NCBI GenBank assembly: GCA_024704765.1
Contig: JAKMXF010000122.1
Coordinates: forward strand, 519,068-583,067
Length of the DNA: 64,000 nt
Direction: 5' to 3'
Source: Oopsacas minuta
Lineage: Eukaryota > Animalia > Porifera
Position 1 is the stretch's first letter. Every line of letters begins with the position of its first letter. The notes under the pieces are model-generated. The model was given only the letters and a program-made list of their open reading frames with translations. It did no database searches and was not told the DNA's origin. This document shows positions 1 to 64,000 of this stretch, piece by piece. The translations under genes and the position numbers were made by a program.

Positions 1-1024
1 TGCTCATCAAAAATAGAAATTTTTACTTTTGAAATTCTTGTATTTCAATGAATTAATGTCCTCTATTTATTCACAGGATATAAATAACTAGCACGTTTAC
101 TTTAGAATAGAATTCGGATTACATCTTAATATTGTAATTTTGAAAATTCATAAATCTATTTTTGATAAATATATTATTATCATGTCCATGGTATAATTCA
201 GAAATTTTTCTGTCCCAAAGCTATCATTAAAACATGGATTTAACTTGAGTGTGAAGTAGATGTACGAATTCAAACCATATTAGCATAAAGTTAAATAAAA
301 TTATCTACAATAATATTTGAGTAAATAGTCAAATTATATAAATGCTAACGTCATCGCGTAAATGGCGCCTAAACGAGATGAAGGATGGCTGTTTGAACTT
401 TTTACGTAGTCTTAACTGATTCCTTACATTTTCTAACCCTTATAATATCAATCCACAAATTTTGAAGGGTAAATTTAATTATCATGAAATTTATAAAAAT
501 TGCCTATCATTTTTATTCGTTGCTCGGCTACTTTCCTATCTGTATGATATAGTAGTATAAGATGGGGAATAAGGGGTTGTGAGGAGATTCGTCGTCCCGA
601 CTTCCTCCACTTATAGAAGTTCTACAATACTACACTCCCTATATAAATAGACAGTGTAAGATCAATATAAATTATTAAAAAAGATACATTAACTCAGGTC
701 TCCACCTTTCTGAAATTTTAGAAGAATTCCCATGAAACATAAAAATCTTATAATTGGGCTATTCTCTTAGAATTTAAGGAGGCAATTCTAAGAAAAATTC
801 TAAGATTGAATAATTCTAAAAAATTCTTAGAAATTATATTTAGAAATTGGGGAACAAGAGTAAAAAATTACATATGGAGAAAATGTTTATGAGGTGCATG
901 CAGTATGTAAATAACACATACTGCATGAAATCGCACAATGCCAGGTTAAGAGGTATATTAGATGAGAATTAATAAATAACAAAGATAGAAACCAAGGAAT
1001 GAAGGAGTAAAACGCGTTACTAAC

Positions 1025-1221
1025 CTGATGAGGACCATCAGAAACTTCTATAACTAAGGAAAAACTTGAAATTGCTTCAAAGTCAAGTGCAGTAGCTGAA
1101 ATAGTTACAATACCTGACGAATCAATAATAAATGAGTTGTTCGTGTTACCGGAACTAATTGAATAAGTAATGGTTCCCACTGTATCAATATCTTGAATGT
1201 TCACGTCAAATACTTCAGTAC
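1025..1221 (-). CDS. Cadherin exon H (197 nt, phase 1 to 0); gene continues left of the window
   Basis: (G)TEVFDVNIQDIDTVGTITYSISSGN...LDFEAISSFSLVIEVSDGPHQ. Acceptor tttcatacag|gt, donor cag|gttagt. Confidence 0.9.
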
Positions 1222-1844
1222 CTGTATGAAATAAATATGTACAAATAGAACGAAATTAATATGAATAGGTATACGGTTTAACCCCATAAATAGGAAGGTG
1301 GTTATACGAGTTCCAGATGAATATTATGGGTGTTCAAACATCCCCCTCATAACCGGTTTCAAAATGGGATATGTCGAGATTTCTAATTCGATTGTTTTAA
1401 TTAGTGAAGAGCTATTGGAATCATATTTACAGAATCCTATCTAATTTTCACAAATATTCTTTCAATGAGTTTTCCAGGAGATATCCTAGAAAACTGCAGA
1501 TGACTAATGTACTAGCGACTAAATTCGTTTTCACTAAATAGTGTAAATATAATTACGTAACAAAATTATCATGTTAGCTAAGCATAAACATCTAAACAAC
1601 TACAACTGCACAATATTACACTCCTCCTACTATGTGGCAAGAATAGCTGTACATCTATGTTTAAGCGTCTAAAATTCAAAGGTTTTTCTGGGAGTTGCCG
1701 CAAGACCAACCCTTACAGTCGTTGGCTTCGCACGCTCCAGAGCACTCCGTTCACGATAATCCTCGATAACCACAGAAATTCTTCGCTATAATTGAAAGAA
1801 TAGTGAATGAACGTAATATTAAGGCAACTCAGGGATGCAAAAAT

Positions 1845-2292
1845 AGTTAACAAATATGACTTATTTTTGTGTTCGCACATATTTTTTGATGGAATTTCCT
1901 CGATGTTCTAGAATTGATTTTTAACGTTGGTTTTACGGCGAATATCACACAAAGATTTTTTAACGATTGTTTATGAAAATGAAGATCATCTTTTCGGTAT
2001 TTAAACTAACATTTAACAAGTGGAAGGTATTTTGATAAAAAGGATTATGTTCTAATTTTGAGAATTTCTGAAAAAATTGACAAATATAAAAAAATTGCCA
2101 TATATGGGCATGAACTTTGATTGCATGATTGCGGTTAAAATAACTTGGAAAGCAGGTTCAACAGTATTCTAGATGTCTCCACTGTACGTGGAATCTTATT
2201 TACAGTTGAATTTATAATGATAACTGCAATCCTTTATGATCAAACGGAATATAATCAATGACTTGGAAATTATTTGGCAATTCTTTGCTTAT
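1845..2292. repeat. MITE-A partial copy
   Basis: Interior plus right-TIR sequence (ccatatatgggcatgaactttgattgc...ggcaattctttgctta). Confidence 0.8.
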
Positions 2293-2619
2293 TTAATAAA
2301 GATTTAGATTGTTGATATTGTAATCGTGCAGTTAGGGAGTATAATAAATATCTCTGGATTCTGGTTGTGAGATGTCAGAAACAGTTGATGAGATAAACAC
2401 ATTGTTAAAGAAGAGCCCGTCTCTCTGGGCAAGAAAGATTGGGAGAGATAGCAGTATATCGAGAGCGAATATGTAAATTCCGGGATAGAAGCGGTATTGT
2501 CATAGGTGGACATGAAACACAAGAGCGGTTTAGTCATCCTCCTACTGGTTAAAGATCATCGAAGAATCTACTCAGCACGGCAACTTGAAGTTTGAGCCAC
2601 ATGCAAGTGCTTTTATCTA

Positions 2620-2900
2620 AAAGGAGCTCCGGAAATCTTGATACTCATAGATCGTTTGTAACTACAGACTTCGAAAGACAACGAAGCCGATACACTAATG
2701 CCGCTTTCCTGGAAGAAAGAGTTAACAGGAAATATGATAAGCCGACAATAATCTTGACAGACAAAGGAACCAATATTGTAGGTGAATATTCAGGGGAATT
2801 TGTAGGTAGGCAATTGAAAACAAAAAGTTCATAACAATCAGCCATCTCAATGTAAAACATTGTACAACGGTACACCACATACGACAAGTGTAGCAAATAA
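2620..2900 (+). pseudogene. Possible Gypsy-type integrase relic
   Basis: FLEERVNRKYDKPTIILTDKGTNIVGE resembles the rve 'P..I.TD.G..F' segment. Heavily decayed. Confidence 0.4.
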
Positions 2901-4114
2901 TAAGATAGCTACAAATGGAGCGTCAAGCTATCCAAAGGTACCCGGCCCGTGCTCTAATATCTACCAGATTCCATGTGGAAGGAATGAATAATTCGACGAG
3001 TCATGTATCGTTACATTTACAATACTTCAGCAGAGTCCATTGGATGGTTTTAAACAATGATAGATGAATATGTACATGCATTCACAAGAGAAAAAGAATA
3101 ATCGCAGAAAGAATACCCAGAAAAACCCCCACCACATGGAGAGTTCTACAATAGGGGAAAGATTGCTAATTAACTAGAAACATAAGTGGGTACACATCTA
3201 AAAAGCTAAAAATATGTTAAGGCTAGAGACTCAAGTACGCTGAAAGAGAGTTCCCATCAGAAAATAATTCTCCTGCAGTTACACTAAAGAGAAGTAGGAG
3301 GATTAATCAGGTCTGTTCCTCCCACATTAGAGTTGGAAAAAGAGGGCGACAAGCAATGACAAATGGAAGAAGCACAAAGCAAGGTCTGAGGGATATGCAG
3401 TAAGAAACAGAAGACCTTCAAAACCCGTTGAATAATAATTCAGGTGGGACACGGAATACGAGGAACATACAAGGCATGGACAGTTGGCAAGTCATTTTGA
3501 GAGATGGTTACGTATGTGGTAGCACCAAAGCGAAGTGAATTATTTAAAGTAGAAACGCGCACTAGAGATATTTACAATATTGTTATTGGAACACTGAGTA
3601 GTATAAGTCGGATAGTAATGTGTCGTCGAGTGGCTTCAAAATTAGGGCATAATTCAATCTAGTGGGCAGCAAGACGTGAGTGTGGGACAGGAAACATTTA
3701 GTAAGGTCAATGAGCGAAACCCACGAGAAGAAATAACGTTCTGTTTGCGATTATCCCAGAAAGTTGATATTGTTCTGGTCCCTTTGAGTAAAAGTGTAGT
3801 AGTTCAGAGAATATTTGGGGTTCCGCCCCCTTCCAGTCACATATAGCAAGAAGCCACAAATCGAAATTATCTGTAAGCATACACATATTGTTTGGGATTT
3901 CCAAGTATCAGGCGTTTAAATTAACACAGAGACGAAATTACAAGTCTATTACTTCAAAAATTCTAAAAATTGGACAATTATACCTTAAGTTGAGCGAGCA
4001 TAATTGCTAAAATTCAAATTGAATTAAATCACTCAATTATGCTCATATCAGAAGTCATAAATAATTAAGTCAAGAAATACAGTTAATACGGAATAAGTGA
4101 GGAAGGACACAAAC

Positions 4115-4288
4115 CTCCTGGAGCAGATTCAGGGATCGTAATAGAGAAATCAGAATTAGTAATCATAGGTGCAATGTCGTTCTCATCTGTAAGTTGAATG
4201 TTAAGATTAGTGATTCCAGAAAAATCTTTATCTTCAGCTAATATACTGATACTGTAAGACTTTGGACCCAGGTCAAAATCCAAAGGAC
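4115..4288 (-). CDS. Cadherin exon G (174 nt, phase 1 to 1)
   Basis: (G)PLDFDLGPKSYSISILAEDKDFSGITNLNIQLTDENDIAPMITNSDFSITIPESAPG(G). Acceptor catag|gt, donor ggag|gtttgt. Confidence 0.9.
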
Positions 4289-4599
4289 CTATGATAGGAA
4301 GATATATACAATGAAATATAAATTCAGAAGATATTCGTAGCATAAACAGGTGGCATGTCTTAAGAACAATTCACCAAACCCCCGATGACTTTACATTCCT
4401 GGATCAAAATAGTCTGTGAATGAGCTACTTTTGAGCTTTGACGATCTCAGGATAGGATCTAAAGACCCAATTACCCACATAACAAGTTGAAACCTTCTCA
4501 CTAGCATGCTTTTGATTTTGTATAGAAAGTGTGAAAAATGATTAATCATCGAAAAGTTGTCAAATATTCACATTAAAAGAAATAGTTACCCGAGGTGCA

Positions 4600-5406
4600 A
4601 ATCTCCAACCCAAGCAAGGAATTGCCAAAATAATATCCAGGCAATTGATGGTATTCTGTTTGATCATGAAGGTTTGCAGTTATCATTACAAATTCAACTG
4701 GAAATAGGATTCCACAACGGCAGAGACACCTAGAATCCTTTTGGACCAGCTTTCCAAGTTATTTTACCACAATGACGCAATCAAATTTCATGCTCATACA
4801 TGGTAATTTCTTCCATTTGTATCAATTCTTCCAGAAATACCCAAAACTTAAACGAATCATTTTGATAAAAATACCTTCTACTTGTTAAATGTTAGTTTAA
4901 TTAACCAAAAGATGATCTTCATTTTCATAAACACTCGTTAAATAATCATTTTAGTGATATTCGCCGGAAAAACAACATTAATAGTCAATCCTAGAAAATC
5001 GAAGAAATTCCATCAAAAAATCTATGCGAACGCACAATAAGTCATAACAGTTAACCATTTTTATAAGTTTAGTTAATACAGTCTTTCTATTGTGTTTTTA
5101 TGCTAAATTAATACGAATCATGATTCATTTCATGCTATTTGTGGGTTTTCGATAATTTTGGTATTTATTAGTAAAATAATTACCATTATTGAAGGTGAAC
5201 TTTGATTGCGTCATTGTGGTTAAAATTACTTAAGGGAAGCAGATTCAAAAGTATTCTAGATATCTCCACCGTATGTTGAAACCTATATTAAGTTGGATTC
5301 GTAATAATAACTGCAATTCCTCATGATCAAAGAGAATATAATCAATTGCCTGGAAAGGATTTTGGGCAATTTCTTGCTTAGCTAGCCGTATATATAGTAT
5401 GCCATG
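4600..5406. repeat. MITE-A copy with left tip missing
   Basis: Both TIR bodies present; ends ...tatagtatgccatg. Confidence 0.82.
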
Positions 5407-6430
5407 CTGTGTACCTCTTTTATGTGTTAAAATACCAATTTTGAATTGATGAATTGAAAATATCAGATTCACACATTTAATTCAATAGATTAGCACAGTG
5501 AAGAACGGTTAGCTTTTATCAATTAGAAATTGATCCTAACTTGGTAAATGTACTCAATCTCGGATTCAAACTCGGATGAAAGTGTACCGGATCCCGGATT
5601 GACAGCCAGAGCAGAAACTGAATTCGACTATACTACAATAAGCCTCAGCTGTATATACGTATATGGAATCTCTTTGAATTATTTTCTTGAACACAATTTC
5701 TTACAAGGATTTTGATTGGGTCGCAATTTTAATCAATATTTTCTTTGATATATGTAACTTTTGTATCTCGAAATACAGACACCCTAATAACCAAGTTTGA
5801 TACCAACAATACAATTCGGTATCTACACAGAGGGGTGTCAGGGGGGCTGCTCCCGCTGAAAGTAACAAATCATATAACCCTGAGGTGCAATACCAGTCTG
5901 TCGGCTGGCGCTGTATTAATGCGTTATTAAGAACTAATCCTTCCAATTAGATTAAAACTTACCCGAACCTTCCCCGTAAAACGCCTAGTTGAATTAAAGT
6001 GCCAATCAGTTTCAGCAGAACTTGCTTGAACACTAAAATAGACCGTGATAGGTACCAGAGGATTGTAAATTTGCAACCCAGGGCCGTAGGAAGCAAAAGA
6101 ACATTGGTGCGGCGAGAAGTACACGGAGCGAGCATAACGAGCTAACAAAAGTGAGGTTCTGGGTGGTCTTTCCCTCCAGAAAATTTTGATCCTTTCACAC
6201 ACTTAGTCAGTAGTTTAGATGCTATTTTATGTATTGTAAACACATTCTACTACAACATTTTGTGTTATAAAATGAGTGAATATACGTATATTCTGAAGGT
6301 TTACTATTCTACATCTTATCTAATATTTTCTCATCTCCAATGTCACACCTTACAGTACCTGTTCCTACGCAGTGGCGTACCAAGCACTATTGGTACCAGG
6401 GGCGGAATCTGAAGCTGGAACCCCCCTTTT

Positions 6431-6912
6431 GCCGTGCACATTTCATGCCAACTTGAAACTATTATATTAGTCAAAACAAAGCAATGATAATCTATTAATT
6501 TATATAAAGATATGTCATATAATAATCCAAAGACAAAGTAATAGAGTATTAAGTAGAAGTCTTAGCGAGTTCAGAAAATTTTTGAAAAGCCGTCCTTCAA
6601 GGAAATTATAGAAAATTTTTGCTTATATTCGATATCAAAAATGCTGCCTGGAAATCGGGAATTCAGGGTTTGATTAAGAATGTCAGACAGAGAAAACTGT
6701 TAAATACCTAAATAGTAGGTCTGAAGACCGTGTAAGTCATTCGGGGAGAAAAAATTCTGAAGAATGTAATGGGAATTTGATCTAACAATCCACAAATGGA
6801 AAGATATTTATGGTGTTCATCTAGAACATAAGCGCTAATCCCCTTAGATTTTCAACCCACGATAATAACAGCTTGTAATCGTCTAGTATGCCATTTTAGC
6901 TCTATAACTATA
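6431..6912. repeat. Dispersed repeat D, left copy (inverted partner at 9587-10062)
   Basis: Collinear but diverged reverse-complement match, e.g. atggtgttcatctagaacataag and ttcagaaaatttttg. Confidence 0.75.
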
Positions 6913-7754
6913 CTTTTCTTCGAAGCCATAACAATATAAAGTACTAGAAATATGAACAAAAAACGAATTCATTAATAAGTCAAGAAGGTATCGCGGAAAG
7001 TTCAATTTGTGGAATTGTATACATATCCTAGATCACTTAATTAAAATTTCCGAATACTAATTCATCATCACCAAATTCGGCTGAAATGTACATATTATAG
7101 TAATATATATTTAGCTGAACAATTTCTTCAACACATGTTCATTAATATCGTTCCTAGCTGAGAGGATATTGCGAATTTAGTGTTATGATGACGTGATAGA
7201 ACAAAAATATGGAATTGACCATATTTAGGTGTGACTACGGATTTTGCCAAAATTAAGACGGGGAGTGAATTTTTGAATCTTGAAAATGTCATTTTTGAAT
7301 TCAGCTCCCAAAGATTGTGTTAGATGCCCAATTTAGTGACTAAAAATACAGAATTGAGCATATTTTCAGTCATACAATGTTCAGCCTATGCATCTTTGAC
7401 TGTGGTTTGGCTATGTCAAGTCCGGGTATTCTAGTATTCTAGTAGTCTGTGCTTCTACACATACAAACAGCAAGAATCCTTGTAAATTAGGATGCTATAA
7501 TACAAATATTCAGACAGGAACTTCTAAGATTCGCAAGGAGTTGGTGGAAAAGTCCAAATTTTCTATATTTTGGCTAGATCCAATCCTATTTTTAGTTTTT
7601 CGAGATGGTATTTCTTCTTATCTAGTAAGTAAATTGAAATAAGCGTGGTAAAACTAGAAATTGAAAAATAGGATAAGTAACAAAATAGGGAATTTTTAGT
7701 GGAATTAATCATAAAATATCTCATCACAGGTATTAATACTATATTAGTATTAAC

Positions 7755-8815
7755 CATAGCCTACTAAATATAAGGCCTAACAGTAAAAGTACCAGGGATG
7801 CAGTATTAGCTGTAAGCATTTATAGACATAGTTTCCTTTTGCAGAAAATGCATTTTTGGCTGAATAAATGTATGACATTTTTGTAGGACATCAAATTTTA
7901 CACAAATAAATGGTAAAACTTTTAGGAATGTGTAAAAATATGTGTCTAGTAAGCATTTATTTAGCAAAATATGTCATTCTTTGATGCCTTGTAGAACGTT
8001 AAATATTGCATTTATCAACTCAAAGTGAATAAATGAAATGATCCATAGATCATTTTATACAAAATGTCAAAAATTTGTCATTCAATAGTTGGCTCGTTGT
8101 TGAGTTAGGGCAGAGACCATGGATGACAAGTTTTTATGAATATTCAGTTATAACTCGAGAATCATTAAAATTACCGTAAAATCAGAATAGTCAATTTATA
8201 CTATTTACCCGACTTCCCATACCCTTGTAATACATTCTGATATGAAATAATTGAAGAGTATTGCAGAATATTGAATATGACCATATATGGGCATCGTCAC
8301 ATTGGTGAGAGATATCATATCAAAATGTATTGCAAGGGTATGGGAAGTCGGGTAAATAGTATAAATTGACTATTCTGATTTTACGGTAATTTTAATGATT
8401 CTCGAGTTATAACTGAATATTCATAAAAACTTGTCATCCATGGTCTCTGCCCTAACTCAACAACGAGCCAACTATTGAATGACAAATTTTTGACATTTTG
8501 TATAAAATGATCTATGGATCATTTCATTTATTCACTTTGAGTTGATAAATGCAATATTTAACGTTCTACAAGGCATCAAAGCATGACATATTTTGCTAAA
8601 TAAATGCTTACTAGACACATATTTTTACACATTCCTAAAAGTTTTTACCATTTATTTGTGTAAAATTTGATGTCCTACAAAAATGTCATACATTTATTCA
8701 GCCAAAAATGCATTTTCTGCAAAAGGAAACTATGTCTATAAATGCTTTCAGCTAATACTGCATCCTTGGTGCCAAAAATTCGAGTTACTATTAGGCCTTA
8801 TGTTTAGTAAGTATG
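7755..8815. mobile_element. Foldback element with ~490-bp inverted arms, CAT...ATG ends (P-superfamily-like ends)
   Basis: Arms 7755-8245 / 8315-8815, 69-bp spacer. Direct repeat TATTAAC on both flanks (8-bp GTATTAAC if the terminal G is counted). No ORF recognised. Confidence 0.8.
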
Positions 8816-9586
8816 TATTAACGTATTACTTAATTCTTTGTCCAGTAGCTTAGCGTATTAGGGGCCGTTTCTCCCGGAAGCAAGGACGATTCTATGCAAC
8901 AATTTAGAGCCTTTAGATTTTTGAAACTCGAAACTTCTAGATATACTCCTCTTTGGGTCAATAGAAGTGTCTTCCTAGTCACCAAAGCCTTTTGGTGAAG
9001 AGGAAAATCAGAAATCTTTCAAATACACACATAGAACTTTAGCTCCATTGGTGAGTATGACATAAATTTTCTGTGTCTATTGTGAAATTTCTATACTAAT
9101 TCTGATCTAAGTAGACATTAGTATTTAATTGAAAAATGGAAAAAATTAAAATATCACCCTCGACAGCATTCTAAAAATCATTAAATTCACAGATTTTTGT
9201 CTATAACGAACCCAACTTGTGAATTATATAGAATTGAGAAATAATACATAATTTCAAAAAAATATTTTAAAAAATGTCTTAAAAAACGACTAGCGACCAG
9301 CGGGTTTCTTTAAGAAATTTATTTATAGAATACGATAGGCGATAGAAAGTATATGTAAAGTTTGTTGTGATTCTGCAGGAAAATAAATTAAACAATTGAC
9401 TTCATAGTTGCTAGAAAATTGATTTTGCGTCTCATATAGTATTATATCAATAGTAACTAATGGATAACCAATCATATCTCATGCTCAGGATGAACACAAA
9501 ATTGAATCCGGGTGGGCCAAAATAACCGGGCCCGAACAATTAGCTCCCCGAATGTGCATAATATTTAGGAAAGATTAACAAAACCT

Positions 9587-10062
9587 TATAGTTATAGAGC
9601 TGAAAGGGCGTAAAGACGAATACTAATAAATATTATAGTAGATTGAAAGTCTACGAGGATTAGAGCTTATGTTCTAGATGAACACCATAAAAATGTTTCC
9701 ATTTATGGGTTTTAAAGGAAAATTCCCATTACATTCTTAAGAGCTATTTTCCATGAATTACTTGCACGGTCTTCGGACTTACTATATAGGTTTTTATAGC
9801 CCTCTCTGTCTGAAATCTCTTAACCCAACCCTGAATTCTCGATTTCCAAGGGCGCATTTTTGACATCGAATATATGCAAAATTTTTGTAGAATTTCCTTG
9901 ATGCCGCGAGTCAAAAATTTTCTGAATTCACAAAGACGTCAACTGAATACTCTATTACTTCGTCTTTGGATAATTTAAAATATCTTAAAATAGAATAAAT
10001 AGGACAATATTGCTTCGTTTGTTTGACTAATAGTTTCAAGGTGGCAAGAAATGTGCAAGGGC
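9587..10062. repeat. Dispersed repeat D, right copy
   Basis: Reverse complement of 6431-6912. Confidence 0.75.
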
Positions 10063-10299
10063 CCATTCTTTGGCTCACCCGGATATTAGTACATCTATGG
10101 CCAAAATATCTAGTGGCTTCCCTTGCCTTCTTGTATAGAATGCTATGCATAATACTATTTATGGTATAAATTAGAATTTGAACTTCCGTAACCACAACTA
10201 TAAATAAAGTAATCAGTATACACGGGTTATTCAATAAATAATGATACTTTTATTCATAATTTATTTAGTAAACCTATACTCCTCATAATTGTTATCAAA

Positions 10300-11340
10300 A
10301 GTTTCGATAATTTCCCCATTTAACTTTATACATCGTTTCCATCGTTCTGGTAACTTTTCCAGCCCAGTGGTATGGAATTCTTTAGGGGTCCCTTTTCCCT
10401 CTGTTTTATTTCGTACTCCAGCGGTTGGAAATCCTCAAATCTCTTCACTCGAAGGGGTCTCTTCATTTCTCCAAACAGTCAGTAGTCGCTTGGAGCCAGG
10501 TCTGGACTCTACGGAGAATGGGGAGGCATTCGAATCCTAAGTCGTCAATTGCAGCCATTGTCTTGGAGCATACATGGGGAATTGCGTTGTCATGTTGCAA
10601 CAATACGCCATGTGTCAACTTGCCTCGCCGCTCACGTTTAATCGGCGGACGCAATGCTTTCAATGCGTCAACATAATAATCACTGATTATGGTTGTCTTC
10701 TCAGGTCGAGGTGTATAATTCCTTCCCTGTCCCAAAACACTGTTGCCATTCTCTTCCCTGCTCATTTTGCGGCCTTTACCTTGATGGGTCAGGTTCATCA
10801 CGTCTCTTCCACTGGTTCGATTGAGTTTTGCTCTCTGGTTCATAATAATGAAACCAAGTTTCACCCCCGGTTACTATACGATCCAAAAAGTCTTCCTCTG
10901 CCTTGTATCTTGAAAGTAATTCTTTGCTAACTCTGACCCTTTCGCGTTTTTGTTCTTTTGAAAGAAGTTTTGGGATCCAACGCGCAATTACCTTCGACAT
11001 TCCCAGATCTTCAGTGATAATCGAGTGTAGTGTGGCTTTTGATATACCTACCCTCCCTTCTAACTCTCGAGGGTTATTCGTCTGTCCTCGTCCAAAATTG
11101 TTTGGACCCTCTCGATATTACTGCGGGTTTTTGAGGAAGTCGGACGACCTGGACGAGGGTCATCGTGGAGGTTCTCATCGCCATTATCAAAACTTTCGAT
11201 CAATTTTTATATGGCGGCTTACGAAGGACATTCATCACCGAAATTATCCTGCATTTCACGAAGAATGTATGAGCCAGTCTTCCCCTTTTTCCACAGGTAC
11301 CAAAAATTCTGTCGTTTTCCTTCTTTGCTAAAATCCACTA
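10300..11340 (-). pseudogene. Decayed mariner transposase (third family); TIRs not resolved
   Basis: RWIPKLL, VTGGETWFHYYEPE, LLQHDNAIPH, SPDLAPSDY across frames; N-terminal DDPRPGRP. Confidence 0.85.
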
Positions 11341-11392
11341 GTTGAAAGAAGTAGCCATTACAAATGAAACTTTATACTGAAGAAAATTCGCA

Positions 11393-11966
11393 TCTGTATA
11401 TTTTGATAGAGTTTTTTGTAGAACTTTGATCAAAATTTCTTATGTCGAACTTTGATCGAAAAATTTTCGTGCTCCACGACACCACCATATTCAGGGTGGC
11501 ACCCTCTGACCCCCCATGTAATACCACAATGTACCGGACTCAACTGATTTCAATCTAGGACGTGCTAGCACTTTATATTTTATTAATTAGAAAAAGTACC
11601 ATTGGGAGGAGATTAGGGATTTATTTCGCTACCTTATGGCTCTGGGAGTATTTATTCGTGTTCGTATTAGCTACTAAAGGACGAAAGTGTGGAATTTATG
11701 CAAATTTTATGATTGGATGGAGTTTTGTTGGATTGATTGTTATTAATCTTTGTAAAATGGCGAATCGTTGGATTTTTTTGTTTTATTTTCTCCATTTTGA
11801 TCAAAGTTCTCATTTTCGATCAAGATTCTACAATTTTTCGATCAAAGTTCGACTGGAGACATTTTAGTAGAACTTTGATCAAAATTTGCCTTTTCATCAT
11901 TCGATCAAAGTGCGACATAAGAAAATTTGATCAAGTTCGACAAAAAATTCGATCAAAATATACAGA
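11393..11966. mobile_element. MITE with ~70-bp TIRs and subterminal (tt)gatc(aa) repeats
   Basis: tctgtatattttgatagag... / ...tcgatcaaaatatacaga. Many ttgatcaaa/ttcgatcaa units. Confidence 0.7.
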
Positions 11967-12395
11967 TTCGATTATGCTAGTAGAGTAAAGAGTATATTGT
12001 ATAGAAGTTAGACACTCAAGTTAGGCTTATAATCTGATACTAGGCTTAGAGCTGTATTAACTAGAATATGAACTCGATACATTAGTCTCGTTACTTATTG
12101 CCCAACCCTATTTGATTCTTACATTTCTAAAGCGCTATTGGAAATATTGAAGCCTTTTGCCATTGAATATATAGATCACCCGGTTCTAAACATTTATGAA
12201 TAAAATATATTAATATCATTGCTAGCTTTTCCAACAACGTGAACAAATTGCCTATTTCTCCTCATTAGCCCACTGTGCGATCGGTCGAAAGGTAGGATAA
12301 AGAACCACAAAATAGTTGAACAAATATTGGATATTCGATACAGTGATTCAAAACTGAGGAAAGAAATATTTTATCAAAAACAAATAAGAATTCAC

Positions 12396-12882
12396 CTGAA
12401 ACAGAAATTTCTCCTGATACCATATTGATAGCAAAAGGTAATCCAGAATCGGTAATAACATAGGATATTTCACTATTTGCAAATGTTGCATCTGAATCAA
12501 TCGCAGTTATGGAAATGATAACACCTGTTGTGCTTTCAGAAATCGTGACAGAATATTGACTGAGGAGAAATATTGGAGGGTTATCATTGATATCAGATAT
12601 AATTATTTTTACAGTAGAAAATCCTTGTCTAGGGGGACTATCACTATCACTCGCAACTACAGTGAATGTAAAGTCTTCAAATTCTTCTCGATCTAGAGGA
12701 TTAATTAGAGAAAGATCGCCACTAGTTGGATTAACATTGAAGTAGTATTTGGCACCAGAATCTACAATATCATAAGTAATTATTGCGTTAGAATCTGTTT
12801 CCATCGCCAGAAGTTTTAAAAAATTGGCTTTTTCACTAAGTTCCTCTTCAATTATTGTGGTGTAAATGCTTTGATTGAATTC
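12396..12882 (-). CDS. Cadherin exon F (487 nt, phase 0 to 1)
   Basis: EFNQSIYTTIIEEE...LDREEFEDFTFTVVASDSD...DINDNPPIF...AIDSD...GEISVS(G). Acceptor ctttttag|gaa, donor tcag|gtgaat. Confidence 0.93.
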
Positions 12883-13009
12883 CTAAAAAGAATAAAGATA
12901 ATAATGTCCGAAAGGATTTACATTTTAATGATCCTATACATTAGCACAGTGATCCTCAAATAAGGATACATTGAAATGAATAAAGTTCAAGAATATTAGA
13001 TAAAAAGGA

Positions 13010-13520
13010 GGTGCCGGAATTAGCGAGAATTTTGAAGTTGTCACACGTTAGAATTCTATCAATTGTCACAGGTTAGAATCTCTGTTTGATATTACTGTCA
13101 CTAGTTAGAATCTCTTTTTGAAAGTACTGTCACAAGTTAGAATCGTTTTTGAGACTACAACTTACTACTGTCACAAGTAAGAATCGATTTTCAGACTGTT
13201 GTCACAAGTACAAAAACAAAAAAATCCAAAGGATTCGGCATTTTGCAAACTTTTCGAATAATTAGTCTAACAAAAGTGCATCCAAACACAAAATTACAAT
13301 GAAGTCCACATCCCCGCCCCTAGGTAGCTTAATAACGAGTTCTAATGAAAACTCCCAGATCCATAAGGTAGTGAACTAAATCCCTAATCCCCTCCCAATG
13401 GTACCGGTTTATAATAATTAATTGTTCATGTTATCATTCCTTTTTCTGTGACAATAACTTAATATTCTTAAAGTCTAGTCTAACTTGTGACAGTAGTAGT
13501 CTCAAAAACGATTCTAACTA
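13010..13520. repeat. Non-autonomous element with ~30-bp tandem tgtcac..gttagaatc units and an inverted partial copy
   Basis: About 5 units at 13038-13210 and inverted units at 13480-13520. Architecture resembles the Phantom-like TIRs at 22.4 and 25.4 kb. Confidence 0.6.
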
Positions 13521-13883
13521 CTCGAGATATAATTGAATATCATATTAATCGTCATCCATGGTCTCTACTGAAGATCAACAATTAGTCAACTTTTGAATGA
13601 CAGCTTTTGAGATCTTGCATAAAAGTCTCTAAAGATCATTTCATTCATTCACTTAAGTTGATAAATGCAAATTTAACGTTCTACAATGCATTAGTAGAAT
13701 GATATTCTACTAAATTAATGCGTAATAAACACGTATTTTGACACGTTCCTGAAATATTTAGCATATACTAGTACAAAATTGAAGGCCAAAAAAATGTAAT
13801 ACAATTATTCAGCCAAAAAATGCAATTTCTGCAATGTAGAAACCATGTCTATAAATGCAAAATTTTCAATTTATTATTAGGCC
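13520..13883. repeat. Diverged single-arm copy of the 7755-8815 foldback
   Basis: ctcgag...gtcatccatggtctct...ttgataaatgca...aacgttctaca...ttattcagccaaaa...tattaggcc aligns with 8400-8797. Confidence 0.75.
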
Positions 13884-14487
13884 GCTTTGAACCTGCTTTC
13901 CAAGTTATTTTAACCACAATGGCGTAATCAAATTACATCTTCAACATTGGTAATTATTTACTAATAAATACCAATGTTATCAAAACCCTCAAATCACATG
14001 AAAGCAATCATGATTCGTAATAACTTTGCACAAAAACGCAATAGAAAGACTGATTAAACAAACATATAAAAAAGTAAATAATTATATTATGACTTATTGT
14101 GTGTTCGCATACATTTTTTGATTGAATTTCTTCGATTTTCTAGGATTGACATTTTAATGCTGTTTTTACACGAATATGACAAAAATGATTATTTAACGAG
14201 TGTTTATGAAAATGAAGATCATCTCTAAATAACTCAAACTAACATTTAACAAGTGGAAGGTATTTTGATAAAAAGGATTAGTTTCAGTTTTGAGAATTTC
14301 TGAAAAAATTGATAATAATGAAAACAATTACCATATCTGGGCAAGAACTTTGATTGCGTCATTGTGGTTAAAATAACTTGGTAATCAGGTTCAAAAGTAT
14401 TCTAGACATCTCCGCCGTATGTGGAAACTTATTTACAGTTGAATTAGTAATTATAACAACAATCCTTCATTATAAAACAGAATATAA
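13884..14487. repeat. MITE-A copy truncated on both sides
   Basis: Starts within the left TIR (gaacctgctttccaag) and stops at cagaatataa. Confidence 0.8.
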
Positions 14488-14761
14488 CACAGCCCTGCGG
14501 AAAAAATTTTAATTGCCGATTGTTATTGCAAAACATTTTCTAATCCACATTTTAATACTGATTTTGAAAAATGTTGTAAAATATACGTATCACGTCTAGT
14601 TTTTTTGCAAAATTATTTTAAATATTGGTATATTTATCGATGAATGCATGATACCTCTACAAGTAAAATAGTGAAAATCTGCCATTTATAAATTTTACTA
14701 AGAATTACAATAAAATTTTTATTGATAATATAATCTTAGTTAATAAATAAATTTGAATACA

Positions 14762-16454
14762 TTAGTTTGAATCAGGAGTAAATTTCCGTTTTTTTGACAT
14801 TCTAGCATGAATAACATCAATACAATCTCTCTTGAGGCACCAGCAGTAATCAGCCATCATATGAACGTCCCACCTCCCCTTATATCGTGTTTCCATTGTT
14901 TTTATGTCTTGGTGGAATCGTTCACCTTGCTCCTCGGAAACAGCTCCAAGATTCTCTGGAAAATAGTCAATATGACTGTGAAGAAAGTGAACTTTTACAT
15001 TCATATTGCAGCTGAGATTCTTGTAAGATTCAATCAACTCATTCACAAGTATTTTATAATTAGGAGATTTCGTATTTCCCAAGAAGTTTTTCATGACATT
15101 CACAAATGCATTCCACGCACATTTTTCTTTGCATATCATAGAATTTGAAAAATTATCATCTCGAACAAGTTGTCTAATCTGAGGACGTCGAATATACCGG
15201 CTTTTCTTTTTTCATCACTTAGGTAGTAAAACCTCTCGGTAATATATTTGAAACAATTTCCTTCTTTATCTAATGCCCTTACAAACTGTTTCATCAATCC
15301 TAATTTTATATGAAGTGGTGGAAGCAAAATCTTGAGAGGATCCACTAGAGGCTCGTGAATAATGTTCTTATCTCCAATATTAAGATTGGTTCTAGCTGGC
15401 CAGCTCTGTCTAGAATAGTGTTCGCTCTTTGCACGACTGTCCCATAAGCATAAAAAACAAGGGTATTTTGTATATCCTGATTGCTGTCCCAAAAGAATGC
15501 ATATGATTTTTAAGTCACCACAGATTACCCAATTGTGCTGGTTATAATTAATTTTATGAAGCACAATTTTCATGTTATCATATCGTTCCTTTAAACTTAC
15601 TGAATGTCCAATTGGTATGGAACTAAATTTGTTGCCATTATGAAGTAGAACACATTTCAAACTTTGTTTTGAACTATCAATAAAGAGTCTCCAATCATTA
15701 GGTACATACGGACATCCAAGAGCATTAACTAGCGGTGAAACATCATGACAAAACACAAATCCGTCTTCCATTGTGAAATATTTCAAAAATTCGATCTCTC
15801 TGTTCCTATATGAGTAAAATTTTGTTTCTGGGAGAAGCAAGTTTTTTTCTTTTAGCCTAGAACCTAACAACTCCGCAGATTCTTTAGGTAAATCTAAATC
15901 ACGTATCAAATCATTTAATTCAGACTGATTAAATAACTGTGGAGAATTAGAACGAGATAATACACACGGAATAAAATCCTCATCTTCTCTAATTAATGAA
16001 TCTCTAGTTTCACAATCATCAATTTCCGAGATAACACCCAAATTAGTAAATTTTGGAACAGGTACATCAATAGAATGGGGAACGGGTCGTATTGCTGAAT
16101 GTAAATTTGGATACTTGATCAATGACTTGGTTTTAGCATTGAATCCGGAAATAGTCGCCATACAAAAGTAACAATCGCTAATGTGATTTTGTGGCTCTCT
16201 CCATATCATTGGAATTCCAAAACTTAAACTCTTTCTGATTCCTTCTGTCTATTGTCTCAAATTTTCTACACAAGATCGGCATATTGTACGTGGAGCCCAT
16301 GTTTTGTCTTGATCACCTAATCTCATTCCAAAATATTCTAAATATGCTTTTTTAACAAATCCTGTTATTGCCGTAGTTTGTTTAGAAGTCATAAAACTCC
16401 CACAAATATAACAAAGACGTCTGGATCATTACTGCACCTTCTCCGATAAGCCAT
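14762..16454 (-). pseudogene. Second, diverged Chapaev3-type transposase (frameshifted; 5' TIR not found)
   Basis: Same motif set as the 49-50 kb copy (F[C]YICG, WAP, MIWREPQNHISDCYFC, FIDSSK, CGDLK, LPPLHIKLG, SEEQGERFHQD, MMADYCW). TIR-like sequence near 14490-14610 (tatcacgtc motif shared with the other copy). Confidence 0.85.
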
Positions 16455-16839
16455 ATGATAATAAAATATCAAAATAGAAGACTATAGTACAATAAAGCTG
16501 TATATAACAAAAATAAAAATAAAACAAGTTATGTCGAAAAGAATGGACTTAAAGGGACTAATTAGAGAATGCACTAAAGCACGCATTTGTTTATTTCAAA
16601 AGACAAAAATTCACACATGTATCAAATATAATCATTTATTCTAGGGAAGCGTACTTAAAAAATCGACTTACATTAAAATGACATTTGAGTAAAAACGAGA
16701 CGTGATAGGGGAATTCTGATGACAGATTGAGAATCAGCATACTCAAGTTAACTAAAAACAACCCATGGATAATAATCAGCAAATTTGACGCAGGGCAGTG
16801 CAATAGATAAAATGCTGAAATGAAAAGAGTAAAAATTAC

Positions 16840-17088
16840 CGGAATGTCTTCATTCTGCCCAAGAACGATGATAAATACTGAAACAAAACTTGATTTTACC
16901 AAAGTAGCGGAATCTTCAGCACGTATCCGGAATGAATACTGAGTTGTTGCTGAGTCAGCATCCAACAATTCTTTAGTTGTAAGAATACCAGAATTATCTG
17001 CCATTTCGAAGGTATCAGTAACATCGGCATCAACAGAGTCAATGAAATATTTAATCTCCCCATTCGTGCCACTGTCAATGTCCACAGC
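16840..17088 (-). CDS. Cadherin exon E (249 nt, phase 0 to 0)
   Basis: AVDIDSGTNGEIKYFI...LDADSATTQYSFRIRAED...IIVLGQNEDIP. Acceptor ttccatag|gct, donor ccg|gtaatt. Confidence 0.9.
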
Positions 17089-17237
17089 CTATGGAAGAAA
17101 TATGAGTAAACAAGAATAGTAATCGAGGATGTCTTACGCGGAACTGCAGGTAAGGCGAAGCAAAAATTTTTGGTTAAGGCATTAGGTTCGGCAAGAGCTC
17201 TGGCGTGGTCGAAAAACCAAATCTATGGTAGGGGATT

Positions 17238-18044
17238 CATGGTATACTATATACACGGGTAGCTAAGCAAGGAATTGCCAAAATACTTTCCAGGCCATTG
17301 ATTATATTCACCTTGATCACGAAGAATTGCAGTTATCATTACAAGTTCATCGAAATATAGGTTTCGACATACGATTAAGACATCTAGAATACATTTGAAT
17401 CGCTTCCCAGGTAATTTTAACCACAATGACGCAATCAAAGTTCACTTTCAATAATGGTAATTATTTTACTAATAAATACCAAAATTATCGAAAAGCCCAC
17501 AAATCCAATGAAATGAATCATGATTCGTATTCACTTAGCACAAAAACACAATAGAAAGACTGTATTAACTAAACTTATAAAAATGGTTAACTGTTATGAC
17601 TTATTGTGTGTTTGCATACATTTTTGATGGAATTTCTTCGATTTTCTAGGATTGATGTTGTTTTACGCGAATATCACTAAAATGATTATTTAACGAGTGT
17701 TTAATACATGAAGATCATCTTGTGACTACTTAAACTAACCTTTCATAAGTAGAAGGTATTTGGATAAAAAGGGTTAGTTTAAGTTTTGAGAATTTCCGAA
17801 ATATTGATAAAAATGAAAAAATTACCATATATGGGCATGAACTTTGATTGCGTTATTGTGGTTAAAATAACTTGGAAAGCTGGTCCAACAGTATTCTAGA
17901 TGTCTCCGCCGTATGTGGAATACTATTCCAGTTGAATTTGTAATGATAATTGCAATCCTTCATGAACAAACAGAATATAATCAATGGCCTGGAAATCATT
18001 TACGCAATTCTTTGCTTAGCTAGCCGTATACATAGTAGGCCATG
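17238..18044. mobile_element. MITE-A, full-length, with near-TSD
   Basis: Same TIRs. Flanks GGGGATT / GAGGATT (6 of 7 identical). Confidence 0.88.
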
Positions 18045-19779
18045 GAGGATTAAAAAATTGGTCCGCACAGGGCCTGACCTAACGTACTTGTTCGGTAGGC
18101 CTTGCATTATCATATTAGTCAATATGGGAAAGATAGGGTCAATCTTAGACATAATGGTATTACTATTTAAAGTGGTCTTGACTCGTGAATACAGACTTGA
18201 AATCGAGTTCACATATCAGAACGAAATGAAATAACTTTGAGTTCAAACCCGAAATAGAAACAATTAACTACAACAATTAACTACAGCAATTGCATTTTAA
18301 AAAAACTCTTCGTATTCATTTACACCTGGATGGAACTGAATCCAAATCCGAATCCGAACAGAACACGATTCAACTCTGCTTAAACAAAAGGTATAAATTA
18401 AATGAAAGGGAAACCATGTCAAAATAGTGCTCTGTTATAGTTCAAGTATGAAACAGCTAAATTTGACAGTGCTCTTTGGGCGCCATGCGACGGGATATAC
18501 TACTTATCACTCCTTGCCTCGAATTGAAAAATATCGGAAATTTAAATTCAAATAATCCATGGTCCTTTCAAAATTGATCTAACTGCATTCTGTGATAATA
18601 CTGAAGCTGCAATGTGGCTTAAGTTTCTGATCTCTGCACTTCGTGCATCGAAAATAATAAAATTTTCATTAAATCACGAAATTCGGTAAATTTTCATTCT
18701 TTGTACAGTCATGATAACGTAATAATCCCATCATGACTTTGCATTGGCCAAAGTCATGAAGGCAGAATATTTAACATATTGAAGAGTAACTGTGATGCAA
18801 TCAATGATATTTTCGAAAAATTCAAAATGGTGGCAATGACGTCAAAGGTTGAATTTTCGCCCAAGACTCAAACGTGTCCGAGCCAGGCCAAATTCCCGTT
18901 TATGCTAAAAGTCAGCACTGGAGGTGTTTCCGTTTCTTGAATCAAATCCGAACATGCAAACCTTCAATCCATTCGGAATATACAAATAAAAATCATAAAA
19001 TGAAACATTAGGAACATGATCAATAATAGTATGACAACATCAATTCAATGAACATGGATTACTTAAGATAACGAGTGGGAAGTTAGCTGAATATTCGACC
19101 AACAGTACTTCAACCTTAATTTGACTAACTTCTCATGGTCAGGATGTAAATTTTTGGACCATTCAAAAGAAGAGACATGGACGTTTCTGAAAATGGATAT
19201 ATACTTTATAAACATTTATTTTTTCTATTAGAAATTGGTGCATCTAAACAGCAGTAGTTCACATGTGAAATTAGTATACTTAAACAAATTATTTTTTCCT
19301 AAAATCATGAGCATGTATTCCTCCTGTATGGACGTTTATGTGTTTAAAATATTATGTACTTTTTCAGATATTTAGGCTTGAAAACTGTCTTGTTTGAGTC
19401 GAGTCTCTATTAGATTTGTAACTAAGCACACAAATTTAATAAAACATTCTGATCCATTCTAACTACAGTAAGGCATACAAATTACGGCAATATCAACTGT
19501 GTTCGATCTCAGTTGATTCTTATGAAGTACTTAATGAATTATAGAATCTGCGAGTAATTTCAATTATGTTATAGCATTTAGTTTCCACATATTCCAAAAT
19601 AGTTAAAATATAATAAATATTTTAAAAGTCGAGTAGAAAAGAATAATCAGATTATAAGATCATATGATCTTTGCATAGTCTTGATTTGTAGTGTTACGAG
19701 TTGATGTATTTAGTTGTTCTGTACCTCTCAAGTAGGTAGCAGAAGTTATGAAGCTATGGGAACTCACATATATAGTTTA

Positions 19780-20250
19780 GGTTAGATTATTGATCTTCAC
19801 TTTTACTGTAATATCAAAATCTATTTCTATCCTGCGTCCTTTACATTCTTTACATTGTTCATCGCTCGTAGCGCGTAAAGTTATGCTCCAGAGATACGCT
19901 GTTTCTACGCTTTCCAAGAATTACAAATATAATCACTGTGATTGTATTCGTAGTTACAAGCTCGCCAACACAAAACTCAAATTCGTAACAATGATAAAAC
20001 TTGCTTCAGCAGATGATCGAAAGTAGGACGCATTTATTTTGCGACTGGACGACTTTCAAACCAATAATTGTGAAATTTAAGAACACATGCTGGATATATA
20101 TATATTAGAAATTATATTACTAAACACATCTGTGCAATCTCTATTCAACCTTTCTCTACCTTGTAAATCGATAAAATGAATACTATCCCATTCACCAATC
20201 TCAAGAAGAAATTCTTCATTGGCGTTGGACTCTGGTGTCATAAGAAATTC
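19780..20250 (-). pseudogene. Possible LINE AP-endonuclease relic
   Basis: FSNIISNI...NFTIIGL resembles the APE N-terminal 'NI.S...IIGLSE' motifs across frames. Confidence 0.3.
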
Positions 20251-20444
20251 ATCAGATTTATCAGATAACGGGGCTATTTGGTCATTAACTGTATTTGAGA
20301 TAATATTGTCGCATTTGATAGGATCTTCATCTTCAAAATCCTCATCAACAGGGAGACGACGAGTATTTTCAAAGCCAGGGGCTGAAGACAATCCGGGGAA
20401 ATTTCGATTCCACATATTCTAGCATTAATGCAATTAGTATAGAC

Positions 20445-21256
20445 CATGGCTACTATATACACCGCTAGCGAAGCAAAGAATTGCCATAGTAAATTCCAGG
20501 CCATTGAAAATATTCTATTTGATCATGAAGGATTGAAACTATCATTACAAATTTAACTGTATAGAGGTTTCCACATATGGTGGAGATATCCAGAATACTT
20601 TCGAATCTGATTTCCAAGATATTTTTTCCACAATGACGCAATCAAAGTTCACTTTCAATAATGGTAATTATTTTACTAATAAATACCAATATTATCTAAA
20701 AACACACAAATCCCATGAAATGAATCATGTTTCGTATTAACTTAGCACAAAAACACAATAGAAAGACTGTATTAACTAAATTATAAAAGAGGTTTGCAAT
20801 TATGACATATTTCGTGTTCGCATACATTTTTTGATGACACTTCTTCGATTTTCTAAGATTGATTTTTTAATGTAGTTTTTACGGCGAATATCACTAAAAT
20901 GATTATTTAACGAGTGTTTATGAAAATCATCTTTTGGTTACCAGAACTAACATTTAACAAGTAGAAGGTATTTTGATCAAAAGGATTAATTTAAGTTTTG
21001 GGAATTCTGAAAAAATTGATAAAAATGGACGAAATGACCATATATGGGCATGAAATTTGATCACGTTATAGTGGTTAAAATAACCTGGAAAGCAGATTCA
21101 AAAATATTCTATATGACTCCATCGTATGTGGAAACCTATTCATAGTTGAATATGTAATTATAACTGCAATCCTTCATGATCAAAGAGAATGTAATCAATA
21201 GGATGGAAATTATTTTGGTAATTCTCAGCTTAGCTAGCCTTGTATATAGTAGGCCA
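20445..21256. mobile_element. MITE-A copy
   Basis: Same TIR and interior sequence; the right tip is cut by the Tc1 remnant. Confidence 0.85.
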
Positions 21257-21703
21257 CAGTGGTACTTACTATAGCAGCAATGGTTTTCCATCAAAATAGC
21301 TGGGTTTTGTAAGGACAATAATCGAAACACCTCAAAAGTGGTCAAGAAATACATGGGCGAAAATATGCCGAATAAATTATGAGGATGGCCAAGTCATAGC
21401 CCAGACATTGATCCCATAGAGAATGTATTCTCCTGAGATTGCCCATCGAAAGACAAAGTTTATTCCCTCACAACTATCAAAGCTAAATCAAATATGGGAT
21501 GGGATAAGCCCCGAATTCCTCGAAATATACTGGCAATCAATGACCAAAAGATGTTAAATAGTATTTGAAAACAACAGATACCCCATAACATATTAAAGCT
21601 AGCACGAAATCCAATATTTATCTTGCTTAGCAGAATTATGTAGGGTATTTTCTAGACGAAATATATTCATTCTTGAATTCTAAATAATTATGGCGCACCA
21701 CTG
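21257..21703 (+). mobile_element. Internally deleted Tc1-like remnant
   Basis: WPSHSPDIDPIENVFS at about 21390-21435. Ends cagtggt(a/g)c... / ...gcgcaccactg|ta. Confidence 0.6.
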
Positions 21704-22849
21704 TATAATAGCTATAAGCGTGAATTAGTTATATACGTGAAACTGAAATATATGGTGAGTCACCTCAATCGTGTAAGAAAGTCTAAAAATATTGTTTCAC
21801 CAGATTATACCTCATTTATTAGGTGTAAAGTAGTAGATACCCCTAGATACACATTTTTAATTGTTTAGCTAATTAACACAATAATGTACTTGTCTATATA
21901 GTAAACAAATATATTCGAAAGGGTACAATATATTTCCAATAAGCTTCAATTCGTTATAACAGTGTTCCGAATGCAATAATCAAATGTAATGGGACTGCAA
22001 GAATAATGCGTTATACCCGTGAATTCGCTATATGCGCGTTGGTTATAAGTGTTACACTGTACATTTTTGATAAAGCAATTGTTCATCCAGCAAATACAGT
22101 ATCCTGGAACCATTGAGAACCCAAATTTTTATAACTCATTGCATGTGTAAGGCCGCATAAAATTTGTTAAATTCAGGAATTTATGACTTATTTAGTTGAA
22201 TAGAAATTCCAATATATTATCTAAATTCAGAGACTAAATACAACCTTCAAAAATATGATATAACTTAGACTTAGTAAAAATATTCCACATATTAGTTTAG
22301 GGCTTTAAACAAATATTAGAAATAAGTTATATTCCTTTTCGAGCAATCTCTGAAAAGTTAAGGTGAATGCATATGCCCAAATTTTGAGTTGTCACTTGTC
22401 CGAAAGAGAGAGAGTATCACTTGTCAGATTAGGTTTTCAGCATATTGTCACTTCTCCGAATAGTTTTCGAGCATGCTGTCACCTGTTCGAATAGTCTTTC
22501 AGCATGTTGTCACCAGTTTGCACACGTAAACAGTCTTGAGATCAGCAACATCTTCCTGGTGTGGAGCCCGAAGAAATAGTCTCTAAGTTTGTCTGGCTTG
22601 TGCAGTATTGAAAATGCCGGCAATTATTATTGCTCATCATTGTCATAGAGCAGGGACAGAATAGCGACTGGATATGGGCAGAAAATCCAGAAAAAATGGG
22701 AAAAGCTGGCAAAACACAGATGTAAGAAGTCAAATTCAAAAATATATATTGAAGATATTTACCATCCAGGTTTTAATAACAAAGTTAACTTTGAAAGTTT
22801 AAACAAGCTGATGCATTCGTAAATCGCTAAAAACCCAAAAGACCTTCCC

Positions 22850-23176
22850 AATTCTATTCTGAGGAAAACATGCTAATTATTTATACCATGTGAATACATA
22901 GAGGACATTAATTGATTGAAATACAAGAATTTCACCAGTAGAAATATTCTATTTTTGATGAGCATTTGTGTGAATTTTGATGTCGTGATTTGAATGCGCC
23001 TAAACGAGGTGAAGGATGGCCGTTTGAACTTTTTAAGTAGTCTTAACTGATTCTTTACATTTTCCAACCCTCTAAAAGTTCAATTCACAAATTTTTAAGG
23101 TCTAATTTATCTTTTAGGAGAAGTATATAAATGGCCTCTCTCTATTATTTGTTGCTCGGCTACTTTCCTATCTGTA
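22850..23176. repeat. Dispersed repeat B (matches 365-545 directly and 1-115 inverted)
   Basis: Shared cctaaacgag.tgaaggatgg...gttgctcggctactttcctatctgta. Confidence 0.7.
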
Positions 23177-23358
23177 TTAAAAGTAGTCTATGTACCATCC
23201 AATCCAATGATGATTGTTCCCATTATAATTTACATAAAAGTTTAGTCGGAAGATGCATCCATGGTACAATAACTATAATCAGTTGTGAGGACTTATGTAA
23301 AAGAGGCTTTGATGAAAAGCAGCTGAACTAATAGATAGCTGAAATTGAAAAGTATGTA

Positions 23359-23862
23359 CATTCGAACCTCTTTTATCAGGGAAGTGCCGGACTGGAGGGT
23401 GACGAAATTTCAGAATTTGCACTGATCTCATAAATAACAAAAACACGATGAGAGATTCAATAATAACATGTAGTCTAATCATCGAGATGAATTTGAATCA
23501 ATGAATTATCTATGAGCAGAGGACGCTTCTCTAGGCGTATGAAATATGATGAAATGATATTTAGGAGCGGAAAAATTGTGTAACACTAATTTACTGATTT
23601 AAGAGCATGAAATTTGAGAGGAAGAGAACAAGGAGCGTCCTCTGAATAACCTCTATAACTTCCTCATTTCAATTGACGAATCTAAATGTTTCAACGGTTT
23701 TAGTTACAAAGAAACGCGTAAAATATGAAGCAAAGTAAAGACAGCTCTATCATAAAGAAATTTTCCTGATAATGGCCAAATAAATTTAAATCCTTTTGGA
23801 AAATGGTGCCGGTAGAAGGAAATGTCTGTAACTCGGAGGTCCGGATAAGAGAGTTTCGAGTG
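23359..23862. mobile_element. pogo/Tigger-type MITE inside the Phantom-like element
   Basis: ta|cattcgaacctcttttatc ... gataagagagtttcgagtg|ta. Confidence 0.7.
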
Positions 23863-25504
23863 TATTAGTAGCTAAATGTAAAACCAATTAATTAATATCT
23901 TGAATCTCGACCCCACAGGTGGAGCGGCACACGGGACCACTTTGCCCCAGATCTTCAATCATTAGACTACAATTATGAGACAATTTAGATGCCTGCATGG
24001 CATAAATAATCAAGTCCTAGACAGGGTCCGAGACACAAACCGCATCTTTTTTCTAACGTTCAATTCACTTTCATCTTCAGATTCAAGTGAAAATGTCTTG
24101 AGTACTAACAATTCTCAAATAGTGCTACTTAAACAAAAATTCCTATGGATTATAAATTCCATCTTAAATCTTGTGGTATAACTTACCTTTGCCAACGTTT
24201 CTTGAATAAATTTTTATTTTTTCCAACTTCCAAACCTCAGAACATATACTGTCGGTTTGAAAGGAAATTAACAGTGGGATGTATTAAATCATCATCTAAT
24301 GAAGACGCTATTAGATTACTTCAGAATCTCTGGGTACATCCGAGGTTCTGTGTCATTGCACAAATATGTTGTGTATAATTTAAGCAGTAACAAAACCTTC
24401 GTTTGGGAGTACATCTCTTTAATTACATTTATAGCTCCTTGTTCCCAATTAGACATCCAGATATAGGAGAAATGGAATGAATTCAAGCAGGTAATCTAGA
24501 ATTTCTATAAAGTTGCTTGCTATAAATTGGGATTCTTAGCTGTAATCAAGAAATGAATAGCCGATGGACTATGTCGTGTCACAGAAACGAATATTTACCA
24601 TAATTGAAAACTGTTTTGGGATTATGTAAAATGTCCCATCAAATTGAATATTTGTAATTTCTGCCAAGAGAGCAATCATCTGTTCAGAAAAGAAAATTAC
24701 ACCAGTCTGATTTTCGCATTATACACTTAATTCGTAATATAAACTGTATTGTGTTGTAGGCAACATGTCACAAATTCGCTTGCCGTGAGTTTGATCATGG
24801 GTTGTATCATTCTTCTAGCTCGATATTCTGGAAACGAAATATTACATGCACTGGGATCCTTTCTTGTGACATAATTGAATACTTTTCTAAGGTTTGCTTG
24901 TGAATAATTTGTAAAGAATATTCATTTCTAAAGTTTATAAACACCTGTCTCATAATCATTAATACCATGATTGTGCGTCTTCATAGGAGTTATAGTATTC
25001 GTTCCTCGATTCAAGCTGCTAGTGGACCTACATCTGGTCCTAAAAATAGGACACTTAGGCAAATAATATTGCCCGTATGTTTAGATTCAAAATATTTATT
25101 TCTGGCAGGAGTTGTGATAACTCGGGAGGAAATCCATTGGTATTCGTCAATAGTATACTCCATATATTTGGATATATCGAAATTTGTTTAAATAAATTAT
25201 ATCGTAAAGTTTTTTATTATTCCTTGATAATCACAAAACTATTGACAAATTATCTTGTATAATTAACATGAGTAGGAGGTTTCGGTGACTAGTGACAACA
25301 GGAAGAAGACTCAGCTAAAGTCAAATAAAACAAAATGTAGAAACTATTGGAGAAGTAACAACATACTGAGAAACTATCCGGACAAGGACAACATGCTAAA
25401 AAACTATTCGGACAAGTGACAACAACATTGCTTTCAGTATGACAAAGGGCAGTTCAAAATTCAGACATATACAACTCCCCAGTAAGTAAGTTCTCATTAA
25501 CAAT

Positions 25505-25713
25505 AGACTTCACAAATTATCTATGGAATCCATTTTATCAGTTGCGAGGGTATTATTGGAAGATTCTGAGATAAATCCAAAGACAAAAGTCAATAAGTTG
25601 CAAATTTTTGGCATACAAGGGTTATTAAAATCCGACATAACAGGTATCAATCCAAAATATTGCCTATCTGGCCGGAATGGTAGGGCTAAGGATAATAATA
25701 AATGTAATCGCAA
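25505..25713 (-). pseudogene. Possible LINE AP-endonuclease relic
   Basis: IPVMSDFN...SIDNL resembles the 'GDFN...IDN' APE motifs. Confidence 0.3.
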
Positions 25714-25784
25714 CTAACCTAATTAACAAATCGGGGATGGAACGGCTAGTTTACAGGAATTCATCCCAAGTATGCACTTGTGGT

Positions 25785-25857
25785 CAGGGCTGTATCAACT
25801 CATTTTATTGAATCAGTTAAATGAGTTGGTAGAAAAAAATGAGTTGATACAGCCCTG
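25785..25857. mobile_element. 73-bp hAT-type micro-MITE
   Basis: Perfect 22-bp TIRs cagggctgtatcaactcatttt and exact 8-bp TSD CTTGTGGT. Confidence 0.9.
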
Positions 25858-26326
25858 CTTGTGGTGATAAAAGTAAAGATGTAGGGAAATCTTGTCATAG
25901 ATAATCATCACTAACAATCGTGTACAAACCAATATTAAAGCAAACACACGATCTGCAATCCTGCATATGTGATTCTATGTTGCCCTAGCCTCGTGCTACT
26001 CTAGATACGCCTATGTTCATTCATACTTCAGAATAAGCATAAAATGCATATGGGTACTTAGCCCAATAGCCAATACAATAGACCAATCTCGATATAATAG
26101 AAAGGACCAATTGTGTATTTGTATAACGAAAGTTTTCGATGCTACATGGATCTATGACTTGTAGGTATTAAAATCTTTATTTTACTGAAAATCAGCCACG
26201 GCAATTTCGCCAAAGGTCAATTGCGCAACAATTATCGGCAACAATTCATTTATACTGTATTACAAATTACATGATTATAAATTGCACAATCCGCCAAACG
26301 CTATATCAGGCATCAGCCATAAATAT

Positions 26327-28205
26327 TAGGCCGGATCGAGAAAAGTATACATCGTCGCTTCAACTTCTACCTAAGGCAAAACTTGCCTTTACTCTTTTCC
26401 AGGAAAATGCGAGACATAAATTTGAAAAATATTTCGAGTTGACCCTTGCGGTTTTATATTTTTGCTGTGTCACTTTCGCAAACTTGACTTTAAATTGTCC
26501 GAATTTTCTAATTCCGTTGACTTAGCCCCTTTAGATATATTATTTGGTAATAGTAAGTCGCATATTTGCTTTCGAATGGTGTATTAGGCTAATTTATATG
26601 TCCAAAGATACTCAAGTTATCAAGATATTTTTTGCATATTCTATCATACCCTAATAATATTATCCACCCCCCTTTTCCCCCGAAGATTTGCAAATGCATA
26701 ATTCTTACAAAAAATAGCTATATCCTCACCAAACTTAGTATAATTCTGTATCTAGATCCAAATTCATCAATAGATTACCACAAAGAAATTTTACTAACTT
26801 TCCTTGTCTCTTGCTCTTAACCTAGTTACCATTTATCTAGCATGGAATTTATGGTCAATTATTGCATCTAAATAAAAACTCACTCAAATCACTCATATTA
26901 TAGAGTGATTATATTCCTATAATTTATGTAATTTTGAATATGGTAGGATACACGCTTAGTATTGTAGTATTTCATCCTGTTTTTCGTTATCCTGGACCCA
27001 TCCCAGAAAATCTACTCCCAATAAAACTAGATCTATACAATCATCATAGTATGCTTAGAAATGAAGATTCTAAATCAACTAGAGATGATATAGCGAAAGA
27101 ATTAACTGAAGTATTAGTGCGTATCTATAATTTGGCTTCCATACCCACAAAATCAGAGCTCCAAATATGACAGTACATCATTTCTGATATTATTGAGAGA
27201 GCTAAATACTACAGAAAAAGTATCCAAAACAAGTAATAGCCTGACCGTGTCCAGCCTACAATTCCGAATTCAATGTCTTGTTCCACGTCTCAAGTTGCAA
27301 ATGCCTAATTCAAGAAGCAAAAAGTTTTGCTCTCTCGATAATATCAGAAATGATGTACTGTCATATTTGGAGCTCTGATTTTGTGGGTATGGAAGCCAAA
27401 TTATAGATACGCACTAATACTTCAGTTAATTCTTTCGCTATATCATCTCTAGTTGATTTAGAATCTTCATTTCTAAGCATACTATGATGATTGTATAGAT
27501 CTAGTTTTATTGGGAGTAGATTTTCTGGGATGGGTCCAGGATAACGAAAAACAGGATGAAATACTACAATACTAAGCGTGTATCCTACCATATTCAAAAT
27601 TACATAAATTATAGGAATATAATCACTCTATAATATGAGTGATTTGAGTGAGTTTTTATTTAGATGCAATAATTGACCATAAATTCCATGCTAGATAAAT
27701 GGTAACTAGGTTAAGAGCAAGAGACAAGGAAAGTTAGTAAAATTTCTTTGTGGTAATCTATTGATGAATTTGGATCTAGATACAGAATTATACTAAGTTT
27801 GGTGAGGATATAGCTATTTTTTGTACAGAATTATGCATTTGCAAATCTTCGGGGGAAAAGGGGGGTGGATAATATTATTAGGGTATGATAGAATATGCAA
27901 AAAATATCTTGATAACTTGAGTATCTTTGGACATATAAATTAGCCTAATACACCATTCGAAAGCAAATATGCGACTTACTATTACCAAATAATATATCTA
28001 AAGGGGCTAAGTCAACGGAATTAGAAAATTCGGACAATTTAAAGTCAAGTTTGCGAAAGTGACACAGCAAAAATATAAAACCGCAAGGGTCAACTCGAAA
28101 TATTTTTCAAATTTATGTCTCGCATTTTCCTGGAAAAGAGTAAAGGCAAGTTTTGCCTTAGGTAGAAGTTGAAGCGACGATGTATACTTTTCTCGATCCG
28201 GCCTA
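26327..28205. mobile_element. Palindromic (5'-5' foldback) derivative of a hATm-like transposon
   Basis: TAGGCC...GGCCTA termini and an exact 8-bp TSD ATAAATAT (26319-26326, 28206-28213). Arms of about 876 bp (26327-27202 / 27329-28205) are near-identical, with a 126-bp spacer. Arms encode HPVF..P...LLP..D...DIAKEL...IY..ASIPT. Confidence 0.85.
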
Positions 28206-28490
28206 ATAAATATATTCGACTGGTAGTCTAGTTATTATGGCAATGAATATTTACAGTCGAAACAGTCTGTTTACAATTTCTTTGCAGGAAAAGAAATAGT
28301 ATGAAAAAACAGAGAGAGGAACAAAACATGAAAATGGATGAAATCCTACATTCTTCTGTTATACATAAAAAAGGATTTCACACACCTAATCAAGATCGTA
28401 ATTCGGACTTCGCCACCATAAGGACAGATAATATTTTAGATGTTAAATTGAATGTTTGTTTGTAAGAAAATTGAATTACGTACTACAAAC

Positions 28491-28831
28491 CTGTACAGCA
28501 AGGATGGTGGTGCCAACTGCAGTAGTTTCTAAGACTTGAATAGAATAGGAGCTCTCAAGAAAAATAGGAGAATTATCATTCACATCTCCGATTGGAATGT
28601 AAACAACAGCTGTATCAGTTAAAGTTCCGTCAGATGATTCAACGATAAGCGTATGACTAGTAAATGATTCATAGTCGAGTATACTTCCACCAGGTTCGAT
28701 ATTGACAAGTATTTCCCCAGTTGCATCATCAACTCTAAATCGATTGTCTGCAGACTCAAGTAAACGAAAATTAATGTCATTGTTCGGAAAAATATCATCA
28801 TCCACAGCAACAACATTCACAACAGAGGTTC
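28491..28831 (-). CDS. Cadherin exon D (341 nt, phase 1 to 0)
   Basis: (G)TSVVNVVAVDDD...LDYES...DVNDNSPIFLESSYSIQVLE...AVQ. Acceptor tatttag|ga, donor cag|gtttgt. Confidence 0.93.
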
Positions 28832-29739
28832 CTAAATAAAATAATCATTATTTGAACAAAGTCCAGTTGAAGGCTCGAAATGCATATCGGCATAATGTAG
28901 AATAGACGTGATGTTTCGACAAATCTCTTGCAAAATTCTTGGCATTATGTCTCGCAAAAAAGCATAAGACAATTCCCGAATTAGTAATATTGGATAAAAT
29001 GTGTGTCTCCAGCATATTTTCACACTGGACTCTTGAGCGGTATTAGGCTTTTGTATTAGCGATTCAGACATTAATATTAGAGTACATTATACAATAGTGA
29101 AACATCAAATGCATATTTTGAATGAAATGAATAATTTCTCAGGTTATATAGTGGAACATAGGAATTACAATTGCCAGAATTAGGAATATCTGCGTAGAAG
29201 TAACTCTTAAACAACAAAGGTTAATGCAAAGAGTAATTCAAACTAGCAACGGGAATTCAAAAAAAGTAGCCAGAATATCGAGATTACTGGCTTGTTACTT
29301 GGGGTTCCAAGCACGGAGTTAGACAGGTTATTCGGAGCATGCTCCTAGCGAAAAAACCTCCGAAATTTTCATACGACTAAATCAGTAATTAGTGTAACGA
29401 GAAAGATCTTCAGTTGACACTCCAAAATAAAATATCGTCAAAAATAATACGTCTATAGGAGCGTCGAGCGGTCCAAGATAATTCCTTGGTACCAGGGTAG
29501 TATCTGGAAATTCCATTTCCGGTTTCATAGGACCACACACGTAATAATGTTGAATAGTCTTCGACTCTTTGTTTACAATTTTGAAATTCACAAAATTAAT
29601 AGTGAATATTGAAACAACTTCTGCAATGTATAATTGAGACTAATAGTAATCAAAATGCATATATTAATTATTAAACATCTTCCAAGAAATTTAAATAATT
29701 CTCTATATTAACAATAACATCAAATTCAAAGTTAGTACC

Positions 29740-30345
29740 GCGCTTCGCTTGCTAGGTGGCTGCGCAACAACTTAGGGGATCGGGTTAGCTTGAGTATAAA
29801 ACAACTACACTTCTTCATACTTTTGGTCGCTAGGCGACGGGACATACTCAGCACTATGTGCCTCGGGGTTAATTTTTGTGGAATGTTAATTTAGTATCAC
29901 CCATGGCCCATCCAAATTCAATTTAATGACCTTCAGTGGTCATACTGGAGCTCATACGTGGCTTTTGGTCAGTAATTTCGTTACTTCGTGCATCGGGTAT
30001 TAAGAAATTCTGAAGTGTTCCGAAATTTGCAAAATTTTACACAGTCATGATAACAGAATAATCCCATGATAAGTTAGCTTTTGGTCAGAATGATGACGTC
30101 AGGACATTTGTCACATTGAGGGTAGCTGTGATTCTACTTTCTAACTTTTATGATGGCATATTGGCTGAGAAGTGTTAAATCATGTGATATTTCGAAAATC
30201 TCAAAAGGTTACAATGACGTCATATTTGTGAATTTCGTCCAAGACTCGAACTTCTCTGAACCTGAAATCCTTGTATGCCCAAAATAAGTTTGGGGTGTCC
30301 TCCAGTTCCTTCAATCAATCCTGGACAAAAAACATGCAAATAAGT
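29740..30345. repeat. Dispersed repeat C (other copies at about 18470-18960 and 36175-36435), unclassified
   Basis: Shared blocks cgcttcgct, ggtcgcta.gcgac, acttcgtgcatcg, cagtcatgataac, caatgacgtca, ccaagactc. Confidence 0.65.
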
Positions 30346-30749
30346 ATAAGTATATATGTTACCGTCCAAATTGAGTAAGGTTATTCTTATACAAAATTTG
30401 AGATTAATTATTATTGTTTACTAAACAACATCATTAGAAAATTGGAAAGATATGTTTTATGGCCTGCAAAAATACATGAATTTACCAAATTCCAAATTTT
30501 ATGTTGTATCTAGATTCATACTACTAATAAATTCCTCCAATTGACTGTATTTGTATGGTCAATACTATTAATATCTAAATATATACATAAATAACACCAT
30601 ATACTGTTATATATTATGACAAAGTAGGAAATAATGTAGTAATTGTACTTCTAGAAACTCTCAATCAACTGGTCGACTACCATTTGATTATAATGGTAGT
30701 TGACCAGTTGATTGAAGTGGTTTTGAAAAGTCATTTTCCAAAGGTGAGA

Positions 30750-31172
30750 GAGAGATGGTGATATCGAGAATTACTGAGACAATTGCGATACAAACGATCG
30801 CAAACGGGGCAGGACCAAGTTGCGCTATTCTATGGAGGAATGTGAATGTGTAAAGGTTCTATACATGAAAGGGGGTGAGTTCCGGGGGTATTCACTGACG
30901 TGCGAGACTCTGAACAAGTACATACCATGTGCAGGGGAGGCCAAGACACACACAGGACCAGGGAAGTGTGAAGCGAACTAATTGTGATTTCAAGAAGCTA
31001 TTATTCGTACATCTCATGGATGCGGGTAAAGAGACCAATGAGTGGGCAAGTGAGTTACAATTGTTCAGTATATTAAGAATAACGCATACCACTCGGGTAT
31101 TAAGGCGACACCCCTCTCTGTACATTTGGGAAAACGCCACTTGATCTCAGTGTGGATATGCTACTGCCAAGC
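30750..31172 (+). pseudogene. Second, internally deleted copy of the same integrase, inverted relative to the first
   Basis: 30760-30890 is the reverse complement of about 32165-32300, and 30905-31172 is the reverse complement of about 31415-31690. Both are diverged. Confidence 0.75.
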
Positions 31173-31273
31173 GAGGTCTGCTACTGTGTCCTCCTGCTCC
31201 TAGGAGGGAATGAAAGATGGGTAGGTACTGATATCGTTGGAAGAACAAGGGTGTCATGGAGCAGTACCAGTGA

Positions 31274-32300
31274 TTAGTTCTTGTAGGAAAGAGAGGTTAA
31301 AAACATAGAACTGGGCGGTGGTGGTATATGCAGAGTATGAGCATACTCGGTAACCTGTTTGGTAGCTAGCGCCTGTTCCAGCTGGTCCTCATCATCAAGG
31401 GTGTTAAGTATCTCGCTTGGCAGTAGCATATCCACACTGAGATCAGGTGGCGTTCTCCCAAAGTGTACAAAGAAGGGTGTCGCCTTAACACCCGAGTGGT
31501 AAGCGTTAATCTTACTATACTGAACAAATTGTAACCCACTTGCCCACTCATTGGTCTCTTTACCCGCATCCATGAGATGTACGAATAATAGCTTCTTGAA
31601 ATCACAATTAGTTCGTTCCATACTTTCCTGGTCCTGTGTGTGTCTTGGCCTCCGCTGCACAAGGTGTGTACTTGTCCAGAGTCTGCGAACGGCAGTGAAT
31701 AGATGCTTGTTACCGAACTCTCTCCCATTATCCGTGTGCAAGATATGTGGCGGCCCCCATGCTCACAGAAGATCTGCACCAGAAGTTCAGCCATTTCTAC
31801 CACTCGCTTGGACTTGAGAGGCCTCAGGATGACAAACTTGCTGAAGCAGTCCTGATAGTTGAGGATGTGACGACAGTCCTTGTCTGAACATGTCTGCATA
31901 TCCACAAGTCAGCCTGCCCACGCAGCCCAACATTCTCAGGTATGATAGGTCTGTGGATAACTTTCAGTTTAGATTTCCTGCCCTTATTGGCTTGGCAAAT
32001 GGCGCAAAGGCGTACAAAGAGGACAATCACTGCACGAAGCACGTGATAGTTGTGGCTCATGAAATACTCGTACATCCTGTCATGTACCCCATGACTGAGC
32101 TCGTGAAGTGCGGCCGCCAACGTATCCCACAGGTCTTCCTTAGCCACTACGCGTAACTTTCTATGTGTAGCCTCTGGAACTCACCCCTTTCATGTATAGG
32201 ACCTTTACACACTAAAACTCTTCTACAGAATAGCGCAACTTGGTCCTGCCCAATTTGCGATCGTTTGTATTGCAATTGTCTGCTCTGTAATTCTCGATAA
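31274..32300 (-). pseudogene. KRBA2/Ginger2-like DDE integrase relic
   Basis: HELSH...CAIC (H2C2), RGQADL.DMQ, YQDCFSKFVILRPL, HTDNGREF, RPRHTQDQESMERTN across frameshifts. Confidence 0.8.
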
Positions 32301-33119
32301 TCCCATTTTTCTCATGGCACCCACCAATTGTAAATTGAACTCTTTAAGCTTGGCTTCGAATATTCTTTTGACAAAATGAAAGAGTAAATTTATCCTTTGT
32401 CCAGATGAACAAAGAATAATAAGTACAACACATTATTATAGTAACTAGTTAGAAATAGCGGAGTAACTGTCGCGTGATAGCACAAGTGCTACTTTGGCCT
32501 ATCACCCTAGTAGAATTGTGCACCTTGTGTATGGTAATTTGGTAATTTTTTGCTGAACTTGGGCAAGATTTTCGACACCCAATATGCTAAATTGATGCAA
32601 ATACTTTCTAAATATCAACGATTTCCAACAGTAACCTAAAAGTACTTAGTATTCCCTACATAAATAAGACTAAAGTAGAAGGTTAGTGAAATTCGTCGTA
32701 AAACACTTATTGAGGCCTTAAACATGGTAATGTAGTTAAAACTGTCACCGAGAAACATAATCTAATTGAGGCGTTCTCAAAATGGACCGTGGAGCACATA
32801 GGGGGGGGATGGAAGCATACTGGGGGAATATACCGCAAGGGGAGCTGAGGGGACGAAAGCATCCACAGAGATCGAAAAATAAGTTGTAACAGGATATTAT
32901 TAAATGTATAACCAATAGCTAGTGTTAATTTAGAAAATGAATATAAGAATCGGTCCCAGTAGATGGTAATTTATCAATAAGATAGTTGCACTAGTGATTA
33001 CTTACTCGAGGAGTAATCTTAATCACGATCTTGTCATTTTCATAAAAATGGATGCTGAAAAGTGGGTAACCACATAAAAAAGCAAATTACAAAGAATATG
33101 GTAAACTTGATCACAAAAT

Positions 33120-33772
33120 ATGGAAAGTAATAAGGAGTGCCGACAGTATAGCGCTGATGATATCAAATACGGGTTTGTGAAACCACAATGCGATGAACAG
33201 CTTCCAAAGTGCTTGCTTAAGTGATCAAATATAATAAAGCTAAGGAATGAAGACTTCAGGGATGATTCTTCATTAAAAATCACTGTACGGCGAAAAGGCA
33301 AATAAGGATGTTGAATTCTTCAAAGACTTGCGAGACAATCTCAAAAAGATGGGCGGAATCTTTGGAAAGGTGAACAAACAAAATATGAAAAGTATAGTCG
33401 AATCACCAACATTTCGCTATTAATAGCTTAAACTGGTAATGAACATTCTAATGGTAAAAAAATAATTCTCCCGCAATTCAAGAAGTAGTGACTACTGTTA
33501 TGTATGGAAATGGTGGAAGTATATTACAGTCCATTCCTCAAAGCAATGATGCGGTTGCGAGAAGAACAATATTATGGGTACTGATGTCGAAAAATTCACA
33601 ATATGACATACTTGGAACGACGGAATTTCAAATCAAATCGACGAATCTACTCTTCCAGGAAAAGAATGGCTACTTCTTGCATATGCCCGATTCATTCAAG
33701 GGGGAGAGTTGGTTGAGGAATGTTCTTTGCGGGACCGCTTGTAACAGATTCAAAAAGTGAATCATGGCCTAC
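33120..33772 (+). pseudogene. Decayed Buster-type hAT transposase 5' fragment
   Basis: RQYSADDIKYGF, LPKCLL, KDVEFFK, IILPAIQEV, SIPQSNDAVARR, IDESTLPG. Ends where MITE-A begins. Confidence 0.75.
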
Positions 33773-34586
33773 TATATATACACAGCTGGTTAAGCAAAGA
33801 ACTGCCAAAATAATATCCAGGCCATTGATTATATTCCGTTTGATCATGAAGGATTGCAATTATCATTACAAAATCAACTGTATATAGGTTTCCACAAGTG
33901 GCGGAGACATCTAGAATACTTTTGAACCTGCTTTCCAAGTTATTTTAAACACAATGACGTAATCAAAGTTCATGCCCATATATGGTAAGTTTTTCATTTT
34001 TATCAATATTTCAGAAACTCTCAAACTTAAACAAATCAATTTTATCTAAATCCCTTCTAGTTGTAAATGTTAGTTTAGGTAACCGAAATATGATCTTCAT
34101 TTTCATAAACACTCGTTTCCTAATCATTTTAGTGATATTCGCCGTAGAGAACAACATCAAATACTCAATACCAGAAAATCGAAGAAATTCCATCAAAAAC
34201 TTTACGCGAACACAAATAAGTCATATTTGTTAACCATTTTCATAAGTTTATTGAATATAGTTTTTCTAATGTGTCTTTGTGCTAAGTTAATACGAATCAT
34301 GATTCATTTCATAGTATTTGTGGGTTTTTCGATAATATTGGTATTTATTAGGAAAAGAATTACCATTATTGAACTAGAACTTTGGTTGCGTCATTGTGGT
34401 TAAAATTACTTAAGGGAAAGCAGATTCAAAAGTATTGTAGATGTCTCCACCGTATGTGGAATCCTATTTCCAGTTGAATTTGTAATGATAACTGCAATCC
34501 TTAATAATCAAACAGATTATAATCAATGGCCTGGATATTATTTTGGCAATTCTTTGCTTAGCTAGTCGTGTATATAGCAGGCTATG
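33773..34586. mobile_element. MITE-A copy, opposite orientation
   Basis: Same TIRs with the interior reversed; no TSD match. Confidence 0.85.
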
Positions 34587-35742
34587 GTAGCCTCCTTCAA
34601 GTAGCTTCTGTCCTCCCTTCCTTGTCCAGATCAGCCGGAAGGAGGGCTGATCATGGTCCATTGAGAATAGAAGAGTTGTTTAAAAGAATACAAAATGTAG
34701 CAAAATAGTATCTTAGCTGATAATGCAAGCTTTAAAATAATACAGTTGCAACATTTAAATAGAACTACATAGGTGACTTTCCACGTTTACTAGCAAACAT
34801 AAAAAATAATTTCGCATCTTCTCCTACAATGGAATTAATTACTACGTATGCATTCCTGATATTAATTCATTACCTTTACTATATAAATCATCTTACCTTA
34901 GATTGCTAACACAAAACTTCTATGTTTGGGTTTACGATATCAACACTGTAACATTAAATTCTTCTGAAAGAATTCATCCAAAATTAATTAATTATATTCG
35001 CAATATTATTAGGCCATACAAAACCTGTTAAAATATCAACAATTGACCAATCAAAAGTGGAACGAAATGTCTGGAATGAAATGTCGGTATCCGTGGAAAA
35101 TTTATCTGTTGATAATAATTTACATAATTGTTTTGAAGTTTGAGCTCGAGAATCCACAATAAAATGAAAAACTACCGATTTTTAGAAAGTCGATCCGGAT
35201 GATAATTTTCAGTCCTGAATAATATTGATATTGTTTAAACTTTACACTTCAGTTAGATTAGGATAAGATATATGAGTTTGAACTGATACTACTTTATGCA
35301 GTATCAGATTAATCCCCCATCAGTCCACTGCCAACTAAAAATTTGAAAACTGTCATTCTCCTCTATCGAATGAGGCTAATTTCATTTAAATATGATTCTC
35401 TGCTGACTTAACCCTTGTACAAAATGTGTATGGGAACTAAAGACCCACCCTGTATATTAATAATAATCATCAAAATTGAGGTCTTGTCACTAGAAAATTG
35501 GTCCAAAAATGATAGTACATACCATTTTCTATGGAATTATGTTTAAAAAATGAGATTAAAGGTACACTGGATAAGAAAGGAAAGTTTCATCGGTCCGACC
35601 CTAGATATACGAAACTCAGGAATTAACAAGGCTTTAATGTGTAATTACTAATTAATGGTTAATTAAATACAATTCTAAATAATGGTCTGCATGAAATTGA
35701 AGATTATATAGAGTAACTGCATATTAAAAAATACCAACGCAC

Positions 35743-35958
35743 CATCACCAGAATCTTCGGGTAAAGACACTGAAACAATATAAGTATCTTGAGTAAAAGA
35801 GGGAATTTCATCGTTAATATCTGTCACCATAACATCAAAAGAGTGAGTCGTAATATGGGAAGAAAGACCATCAGTTACAGTGACAATTAAAGAATACTGA
35901 TCAACTGATTCTCTATCCAGAGGTGTAAAAGTAGAATCGCCAGAAATCGTTACAGTAG
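35743..35958 (-). CDS. Cadherin exon C (216 nt, phase 1 to 1); not in the ORF track
   Basis: Manual translation: (A)TVTISGDSTFTPLDRESVDQYSLIVTVTDGLSSHITTHSFDVMVTDINDEIPSFTQDTYIVSVSLPEDSGD(G). Acceptor ctttag|ct, donor gatg|gtgcgt. Phases match exons B and D. Confidence 0.9.
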
Positions 35959-36432
35959 CTAAAGAAAGTAATAGAAGTATTATATAATGAATAAGTAATA
36001 TGGAATTTTACACTAATTAGTAACATTTCATAGTAAAAATGTTAATGTGATATGCTAGTAGTTATGCTCAGGGGTGGGGCTACACCCCACCTAACTCTGC
36101 ATGAAGACACCGCAAAGCAACAGACCTTGACTGAATTGGACACCTTGCTCTGGGAAATGTTTCAGTTGAAATACAACTAGGTCGCTTCGCTTACTAGGTC
36201 GCTGTGCGACAGCTTAGTGCTCCAGGTTAGCTTAACTATCTAAACAGCTAAATTTTATAGTGTTCTTGGTCGCTACGCGACAGAATATACTTGGCACTAC
36301 TTGCCTCGAATTCACAAAATAGTTAAGATTATATTATCCATTATCCTTTTTTGCGATTATATTATCCAAGATCTATCCAAATTACATTCAATGTCCTTCT
36401 GTGGTGTGGTGACACTGGAGATGCTATGTCGC

Positions 36433-36758
36433 TTTTGGTTACTTAAACTAACATCTAACAAGTAGAGGGTATTTTGATAAAAAGGATTAATTTAAGTTTT
36501 GGGATTTCTGAAAAAATTGATAAAAATGGAAAAAATAACCGTACATGGGCATGAAATTTGATCACGTTTTTGTGGTTAAAATAACTTGGAAATCAGGATC
36601 AAAAGTATTCTAGATGTCTCCACCGTATGTGGAATCCTATATCCAGTTAAATTCGTATGATAACTGCAATCTTTCATGATCAAACATAATATAATCAATG
36701 GCCTGGATATTATTTTGGCAATTCTTTGTCCAGCTAGCCGTGTATATAGTAGGCCATG
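36433..36758. repeat. MITE-A right-half fragment
   Basis: Ends ...tatatagtaggccatg, directly against the Transib-like relic. Confidence 0.8.
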
Positions 36759-36759
36759 G

Positions 36760-37790
36760 ATCAAGTTAAAATAGGAATTGGTATCTCATATAAATCTATC
36801 TTACAACAGACAACTTTACGATTACTTGAATCTACCCTATGTCCAGGTGATCAAAAACATCCACAAGTTGGATGGGAACTCACAATTCAATACAAAAATT
36901 TAATTCTCTTGGCCTTCAAGATGCCATCAATCATTGATTCTGATGGAAATAACATTGTCAAACTTAATTCCTAGTTTGCCTTTTTGTGTCAAACAAATAG
37001 CATTAGTAGCTCAAAAGGAAACGAAAAGAATAGTAAATTTATGGATCTCATGATCAATCCTGAAGTGACTACCATTGAAAAAGACTGACTAAAGCTACCA
37101 TATGGTAATGTTAGAGTTAAAATTCTCCGTACAATATTTGATGGGAAAATACCTGGTATTCTGAGTGGAGCGGGTGGTGCAAATTGCCAACTTTGTACTG
37201 CAGGTTTTACAGAATTAAAAGATTCAGAACTTGTCCGTTCAGGGTTTCCTATCAGCAGGCGATAACTTCCGCAAAGGAAATATTTCTATTGAGGACACAG
37301 AAATGTATTATTACTAACCTTCGAAAGATCGTTGTGGTTTAACACACGAACCCATATCTGCTGTGGTTCAATACACAAACCATAACCACATGCCTTCAGG
37401 TACTTTAAAATGATTGCCCACCTCTAGAGTGATAAAGGATTTAATGATATTCACCTGAAAGCTCTTATGCGAGAAAACAGGGCTGAGAATCGATCAACCA
37501 TCCAGTGATGGAGGAACAAATTCTACTGGAAATATGCCAAGACAGAGTTTTCTTAATAAAAATTACTTTATTTATTGGGTTTCCACTCTGATTTCCTAGG
37601 ATATGAGAGAGCCATTAGAAATATGCATAACAATCTATCAGTTCTATAGCGTATCTTCAAATGTAATAATGCAGTAGACACAAACATACTTAATTATTTT
37701 TCTAAGGACACCTACGAATCGATACTCACTATTCCTTGGGCAATGTTACTCCATCTCTCCATCGTATACTTGGAATTAATTAATCCGAAG
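36760..37790 (+). pseudogene. Transib/RAG1-core-like transposase relic, truncated at both ends
   Basis: RTIFDGKIPGILSGAGGANCQLCTA (D at about 37140, CxxC), GLTHEP, IDQPSSDGGTNSTGNM.R, PWA[N]VTPSLHRIL. Same motif order as the Transib/RAG1 core. Confidence 0.7.
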
Positions 37791-38987
37791 ACATCGTGAT
37801 TAAATTGCGAGGATAATTTCATTCACAACAAATTCCATAGATATATATGTCCATCTCTTGGTCCAAAGCAATCCAGTTCTGATAGGTTTTCGCAATGTTC
37901 TTAAGTGTAAGGGATCTGAAGGAATCGGACACACCTGCAGGCTGAAATGTACAAATTTGCTTCACCAGACTAATTTTCAAAACATATTATTTAATTCGTT
38001 AATATTTGAGTAGCGTCTTGCCTTCATTCTTCGACCTCCATACAAATAATTTTCGAAAGCACTCAAAGGCAAGGTACATCGAACCTTGTGGAGACGTCTG
38101 TCTGAGGCTATTCAAGCAACGCAATCCTAATCATGGCGAGCCCAGATAATGGAAACGCGACCCGCAATGGTATATCCGCAGTGGCGAAAACGTTAAATAA
38201 CACTGATCCATCTGAAGTATATTGTGGAAAGGCCGACGCAACTGAGGTGTCTATGCCAGGACGAAACATTTGGATCGCAATAAGGCTACGATATTTATAT
38301 TTAAAATTAACGGATAATTAACCGTTGGTTATTAAGAACACGCAAAACGTCCAAGTTACCGGACGAATTTCAAATATTCAATGTTTTTCGTTTCTTAGAT
38401 GAATTGCTATTGTCATATTACCACAGCAAAAAGAATGTTATATTGAGATTCTAAACACAGTATCCTTTGGTATATAATTTTCAAGTGAATACTTTATGTA
38501 AATAACTCAAATATCACAGATGTTTCCAGAATTCAACTTAAATAATTTCATCATAACAAGAAAAATAGTGGCTATATAAAATACTCATTATGGTCAATCT
38601 ACTTTAAATAATAATTAACACATAAGTAAATAATAGATTTTATACTCCTAACTCCAAACTAGATACATTTTACGCTGGTTTATATGTTTCGCCAATTGTG
38701 ATTACATCATCATAACTCAAAAAGTAGAAGCTATATCAAAAAGCTGTCATCAACTTGTTATATGCAATAACCCACTGAAACATAATACATTTATGTACTC
38801 TAAATGCACACAAGAACCAAAAGCTTAGGGATAGCCATTTCAAGCCACTGTGCAAAAGTGAACAATTTTTACACTCTCTTGAGGATTGTTTAGATGATGT
38901 GGGTAGTTGGTTCACTGCTAACAAGCTAAATTGTATTTTGCTTCCAAATTTAAGCCTATACCTATATCTACTTATATTGAGTTTGGC

Positions 38988-39823
38988 CATGGACTACTAA
39001 ATACACGGCTAGCTAAGCAAAGAATTGTCTAAATAATTTCCAGGTCATTGAATGTAGTCTCTTTCATAATGAAGAATTGCAGTTATCATTACAAATTCAA
39101 CTGTATATAGGTTTGCAAATATGGTGGAGACATCAAGAATACTTTTGAACCCGATATCCAAGTTATTTTAACCACAATGACGCAATCAAAGTTCACCTTC
39201 AATAATGGTAATTATTTTATTAATTAATAGTAATATTATCAAAAACCCAGAAATCCCATTAAATGAATCATGATTCGTATTAACTTAGCACAAACACACT
39301 AGAAAGATTGTATTAAAATAAACTTATAATAAACGTAAATATTTATATTATGACATATTTTGTGTTCGCATATATTTTTGATGGAATTTCATGAATTTTC
39401 TTGTATTTTCTAGGATTGACGATATAATGCTGTTCTACGACGAATATCACTAAATGATTATTTAACGAGCGATTATGAAAATGAAGATCATCTTTTGGTT
39501 ACTTAAACTAACATTCAACAAGTAGAAAGCATTTTGATAAAAAGGGTTAGTTTAAATTTTGAAAGTTTTTGAAAAAATTGATAAGAATGAAAAATTTTTT
39601 ACCATATATGGGCATGAACTTTGATTACGTCATTGTGTTTAAAATAACTTGGAAAGCAGGTTCAAAAGTATTCTAGATGTCTCCACCGTATGTGGAATCC
39701 TATTTACAGTTGAATTTGTAATGATAACTGCAATCCTTCATGATCAAACAGAATATAATCAATGGCCTGGATATTATTTTGGCAATACTTTGCTTGGCTA
39801 GCCGTGTATTATTGTAGGCCATG
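38988..39823. mobile_element. MITE-A, full-length (836 bp, ~210-bp TIRs, CATGG...CCATG ends)
   Basis: Left catggactactaaatacacggctagc..., right ...gctagccgtgtattattgtaggccatg. AT-rich non-coding interior. Confidence 0.9.
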
Positions 39824-40026
39824 CTCAAGACGATTCATTTAAAGCCTAGAAACGCATACTAGATTGAAATTTTATTTAGATATCATAGTAAAATATGCTT
39901 AGTTAAAGCATCAATTCGATTTCATAGCTATATTATTAGATGGATAAATACTTACCACATAACATCAATTTGTTAAATTCAAATATATACATTAAATTAG
40001 ATGTATATGCACATGAATATAGTATA

Positions 40027-41333
40027 CTAGGTTGTCCAAAAAGTTCGCGGAATTTTATCCCTAGTTTGTGTTATATACACTCTATCAATTAGCCTATTGT
40101 TTCGATTAATTCTAATATCCCTTATCTCAATTATCTCACTTTTGTAATCAAAAAGTTTGGTTTAGGTATTCTTTTAGCATCATTTACGATTGTCGTATTT
40201 TTTCTAAAATGGAAAACTCAGAAGATGGGAAACGATATATCATTTGGTTTCTCTGGAAACAAAATAAAAGTGGAAGCGAGATTCTCTACGAGATGGAAAA
40301 GGTTTATGGTAGTAAATGCCCTGGTAAATCGATGGTTTACAAATGGATTGACAGATTTAATGATGGGCATTAACTGTTGATGATAACCCAAGACCTGGTC
40401 GTCCGAAAACATGTTCCAACCAAGAAAATATCAAAATTATATCAAACATTCTTGATAAAGATAGACGTGTGACTCTGCGGCAGTTAGAGGAAGAATTGGG
40501 GATGTCAAAATCAATACTTGATAAGATTCTAACTGAACAATTGGGAATGTCGAGAGTTCTTTCTCGTTGGGTTCCCAAATTGTTATCTGAATCTCAAAGG
40601 ATTGAAAGGGTTCGTGTTTGTCGCCAGCTCTTACGGATTTCTAAGAAAGAGCCAAGGTTCTTTGATCGTTTAGTCACAGGGGACGAGACTTGGTTACATT
40701 TTTATGAGCCTAAGACAAGTTTACAGACGAGTCAATGGAAGCGTAGGCATGAAGCAACTCCTATTAGACCCAGAGCCGTCTCATCAGCAGGTAAACGGAT
40801 GGCAACAGTTTTTGGGACACAAAGGGAATAATCATGATTGATTGGTTACCTAACAAAGTAACAATAAATACTGAATACTATGTTCAAGTTCTGAAGAAAT
40901 TGCGCGAAGCTATCAAGTCTAAGAGGTGTGGCAAGTTGAGTTCTCATGTTTTGCTTCAGCATGATAATGCTCCAGCCCATACCAGCAGGCGAACTTTGGA
41001 TGAAATTCAACATTTAGGGTTCGAATTACTCCCACATCCCCCACACAGCCCAGATCTAGCGCCCAGCGACTACTGCCTTTTTTCAGAAATGAAAAGACCA
41101 CTTAGAGGTAAACGTTTCAGCGATTTTGAGCACCTTAGGTCCGCTGTAAATTCATGGATTCAAGGTACCCCTGAAAATTCTTCACCACAGGAATAAATAA
41201 CTCCCATCAAAATGGAAGAAATGTATCGAGGTTAAGGGTGAATTTATTGAAAACTATGAACAATAATTAGTTGAGTATGATCATTGATAAATAAAATATA
41301 TTTGCAATTCCGCGAACTTTTTGGACAAGCTGG
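40027..41333 (+). mobile_element. mariner (DD34D) element, copy 1, frameshifted
   Basis: TIRs ctaggttgtccaaaaagttcgcggaatt / aattccgcgaactttttggacaagctgg, TA on both flanks. Motifs WVPKLL, TGDETW, HDNAPAH, HSPDLAPSD; 34 residues between the second and third D. Confidence 0.93.
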
Positions 41334-41554
41334 TATATGTTATTAAATTGATGTTGCTGCCGTCATCATTAAATAGCGCCTATACCACAATACTGAGGAT
41401 TTCAAAAATTTCCAACTTGATTCACCATCCCGATTACCCCATATTAAGTGAAATTTGTAGCTTTCAAACGGAAGTTTTCCCTCTGGCTAAAAGTAAAAAC
41501 TGGGCTCTCTTTTTAATTAATTCCTGGGCTGGTTTCCTATCAATATTTATTGGA

Positions 41555-41896
41555 GCATTGACTAGTCTATGCTCCACCATGTGTAGAAACCTACATACAG
41601 TTGAATTTGTAATGGTAACTGCAATTCTTCATGATCAAACAGAATATAATCAATGGCCTGGAAATTATTTTGGCAATTCCTTGCTTTTACTTTATCTTGG
41701 ATTTTCTGACTCTAAAGTGGGAGCAATGGTATGTAATAATTTAAAGTTATTCAAGGATCTCCGGGAATAACACTAGTATTAAGTTGGCGCAGGATTCAAC
41801 TGTGCACAGTGCTAATTTTAATTTATAGGATTTCTAGATGTCTGATTCATATATAATCAGTACCAAGCCATGGCCTACTATATACACGGCTAGCTA
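41555..41896. repeat. MITE-A fragments (TIR body at about 41555-41695; terminal 28 bp at 41869-41896)
   Basis: catggcctactatatacacggctagcta is followed directly by the MULE left TIR. Confidence 0.7.
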
Positions 41897-42562
41897 CGAG
41901 TGTTATCTTAGCAGCCGATTTAAATCCCCAGTAAAACACCTTTTTCTCAGAGTATGGGTTCTATTTTGAAAAGAACCATACCAGTGTAAAGAAGAAAGTT
42001 GGTACATTTCATATCATCACTCATAATCACCAAAATTTACATGATGAGTAAGCAATTTTGCATTACATTTTGATCGATGTTTGTTATTAATATCTCCCAG
42101 AATAATTGTGATAACAACTTATCATTTTAATCATATTTACATCTCACTTGGTACATTGTGTATATCCAATTTGAAATTAAAATGATTATTTTTGAAAAGG
42201 TTATGAACGCCCGAACTTTACATAGAAATTACATAGACGAACAAATTGTACTATAAATAACGAAGTATGTATGACATTACAGTGTACGTAAATAATGATA
42301 AGTATTTAGTATCATTTCAATTCTACTGTGGTTTCTAGATATTAATCAGAAGATATTCAAAATATAATAAATAATGCATCACCATTGTAATAACAGTTAT
42401 CATACATTACACAAAATACTAGCTTTTGAATAGAAAAGAGTAAACAAAGCGAAAGTATTACAAGATACTAATCAACCAGATATTACAGTTTGTCTGTCTA
42501 TCTTTTCTGTATTGAACTGATAGATGAACTAATGAGAATACTGATCGAATTTCCCATGTATA

Positions 42563-43869
42563 CGAAGGGCACTCGAAAAGTTTTGACGTTGACCGACATA
42601 TCAGATAGTAATAATAAAACTGACTATTACATTTTTCAAAATACTCTCCCTGACAATTTATTACATTTTTTCATTCTGGTAAACCAATTATCAAAACACT
42701 TTTTCCACTCTTCTTTGGGTATGTCTCCGATCGCTTGGAAAAGTGCCCCTCTCAACTCCTCATTAGTCGAAAATCTCCTCCCACGTAATTGATCTTTGAG
42801 TCTAGGGAACAACCAGAAGTCGCAAGGAGCTAAATCAGGACTGTAGAGTGGGTGAGGTAATGTTTTGAGTCCAGAATTTTCCAAAAACTCACGAGTTCTG
42901 ATTGCCGTATGCGATGATCATTATCATGATGAAGAAGAATTCCTCTAATGCCTCTCTTCTGCCGCTGTGACTCAATTGCTGTGATGACTTTGGGTAGGCA
43001 CACTGTAGTGTACCAGTCGGCAGTAACAGTCTTTCTATCTTCGAGAGCAACAGCTTCGACAAACCCACTAGATCTGAAAAAAATCGCCCACATTTGTTTC
43101 GCAACAGATCTAGCCCTCCGCACTTTGGTTGGAGGTAGGGCATCTTCTTCAACCCACTCCTTTGACATTCGCTTTGTTTCTGGATCATAATGGTATATCC
43201 ATGTCTCATCACCTGCAAGGATCTCAGAAACAGCTCTTGAACTTCCATTTGCAAACCTTTTAAGCATAATTTTGCAAAAGTCTATGCGGGATAATTTTTG
43301 CTGTAAGTTCAAAGAATGGGGATCCATCGGGAACACAACTTCCTGACACAAAGCTCTTTGTGCAAAATGATATTAATTGTCCCCGATGATAACTCGATTT
43401 CATACTCTAACTGAGCGTACGTAATATGAGGATCTTTAGTAATTTGATCTAGCATTTCGTTAACATTTTCTTCATTATGTGAAATATTCGGTCTTCCTGA
43501 ACGAGGAGCATCTTCAAGAACAAAGTTTCTGTGAATAAATTCCTGTACCATCGTTCAACTGTGCTTAGAGAAGGAGCTAGATCCGGGAAATGTTCCTGTA
43601 AAGATTCATAGATTTCTACTCTTGTCTTCTGTAGTTTGAATAAGATCAAAATCATTGCTCGAAAATCACGTTTTGTGAGATCGTATTTAGATTGAGATAT
43701 ATTAGAAGCCATGTATACTAAAATTATCTAATTTATGAAAGTAGAAGAGATAAATGAATGAAAGTTTCAAAGTAGACTAATAAAATATGTCTGAAAAGAT
43801 GGATGCGGAAAAATATCCGACAGATTAATGGTTTCATATCAAACGGCAAAACTTTTCGAGTGCCCCTCG
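42563..43869 (-). mobile_element. mariner (DD34D) element of a different family, frameshifted, inserted in the MULE
   Basis: TIRs cgaagggcactcgaaaagtttt / aaaacttttcgagtgcccctcg, TA flanks. Motifs AGDETW, HHDN, YSPDLAPCDFWLF. Confidence 0.92.
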
Positions 43870-44526
43870 TATTACAACAAGCTAAAATAAAACAGGTGGT
43901 ATTCTTTATGTAAAATCCTTACAGCTATATAAGGAAGAGTAACAAATGTCTTGACGAGATAAGATTTGAAGAGACGAACAACACTTCGATTTATAAGTAT
44001 AAATGTTAGAATGGGAAGAGAATCGAGAGTTAACTCCAGGAGATGGGTCTCCAAATGAATGCTCCCTAAATAGATAGTAACTTCTTTCTGATCCAAATTT
44101 GTACAAACTGTAAAATAAACGTTTGTAAGAGAGATTTGGAGATATAATTCCTAGATTGATTAAGATAATTGTAAGGATAAGAATATAGATTTTCATGTTC
44201 ATTGTTTACTTTACTATGACTATATCTCCCAGAACTTTGCATATTGGTGTTGTGTTAGTTTCCAAATCCTGTGTAATATAATCCAGCTTTTAAACGTATC
44301 TTGGTTAGAGAAAAGGTCATAAAATTGTTCCATAAAATCCAACTGTCGATACATATACATATATACCTAGATTTCGATCTTTGTCACAATCAATTTACAT
44401 ATTTAGATGAGATCTCACAAAATATTCAAGTTCCATTTATACAAAATATTTATTGTTTCACTAATAATCTTGTTGGTAAAAATATAATTTCGCTGCCATA
44501 AATTGAAATCAATGATTAGGTTGCTT

Positions 44527-47500
44527 TTAATAATAAATTAGAGATAGTACGGGTTGGTAATGATTACCTAAATTCTGAATATACAAACCATTTGAAGTTG
44601 GTTCCTTTAATAATTGATCAAAACTTGATTCATTACCTGAAAACCTAGCCGAACGAGTTCCAGTAGGGCCCAAAAACACCCAAATATCTATATTAAATAA
44701 CAACGAAGTTGCAAATACCTCTAAGTCAGTAGCCCATTTCCCAACCTTATTCATCCCCATTAACTTACCCAATCGTGAATATTCCTAAAATTACCTTGAG
44801 TATAAACATACTTAGTACACAAAAACGCATTACAACTCGCACTTAATTTACCAAGCATGTTTTCAACGATGATTGCACGTAATTCTTTATGATAGGTTTT
44901 ACTACCTGTTATCAGATAAGAAATTACAGAAAAATAACAGTATCCATCACCTGATATTGTTTCTGTTGTTCCGGGATTTTACATATATAATCCTTCACCA
45001 TTATCAATTAAATTATCTAAAGAATAGACAATCTGATTACTATAATGTAGTTTCCATTTCTTACAGGTAGCAATTTGCCATTTAATGTGTGGTGGACGAA
45101 AGATTGATATAATTATCGTATTATACTTGACTCTACAAATTCTTCATCCATAATGATTGACGCAGTCTTAATTTCTGGTGAGTTCCAAATCTTACGTTAC
45201 GTAGACAAATTCTGACGCTTAATAGGGATTAATTTATCTTTTACTACAGTTTTATCTCTATTAAATTGAGGAAATTCATGTGTTTTCGACTTCAAATAAC
45301 CACAATGCTGTTTCTTTTTCCTGGACCATTTTTCACTACATTCTCTATAAGGTTAGGATAATAGCAAGGATTCGAATCAAATGCTTTGGTGTGATTATTG
45401 TTGATAGCATTTTCACATTGTTTACTTATATATGCAAAATGTTTGCCAAAAGGAGATCTGTCTCTTAGGGTCTTACCATCCTTAATATCGATGGGATCAT
45501 TATCACTATCCTCATCGTATAAACTTTCATTTGTATCATCAAAATCAGAATAACTGTTACTAATATAATACTCTAATGTTTTAATATTGGTTAGTACATG
45601 TTCATTCATATATTTACTCTTAAACACATAACACAAGGAAGTAAACACAGAATATATTTGAGTCATATTAGTATAACGCACCAGATGTCCAAAGGAATAC
45701 ACAAACAACTTTCTCACTTCTTTATTTGACTTAAATTTCCTATTAATGTGAAAGCCAATACCATGCATTATATGGGCAGAACATAAATGAAGAATCAATT
45801 TTAATTCGAGTTCTGGATTGGCAGAATATGTATCCACTCTATTCCAACATTTATCAGGATATGTATCGATATCACATTTAAGAAAAACATTACACACACT
45901 ATGAATTAACGCCCAGCTGAAATCTACCTCAATTTGTCCTATGTTAATATTATAACCTAATATTTTCTTTGCATCAAGATACTATTTGTGTAGAAAATAA
46001 CTAATCTCAGCGCTAGTATGACCAGAACTGATCATCTTTGCCAGAGGTACGGGGCTGGTAGAATAAGTTGGATGTTGTACCGTGAGAGCATAATAAAATA
46101 CTTTATGCTGGGAAGGTTCAATCTTTCGAATGATTGAGCCAGTAGCATCTAAGTGAAGAATTATGCTTTTATCTTTAAAACATTTTAATATTTTAATTTG
46201 GTCTTCAGTATATAAATGAATAATAAAGGGGTTATGACCTAATGACTGAATGTACCCTCTAACATTACTACCCACTATAGCATTCCGGTAATACTGTTGT
46301 AAACTAATCAATTCACTCCAATTATCATTAGAGAACCTTTGTAATCTTGACAAATCAAATTTTGCACTTCCTTAATACAGCAGCGCTTTTAATTTTATTT
46401 AGATTGGCGAAATTAAGCGCTAAATTTCGATTTTCTGTAGACTCGAATTGGTCATAGAAATATTACTTACAGATGCGTAGTCTACTTGTGTTGCTACTTT
46501 TAAGCTATTAGAATTACACCAATTTCTCGCGTAAACAATGTTATTATCTAAGGGTTCATTAGATGGAGTGCCAGAAACTATGCAATTCACGATAATACAA
46601 TATTAATGTGACTTTCAAGAGGATTCTTGTTAATAATGAATGTAAAAGTAAAACAATTTCGAATTTACACTCTGCATTTGCTCTAAAAAAACAACTGTTC
46701 AGTTTTCTACTTTTAGATTAGTTTGTTTTGTGGTATTTAAATCAAAGAACACAATTAAATATTCCTTCCAATTAGGAATTAAATAAGTTAGTCCAATCTT
46801 TTGAAAGTATAACACAATCACCCATGATTCTAGTAATACTTTCCCATTCTATAAAGTTAAGTAAAAAGCCACCCGTACTTTGTTCCGTAGTGGTGGACTC
46901 GTCAATGATTACCTCATTCAGAATATTACCATCATCTAGGGTTGGGACAAGTGACACATAATTAACGTTATATTCATTGATGACAACACTAGTTTCTGCG
47001 TTACCCATATCATGTGATAGTTTAGATAACATGTTTGGATGTGAATCAACTAACAACGGAATTTTTGAAGAGTTAGCTGTGCCTAGTTTTTCTGATAGAG
47101 TTGAATGAAATGAAAATATTAGATCCATATTTTCTCGAATGGATAAACCAAAGTTAAGAAATTCCTCGAGTTGTGCAACTGTGATAATGAGATAAGCACT
47201 TCCAAACAAATCCAAAATTCGACAGTTGATATTGCCAACTAATATCCATGCTTCTTATAAGCAACTATCTCTCTTAACAAGCCTGAAGTTTCTTAGGTGC
47301 TCATATAGAAAGTCATTAAATTTTTTGCACTCCTCATAGATTATTCCATTAATGAGCATGGATTCGCCACTAATGCGTGGACATTCAGATCCTAAAAATT
47401 TCAGTGCGTCTAACTATAGAAGATTATCACAATCAATGTATGTCTAAAAGAGGATATCGGTGACCTCAGTCTGAGGAGGAGAAGAAGACAGGGTACTCTT

Positions 47501-47989
47501 CAAACTATATAGTTCAGGTTGTTCGCAACCAGATGCCAATGAGCCTAAGAATTTGCTATTTGACACTTCCCGCTCCAAGCTATCTACACTAAAATCTGTA
47601 TCTAATTGACTACTACTAATATTACTAAGATCTAAACTATTAACATAAATACTATCTAAATCTAACCTAGTGCTAACGTGTTCTACAGCCAACTGGAATA
47701 TATCAGTACCGGAATCGCTATTCAACTTACGGCTGTTATCTTCCATACTTTGTTTTATATAATCTTGAAAATGATTGCGATTTAGTTTCCATTTTAAGTA
47801 GAGAGGAGCACGTGTGTTTGGCTTATTCTTATTGAATATGAGAATGGATAACTTTCCCCATACTGACTTCGCCCTTCGCCTGTGTCCGTTCTCCAAGGCT
47901 ACCTTAAGTTTATCAAAATCATTGTAGCCGAGTTGGGTAATTGCAGCTACAAATTGTTCCAGAGATATCATAGTTGGAAGTAAGAACAC
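44527..47989 (-). pseudogene. NOF-like MULE transposase with a C-terminal OTU-like cysteine protease domain (fragmented)
   Basis: ILHLDATGS...FYYAL...PVPLAKMISSGH and LHLCSAHIM (MULE D...CxxH). Downstream in the same orientation: ISGDGYCYFSVISYLITGS..YHKELRAIIVENM (Cys codon 44937-44939), WATDLEVFA, and YIQNLGNHYQPV. Confidence 0.72.
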
Positions 47990-48040
47990 AATCTATGCCA
48001 AAAAGAACGATTAATTTTCGGACATATTTGCATATAACTA

Positions 48041-48211
48041 CAGTCAACTCCCCTTATATCGGAAGCAAGGAACCGCAATAATCACTCGTATATACGAGGA
48101 TTTCGATATAACCGATGACATTTATGTTTTGTAACTATATTTGTATTATTTCAGACTTCGATATAGCGAGGATTTCTAAATATCCATGTTCGATATACCG
48201 GGAGTCTACTG
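48041..48211. mobile_element. Short pogo-type MITE just upstream of the MULE ORF
   Basis: cagtcaactccccttatatcg ... cgatataccgggagtctactg imperfect TIRs. Confidence 0.65.
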
Positions 48212-48630
48212 GGTAACGTTACAAAATTAATTAAGAAAGATACACACATGATTGAATTGAAATGAAATTTAGTAGGACTGTTGTAATGAAGAAAATTTGT
48301 GGAAGAAAGGAAGTTGAAGAATATCAAAAGTATTAAGGTTGTGAGAAACGAAATAAATCAATTACAGAGTTACAAATGCTTGTTGATTGATATTTACATT
48401 ATTAATTATTAATTTAATACAAAGTTCAAAATCTAACTGACATAACTGGTCCTAATAATTGAGAAGGAATACATTTGACCTCAAGAATTCAGTCATGGTA
48501 AGTACATTTACACTAAGAATATTCAAGTAATCAATACATAGCTACAAAGCATATAAATCATCTACCAAAAACTGGTCGTTTATGTAATTTCTATGTAAAG
48601 TTCGGGTGTTCATAACTTTTTCAAAAATAA

Positions 48631-51064
48631 CACTGGGCAACATCAAATTTATTCCTCAAATGAAAATATATTACCTAGACTAACTTTGGGATGCTGATTC
48701 CAAATCTGAAATCAGAATTGGTCTATCACGTCAGGATTTCAAGATATGAAAATTCGCGAAATTCGGATTTTGCATTGATTGGTACTATATTATAAGGTAC
48801 TATACAGTACAAGTTAGGCCTATTGTACAATTTTCTTTCCCAGCGAATTGTTGGTCAACAATGCATATTATGTACGGTTAATATTAACATTATTTTGTAA
48901 ATGTAATGTTCTATCTTTTGACAATTAATGCATTCTTGAGTGTTCTTGGCCATGGCTATAAGGAGGGGTTATTTAGCCTACTTGCGGGTGGACTGTAGAC
49001 TGTATCGATAAACCAACAACATTACTGTTTCGCAGAATTTTTAGTTTGTAACTGATTGTGTATTTAAGCTTTTTGTTTACAATGAATACGAGCAGAAGAC
49101 AATGCACGAACCACCCAGATAACTTCTGCTATATTTGTGGAAAATTTACGCCGAAGCACCAGCGAAGAAATATTGCCAATCGTGTCAAGATTGGCTACAA
49201 GTATTACTTTGGTTGCAAAGTTGGTGACCAAGACAAGAACTGGGCACCTCACATCTGCTGTACCGTCTGCTATGCCAGTCTAATCCAATGGCTTAATGGA
49301 AAGAAGAAATCCATGCCATTTGCGGTACCTATGATTTGGCGAGAACCTAAAAACCATACGTCGGATTGTTATTTTTGCACAACAAATATTGCTGGATTTT
49401 CGTCTAAAAATAAGTCGAAAATCATCTATCCAACATGCAAGTCTGCTCTAAAACCAGTAGAGCATGATGCTGGCAATGGAATTCCTGTACCAATCTCACC
49501 TTCATTGGATACTATTGAAATGGATTCAACAGACGAAGTAGACGTGGCAGATGCAGATTCCACTTCTGATTTTTCGGATCATGATGAAAACGACAAAATG
49601 ATTCCCATGGACCAGGCATTTTGAATGACCTGGTGCGTGATTTATCTCTTTCCAAAGAAAAAGCTGAGCTTCTAGGGTCTCGCCTAAAGGAATTAAATTT
49701 GTTAAAGCCAGGAACAACAATTTCACATTTTCGTCGACGACATGCAAATGTTTCGGCTTACTTTAAATTCGAAGACTGTGTGTGTTTTTGCACTGATGTT
49801 GATTCACTCATGTATGAGCTTGGCCGCGAACACATTAGCACTGAGTGGAGACTGTTCATTGATTCCAGCAAAGCTAGTTTGAAAGCTGTCCTACTACACA
49901 ATGGAATGAAAAGCCTTCTGTCCCTATTGCTCATGCTGTCGGCTTGAAGGAGACGTACGAGTCTATGGAAACCATCCTAAGGGTCATTGACTACCGGGCT
50001 CACAACTGGAACATATGTGGAGACCTTAAAGTTGTGTCACTTTTGCTCGGATTGCAGTTGGGTTACACCAAGCATATGTGTTTTCTCTGTCTGTGGGACA
50101 GTAGAGACGAGGCAAACCACTATGACACAACCGAATGGCCAATGAGAACTGACTACATTGTTGGAAGATATAATGTTAAGTGCAAATCCCTTATTGATCC
50201 CAGCAAAGTGTACTTGCCACCACTTCATATTAAACTCGGCCTGATCAAACAATTTGTGAAGGCAATGTATTTCAATGGAGATGGATTCCTACACATAAAA
50301 GAAAAGTTTGGTGCTATACTAAGTGACGCTAAACTGAGAGCTGGGATATTTGTTGGCCCCCAAATACGTGATTTGATGCGTGGCCCAGTATTTCCATCCA
50401 AGCTTAATTCAATTGAATTGGAAGCCTGGAATGCATTTGTACAGATTGTACAAAATTTTCTTGGAAACCATAGGGTAGAAAATTACTCGGAACTAGTGGA
50501 CAATTTGCTGGAATCATACCGCAAAATGGGCTGCAGAATGTCGCTTAAACTGCATTTTCTTCATTCACACTTGGACTTTTCCCATCAAACCTGGGTGATG
50601 TGAGCGACGAACATGGAGAAAGATTTCACCAAGACATCTCTGTGATGGAATCGCGGTATAGAGGTCGATTTAACCCAAACATGATGGGGGACTACTGCTG
50701 GTTTCTCCAGCGTGAAACTGACACTGAACATGCTCGAAAGAGCAAGTGCATAAAGCACTTTTGAGAGGATACAATGTTATTTTTGTCTGGTTTAATCATC
50801 CTGGGTTGTGTTAAATTGTGCAAAATGATAATTCTGTAATTTTCACTAGCAATCACTGTGTTTATTACATGTAATGTTTTGTTCTGCACAGCCAAAATTA
50901 GCCAAAATGAGAATTACGGGTTGTTGTGTGCATATGTCATATCTCAAAAACGTGACGTGTTAGAAAAATCTAAGGCCAGATTTGGATTCAGCATGGCCAT
51001 ATTAGTCTAGGTAAACTTGAAACGAGCAAGGAATAAAAAATAAGTTGTAAAATGTTGTCCAGTG
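48631..51064 (+). mobile_element. Chapaev3-type (CMC superfamily) DNA transposon, both ends present
   Basis: Termini cactgggcaacat / atgttgtccagtg with TAA on both flanks (the TWA TSD and CAC ends described for Chapaev3). It splits the right TIR of the MULE described below. Confidence 0.85.
49082..50764 (+). pseudogene. Chapaev3-type transposase with three -1 frameshifts
   Basis: FCYICG...WAPHICCTVC...PMIWREPKNHTSDCYFC; WRLFIDSSKASLKAVLLHNG; ICGDLKVV; HMCFLCLWDSR; LPPLHIKLG; after the last frameshift SDEHGERFHQD...MMGDYCW. Confidence 0.85.
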
Positions 51065-52850
51065 TAATCATTTTAATTTCAAATTGGATATAAACAATGT
51101 ACCAAGTGAGATGTAAATATGATTAAAATGATAAGTTGTTATCACAATTATTTTGGGAGATATTAATAACAAGCATCGATCAAAACGTAGTGCAAAATTG
51201 CTTACTCATCATGTAAAATTTGGTGATTATGAGTGATGATATGAAATGTACCAACTTTATGGTTCTTTTCAAAATAGAACCCATACTCTTTGAGAAAAAG
51301 GTGTTTAGTGGGGATTTGAATCGGCTGCTAAGATAACACCAATATTAAGTAAGCACAAATTGAATTTCAACTGATAGCAATGCAGAAGTCGAGAATTCGT
51401 TCAAAGTAGTGAAACATTACATATTGAAATCCCCAAAAATATCAGAGTTCGTGATTTTATAAGAAACATTGTTATATACAATATGTTGTAAAGTATTAGA
51501 AACAAATATTGAAATAAAATCCTATTACAAGTCATAGTTAATTAGAAAAAATATTTAAAAAAAGAAAAATTGATAAAATGCACATACACCTATAAATTAA
51601 TAAAAATACACAAAAATAATTCTCTATTGTATACAATAAATTATTGCAATTCATAGTTATCCAAATTACATAGAAAGACCACAGAAATTGAAAAAATGAA
51701 TGTGCACACATATTAAAAATTTTTAAAAAAATTACACAAAAATGTTCTCCATTAAGGACAATTATTTATTTTATCACATGCGTAATTCTCACCTACCTAT
51801 TGCACACACCAGTTTACCGAATGAATACACTGGTGTACCTATTGGACATATCAGTTTACTAAATGAATACATCAGTGTGCCTAATTGATATATCTATCGT
51901 GCACTTAGATACACATACTATACGTATAGTACAAGTGAAATATGTTAAATAAGGATATATTGATTTAGAAATAAGTCATATACTAATTGTAGCCAGCCAA
52001 ATATCTCAGCATGACACTTTTCATTGGAAATGTTCGCCTGATATAATTCTAGCTCAAGGATCTCAGTGACACCACTAAATCCTCATTATCTTCGTACTCT
52101 TTCAGTTTTACACAGCATTATCAAAGATCTTCTCAGATTTCAAAGATAATATTGAATCACATGTGTTTAGAATTTCAGGAATAAACTCGTTGTCGCTTCG
52201 ATTTCCACATTGATTATAGTATTGATGCCTAACTACTAAATTACATTATCACAATCCAATGAGAACTCTTTATAACACTAGCGAAAAAGTGCATCAAATG
52301 AGCCGCACCGATCAGAGTGCTCTAACTGACAGGAATATTCTGCTAATCAATCGTTTTATAAGGTATTTGTAGTTACATTATAGGTATTGCCTAGTGGTGA
52401 CAACGATTTGACATTGGAACCTCCCAGGCTATGAAAATAGGTGTAGGTTCCAACACAATCATAGTTCAATTATGTATATGAAAATAGAAGTATGTGAACG
52501 AGAAAATAGTGAAACTTTAGCAAACAAGATAGTAACAGAATTTGCCAAATTTTTTCCATTAGAAACGTTTAATATTCAGAAACATTTTCAGATAAATAAA
52601 TTTGGATTTCAAAATAATGATTAAAAAAAGTTTTTGTAATAAGTTGAATACTATTTAATATTCAGAAACGTCTCTATGCACCTGGTTTGGTAAATTTGAT
52701 CCAAACCCATTTGCGCAAGACGGTCAAATTTACATCTGAAGTGTGCTCAGTTGAATCTTGCGCTAAAAAACTTCACATGTGTAAGCGAGTTAGTGAGCAA
52801 TAAAATTGAACAACTCAAAAGGGGTAATTAGGTGAATTCGATTACAGTAC

Positions 52851-53055
52851 CTGTCGCTCCAGAGCTTGATATGGAAAAAGGTCCACCACCATCCTGGAGA
52901 GTGAAGAAGAATGTAGGGTTTTCATCTTGATCAGTCACAGAGAAAACGCTAACAACTTGACCACCGTTAGTATTTTCAGGAACATTGACATTCACAACAC
53001 TAGTAGCCAAAAAGACAGGAAGATTATCATTAACATCTGCGATTATAATTGTGAC
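52851..53055 (-). CDS. Cadherin exon B (205 nt, phase 0 to 1)
   Basis: VTIIIADVNDNLPVF...VPENTNGG...VTDQDENP, with DxNDN and PE motifs. Acceptor ttttgtcag|gtc, donor acag|gtactg. Confidence 0.92.
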
Positions 53056-53150
53056 CTGACAAAAAAGATACGTATAAAGGGAATTGGTAAAACATGAGGC
53101 AATAAGTAAAGGAACAATGCAACAAATATCTCCGAAGACATAATATAAAC

Positions 53151-55526
53151 CAGTGGTTCCCAATCGGTGGTCCGCGGCCCCACTTGGGGCCACAGGACTA
53201 TTTACATGAGGCCATCAGATCTCATTATAAATGAATAGTTTCCTCTTTGTATATACTACAATTTGTACCCAAAAATTATCATTGTTTGTATATATATTTA
53301 ATTGTTTATTAGGATTTGATTAAAAGCTCCTCACTATTAAAAGTACATTATCCTCCTCTCCGGAATTCTGTCAATTTGTAAACAATTGATTCTTGTCACT
53401 TATTTTTGTGTCGTTCATTATACGAAGCTTTACCTATTCGTGTTGATAAATAATTTCTTATGTGGTATCCAATCCTAGCAAAGCAAAGCGCGCTCGTACC
53501 GATATTATGCATTAACATTGATCGCATATAAAAGCGTTCTTTTAGTTTCATAACTCATTACAAAGTAAATGGCAACATCCAACACTGCTTCAAGAAAAAG
53601 GAAATACCATGAATCATATATTGAACATGGTTTCACTTCAATTATTACCTCTAAAGGAGAAGAAAAACCTCAATGCGTTCTGTGCGGGGATATTTTTTCA
53701 ATAGAAGCTATGAAGCCGAGTAAAATGAAACGACATCTCACATCTTGCCATCCTGAACATGCTAATAAAGATGGAGAATTTTTTAAATACAAAGCACAAG
53801 CGATGAAAAGAATGCGTTTGGATGCAGACGGGCAATTTCAATCTCAGACAAAGGCTGCAATCGAGGTTTCATATGAAATATCCCTCAAGATTGCCCAAAT
53901 GAAAAAGCCACATACAATCGGAGAGGAATTAATTATTCCTTGTGCTTATGATATTGTTCGACTCTTAATTGGAGAAGATCATGTAAAGAAATTAAGCTCC
54001 TTACCATTGTCGAATAATACAGTTCAGAGACGAATTTCAGACATGTCAAATGACATATGCAAGCAAGTCATAGCAGAAATTAAAAATACTCCTTTTGGCT
54101 TATTCAGCTTACAATTGGATGAGAGTACTGATGTGGAAGATTGTGCTCAACTCATGGCCTTTACTCGTTATGTAAGAGATGGTCATTTAAAAGAAGAATT
54201 TCTCTTTTGCAAATCACTTGAAACAACCACAAAAGCTATAGATGTCTTTGAAAAGGTTCAAGTCTTTTTTGAAATGTATGGAATTCAATGGGGAAATTTA
54301 TGCGGCGTATGCACAGATGGCGCACCTTCAATGCTTGGTTCTAGATCCGGTTTTCAAACATTAGTTAAGGATAAGTCCCCTACTGTTACTGGAACACATT
54401 GTATGATTCATAGGCAAATGTTGGCTGCAAAGACACTACCTGATATACTACAAGGCATCCTCGAGAATGTAATCAAGGCAGTAAATTGGATTAAAAGGAG
54501 AGCACTAAATAACCGGCTATTTCGACAACTTTGTCAAGAAATGGGAGCAGATCACGAAGTATTGCTATATCATACTGAGGTTCGATGGCTATCAAAGGGG
54601 AAAGTGTTGAAACGTGTACTTGACCTGAGAGCAGAAATGTGTGAGTTTTTCAGTAAGATGGGTCAAAATGAGTTCCAAAGTATATTCAAGAACCAGAATC
54701 TATTTGGACTGGCTTATTTAGTTGATATCTTCAATTGTTTTAACCAACTCAATCTCAATCTTCAAGGTCGTGATGCTTCAGTTTTAGAGTTGGTTGAGAA
54801 GTTCAAAGCTTTCATAATGAAAATGCAACTTTGGTCTTGTAAATTGAAAGATAACAAATATTTCATGTTTCCCACTCTCTCCGAAATGATCGAAACTTCC
54901 GGGTTTGAATTGAATATCGAATTCATAAATGCAATGATCAAACATTTAGCAATTTTGTGCGAAGAATTTTCTCGCTATTTCCCACAACTATCAACTGAAT
55001 CATTTACACTCGTTAGGGATCCATTTGGAATGAATGTTGAAGATGTACCTGAGATATTTCAAGAGGAATTTATTGAGATGTTAAACGATAGTTTAGCAAA
55101 GAACAGATATCAAACAATACCCTTAAACGAATTTTGGCTGTCACTAATTGAGATGTATCCCCTTATTTCAGAATCTGCATTACGCACTCTGATCCCATTC
55201 CGGACAACATATTTATGTGAAAATGCTTTTTCTACCTTGATGACTATTAAAACAAAGAAACGCAATCGTTTACAAGTAGAAGATGATTTGAGATGTGCTA
55301 TTTCTACTACAAAACCAAAAATTAAAGAGCTTGTCCTGAAAAAGCACAAGCAAACCTGATATTTCAAATTTCCATAATGGTAGAGTATTTTCATATATTA
55401 TAAATTACATGCCAAAATAATGAGTTGATAATTTACAATTGTGTAATTTATGTTCAATGTGTGGGGCCACCTACCTAGCTCCATGGCTGAATGGGGTCTT
55501 GGGGTGGCAAGGGTTGGGAACCACTG
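53151..55526 (+). mobile_element. Full-length hAT transposon, Buster/Charlie clade
   Basis: TIRs cagtggttcccaa / ttgggaaccactg. Identical 8-bp TSD ATATAAAC on both sides, with the central TA expected for Buster elements. Contains one uninterrupted transposase ORF. Confidence 0.95.
53569..55359 (+). CDS. hAT (Buster-type) transposase, 596 aa, ORF uninterrupted
   Basis: BED-type CxxC...H...H (PQCVLC...RHLTSCH), LQLDESTD, VCTDGAPSM, THCMIH, EVRWLSKG, and C-terminal dimerisation region TTYLCENAFS. Confidence 0.92.
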   Translation: MATSNTASRKRKYHESYIEHGFTSIITSKGEEKPQCVLCGDIFSIEAMKPSKMKRHLTSCHPEHANKDGEFFKYKAQAMKRMRLDADGQFQSQTKAAIEVSYEISLKIAQMKKPHTIGEELIIPCAYDIVRLLIGEDHVKKLSSLPLSNNTVQRRISDMSNDICKQVIAEIKNTPFGLFSLQLDESTDVEDCAQLMAFTRYVRDGHLKEEFLFCKSLETTTKAIDVFEKVQVFFEMYGIQWGNLCGVCTDGAPSMLGSRSGFQTLVKDKSPTVTGTHCMIHRQMLAAKTLPDILQGILENVIKAVNWIKRRALNNRLFRQLCQEMGADHEVLLYHTEVRWLSKGKVLKRVLDLRAEMCEFFSKMGQNEFQSIFKNQNLFGLAYLVDIFNCFNQLNLNLQGRDASVLELVEKFKAFIMKMQLWSCKLKDNKYFMFPTLSEMIETSGFELNIEFINAMIKHLAILCEEFSRYFPQLSTESFTLVRDPFGMNVEDVPEIFQEEFIEMLNDSLAKNRYQTIPLNEFWLSLIEMYPLISESALRTLIPFRTTYLCENAFSTLMTIKTKKRNRLQVEDDLRCAISTTKPKIKELVLKKHKQT

Positions 55527-55797
55527 ATATAAACGATGAAGTTATAAACTACAATTAGACTCTAGAGGGTGCGAATAAACGGTAAAGCATATTGTATCTC
55601 GATTACTGACTCGAAATGTTGTATCGAGCCAATAATAATTTACCAAGGGTCCGGAGATAATTGACCCATAGTGGGTCGGGGTGGCCAACTATATTCACGG
55701 CTAGCTAAGCAAGGAATTTCCAAAAGAATTTCGTGGCAATTGATTATATTCTATTTGAACATGAAAGATTGCCGTTATTATCACAAATTCTACTGTA

Positions 55798-57583
55798 TAG
55801 TGAAACCCCTGGAATCGGGGAACCTCTGAAATCGGGGCACTTGAATTTCGCGAAAATATTTTCCTATACAAATGAACCTCTGGAATCGGGGAAATAGCGA
55901 CAATCGGGGAATCGGGGCAAACCCTGAAAATCTAATTCTTTCAACTTGCATAGAACTAATGCTAAAATCCCCTACGCAATCGGGGCATCAATACTGAAAT
56001 CAACTCAATAAATTTTTAATTTCGCAATAACTATCGAATAAAACACAATATACCAGGTTGTCCAAAAAGTTCGCGGAATTGCAAATATATTTTATTTATC
56101 AATGATCATACTCAACTAATTATTGTTCATAGTTTTCAATAGATTCACCTTTAACCTCGATACATTTCTTCCATTTTGATGGGAGTTTATTTATTCCTGT
56201 GGTGAAGAATTTTCAGGGGTACCTTGAGTCCATGAATTTACAGCGGACCTAAGGTGCTCAAAATCGCTGAAACGTTTACCTCTAAGTGGTCTTTTCATTT
56301 CTGAAAAAAGGCAGTAGTCGCTGGGCGCTAGATCTGGGCTGTATGGGGGATGTGGGAGTAATTCGAAACCCTAAATGTTGAATTTCATCCAAAGTTCGCC
56401 TGCTGGTATGGGCTGGAGCATTATCATGCTGAAGCAAAACATGAGAACTCAACTTGCCACGCCTCTTAGACTTGATAGCTTCGCGCAATTTCTTCAGAAC
56501 TTGAACATAGTATTCAGTATTTATTGTTACTTTGTTAGGTAACCAATCAATCATGATTATTCCCTTTGTGCCCAAAAAACTGTTGCCATCCGTTTACCTG
56601 CTGATGCGACGGCTCTGGGTCTAATAGGAGTTGCTTCATGCCTACGCTTCCATTGACTCGTCTGTAAACTTGTCTTAGGCTCATAAAAATGTAACCAAGT
56701 CTCGTCCCCTGTGACTAAACGATCAAAGAACCTTGGCTCTTTCTTAGAAATCCGTAAGAGCTGGCGACAAACACGAACCCTTTCAATCCTTTGAGATTCA
56801 GATAACAATTTGGGAACCCAACGAGAAAGAACTCTCGACATTCCCAATTGTTCAGTTAGAATCTTATCAAGTATTGATTTTGACATCCCCAATTCTTCCT
56901 CTAACTGCCGCAGAGTCACACGTCTATCTCTATCAAGAATGTTTGATATAATTTTGATATTTTCTTGGTTTCAACAGTTGAATGCACATCATTAAATCTG
57001 TCAATCCATTTGTAAACCATCGATTTACCAGGGCATTTACTACCATAAACCTTTTCCATCTCGTAGAGAATCTCGCTTCCACTTTTATTTTGTTTCCAGA
57101 GAAACCAAATGATATATCGTTTCCCATCTTCTGAGTTTTCCATTTTAGAAAAAATACGACAATCGTAAATGATGCTAAAAGAATACCTAAACCAAACTTT
57201 TTGATTACAAAAGTGAGGATAATTGAGATAAGGGATATTAGAACTAATCGAAACAATAGGTTAATTGATAGAGTGTATATGACACAAACTAAGGATAAAA
57301 TTCCGCGAACTTTTTGGACAACCTAGTAAATGCTACGTAAGTGAACAAGAAACCAATTCAATCCGCCTCTGAGGGTAAATATGTAGCAGAATGAAATATT
57401 TTAACGTTACAGTGTGACTAGCAATACGAAACAATAGTGCGACATAATATGAACTACATAAATACGGAAAATGGTGATTTTGACACAATTCCACACCAAA
57501 ATCCAGAATCGGGGAATTTCCACAATCGGAGCGTAAGAAATTTTCCCAGTATCCCACATGCCCTGATTCCAGAGGTTTCACTG
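55798..57583. mobile_element. Tc1/pogo-type MITE (~510 bp without its mariner insert)
   Basis: TIRs (t/c)agtgaaacc(c/t)ctggaatc, TA duplication, internal aatcgggg repeats. Confidence 0.8.
56053..57326 (-). mobile_element. mariner copy 2, near-identical to 40027-41333, inverted, with a short internal deletion
   Basis: Same TIRs and TA flanks. The two 120-aa ORFs are identical except near the C-terminus. About 35 bp are missing near 56975-56985. Confidence 0.93.
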
Positions 57584-58338
57584 TACATAGGTTTCCACAT
57601 ACAGTGGAGACATCTAGAATACTTTTGAACCTGCTTTCCAAGTTATTTTAACCCAATGACGCAATCAAAGTTCATCTTCAATAATGGTAAATATTTTACT
57701 AATAAATACCAATATTATCGAAAAACCCACAAATCCCATGCAATTAATCATGATTGGTATTAACTTAGCACAAAAACACAATAGAAAGATTGTATTAAAT
57801 AATCTTATAACATTGTAGTTAAAATAACTTGGAAAGCAGGTTCAAAAGTATTCTAGATGTCTCCACCGTATGTGGAATCCTATATACGGTTGAATTTGTA
57901 ATGATATCTACAGTTCTTCATAATCAAAGAGGATATAATCAATGCCTTGAAATTACTTTGGCAATTCTTTGCTTAGCTAGACGTGTATATAGTAGGCCAT
58001 GGTCTGACCCTTTATGATGTATTCTAAATAATTCTGTACTTCGGACCTCAACACTCCATAGTTTTCTACATACACCTGGCGTTTATTAAAATTCCAGTTG
58101 GAGATGCTATTTGATCTCGATCCGAGAAGTTTCGGGACCCTTGTGTTAAACAATCTCTGTTTTAGAGATAGATTTATAACTAAATACCAAGAACAGTGAT
58201 GTTCGGATTAGCGAGGATATACATTATTTGAATCAACCCTAGTTAAAATAAACCCGAATATATGTTCGCTCGCATGTAAATGATTTGCAAATAAGAAAAT
58301 TCCAAATTTGGGACAAAAATAGTAATTTGAAAACATAC

Positions 58339-58595
58339 CAACTGACAAACTTGGTTGGATGGAGATCCTCCATCTGTGGCACAAATTCTAGGTGAATAAC
58401 TAGATAATACTTCTCTATCTAGTGCCATCTTTGTCGTTAGTATGCCAGTAGTAGCATCCATAGCAAATTGAGTGTCAGGGATAACAGAATAAGTTATCAT
58501 TGCATTTAAACCAGAGTCAAGGTCTGTTGCAGAAACTAACATGATGAATGCATCTACTATTTCTTCATCAACAATGGAATCAACAGGAGGACGAT
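58339..58595 (-). CDS. Cadherin-repeat gene, most 5' exon in window (exon A, 257 nt, phase 1 to 0)
   Basis: Translates (D)RPPVDSIVDEEIVDAFIMLVSATDLDSGLNAMITYSV...LDREVLSSY...ATDGGSPSNQVCQL, with cadherin AxDxD and LDRE motifs. Acceptor tttag|at, donor ttg|gtatgt. Joins exon B in frame. Confidence 0.9.
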
Positions 58596-58711
58596 CTAAA
58601 TGAGAATCAAACTAGATAAATACTTAGATACACGGTTTAGTAATTATACAATAATGAGAGAGCCTCCTGGCACCATCTGGTAAAATAACAATGAAGGTGT
58701 AAAATTATATA

Positions 58712-60056
58712 CAGGGTGTAACAAAAGTACTGTCGTTTTTTATAATGAATCCAACTTAAGCTAAAATACAACAATTAGTACATTGTTACTTCTCAATATA
58801 GTCTCCTTGTCTTTCTAATACGAGTGCTACTCGCCTGGGCATGCTGGAGACTATATTTTGCAAAACATCTCCTGAAATACCACTCCATGCCTTTTCCAAA
58901 TTTTTGACGAGGTTATTCACAGTGCTAGCTTGCTCAAACTCTTCCACTTTGTCTTTCAGTACTGACCATAAGTTTTCAATGGGATTAAGGTCAGGTGAGT
59001 TCCCAGGCCACTCCGCTTTCTGCCAAAACGCTGGAAGATTCTGTTTGCACCATTCTTGCGTTAGCTTAGCCGATGAGCGGGAGCCCCGTCTTGCATAAAA
59101 ATTATCTCGGACATCTTTGAAGTCATGGCCCGCTGTAAAACCGATCCATTTTTTGTTCTTCTATTGATCGCATCTTTGCAAGATCCAGCCAAAATCTTCG
59201 TACGATAGTACTCTCCATTAATAGTTTGCCCCTGAGGTATAACATGCAGCTCAGATAGGGCTTGGTGAGACATCATGCCCCAAACATGAACTTTCGCCGG
59301 AAATTTTATCTTTGTGCAGGGTTCGATTGAACCTGAATCCTTGCTCCAAACTCGGTCATTCTGTCTGTTTGGGGTTGGAAATAATTCGAATGGAGATTCA
59401 TCCGACTACAGAACTCTATTCCAATCTTCTACAGTCCAATCCTTCTGTTTCTGCGCAAATTCGATCCGGTTTTCCTTCATTTTCAAGGTCAATCGAGGCC
59501 TTCTCGGCCTTTTAAATGGCGTAGCACCTAGAGACTTTCTCAAATATCGAAGTACAGAGGTGTGAGAGACATCATAACCACTCCTCGTTAATCTCAGAGC
59601 TAGCTTTCGTATAGATTGCCTTCTCTTCCCCAAAGACTTAGCGATGACAATTTTCCAAACTCTATCAATTTTCGGCGGACGTCCAGACTTAGGCTTTGAT
59701 TCCATTGAAAATCCCAATCTATTGCTACGCCCCCATCTCTGAACTGATCGAATATTGATATTCAACACTTGAGCAACCTTTTTAGGCGTTTCTCCTGCTT
59801 TAAGCATCTCCAATGCCTGAGATCTTAAAGATAATCCGTAATCCTGGACATTCATATCACAACAATTAAGTAGAAATTTCCAAAATGACGAAAATAATTC
59901 CAAAATATATTCTTGTAAGATTTGACTTCACTCGAGTTTAACTAAGTAGTATAAAAACATAATTACTGAGAGAAATCAATAGCAAGGGTTGTATACGAAT
60001 GTGAAATTTGAATTTTATGTATATTAATATGACGACAATACTTTTGTTACACCCTG
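58712..60056 (-). mobile_element. Tc1-like element with a DD37E triad, frameshifted
   Basis: TIRs cagggtgtaacaaaagta(c/t)tgtcg, TA flanks. HTH N-terminus, (*)SDES, FMQDGAPAH...WPGNSPDLNPIEN. After restoring one base there are 37 residues between D and E. Confidence 0.88.
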
Positions 60057-60371
60057 TATATTGTATGAACTTTAGAATCACGGAAATTTAACATCTGAGG
60101 ACAGTATTCGCTCTAATTCAGGCGCAGTTGTAGGTCAAGCGACCAGGAGGGTAAACGGAGTTTTCAATCACTATTAAATGGTGCCACCCGAAGGAGTTAA
60201 GATTTTTGGGAGCTTTCAAAATTAGAGCTTACAGCTGCACTTTGTCAAGAATTTGAGGTACAATCTGAGGTACTAGTCGTTAAATATCTAGAAGTTATCA
60301 GCAGTAGTATGTAGCCATGTGACATATGTATATTTGTCTACTTCGGATGCTCTACTATGAATTAATCCAGG

Positions 60372-60765
60372 CATGGCCTACTATATACACGGTTAGCTAA
60401 GCAAAGAATTGCCAAAAAACTATCCAGGCCATTGATTATAATCTGTTTGATCATGAAAGATTGCAGTTATCATTACAAATTCAACTGGAAATAGGTTTCC
60501 ACATACGGCGGAACATCTAGAATACTTTTGAACCTGCTTTCCAAGATACTTTAACCACAATGACGCAATCAAAATTCATGCCCATATATGGTAATTAATT
60601 CATTTTTATCAATTTTTTCAGAAATTCTCAAACTTAACCTAATCCTTTTATCAAAATACCATCTACTTGGTAAATTTTAGTTTAAGTAACCTAAATATGA
60701 TCTTCATTTCTATAAACACTCGTTAAAAATAATCATTTTAGTGATATTCGCTGTAAAACAGCATT
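60372..60765. repeat. MITE-A left-part copy
   Basis: Begins catggcctactatatacacggttagc and truncates in the interior. Confidence 0.82.
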
Positions 60766-61699
60766 AACGAGTCAATACGAGAGTGAAGTTAGCCTAGTAT
60801 TCGACCATGTAAACTTCAATCTCTAATTTTACTCACCTGTACACCTCTGATCCACACGTAATTGGTATCATTCGATGAAGCATTATTGGACGTTTTAGCA
60901 ATATAAATAATTTTCAAAATTTTACTTTTTACTCACGTTTTTGTCATAGTGTGCATGTATTTAACTTCATTCGAATTTGATTCTGAAATTCACGGACATT
61001 TATGTAAATTAAATTTCATTCTAAAATTCCTACAACTCGTTGAGCTATAAGATTTCAAAGTTGAAATTGGAAGTGAGTGTTGAGGGGGGAATGGATTAGA
61101 TATATATAAAGTAGGGTCAGTTCAAACTGTTGTTTCTTAACCTTTACTATACTGAATCTAAAATATTTTTATACTAATCGATAGTTGAGATGTGAACGTT
61201 TCTAACGATATCAATATTATCGTGAAATACCAAAAAATTAGCACCAACAACAGTATTCTAAAAATCATTAAATTCACAGTTTTTGTGTAATACGAACTCC
61301 AACTTTGAAGTCAATTCTCGTAATTATTTACCACCAGAATCACCTCAAACTTTACAGATACCTTCTATCGTATTCTATAATTCAATTTCTTAAAGAAAAA
61401 CAGGGGGTAGCTAGTAGTTTTTATTACTTTTTAATCTTTTCAAAGTATCTATTTTCTCTCAATTTCTTCAGACTCTACAATACTGAAGCCGCTGCATAGA
61501 CTATCGTAATTATCTTGTAAGCTTATTTGCTTTTGTTACCCTTCTATTTTGTACTTCGCAAATTCTTTATACTTTTACGTAATCAATAATTTCTAATTCT
61601 AATGTAAGAACAACAAACAAGTACATATTCTCAAAAAATAAATATTCTTAAGATGTTTCATCAAATATGAATTCTCCTAAAATAATATTCTGAATTTTT

Positions 61700-64000
61700 A
61701 TAATCTGGTACAATTACTTTCGAACAATACATTTACAGTACTAAAATCTTATTCAAATAGTAATGACTGATGACAATCTGATAGGAGTTGTAACGAAATT
61801 CATTTGTGTTTATTGACAATGCACACAGAACATACAAAAAATCGATATGGAATTACACACATTATTTGTTATATCTTGAATGCACACAACATATTCAGCA
61901 TAGAATTACACATAACTTAGCTTATTTAACATAATAAGGACATCAATAGAAAGCTCTTCAATGACAGACAGTGTGATGACTGGTGATATCCTGGTAATGG
62001 TAACTTAACCCAATGGACACTTCTAAAATCTAAATCGCTTTTTGTCTTATGTCAATCTTCTGGCTTGTTTTTAAGTACATTTTTTGTTTCCCGAGGGGTA
62101 CGTCTAATCCAAGTCATAATGTTTATATTCCATTACACTTTCCGATAAAAGATCCGAAATATTTGTGTTCACTTGTCTACTATTAATGTTGCAGCCAATT
62201 GCCGAAATTAGTTGCGCAAATAAATTAGGCAATATACTGCAGATATCAGTTAATTATGACTACATTTATATTTAATTATTACGAAGTATTCATTACATAA
62301 AATTAGCTAAATCTATCCTTACATTTGGATGATAATGAACTCCGTTATGATCTATATATATGGATCCAAATGGGTTATTAGGTGGTGATTCTAGCGTATC
62401 GATCATCGATCAATTTTTTACCACTCCCAGAAAATACCATCCATTTATTCCCATATCAGAATTATGTAATCGCTAACATTCCTACAATTAATTACAGATC
62501 GTGGAAATATGTTGCAAAAAACTTATTACATTCTTCCTTCAAATTTCCAATCAAATATTCTTCAATTAAAGTATTTTATGGAAATTGGCAATACTCTCTG
62601 TGAGACAATATGAGAGAGAATGTTGAACATACTTATCTCGTGCTCGATATAAAATAGGTGAACTCGACAATTTTCAAATTTACATTCTGCTTTTGCTCGT
62701 AGGAAAGGGCTGTTTACCTTACGACTATCAGTTTTTTCAACCAATAAGATCTGAACTTTAATGCACACGCAATATTTATGTCATGGAATTTGTCTGCAAA
62801 AATCTTGGTCCAATTGCTCACTAAAGACGTTCTATCATTAGAATCGGTAATACAAATACTATGCCATTCAGAAAATTCAAAATGGAACTCCCACTCTCAG
62901 AACTTGTATTAGTTACAATGTTGATCTCAGAGCCGACTTCTATCAACTGATTCGGTATTTCCTCGGATTCTACACTACAAGTAATGCTGTAAGACTAGAG
63001 AATAGGAACAGGTTCTGTAACTTTACAGTATACTCGATTCGTTACATATTCAGCATATATGTATTTTCTAATATGGTGATGCCATGAGTGTCAAACTCAT
63101 TCCTCCGATCGAAAACACTTCTAATGAAGACACTTAAAATTTCTCCAACTAAAAACACATAATTCTTTCCGAACATATGAAAGACTAAACTATTTCAGGC
63201 TGTGTCAGAACTAACGACAAAACTAGCGGTGGACTACACCCAACAAAGCTTTTAGAATACGTATCTGAAATTATATTAATGAACTCAAGACACTCATCAA
63301 TATAACAGGCTTCAGTTAATTGCAACCACCCTGGAACACTTTGTGAACAATTTAACCCATAAAACCTCGCACCGTCTACCCACAACTGAGATTCAGTGGT
63401 ATTAAACAAGTAAAACAAATTAGGACTTTCGCTTAATTCACTATCAGTTACACAATCGGAATCTCTCTTCATTTAGCTTATATAAAGCTAAATCAGAAGC
63501 TGAAGAACCACACACAATAAGTGAATTGAAGATCCATTATATCGAATTCACCAAACGATGAAACTGAATCTGAAGGCTCAACTAAGCTTGTAGCTACATC
63601 CTTAACAATGGCAGAAGTTACTAGTGATGCTCTCCTAGTAATATCTATCTTATTAAGACTGAAACTCACTTGAATCTGTTCCTCTGAGGTAAGGGACTAA
63701 CTGAACAATCCAAAGGATTATTTTCTAGTCAAAGAATCTCTCACAATTCACTGAATATTAATATTGCACGAGTTGTTTTCCACTTTAGGTTTAGTATATG
63801 TTTTTCATCAAGTCTATTGTAAGAGTAGACCGCCTTACAAATGGATCCCCAAATAGAGCTAGAAATTTTGTAGCTAACGGATAACTTACTGATCATAGCA
63901 TCGAAAGAACGAAAAGTAGAGATCAGTACACTTATCATTATCCTTGATTCTCTTGGCAATTTTAAAGGAAAAGAATGGGTAAGGCTGGCTCCCGTAAAGG
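61700..64000 (-). pseudogene. Decayed coding-like region with local homology to the N-terminal part of the NOF-like MULE ORF
   Basis: RKVNSPFLRAKAECKFENC (about 62660-62730) matches RKLNSCFFRANAECKFE (about 46650-46715). NWTKIF matches DWTNLF. The rest could not be assigned. Confidence 0.45.

Follow-up and report, generated by a model that had tools for sequence, protein, structure and literature searches.

The maize locus Mu killer is an inverted duplication derived from MuDR, for which siRNA production and heritable silencing in trans have both been proven (PMC3440606). In a second system, inverted fragments of Ac result from the element's own aberrant transposition or replication, and the resulting inverted duplications are transcribed into dsRNA (10.1101/2020.01.07.897926). 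Long inverted repeats are also found as a regular feature of some transposon families: Galileo, a member of the P superfamily, is a long-TIR, Foldback-like DNA transposon (PMC3688188, PMC3573991), and long-TIR elements of the hATm type carry TIRs of 417 and 575 bp (PMC6004678).

A locus that can be set beside each of these systems is present in the genome of the glass sponge Oopsacas minuta, within a 64-kb stretch of DNA that was analysed as a whole and is referred to here as the window. Positions 26327–28205 of the window form a 1,879-bp near-perfect palindrome, as established by inverted-repeat search and global alignment. Like Mu killer, this palindrome holds two copies of a TIR together with the 5' part of a transposase gene in inverted orientation, and a long hairpin RNA is expected whenever the host gene is read through. 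Unlike Mu killer, which belongs to the MuDR/Mutator group and to a plant, the sponge locus is hAT-like, ends cleanly in transposon termini flanked by a TSD, and is at most a putative silencer. It shares the hAT superfamily with the inverted Ac fragments; these, in contrast, stem from alternative transposition with re-replication, lie inside larger rearrangements, are not mobile units and come with measured siRNAs and silencing (10.1101/2020.01.07.897926). The resemblance to Galileo and the long-TIR hATm elements lies in cut-and-paste transposition, in TIRs of hundreds of base pairs and in non-autonomous derivatives that consist almost entirely of inverted repeat. Whereas a long TIR is the family standard in those elements, the standard here is ~367 bp, and the window copy has been extended to 880 bp through duplication of the 5' leader and coding sequence; unlike in those elements, the junction of the window copy also reveals how such an extension probably came about. 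Fold-back derivatives of transposons are an already known kind of element, to which the window locus adds a real and tidy example. Taken as a whole, the locus is probably a non-autonomous fold-back derivative of a hAT-like O. minuta transposon family, mobilised in trans and now persisting as a neutral intronic relic rather than as a selected silencer. Its parts are as follows.

26319–26326, no strand: left TSD ATAAATAT, an exact 8-bp direct repeat of 28206–28213
26327–27206, plus strand: left arm, 880 nt, from the inverted-repeat search and global alignment
27207–27324, plus strand: spacer or hairpin loop, 118 nt, canonical coding sequence running on from the left arm
27325–28205, minus strand: right arm, 881 nt, an inverted copy of left-end positions 1–880
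28206–28213, no strand: right TSD ATAAATAT, an exact 8-bp direct repeat of 26319–26326

When 26327–27206 was aligned with the reverse complement of 27325–28205, three differences were found, namely a 1-nt indel and mismatches at 27194 and 27203, both of which sit at the inner edge of the palindrome. The inverted-repeat search returned the same structure as two segments, 26706–27206/27325–27825 at 100% and 26319–26714/27818–28213 at 98%. The indel is an additional G in the right arm, opposite 26706; because this letter is absent from relatives, it is read as a later change in the right arm. A first-pass annotation of the window, made from its letters alone, had described near-identical arms of ~876 bp with a 1-nt indel and few substitutions, TAGG...CCTA ends and an exact 8-bp TSD, and all of this holds, with arms of 880 and 881 nt. 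The termini read TAGGCCGG or, in a longer reading, TAGGCCGGATCGAG and its complement, and ATAAATAT stands on both sides. The terminal 19-mer occurs twice in the 64-kb window, at the two ends of the palindrome (0.02 occurrences expected by chance), and no further copy or fragment of the palindromic element was found within the window. The inner 532 nt of the hairpin have a predicted fold of -377 kcal/mol (z -43).

The comparison set for this element consisted of nine loci (L001–L009), taken as the DNA around ORF matches in ENA assemblies, which may not be O. minuta. From these loci, a canonical element of ~3 kb emerges, with native TIRs of ~367 bp and a transposase of roughly 750 aa. L003:7389–10439 is a complete element of 3,051 bp that has TIRs of ~370 bp, 92–96% alike, and reads TAGGCCGG..CCGGCCTA at its ends; its 8-bp TSD has decayed to 6 matching letters out of 8. 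The terminus of an older copy, L002, reads TAGGGCGG, and the first four letters alone are common to all copies. Read from the outside inward, the left arm of the window copy consists of the native TIR, the 5' leader and the start of the transposase gene; it thus equals the canonical left end and aligns at 86% with positions 1–955 of L003. The limit of the native TIR within the arm was placed by end alignment of L003, L004 and L006, in which the similarity between left and right ends stops at element position ~367.

26327–26693, plus strand: native-TIR part of the arm, ~367 nt, from the limit of left/right similarity in L003, L004 and L006

Inward of this limit, left ends read ATGCATAAT and right ends TTGTACTAGC, and both window arms are of the left type at the diagnostic positions 368–376. 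Judged by this sequence, the window element has two true left ends and lacks the native right subterminal region, since past the native TIR both arms are left-type, down to the first ~76 codons of the transposase gene and a shared TGA. An 880-nt palindrome was found in none of the nine comparison copies, the inverted right end of which stops at ~346–388 nt of left-end sequence. The proposal that the arms are more than TIRs, and represent an inverted duplication of the left end, is therefore upheld. The possibility that the parent natively has TIRs of ~880 bp, raised in the same annotation, falls away, as its right and left ends differ inward of ~367 bp. That an element with two left ends had still transposed was also claimed; the intact TSD agrees with this, but the movement is unremarkable, as canonical ends are already ~367-bp inverted repeats that are 92–96% alike. 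Because the native long TIRs make the outer left and right ends equivalent, movement of a derivative with two left ends is to be expected. An unrelated palindromic element of ~700 bp (L001:4710–5417), with arms of ~320 nt that are 98–100% complementary, directly adjoins the L001 family copy at that copy's left terminus.

The inner part of the arms and the spacer preserve the beginning of a transposase gene.

26940–27340, plus strand: broken N-terminal coding remnant of a transposase, from translations, intact relatives and hhalign
27168–27170, plus strand: premature TGA, AAA (Lys) in relatives, with its mirror at 27361–27363 in the right arm

The remnant opens with an ATG at 26940 and is interrupted by the stop at 27168–27170, by a double stop at 27234–27239 and by a frameshift, after which LFHVSSCKC follows. 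In translation, the arm peptide (HPVF..LLP..DIAKEL..ASIPT) is present as annotated, and both arms include the first ~76 codons of the transposase gene. A word-index protein search with the coding piece of the arm yielded 12 short ORFs from ENA assemblies (P0001–P0012). These undamaged relatives start with MAEYTRSK, run through DIAKEL and ASIPT, carry Lys at the position of the window's TGA and continue in frame into EFNVLFDISSCKC; the spacer's LFHVSSCKC corresponds to LFDISSCKC in the relatives, where it is in frame. At 27169, the base is A in all other family contigs. When compared with a profile of 60 family proteins by hhalign, the arm peptide aligned to positions 7–78 with a probability of 95% and an E-value of 4e-8. 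Searches of Pfam with the arm peptide, the spacer peptide and the internal ORFs of L003 gave nothing significant, and an exact look-up of the arm ORF returned no matching record, a result that does not demonstrate absence. The palindromic element encodes nothing functional. These data support the earlier observations that the arms run into a transposase N-terminus and that a premature TGA is present in both of them; the spacer does carry on the transposase coding sequence as had been noted, but its length is 118 nt, not 126. In the same region of L005, a miniature fold-back can be seen at 6218–6290, where a local inverted duplication of 19 nt has the palindromic GAATTC at its centre and lies just before the LFDISSCKC codons.

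A search with an internal ORF led to annotated O. minuta proteins, the longest of which has 403 aa. Using a 403-aa O. minuta protein (P0013) as query, an exhaustive phmmer search at E-values of 1e-3 or better delineated a transposase family of 4,541 representative clusters (50% identity), with a typical full length of 720–780 aa. Eight full-length relatives gave no Pfam match at E-values up to 0.1, PF05699 included, and none of the PDB sequences was matched significantly in a profile search. ESM Atlas look-alikes of the C-terminal piece scored at most 0.86, belonged to unrelated bacterial clusters and were uninformative. An alignment of 60 full-length members (A1) showed conserved blocks, comprising the N-terminal ASIP and LFDI..CKC motifs, FDGRKD, GCDGT.VNTG, W.IC.LH.NELPLRH and the C-terminal HTQAVER, with D319/D323, D393, C422, H425 and E428 invariant. 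With an alignment of 60 sequences as input, AlphaFold2 modelled the full-length relative P0039 at a mean pLDDT of 88.5; the N-terminal 160 residues, with the ASIP and LFDI..CKC..C.C motifs, are confidently folded in this model. In a Foldseek comparison, the top hit was the hAT transposase Hermes (E 1e-5), followed by the P element. With VIA-align, the match to Hermes had a Z-score of 17.1 over 346 residues at an rmsd of 4.8 Å, compared with 11.2 for the next family, and paired model residues 270–736 with Hermes residues 135–609, thereby reaching Hermes residue 609 at the C-terminus. The P0039 model displays a Hermes-like, RNase H-like DDE core that is interrupted by an all-alpha insertion domain.

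Because the model matches the Hermes fold and the arm peptide aligns to the family profile, the family is one of hAT-fold transposases, consistent with the 8-bp TSD. Thus, a very large metazoan transposase family without a Pfam model, comprising thousands of clusters, turns out to have a Hermes-type fold. The hATm group has been defined by TAGGGTG ... CACCCTA termini, by PF05699 and by a clade of Repbase sequences, and its members have an 8- or 9-bp TSD and, in some cases, long TIRs (PMC6004678). The present family has an 8-bp TSD and native TIRs of ~367 bp, as hATm elements do, and termini, TAGGCCGG..CCGGCCTA, that have only TAGG in common with theirs. The first-pass assignment to a hATm-like family is thus sustained with respect to the hAT fold (Hermes Z 17.1) and the 8-bp TSD, but membership in the strict sense is not supported by the termini, which are not TAGGGTG; PF05699 was not detected in the eight relatives, although the structural match extends to the C-terminal Hermes residue 609. 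When compared by hhalign with the classical hAT ORF of the window (53569–55356), the family profile gave a weak local match in the block of the second Asp and CxxH (probability 7.8%), too weak to count as evidence.

The origin of the second left end can be read at the centre of the palindrome, where two short segments face each other.

27191–27206, plus strand: left-hand half of a 16-nt inverted repeat native to the parent (TATTGAGAGAGCTAAA), at the inner edge of the palindrome
27325–27340, plus strand: right-hand half of the same repeat (TTTTGCTCTCTCGATA), after which canonical sequence gives way to the turn-back

In the centre alignment, the window matches canonical sequence up to 27340 (..GCTCTCTCGATA) and then continues as the inverted arm. 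Beyond this point, canonical copies proceed with AGAAGATACCAC, which encodes KKIPRREWPFLFDQR, and the loose end that one read contig of the window's own genome shows at 27341 corresponds to the canonical continuation, AAAGATACCAC. Positions 27325–27340 are complementary to 27191–27206 at 14 of 16 letters, the two exceptions being the inner-edge mismatches between the arms. The 1,014-nt left end (26327–27340) was scanned for microhomology, with pairs of 16-mers required to be complementary at 14 or more of 16 letters and to be spaced by 30–400 nt; a single pair, 27191/27325, qualified. L005 and L006, which are not palindromic, carry this inverted pair as well, and L007 has it with one mismatch more. 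Because the junction pair is native to canonical copies, fold-back template switching is the simplest reading of the palindrome.

According to this reading, the left end would have been in the process of being copied, most likely during gap repair or replication linked to transposition, as the anatomy of the junction suggests. The new strand would have reached ..GCTCTCTCGATA (27340) and folded onto the near-complementary TATTGAGAGAGC, ~120 nt upstream. The folded strand would then have copied itself back out to the terminus, giving rise to an element with a left end on either side, arms of 880 nt and a loop of 118 nt in which the transposase gene carries on. With transposase provided in trans, the resulting hairpin element could have been moved and inserted, with an exact 8-bp duplication, into a cadherin intron; such mobilisation is possible because the outer ~367 nt of each arm are the normal TIR of the family. 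We infer the fold-back from its end product, and the scar would look no different after an intermolecular switch between sister strands. In gene amplification, short inverted repeats start palindromes by fold-back priming or template switching, as in yeast, Tetrahymena and mammalian cells. Those palindromes, like the one described here, have a short native inverted repeat at the centre and perfect arm copies that extend outward; unlike them, the sponge palindrome is bounded by a transposon terminus, and the product is itself a mobile element. The locus thereby provides a clean natural example of a cut-and-paste transposon lengthening its inverted repeats, with the putative causal microhomology legible in both parent and product.

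Two readings in which no such fold-back took place were weighed against the reads and the comparison loci. Four sequencing runs of one sample, none of them recorded as RNA, contain the stretch, and the short-read contigs of these runs were compared with it. No contig or read spanning the whole palindrome was found among the short-read contigs, and at several positions the private letters of the window occur in no contig, contigs being prone to drop rare variants; both observations would fit an assembly fold-back artefact, with the palindrome absent from the animal. Against an artefact stand the exact termini and perfect TSD inside an otherwise continuous intron, the joints between flanks and termini, both of which were confirmed at 100% identity in three runs (with flank contigs ending 26 nt inside the termini), and the two inner joints, both found in diverged copies of the family. 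An artefact is accordingly extremely improbable. Two copies inserted head to head or nested, with a later deletion between them, would produce a similar arrangement without fold-back synthesis, and adjacent and nested transposon insertions are indeed common in related loci (e.g., L001 and L004). This scenario predicts independent arms, yet the arms are identical save one indel, whereas family copies differ by 5–25%. Moreover, the junction coincides with the one inverted microhomology native to the left end, which a random deletion would not bring about, and the whole unit is flanked by one clean 8-bp TSD; an origin from two insertions is thus very unlikely.

The contigs also bear on the copy number and age of the fold-back derivative. 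Contigs from other loci match precisely as far as 26327 or 28205, beyond which their flanks differ, and the summed k-mer depth of the element is ~20–100 times that of its flanks, showing that it belongs to a repeat family. Diverged contigs bridge the joint between spacer and right arm, with 4 differences in 117 letters (27250–27366) and 6 in 134 (27286–27419). Since these contigs, 3–4% different, cross the joint, there must be one or more further palindromic copies that share this junction. Contig depths suggest several such copies, depth from contigs being a poor measure, and a word search for them with the peptide that spans the joint returned no candidate, which does not demonstrate their absence. 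The copies differ from one another by 3–4%, compared with an arm likeness of ~99.9% within the window copy; either the event is recurrent at the same microhomology, or it is older and the arms have been kept alike by conversion.

The element resides in a long intron of a host gene.

17089–28490, minus strand: GT-AG intron of the host cadherin gene, holding the element, from a spliced contig of run X4

The intron was delimited by a contig of one of the sequencing runs, X4, whose loose end at 28490 matches 17058–17087 exactly and which joins 17087/88 to 28490/91, with one C ambiguous. The right end of the element is 285 nt from the splice donor, and minus-strand ORFs with cadherin domains lie on both sides, in the flanking exons. 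In X4, exon depth is 380–1167, compared with 0–2.4 in the unique flanks within the intron. Although its kind on record is unknown, X4 behaves as RNA-derived, given this contrast in depth and the spliced contig. The location in a transcribed cadherin intron, as first annotated, is thus borne out, and because the element lies inside that intron, the pre-mRNA should contain a near-perfect hairpin of ~880 bp. X4 also holds many contigs of the family, one of which, from a diverged copy, runs across the joint between spacer and right arm; hence, the family is apparently transcribed somewhere in the genome.

Such a hairpin invites the question of whether the locus acts as a silencer in the manner of Mu killer. 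Here, a hairpin transcribed from the cadherin pre-mRNA or from promoters in the arms would be converted into small RNAs that act in trans to silence the TIR, the promoter and the transposase mRNA of the family, making the element a mobile, host-transcribed repressor. In anatomy, the locus agrees with Mu killer as an inverted duplication of a TIR and part of the 5' transposase gene (PMC3440606), and it also resembles the inverted pieces of Ac by which Ac/Ds is silenced (10.1101/2020.01.07.897926). The transcription of the host intron, the family contigs in the RNA-like run X4, including the one over the joint, and the extreme predicted stability of the hairpin all fit this picture. However, the same hairpin is expected from any long-TIR element in a transcribed intron, and an intact transposase was not seen among the nine loci or the annotated O. 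minuta proteins (longest 403 aa), so that neither the autonomous parent for which a search had been proposed nor a living target for silencing came to light there. A-to-I editing of the arms, likewise put forward as a sign of dsRNA, finds no echo in X4, which lacks an excess of A-to-G changes relative to the DNA runs. In addition, a demosponge in which RNA and dsRNA viruses are abundant yielded no detectable Dicer-type small RNAs (PMC6085071); the processing of long dsRNA is therefore not to be assumed in sponges. A silencing function is, in our estimation, unlikely, and the locus is most likely a transposon relic that sits neutrally in its intron without having been selected as a silencer. 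DNA transposons account for 15% of O. minuta DNA (PMC10280926). Whatever its status, the locus offers a defined substrate for asking whether glass sponges turn long endogenous dsRNA into small RNAs.

A broader idea concerns the family rather than the window copy. The 16-nt inverted repeat in the 5' coding region of the transposase could conceivably make the family shed mobile hairpins repeatedly, each carrying the TIR, promoter and N-terminus, into transcribed introns, where they would feed an RNAi or piRNA response. We regard this as a long shot; if true, one of the animal lineages that branched off earliest would carry a self-limiting 'killer generator' as a built-in feature.

Other transposon-derived sequences occur in the window. 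Another intron of the same cadherin gene contains an uninterrupted 596-aa ORF (53569–55359, plus strand) with the look of a classical hAT or FAM200/GTF2IRD2-type transposase; this copy may still be active or may have been domesticated. Two copies of a transposon-like protein family with the motifs MIWREP.NH.SDCYFC and LPPLHIKLGL, for which there is no Pfam match, are located at 14762–16209 (minus strand) and 49058–50603 (plus strand). Finally, two nearly identical mariner-like coding remnants lie in opposite orientation, ~15 kb apart, at 40469–41196 (plus strand) and 56282–56919 (minus strand).
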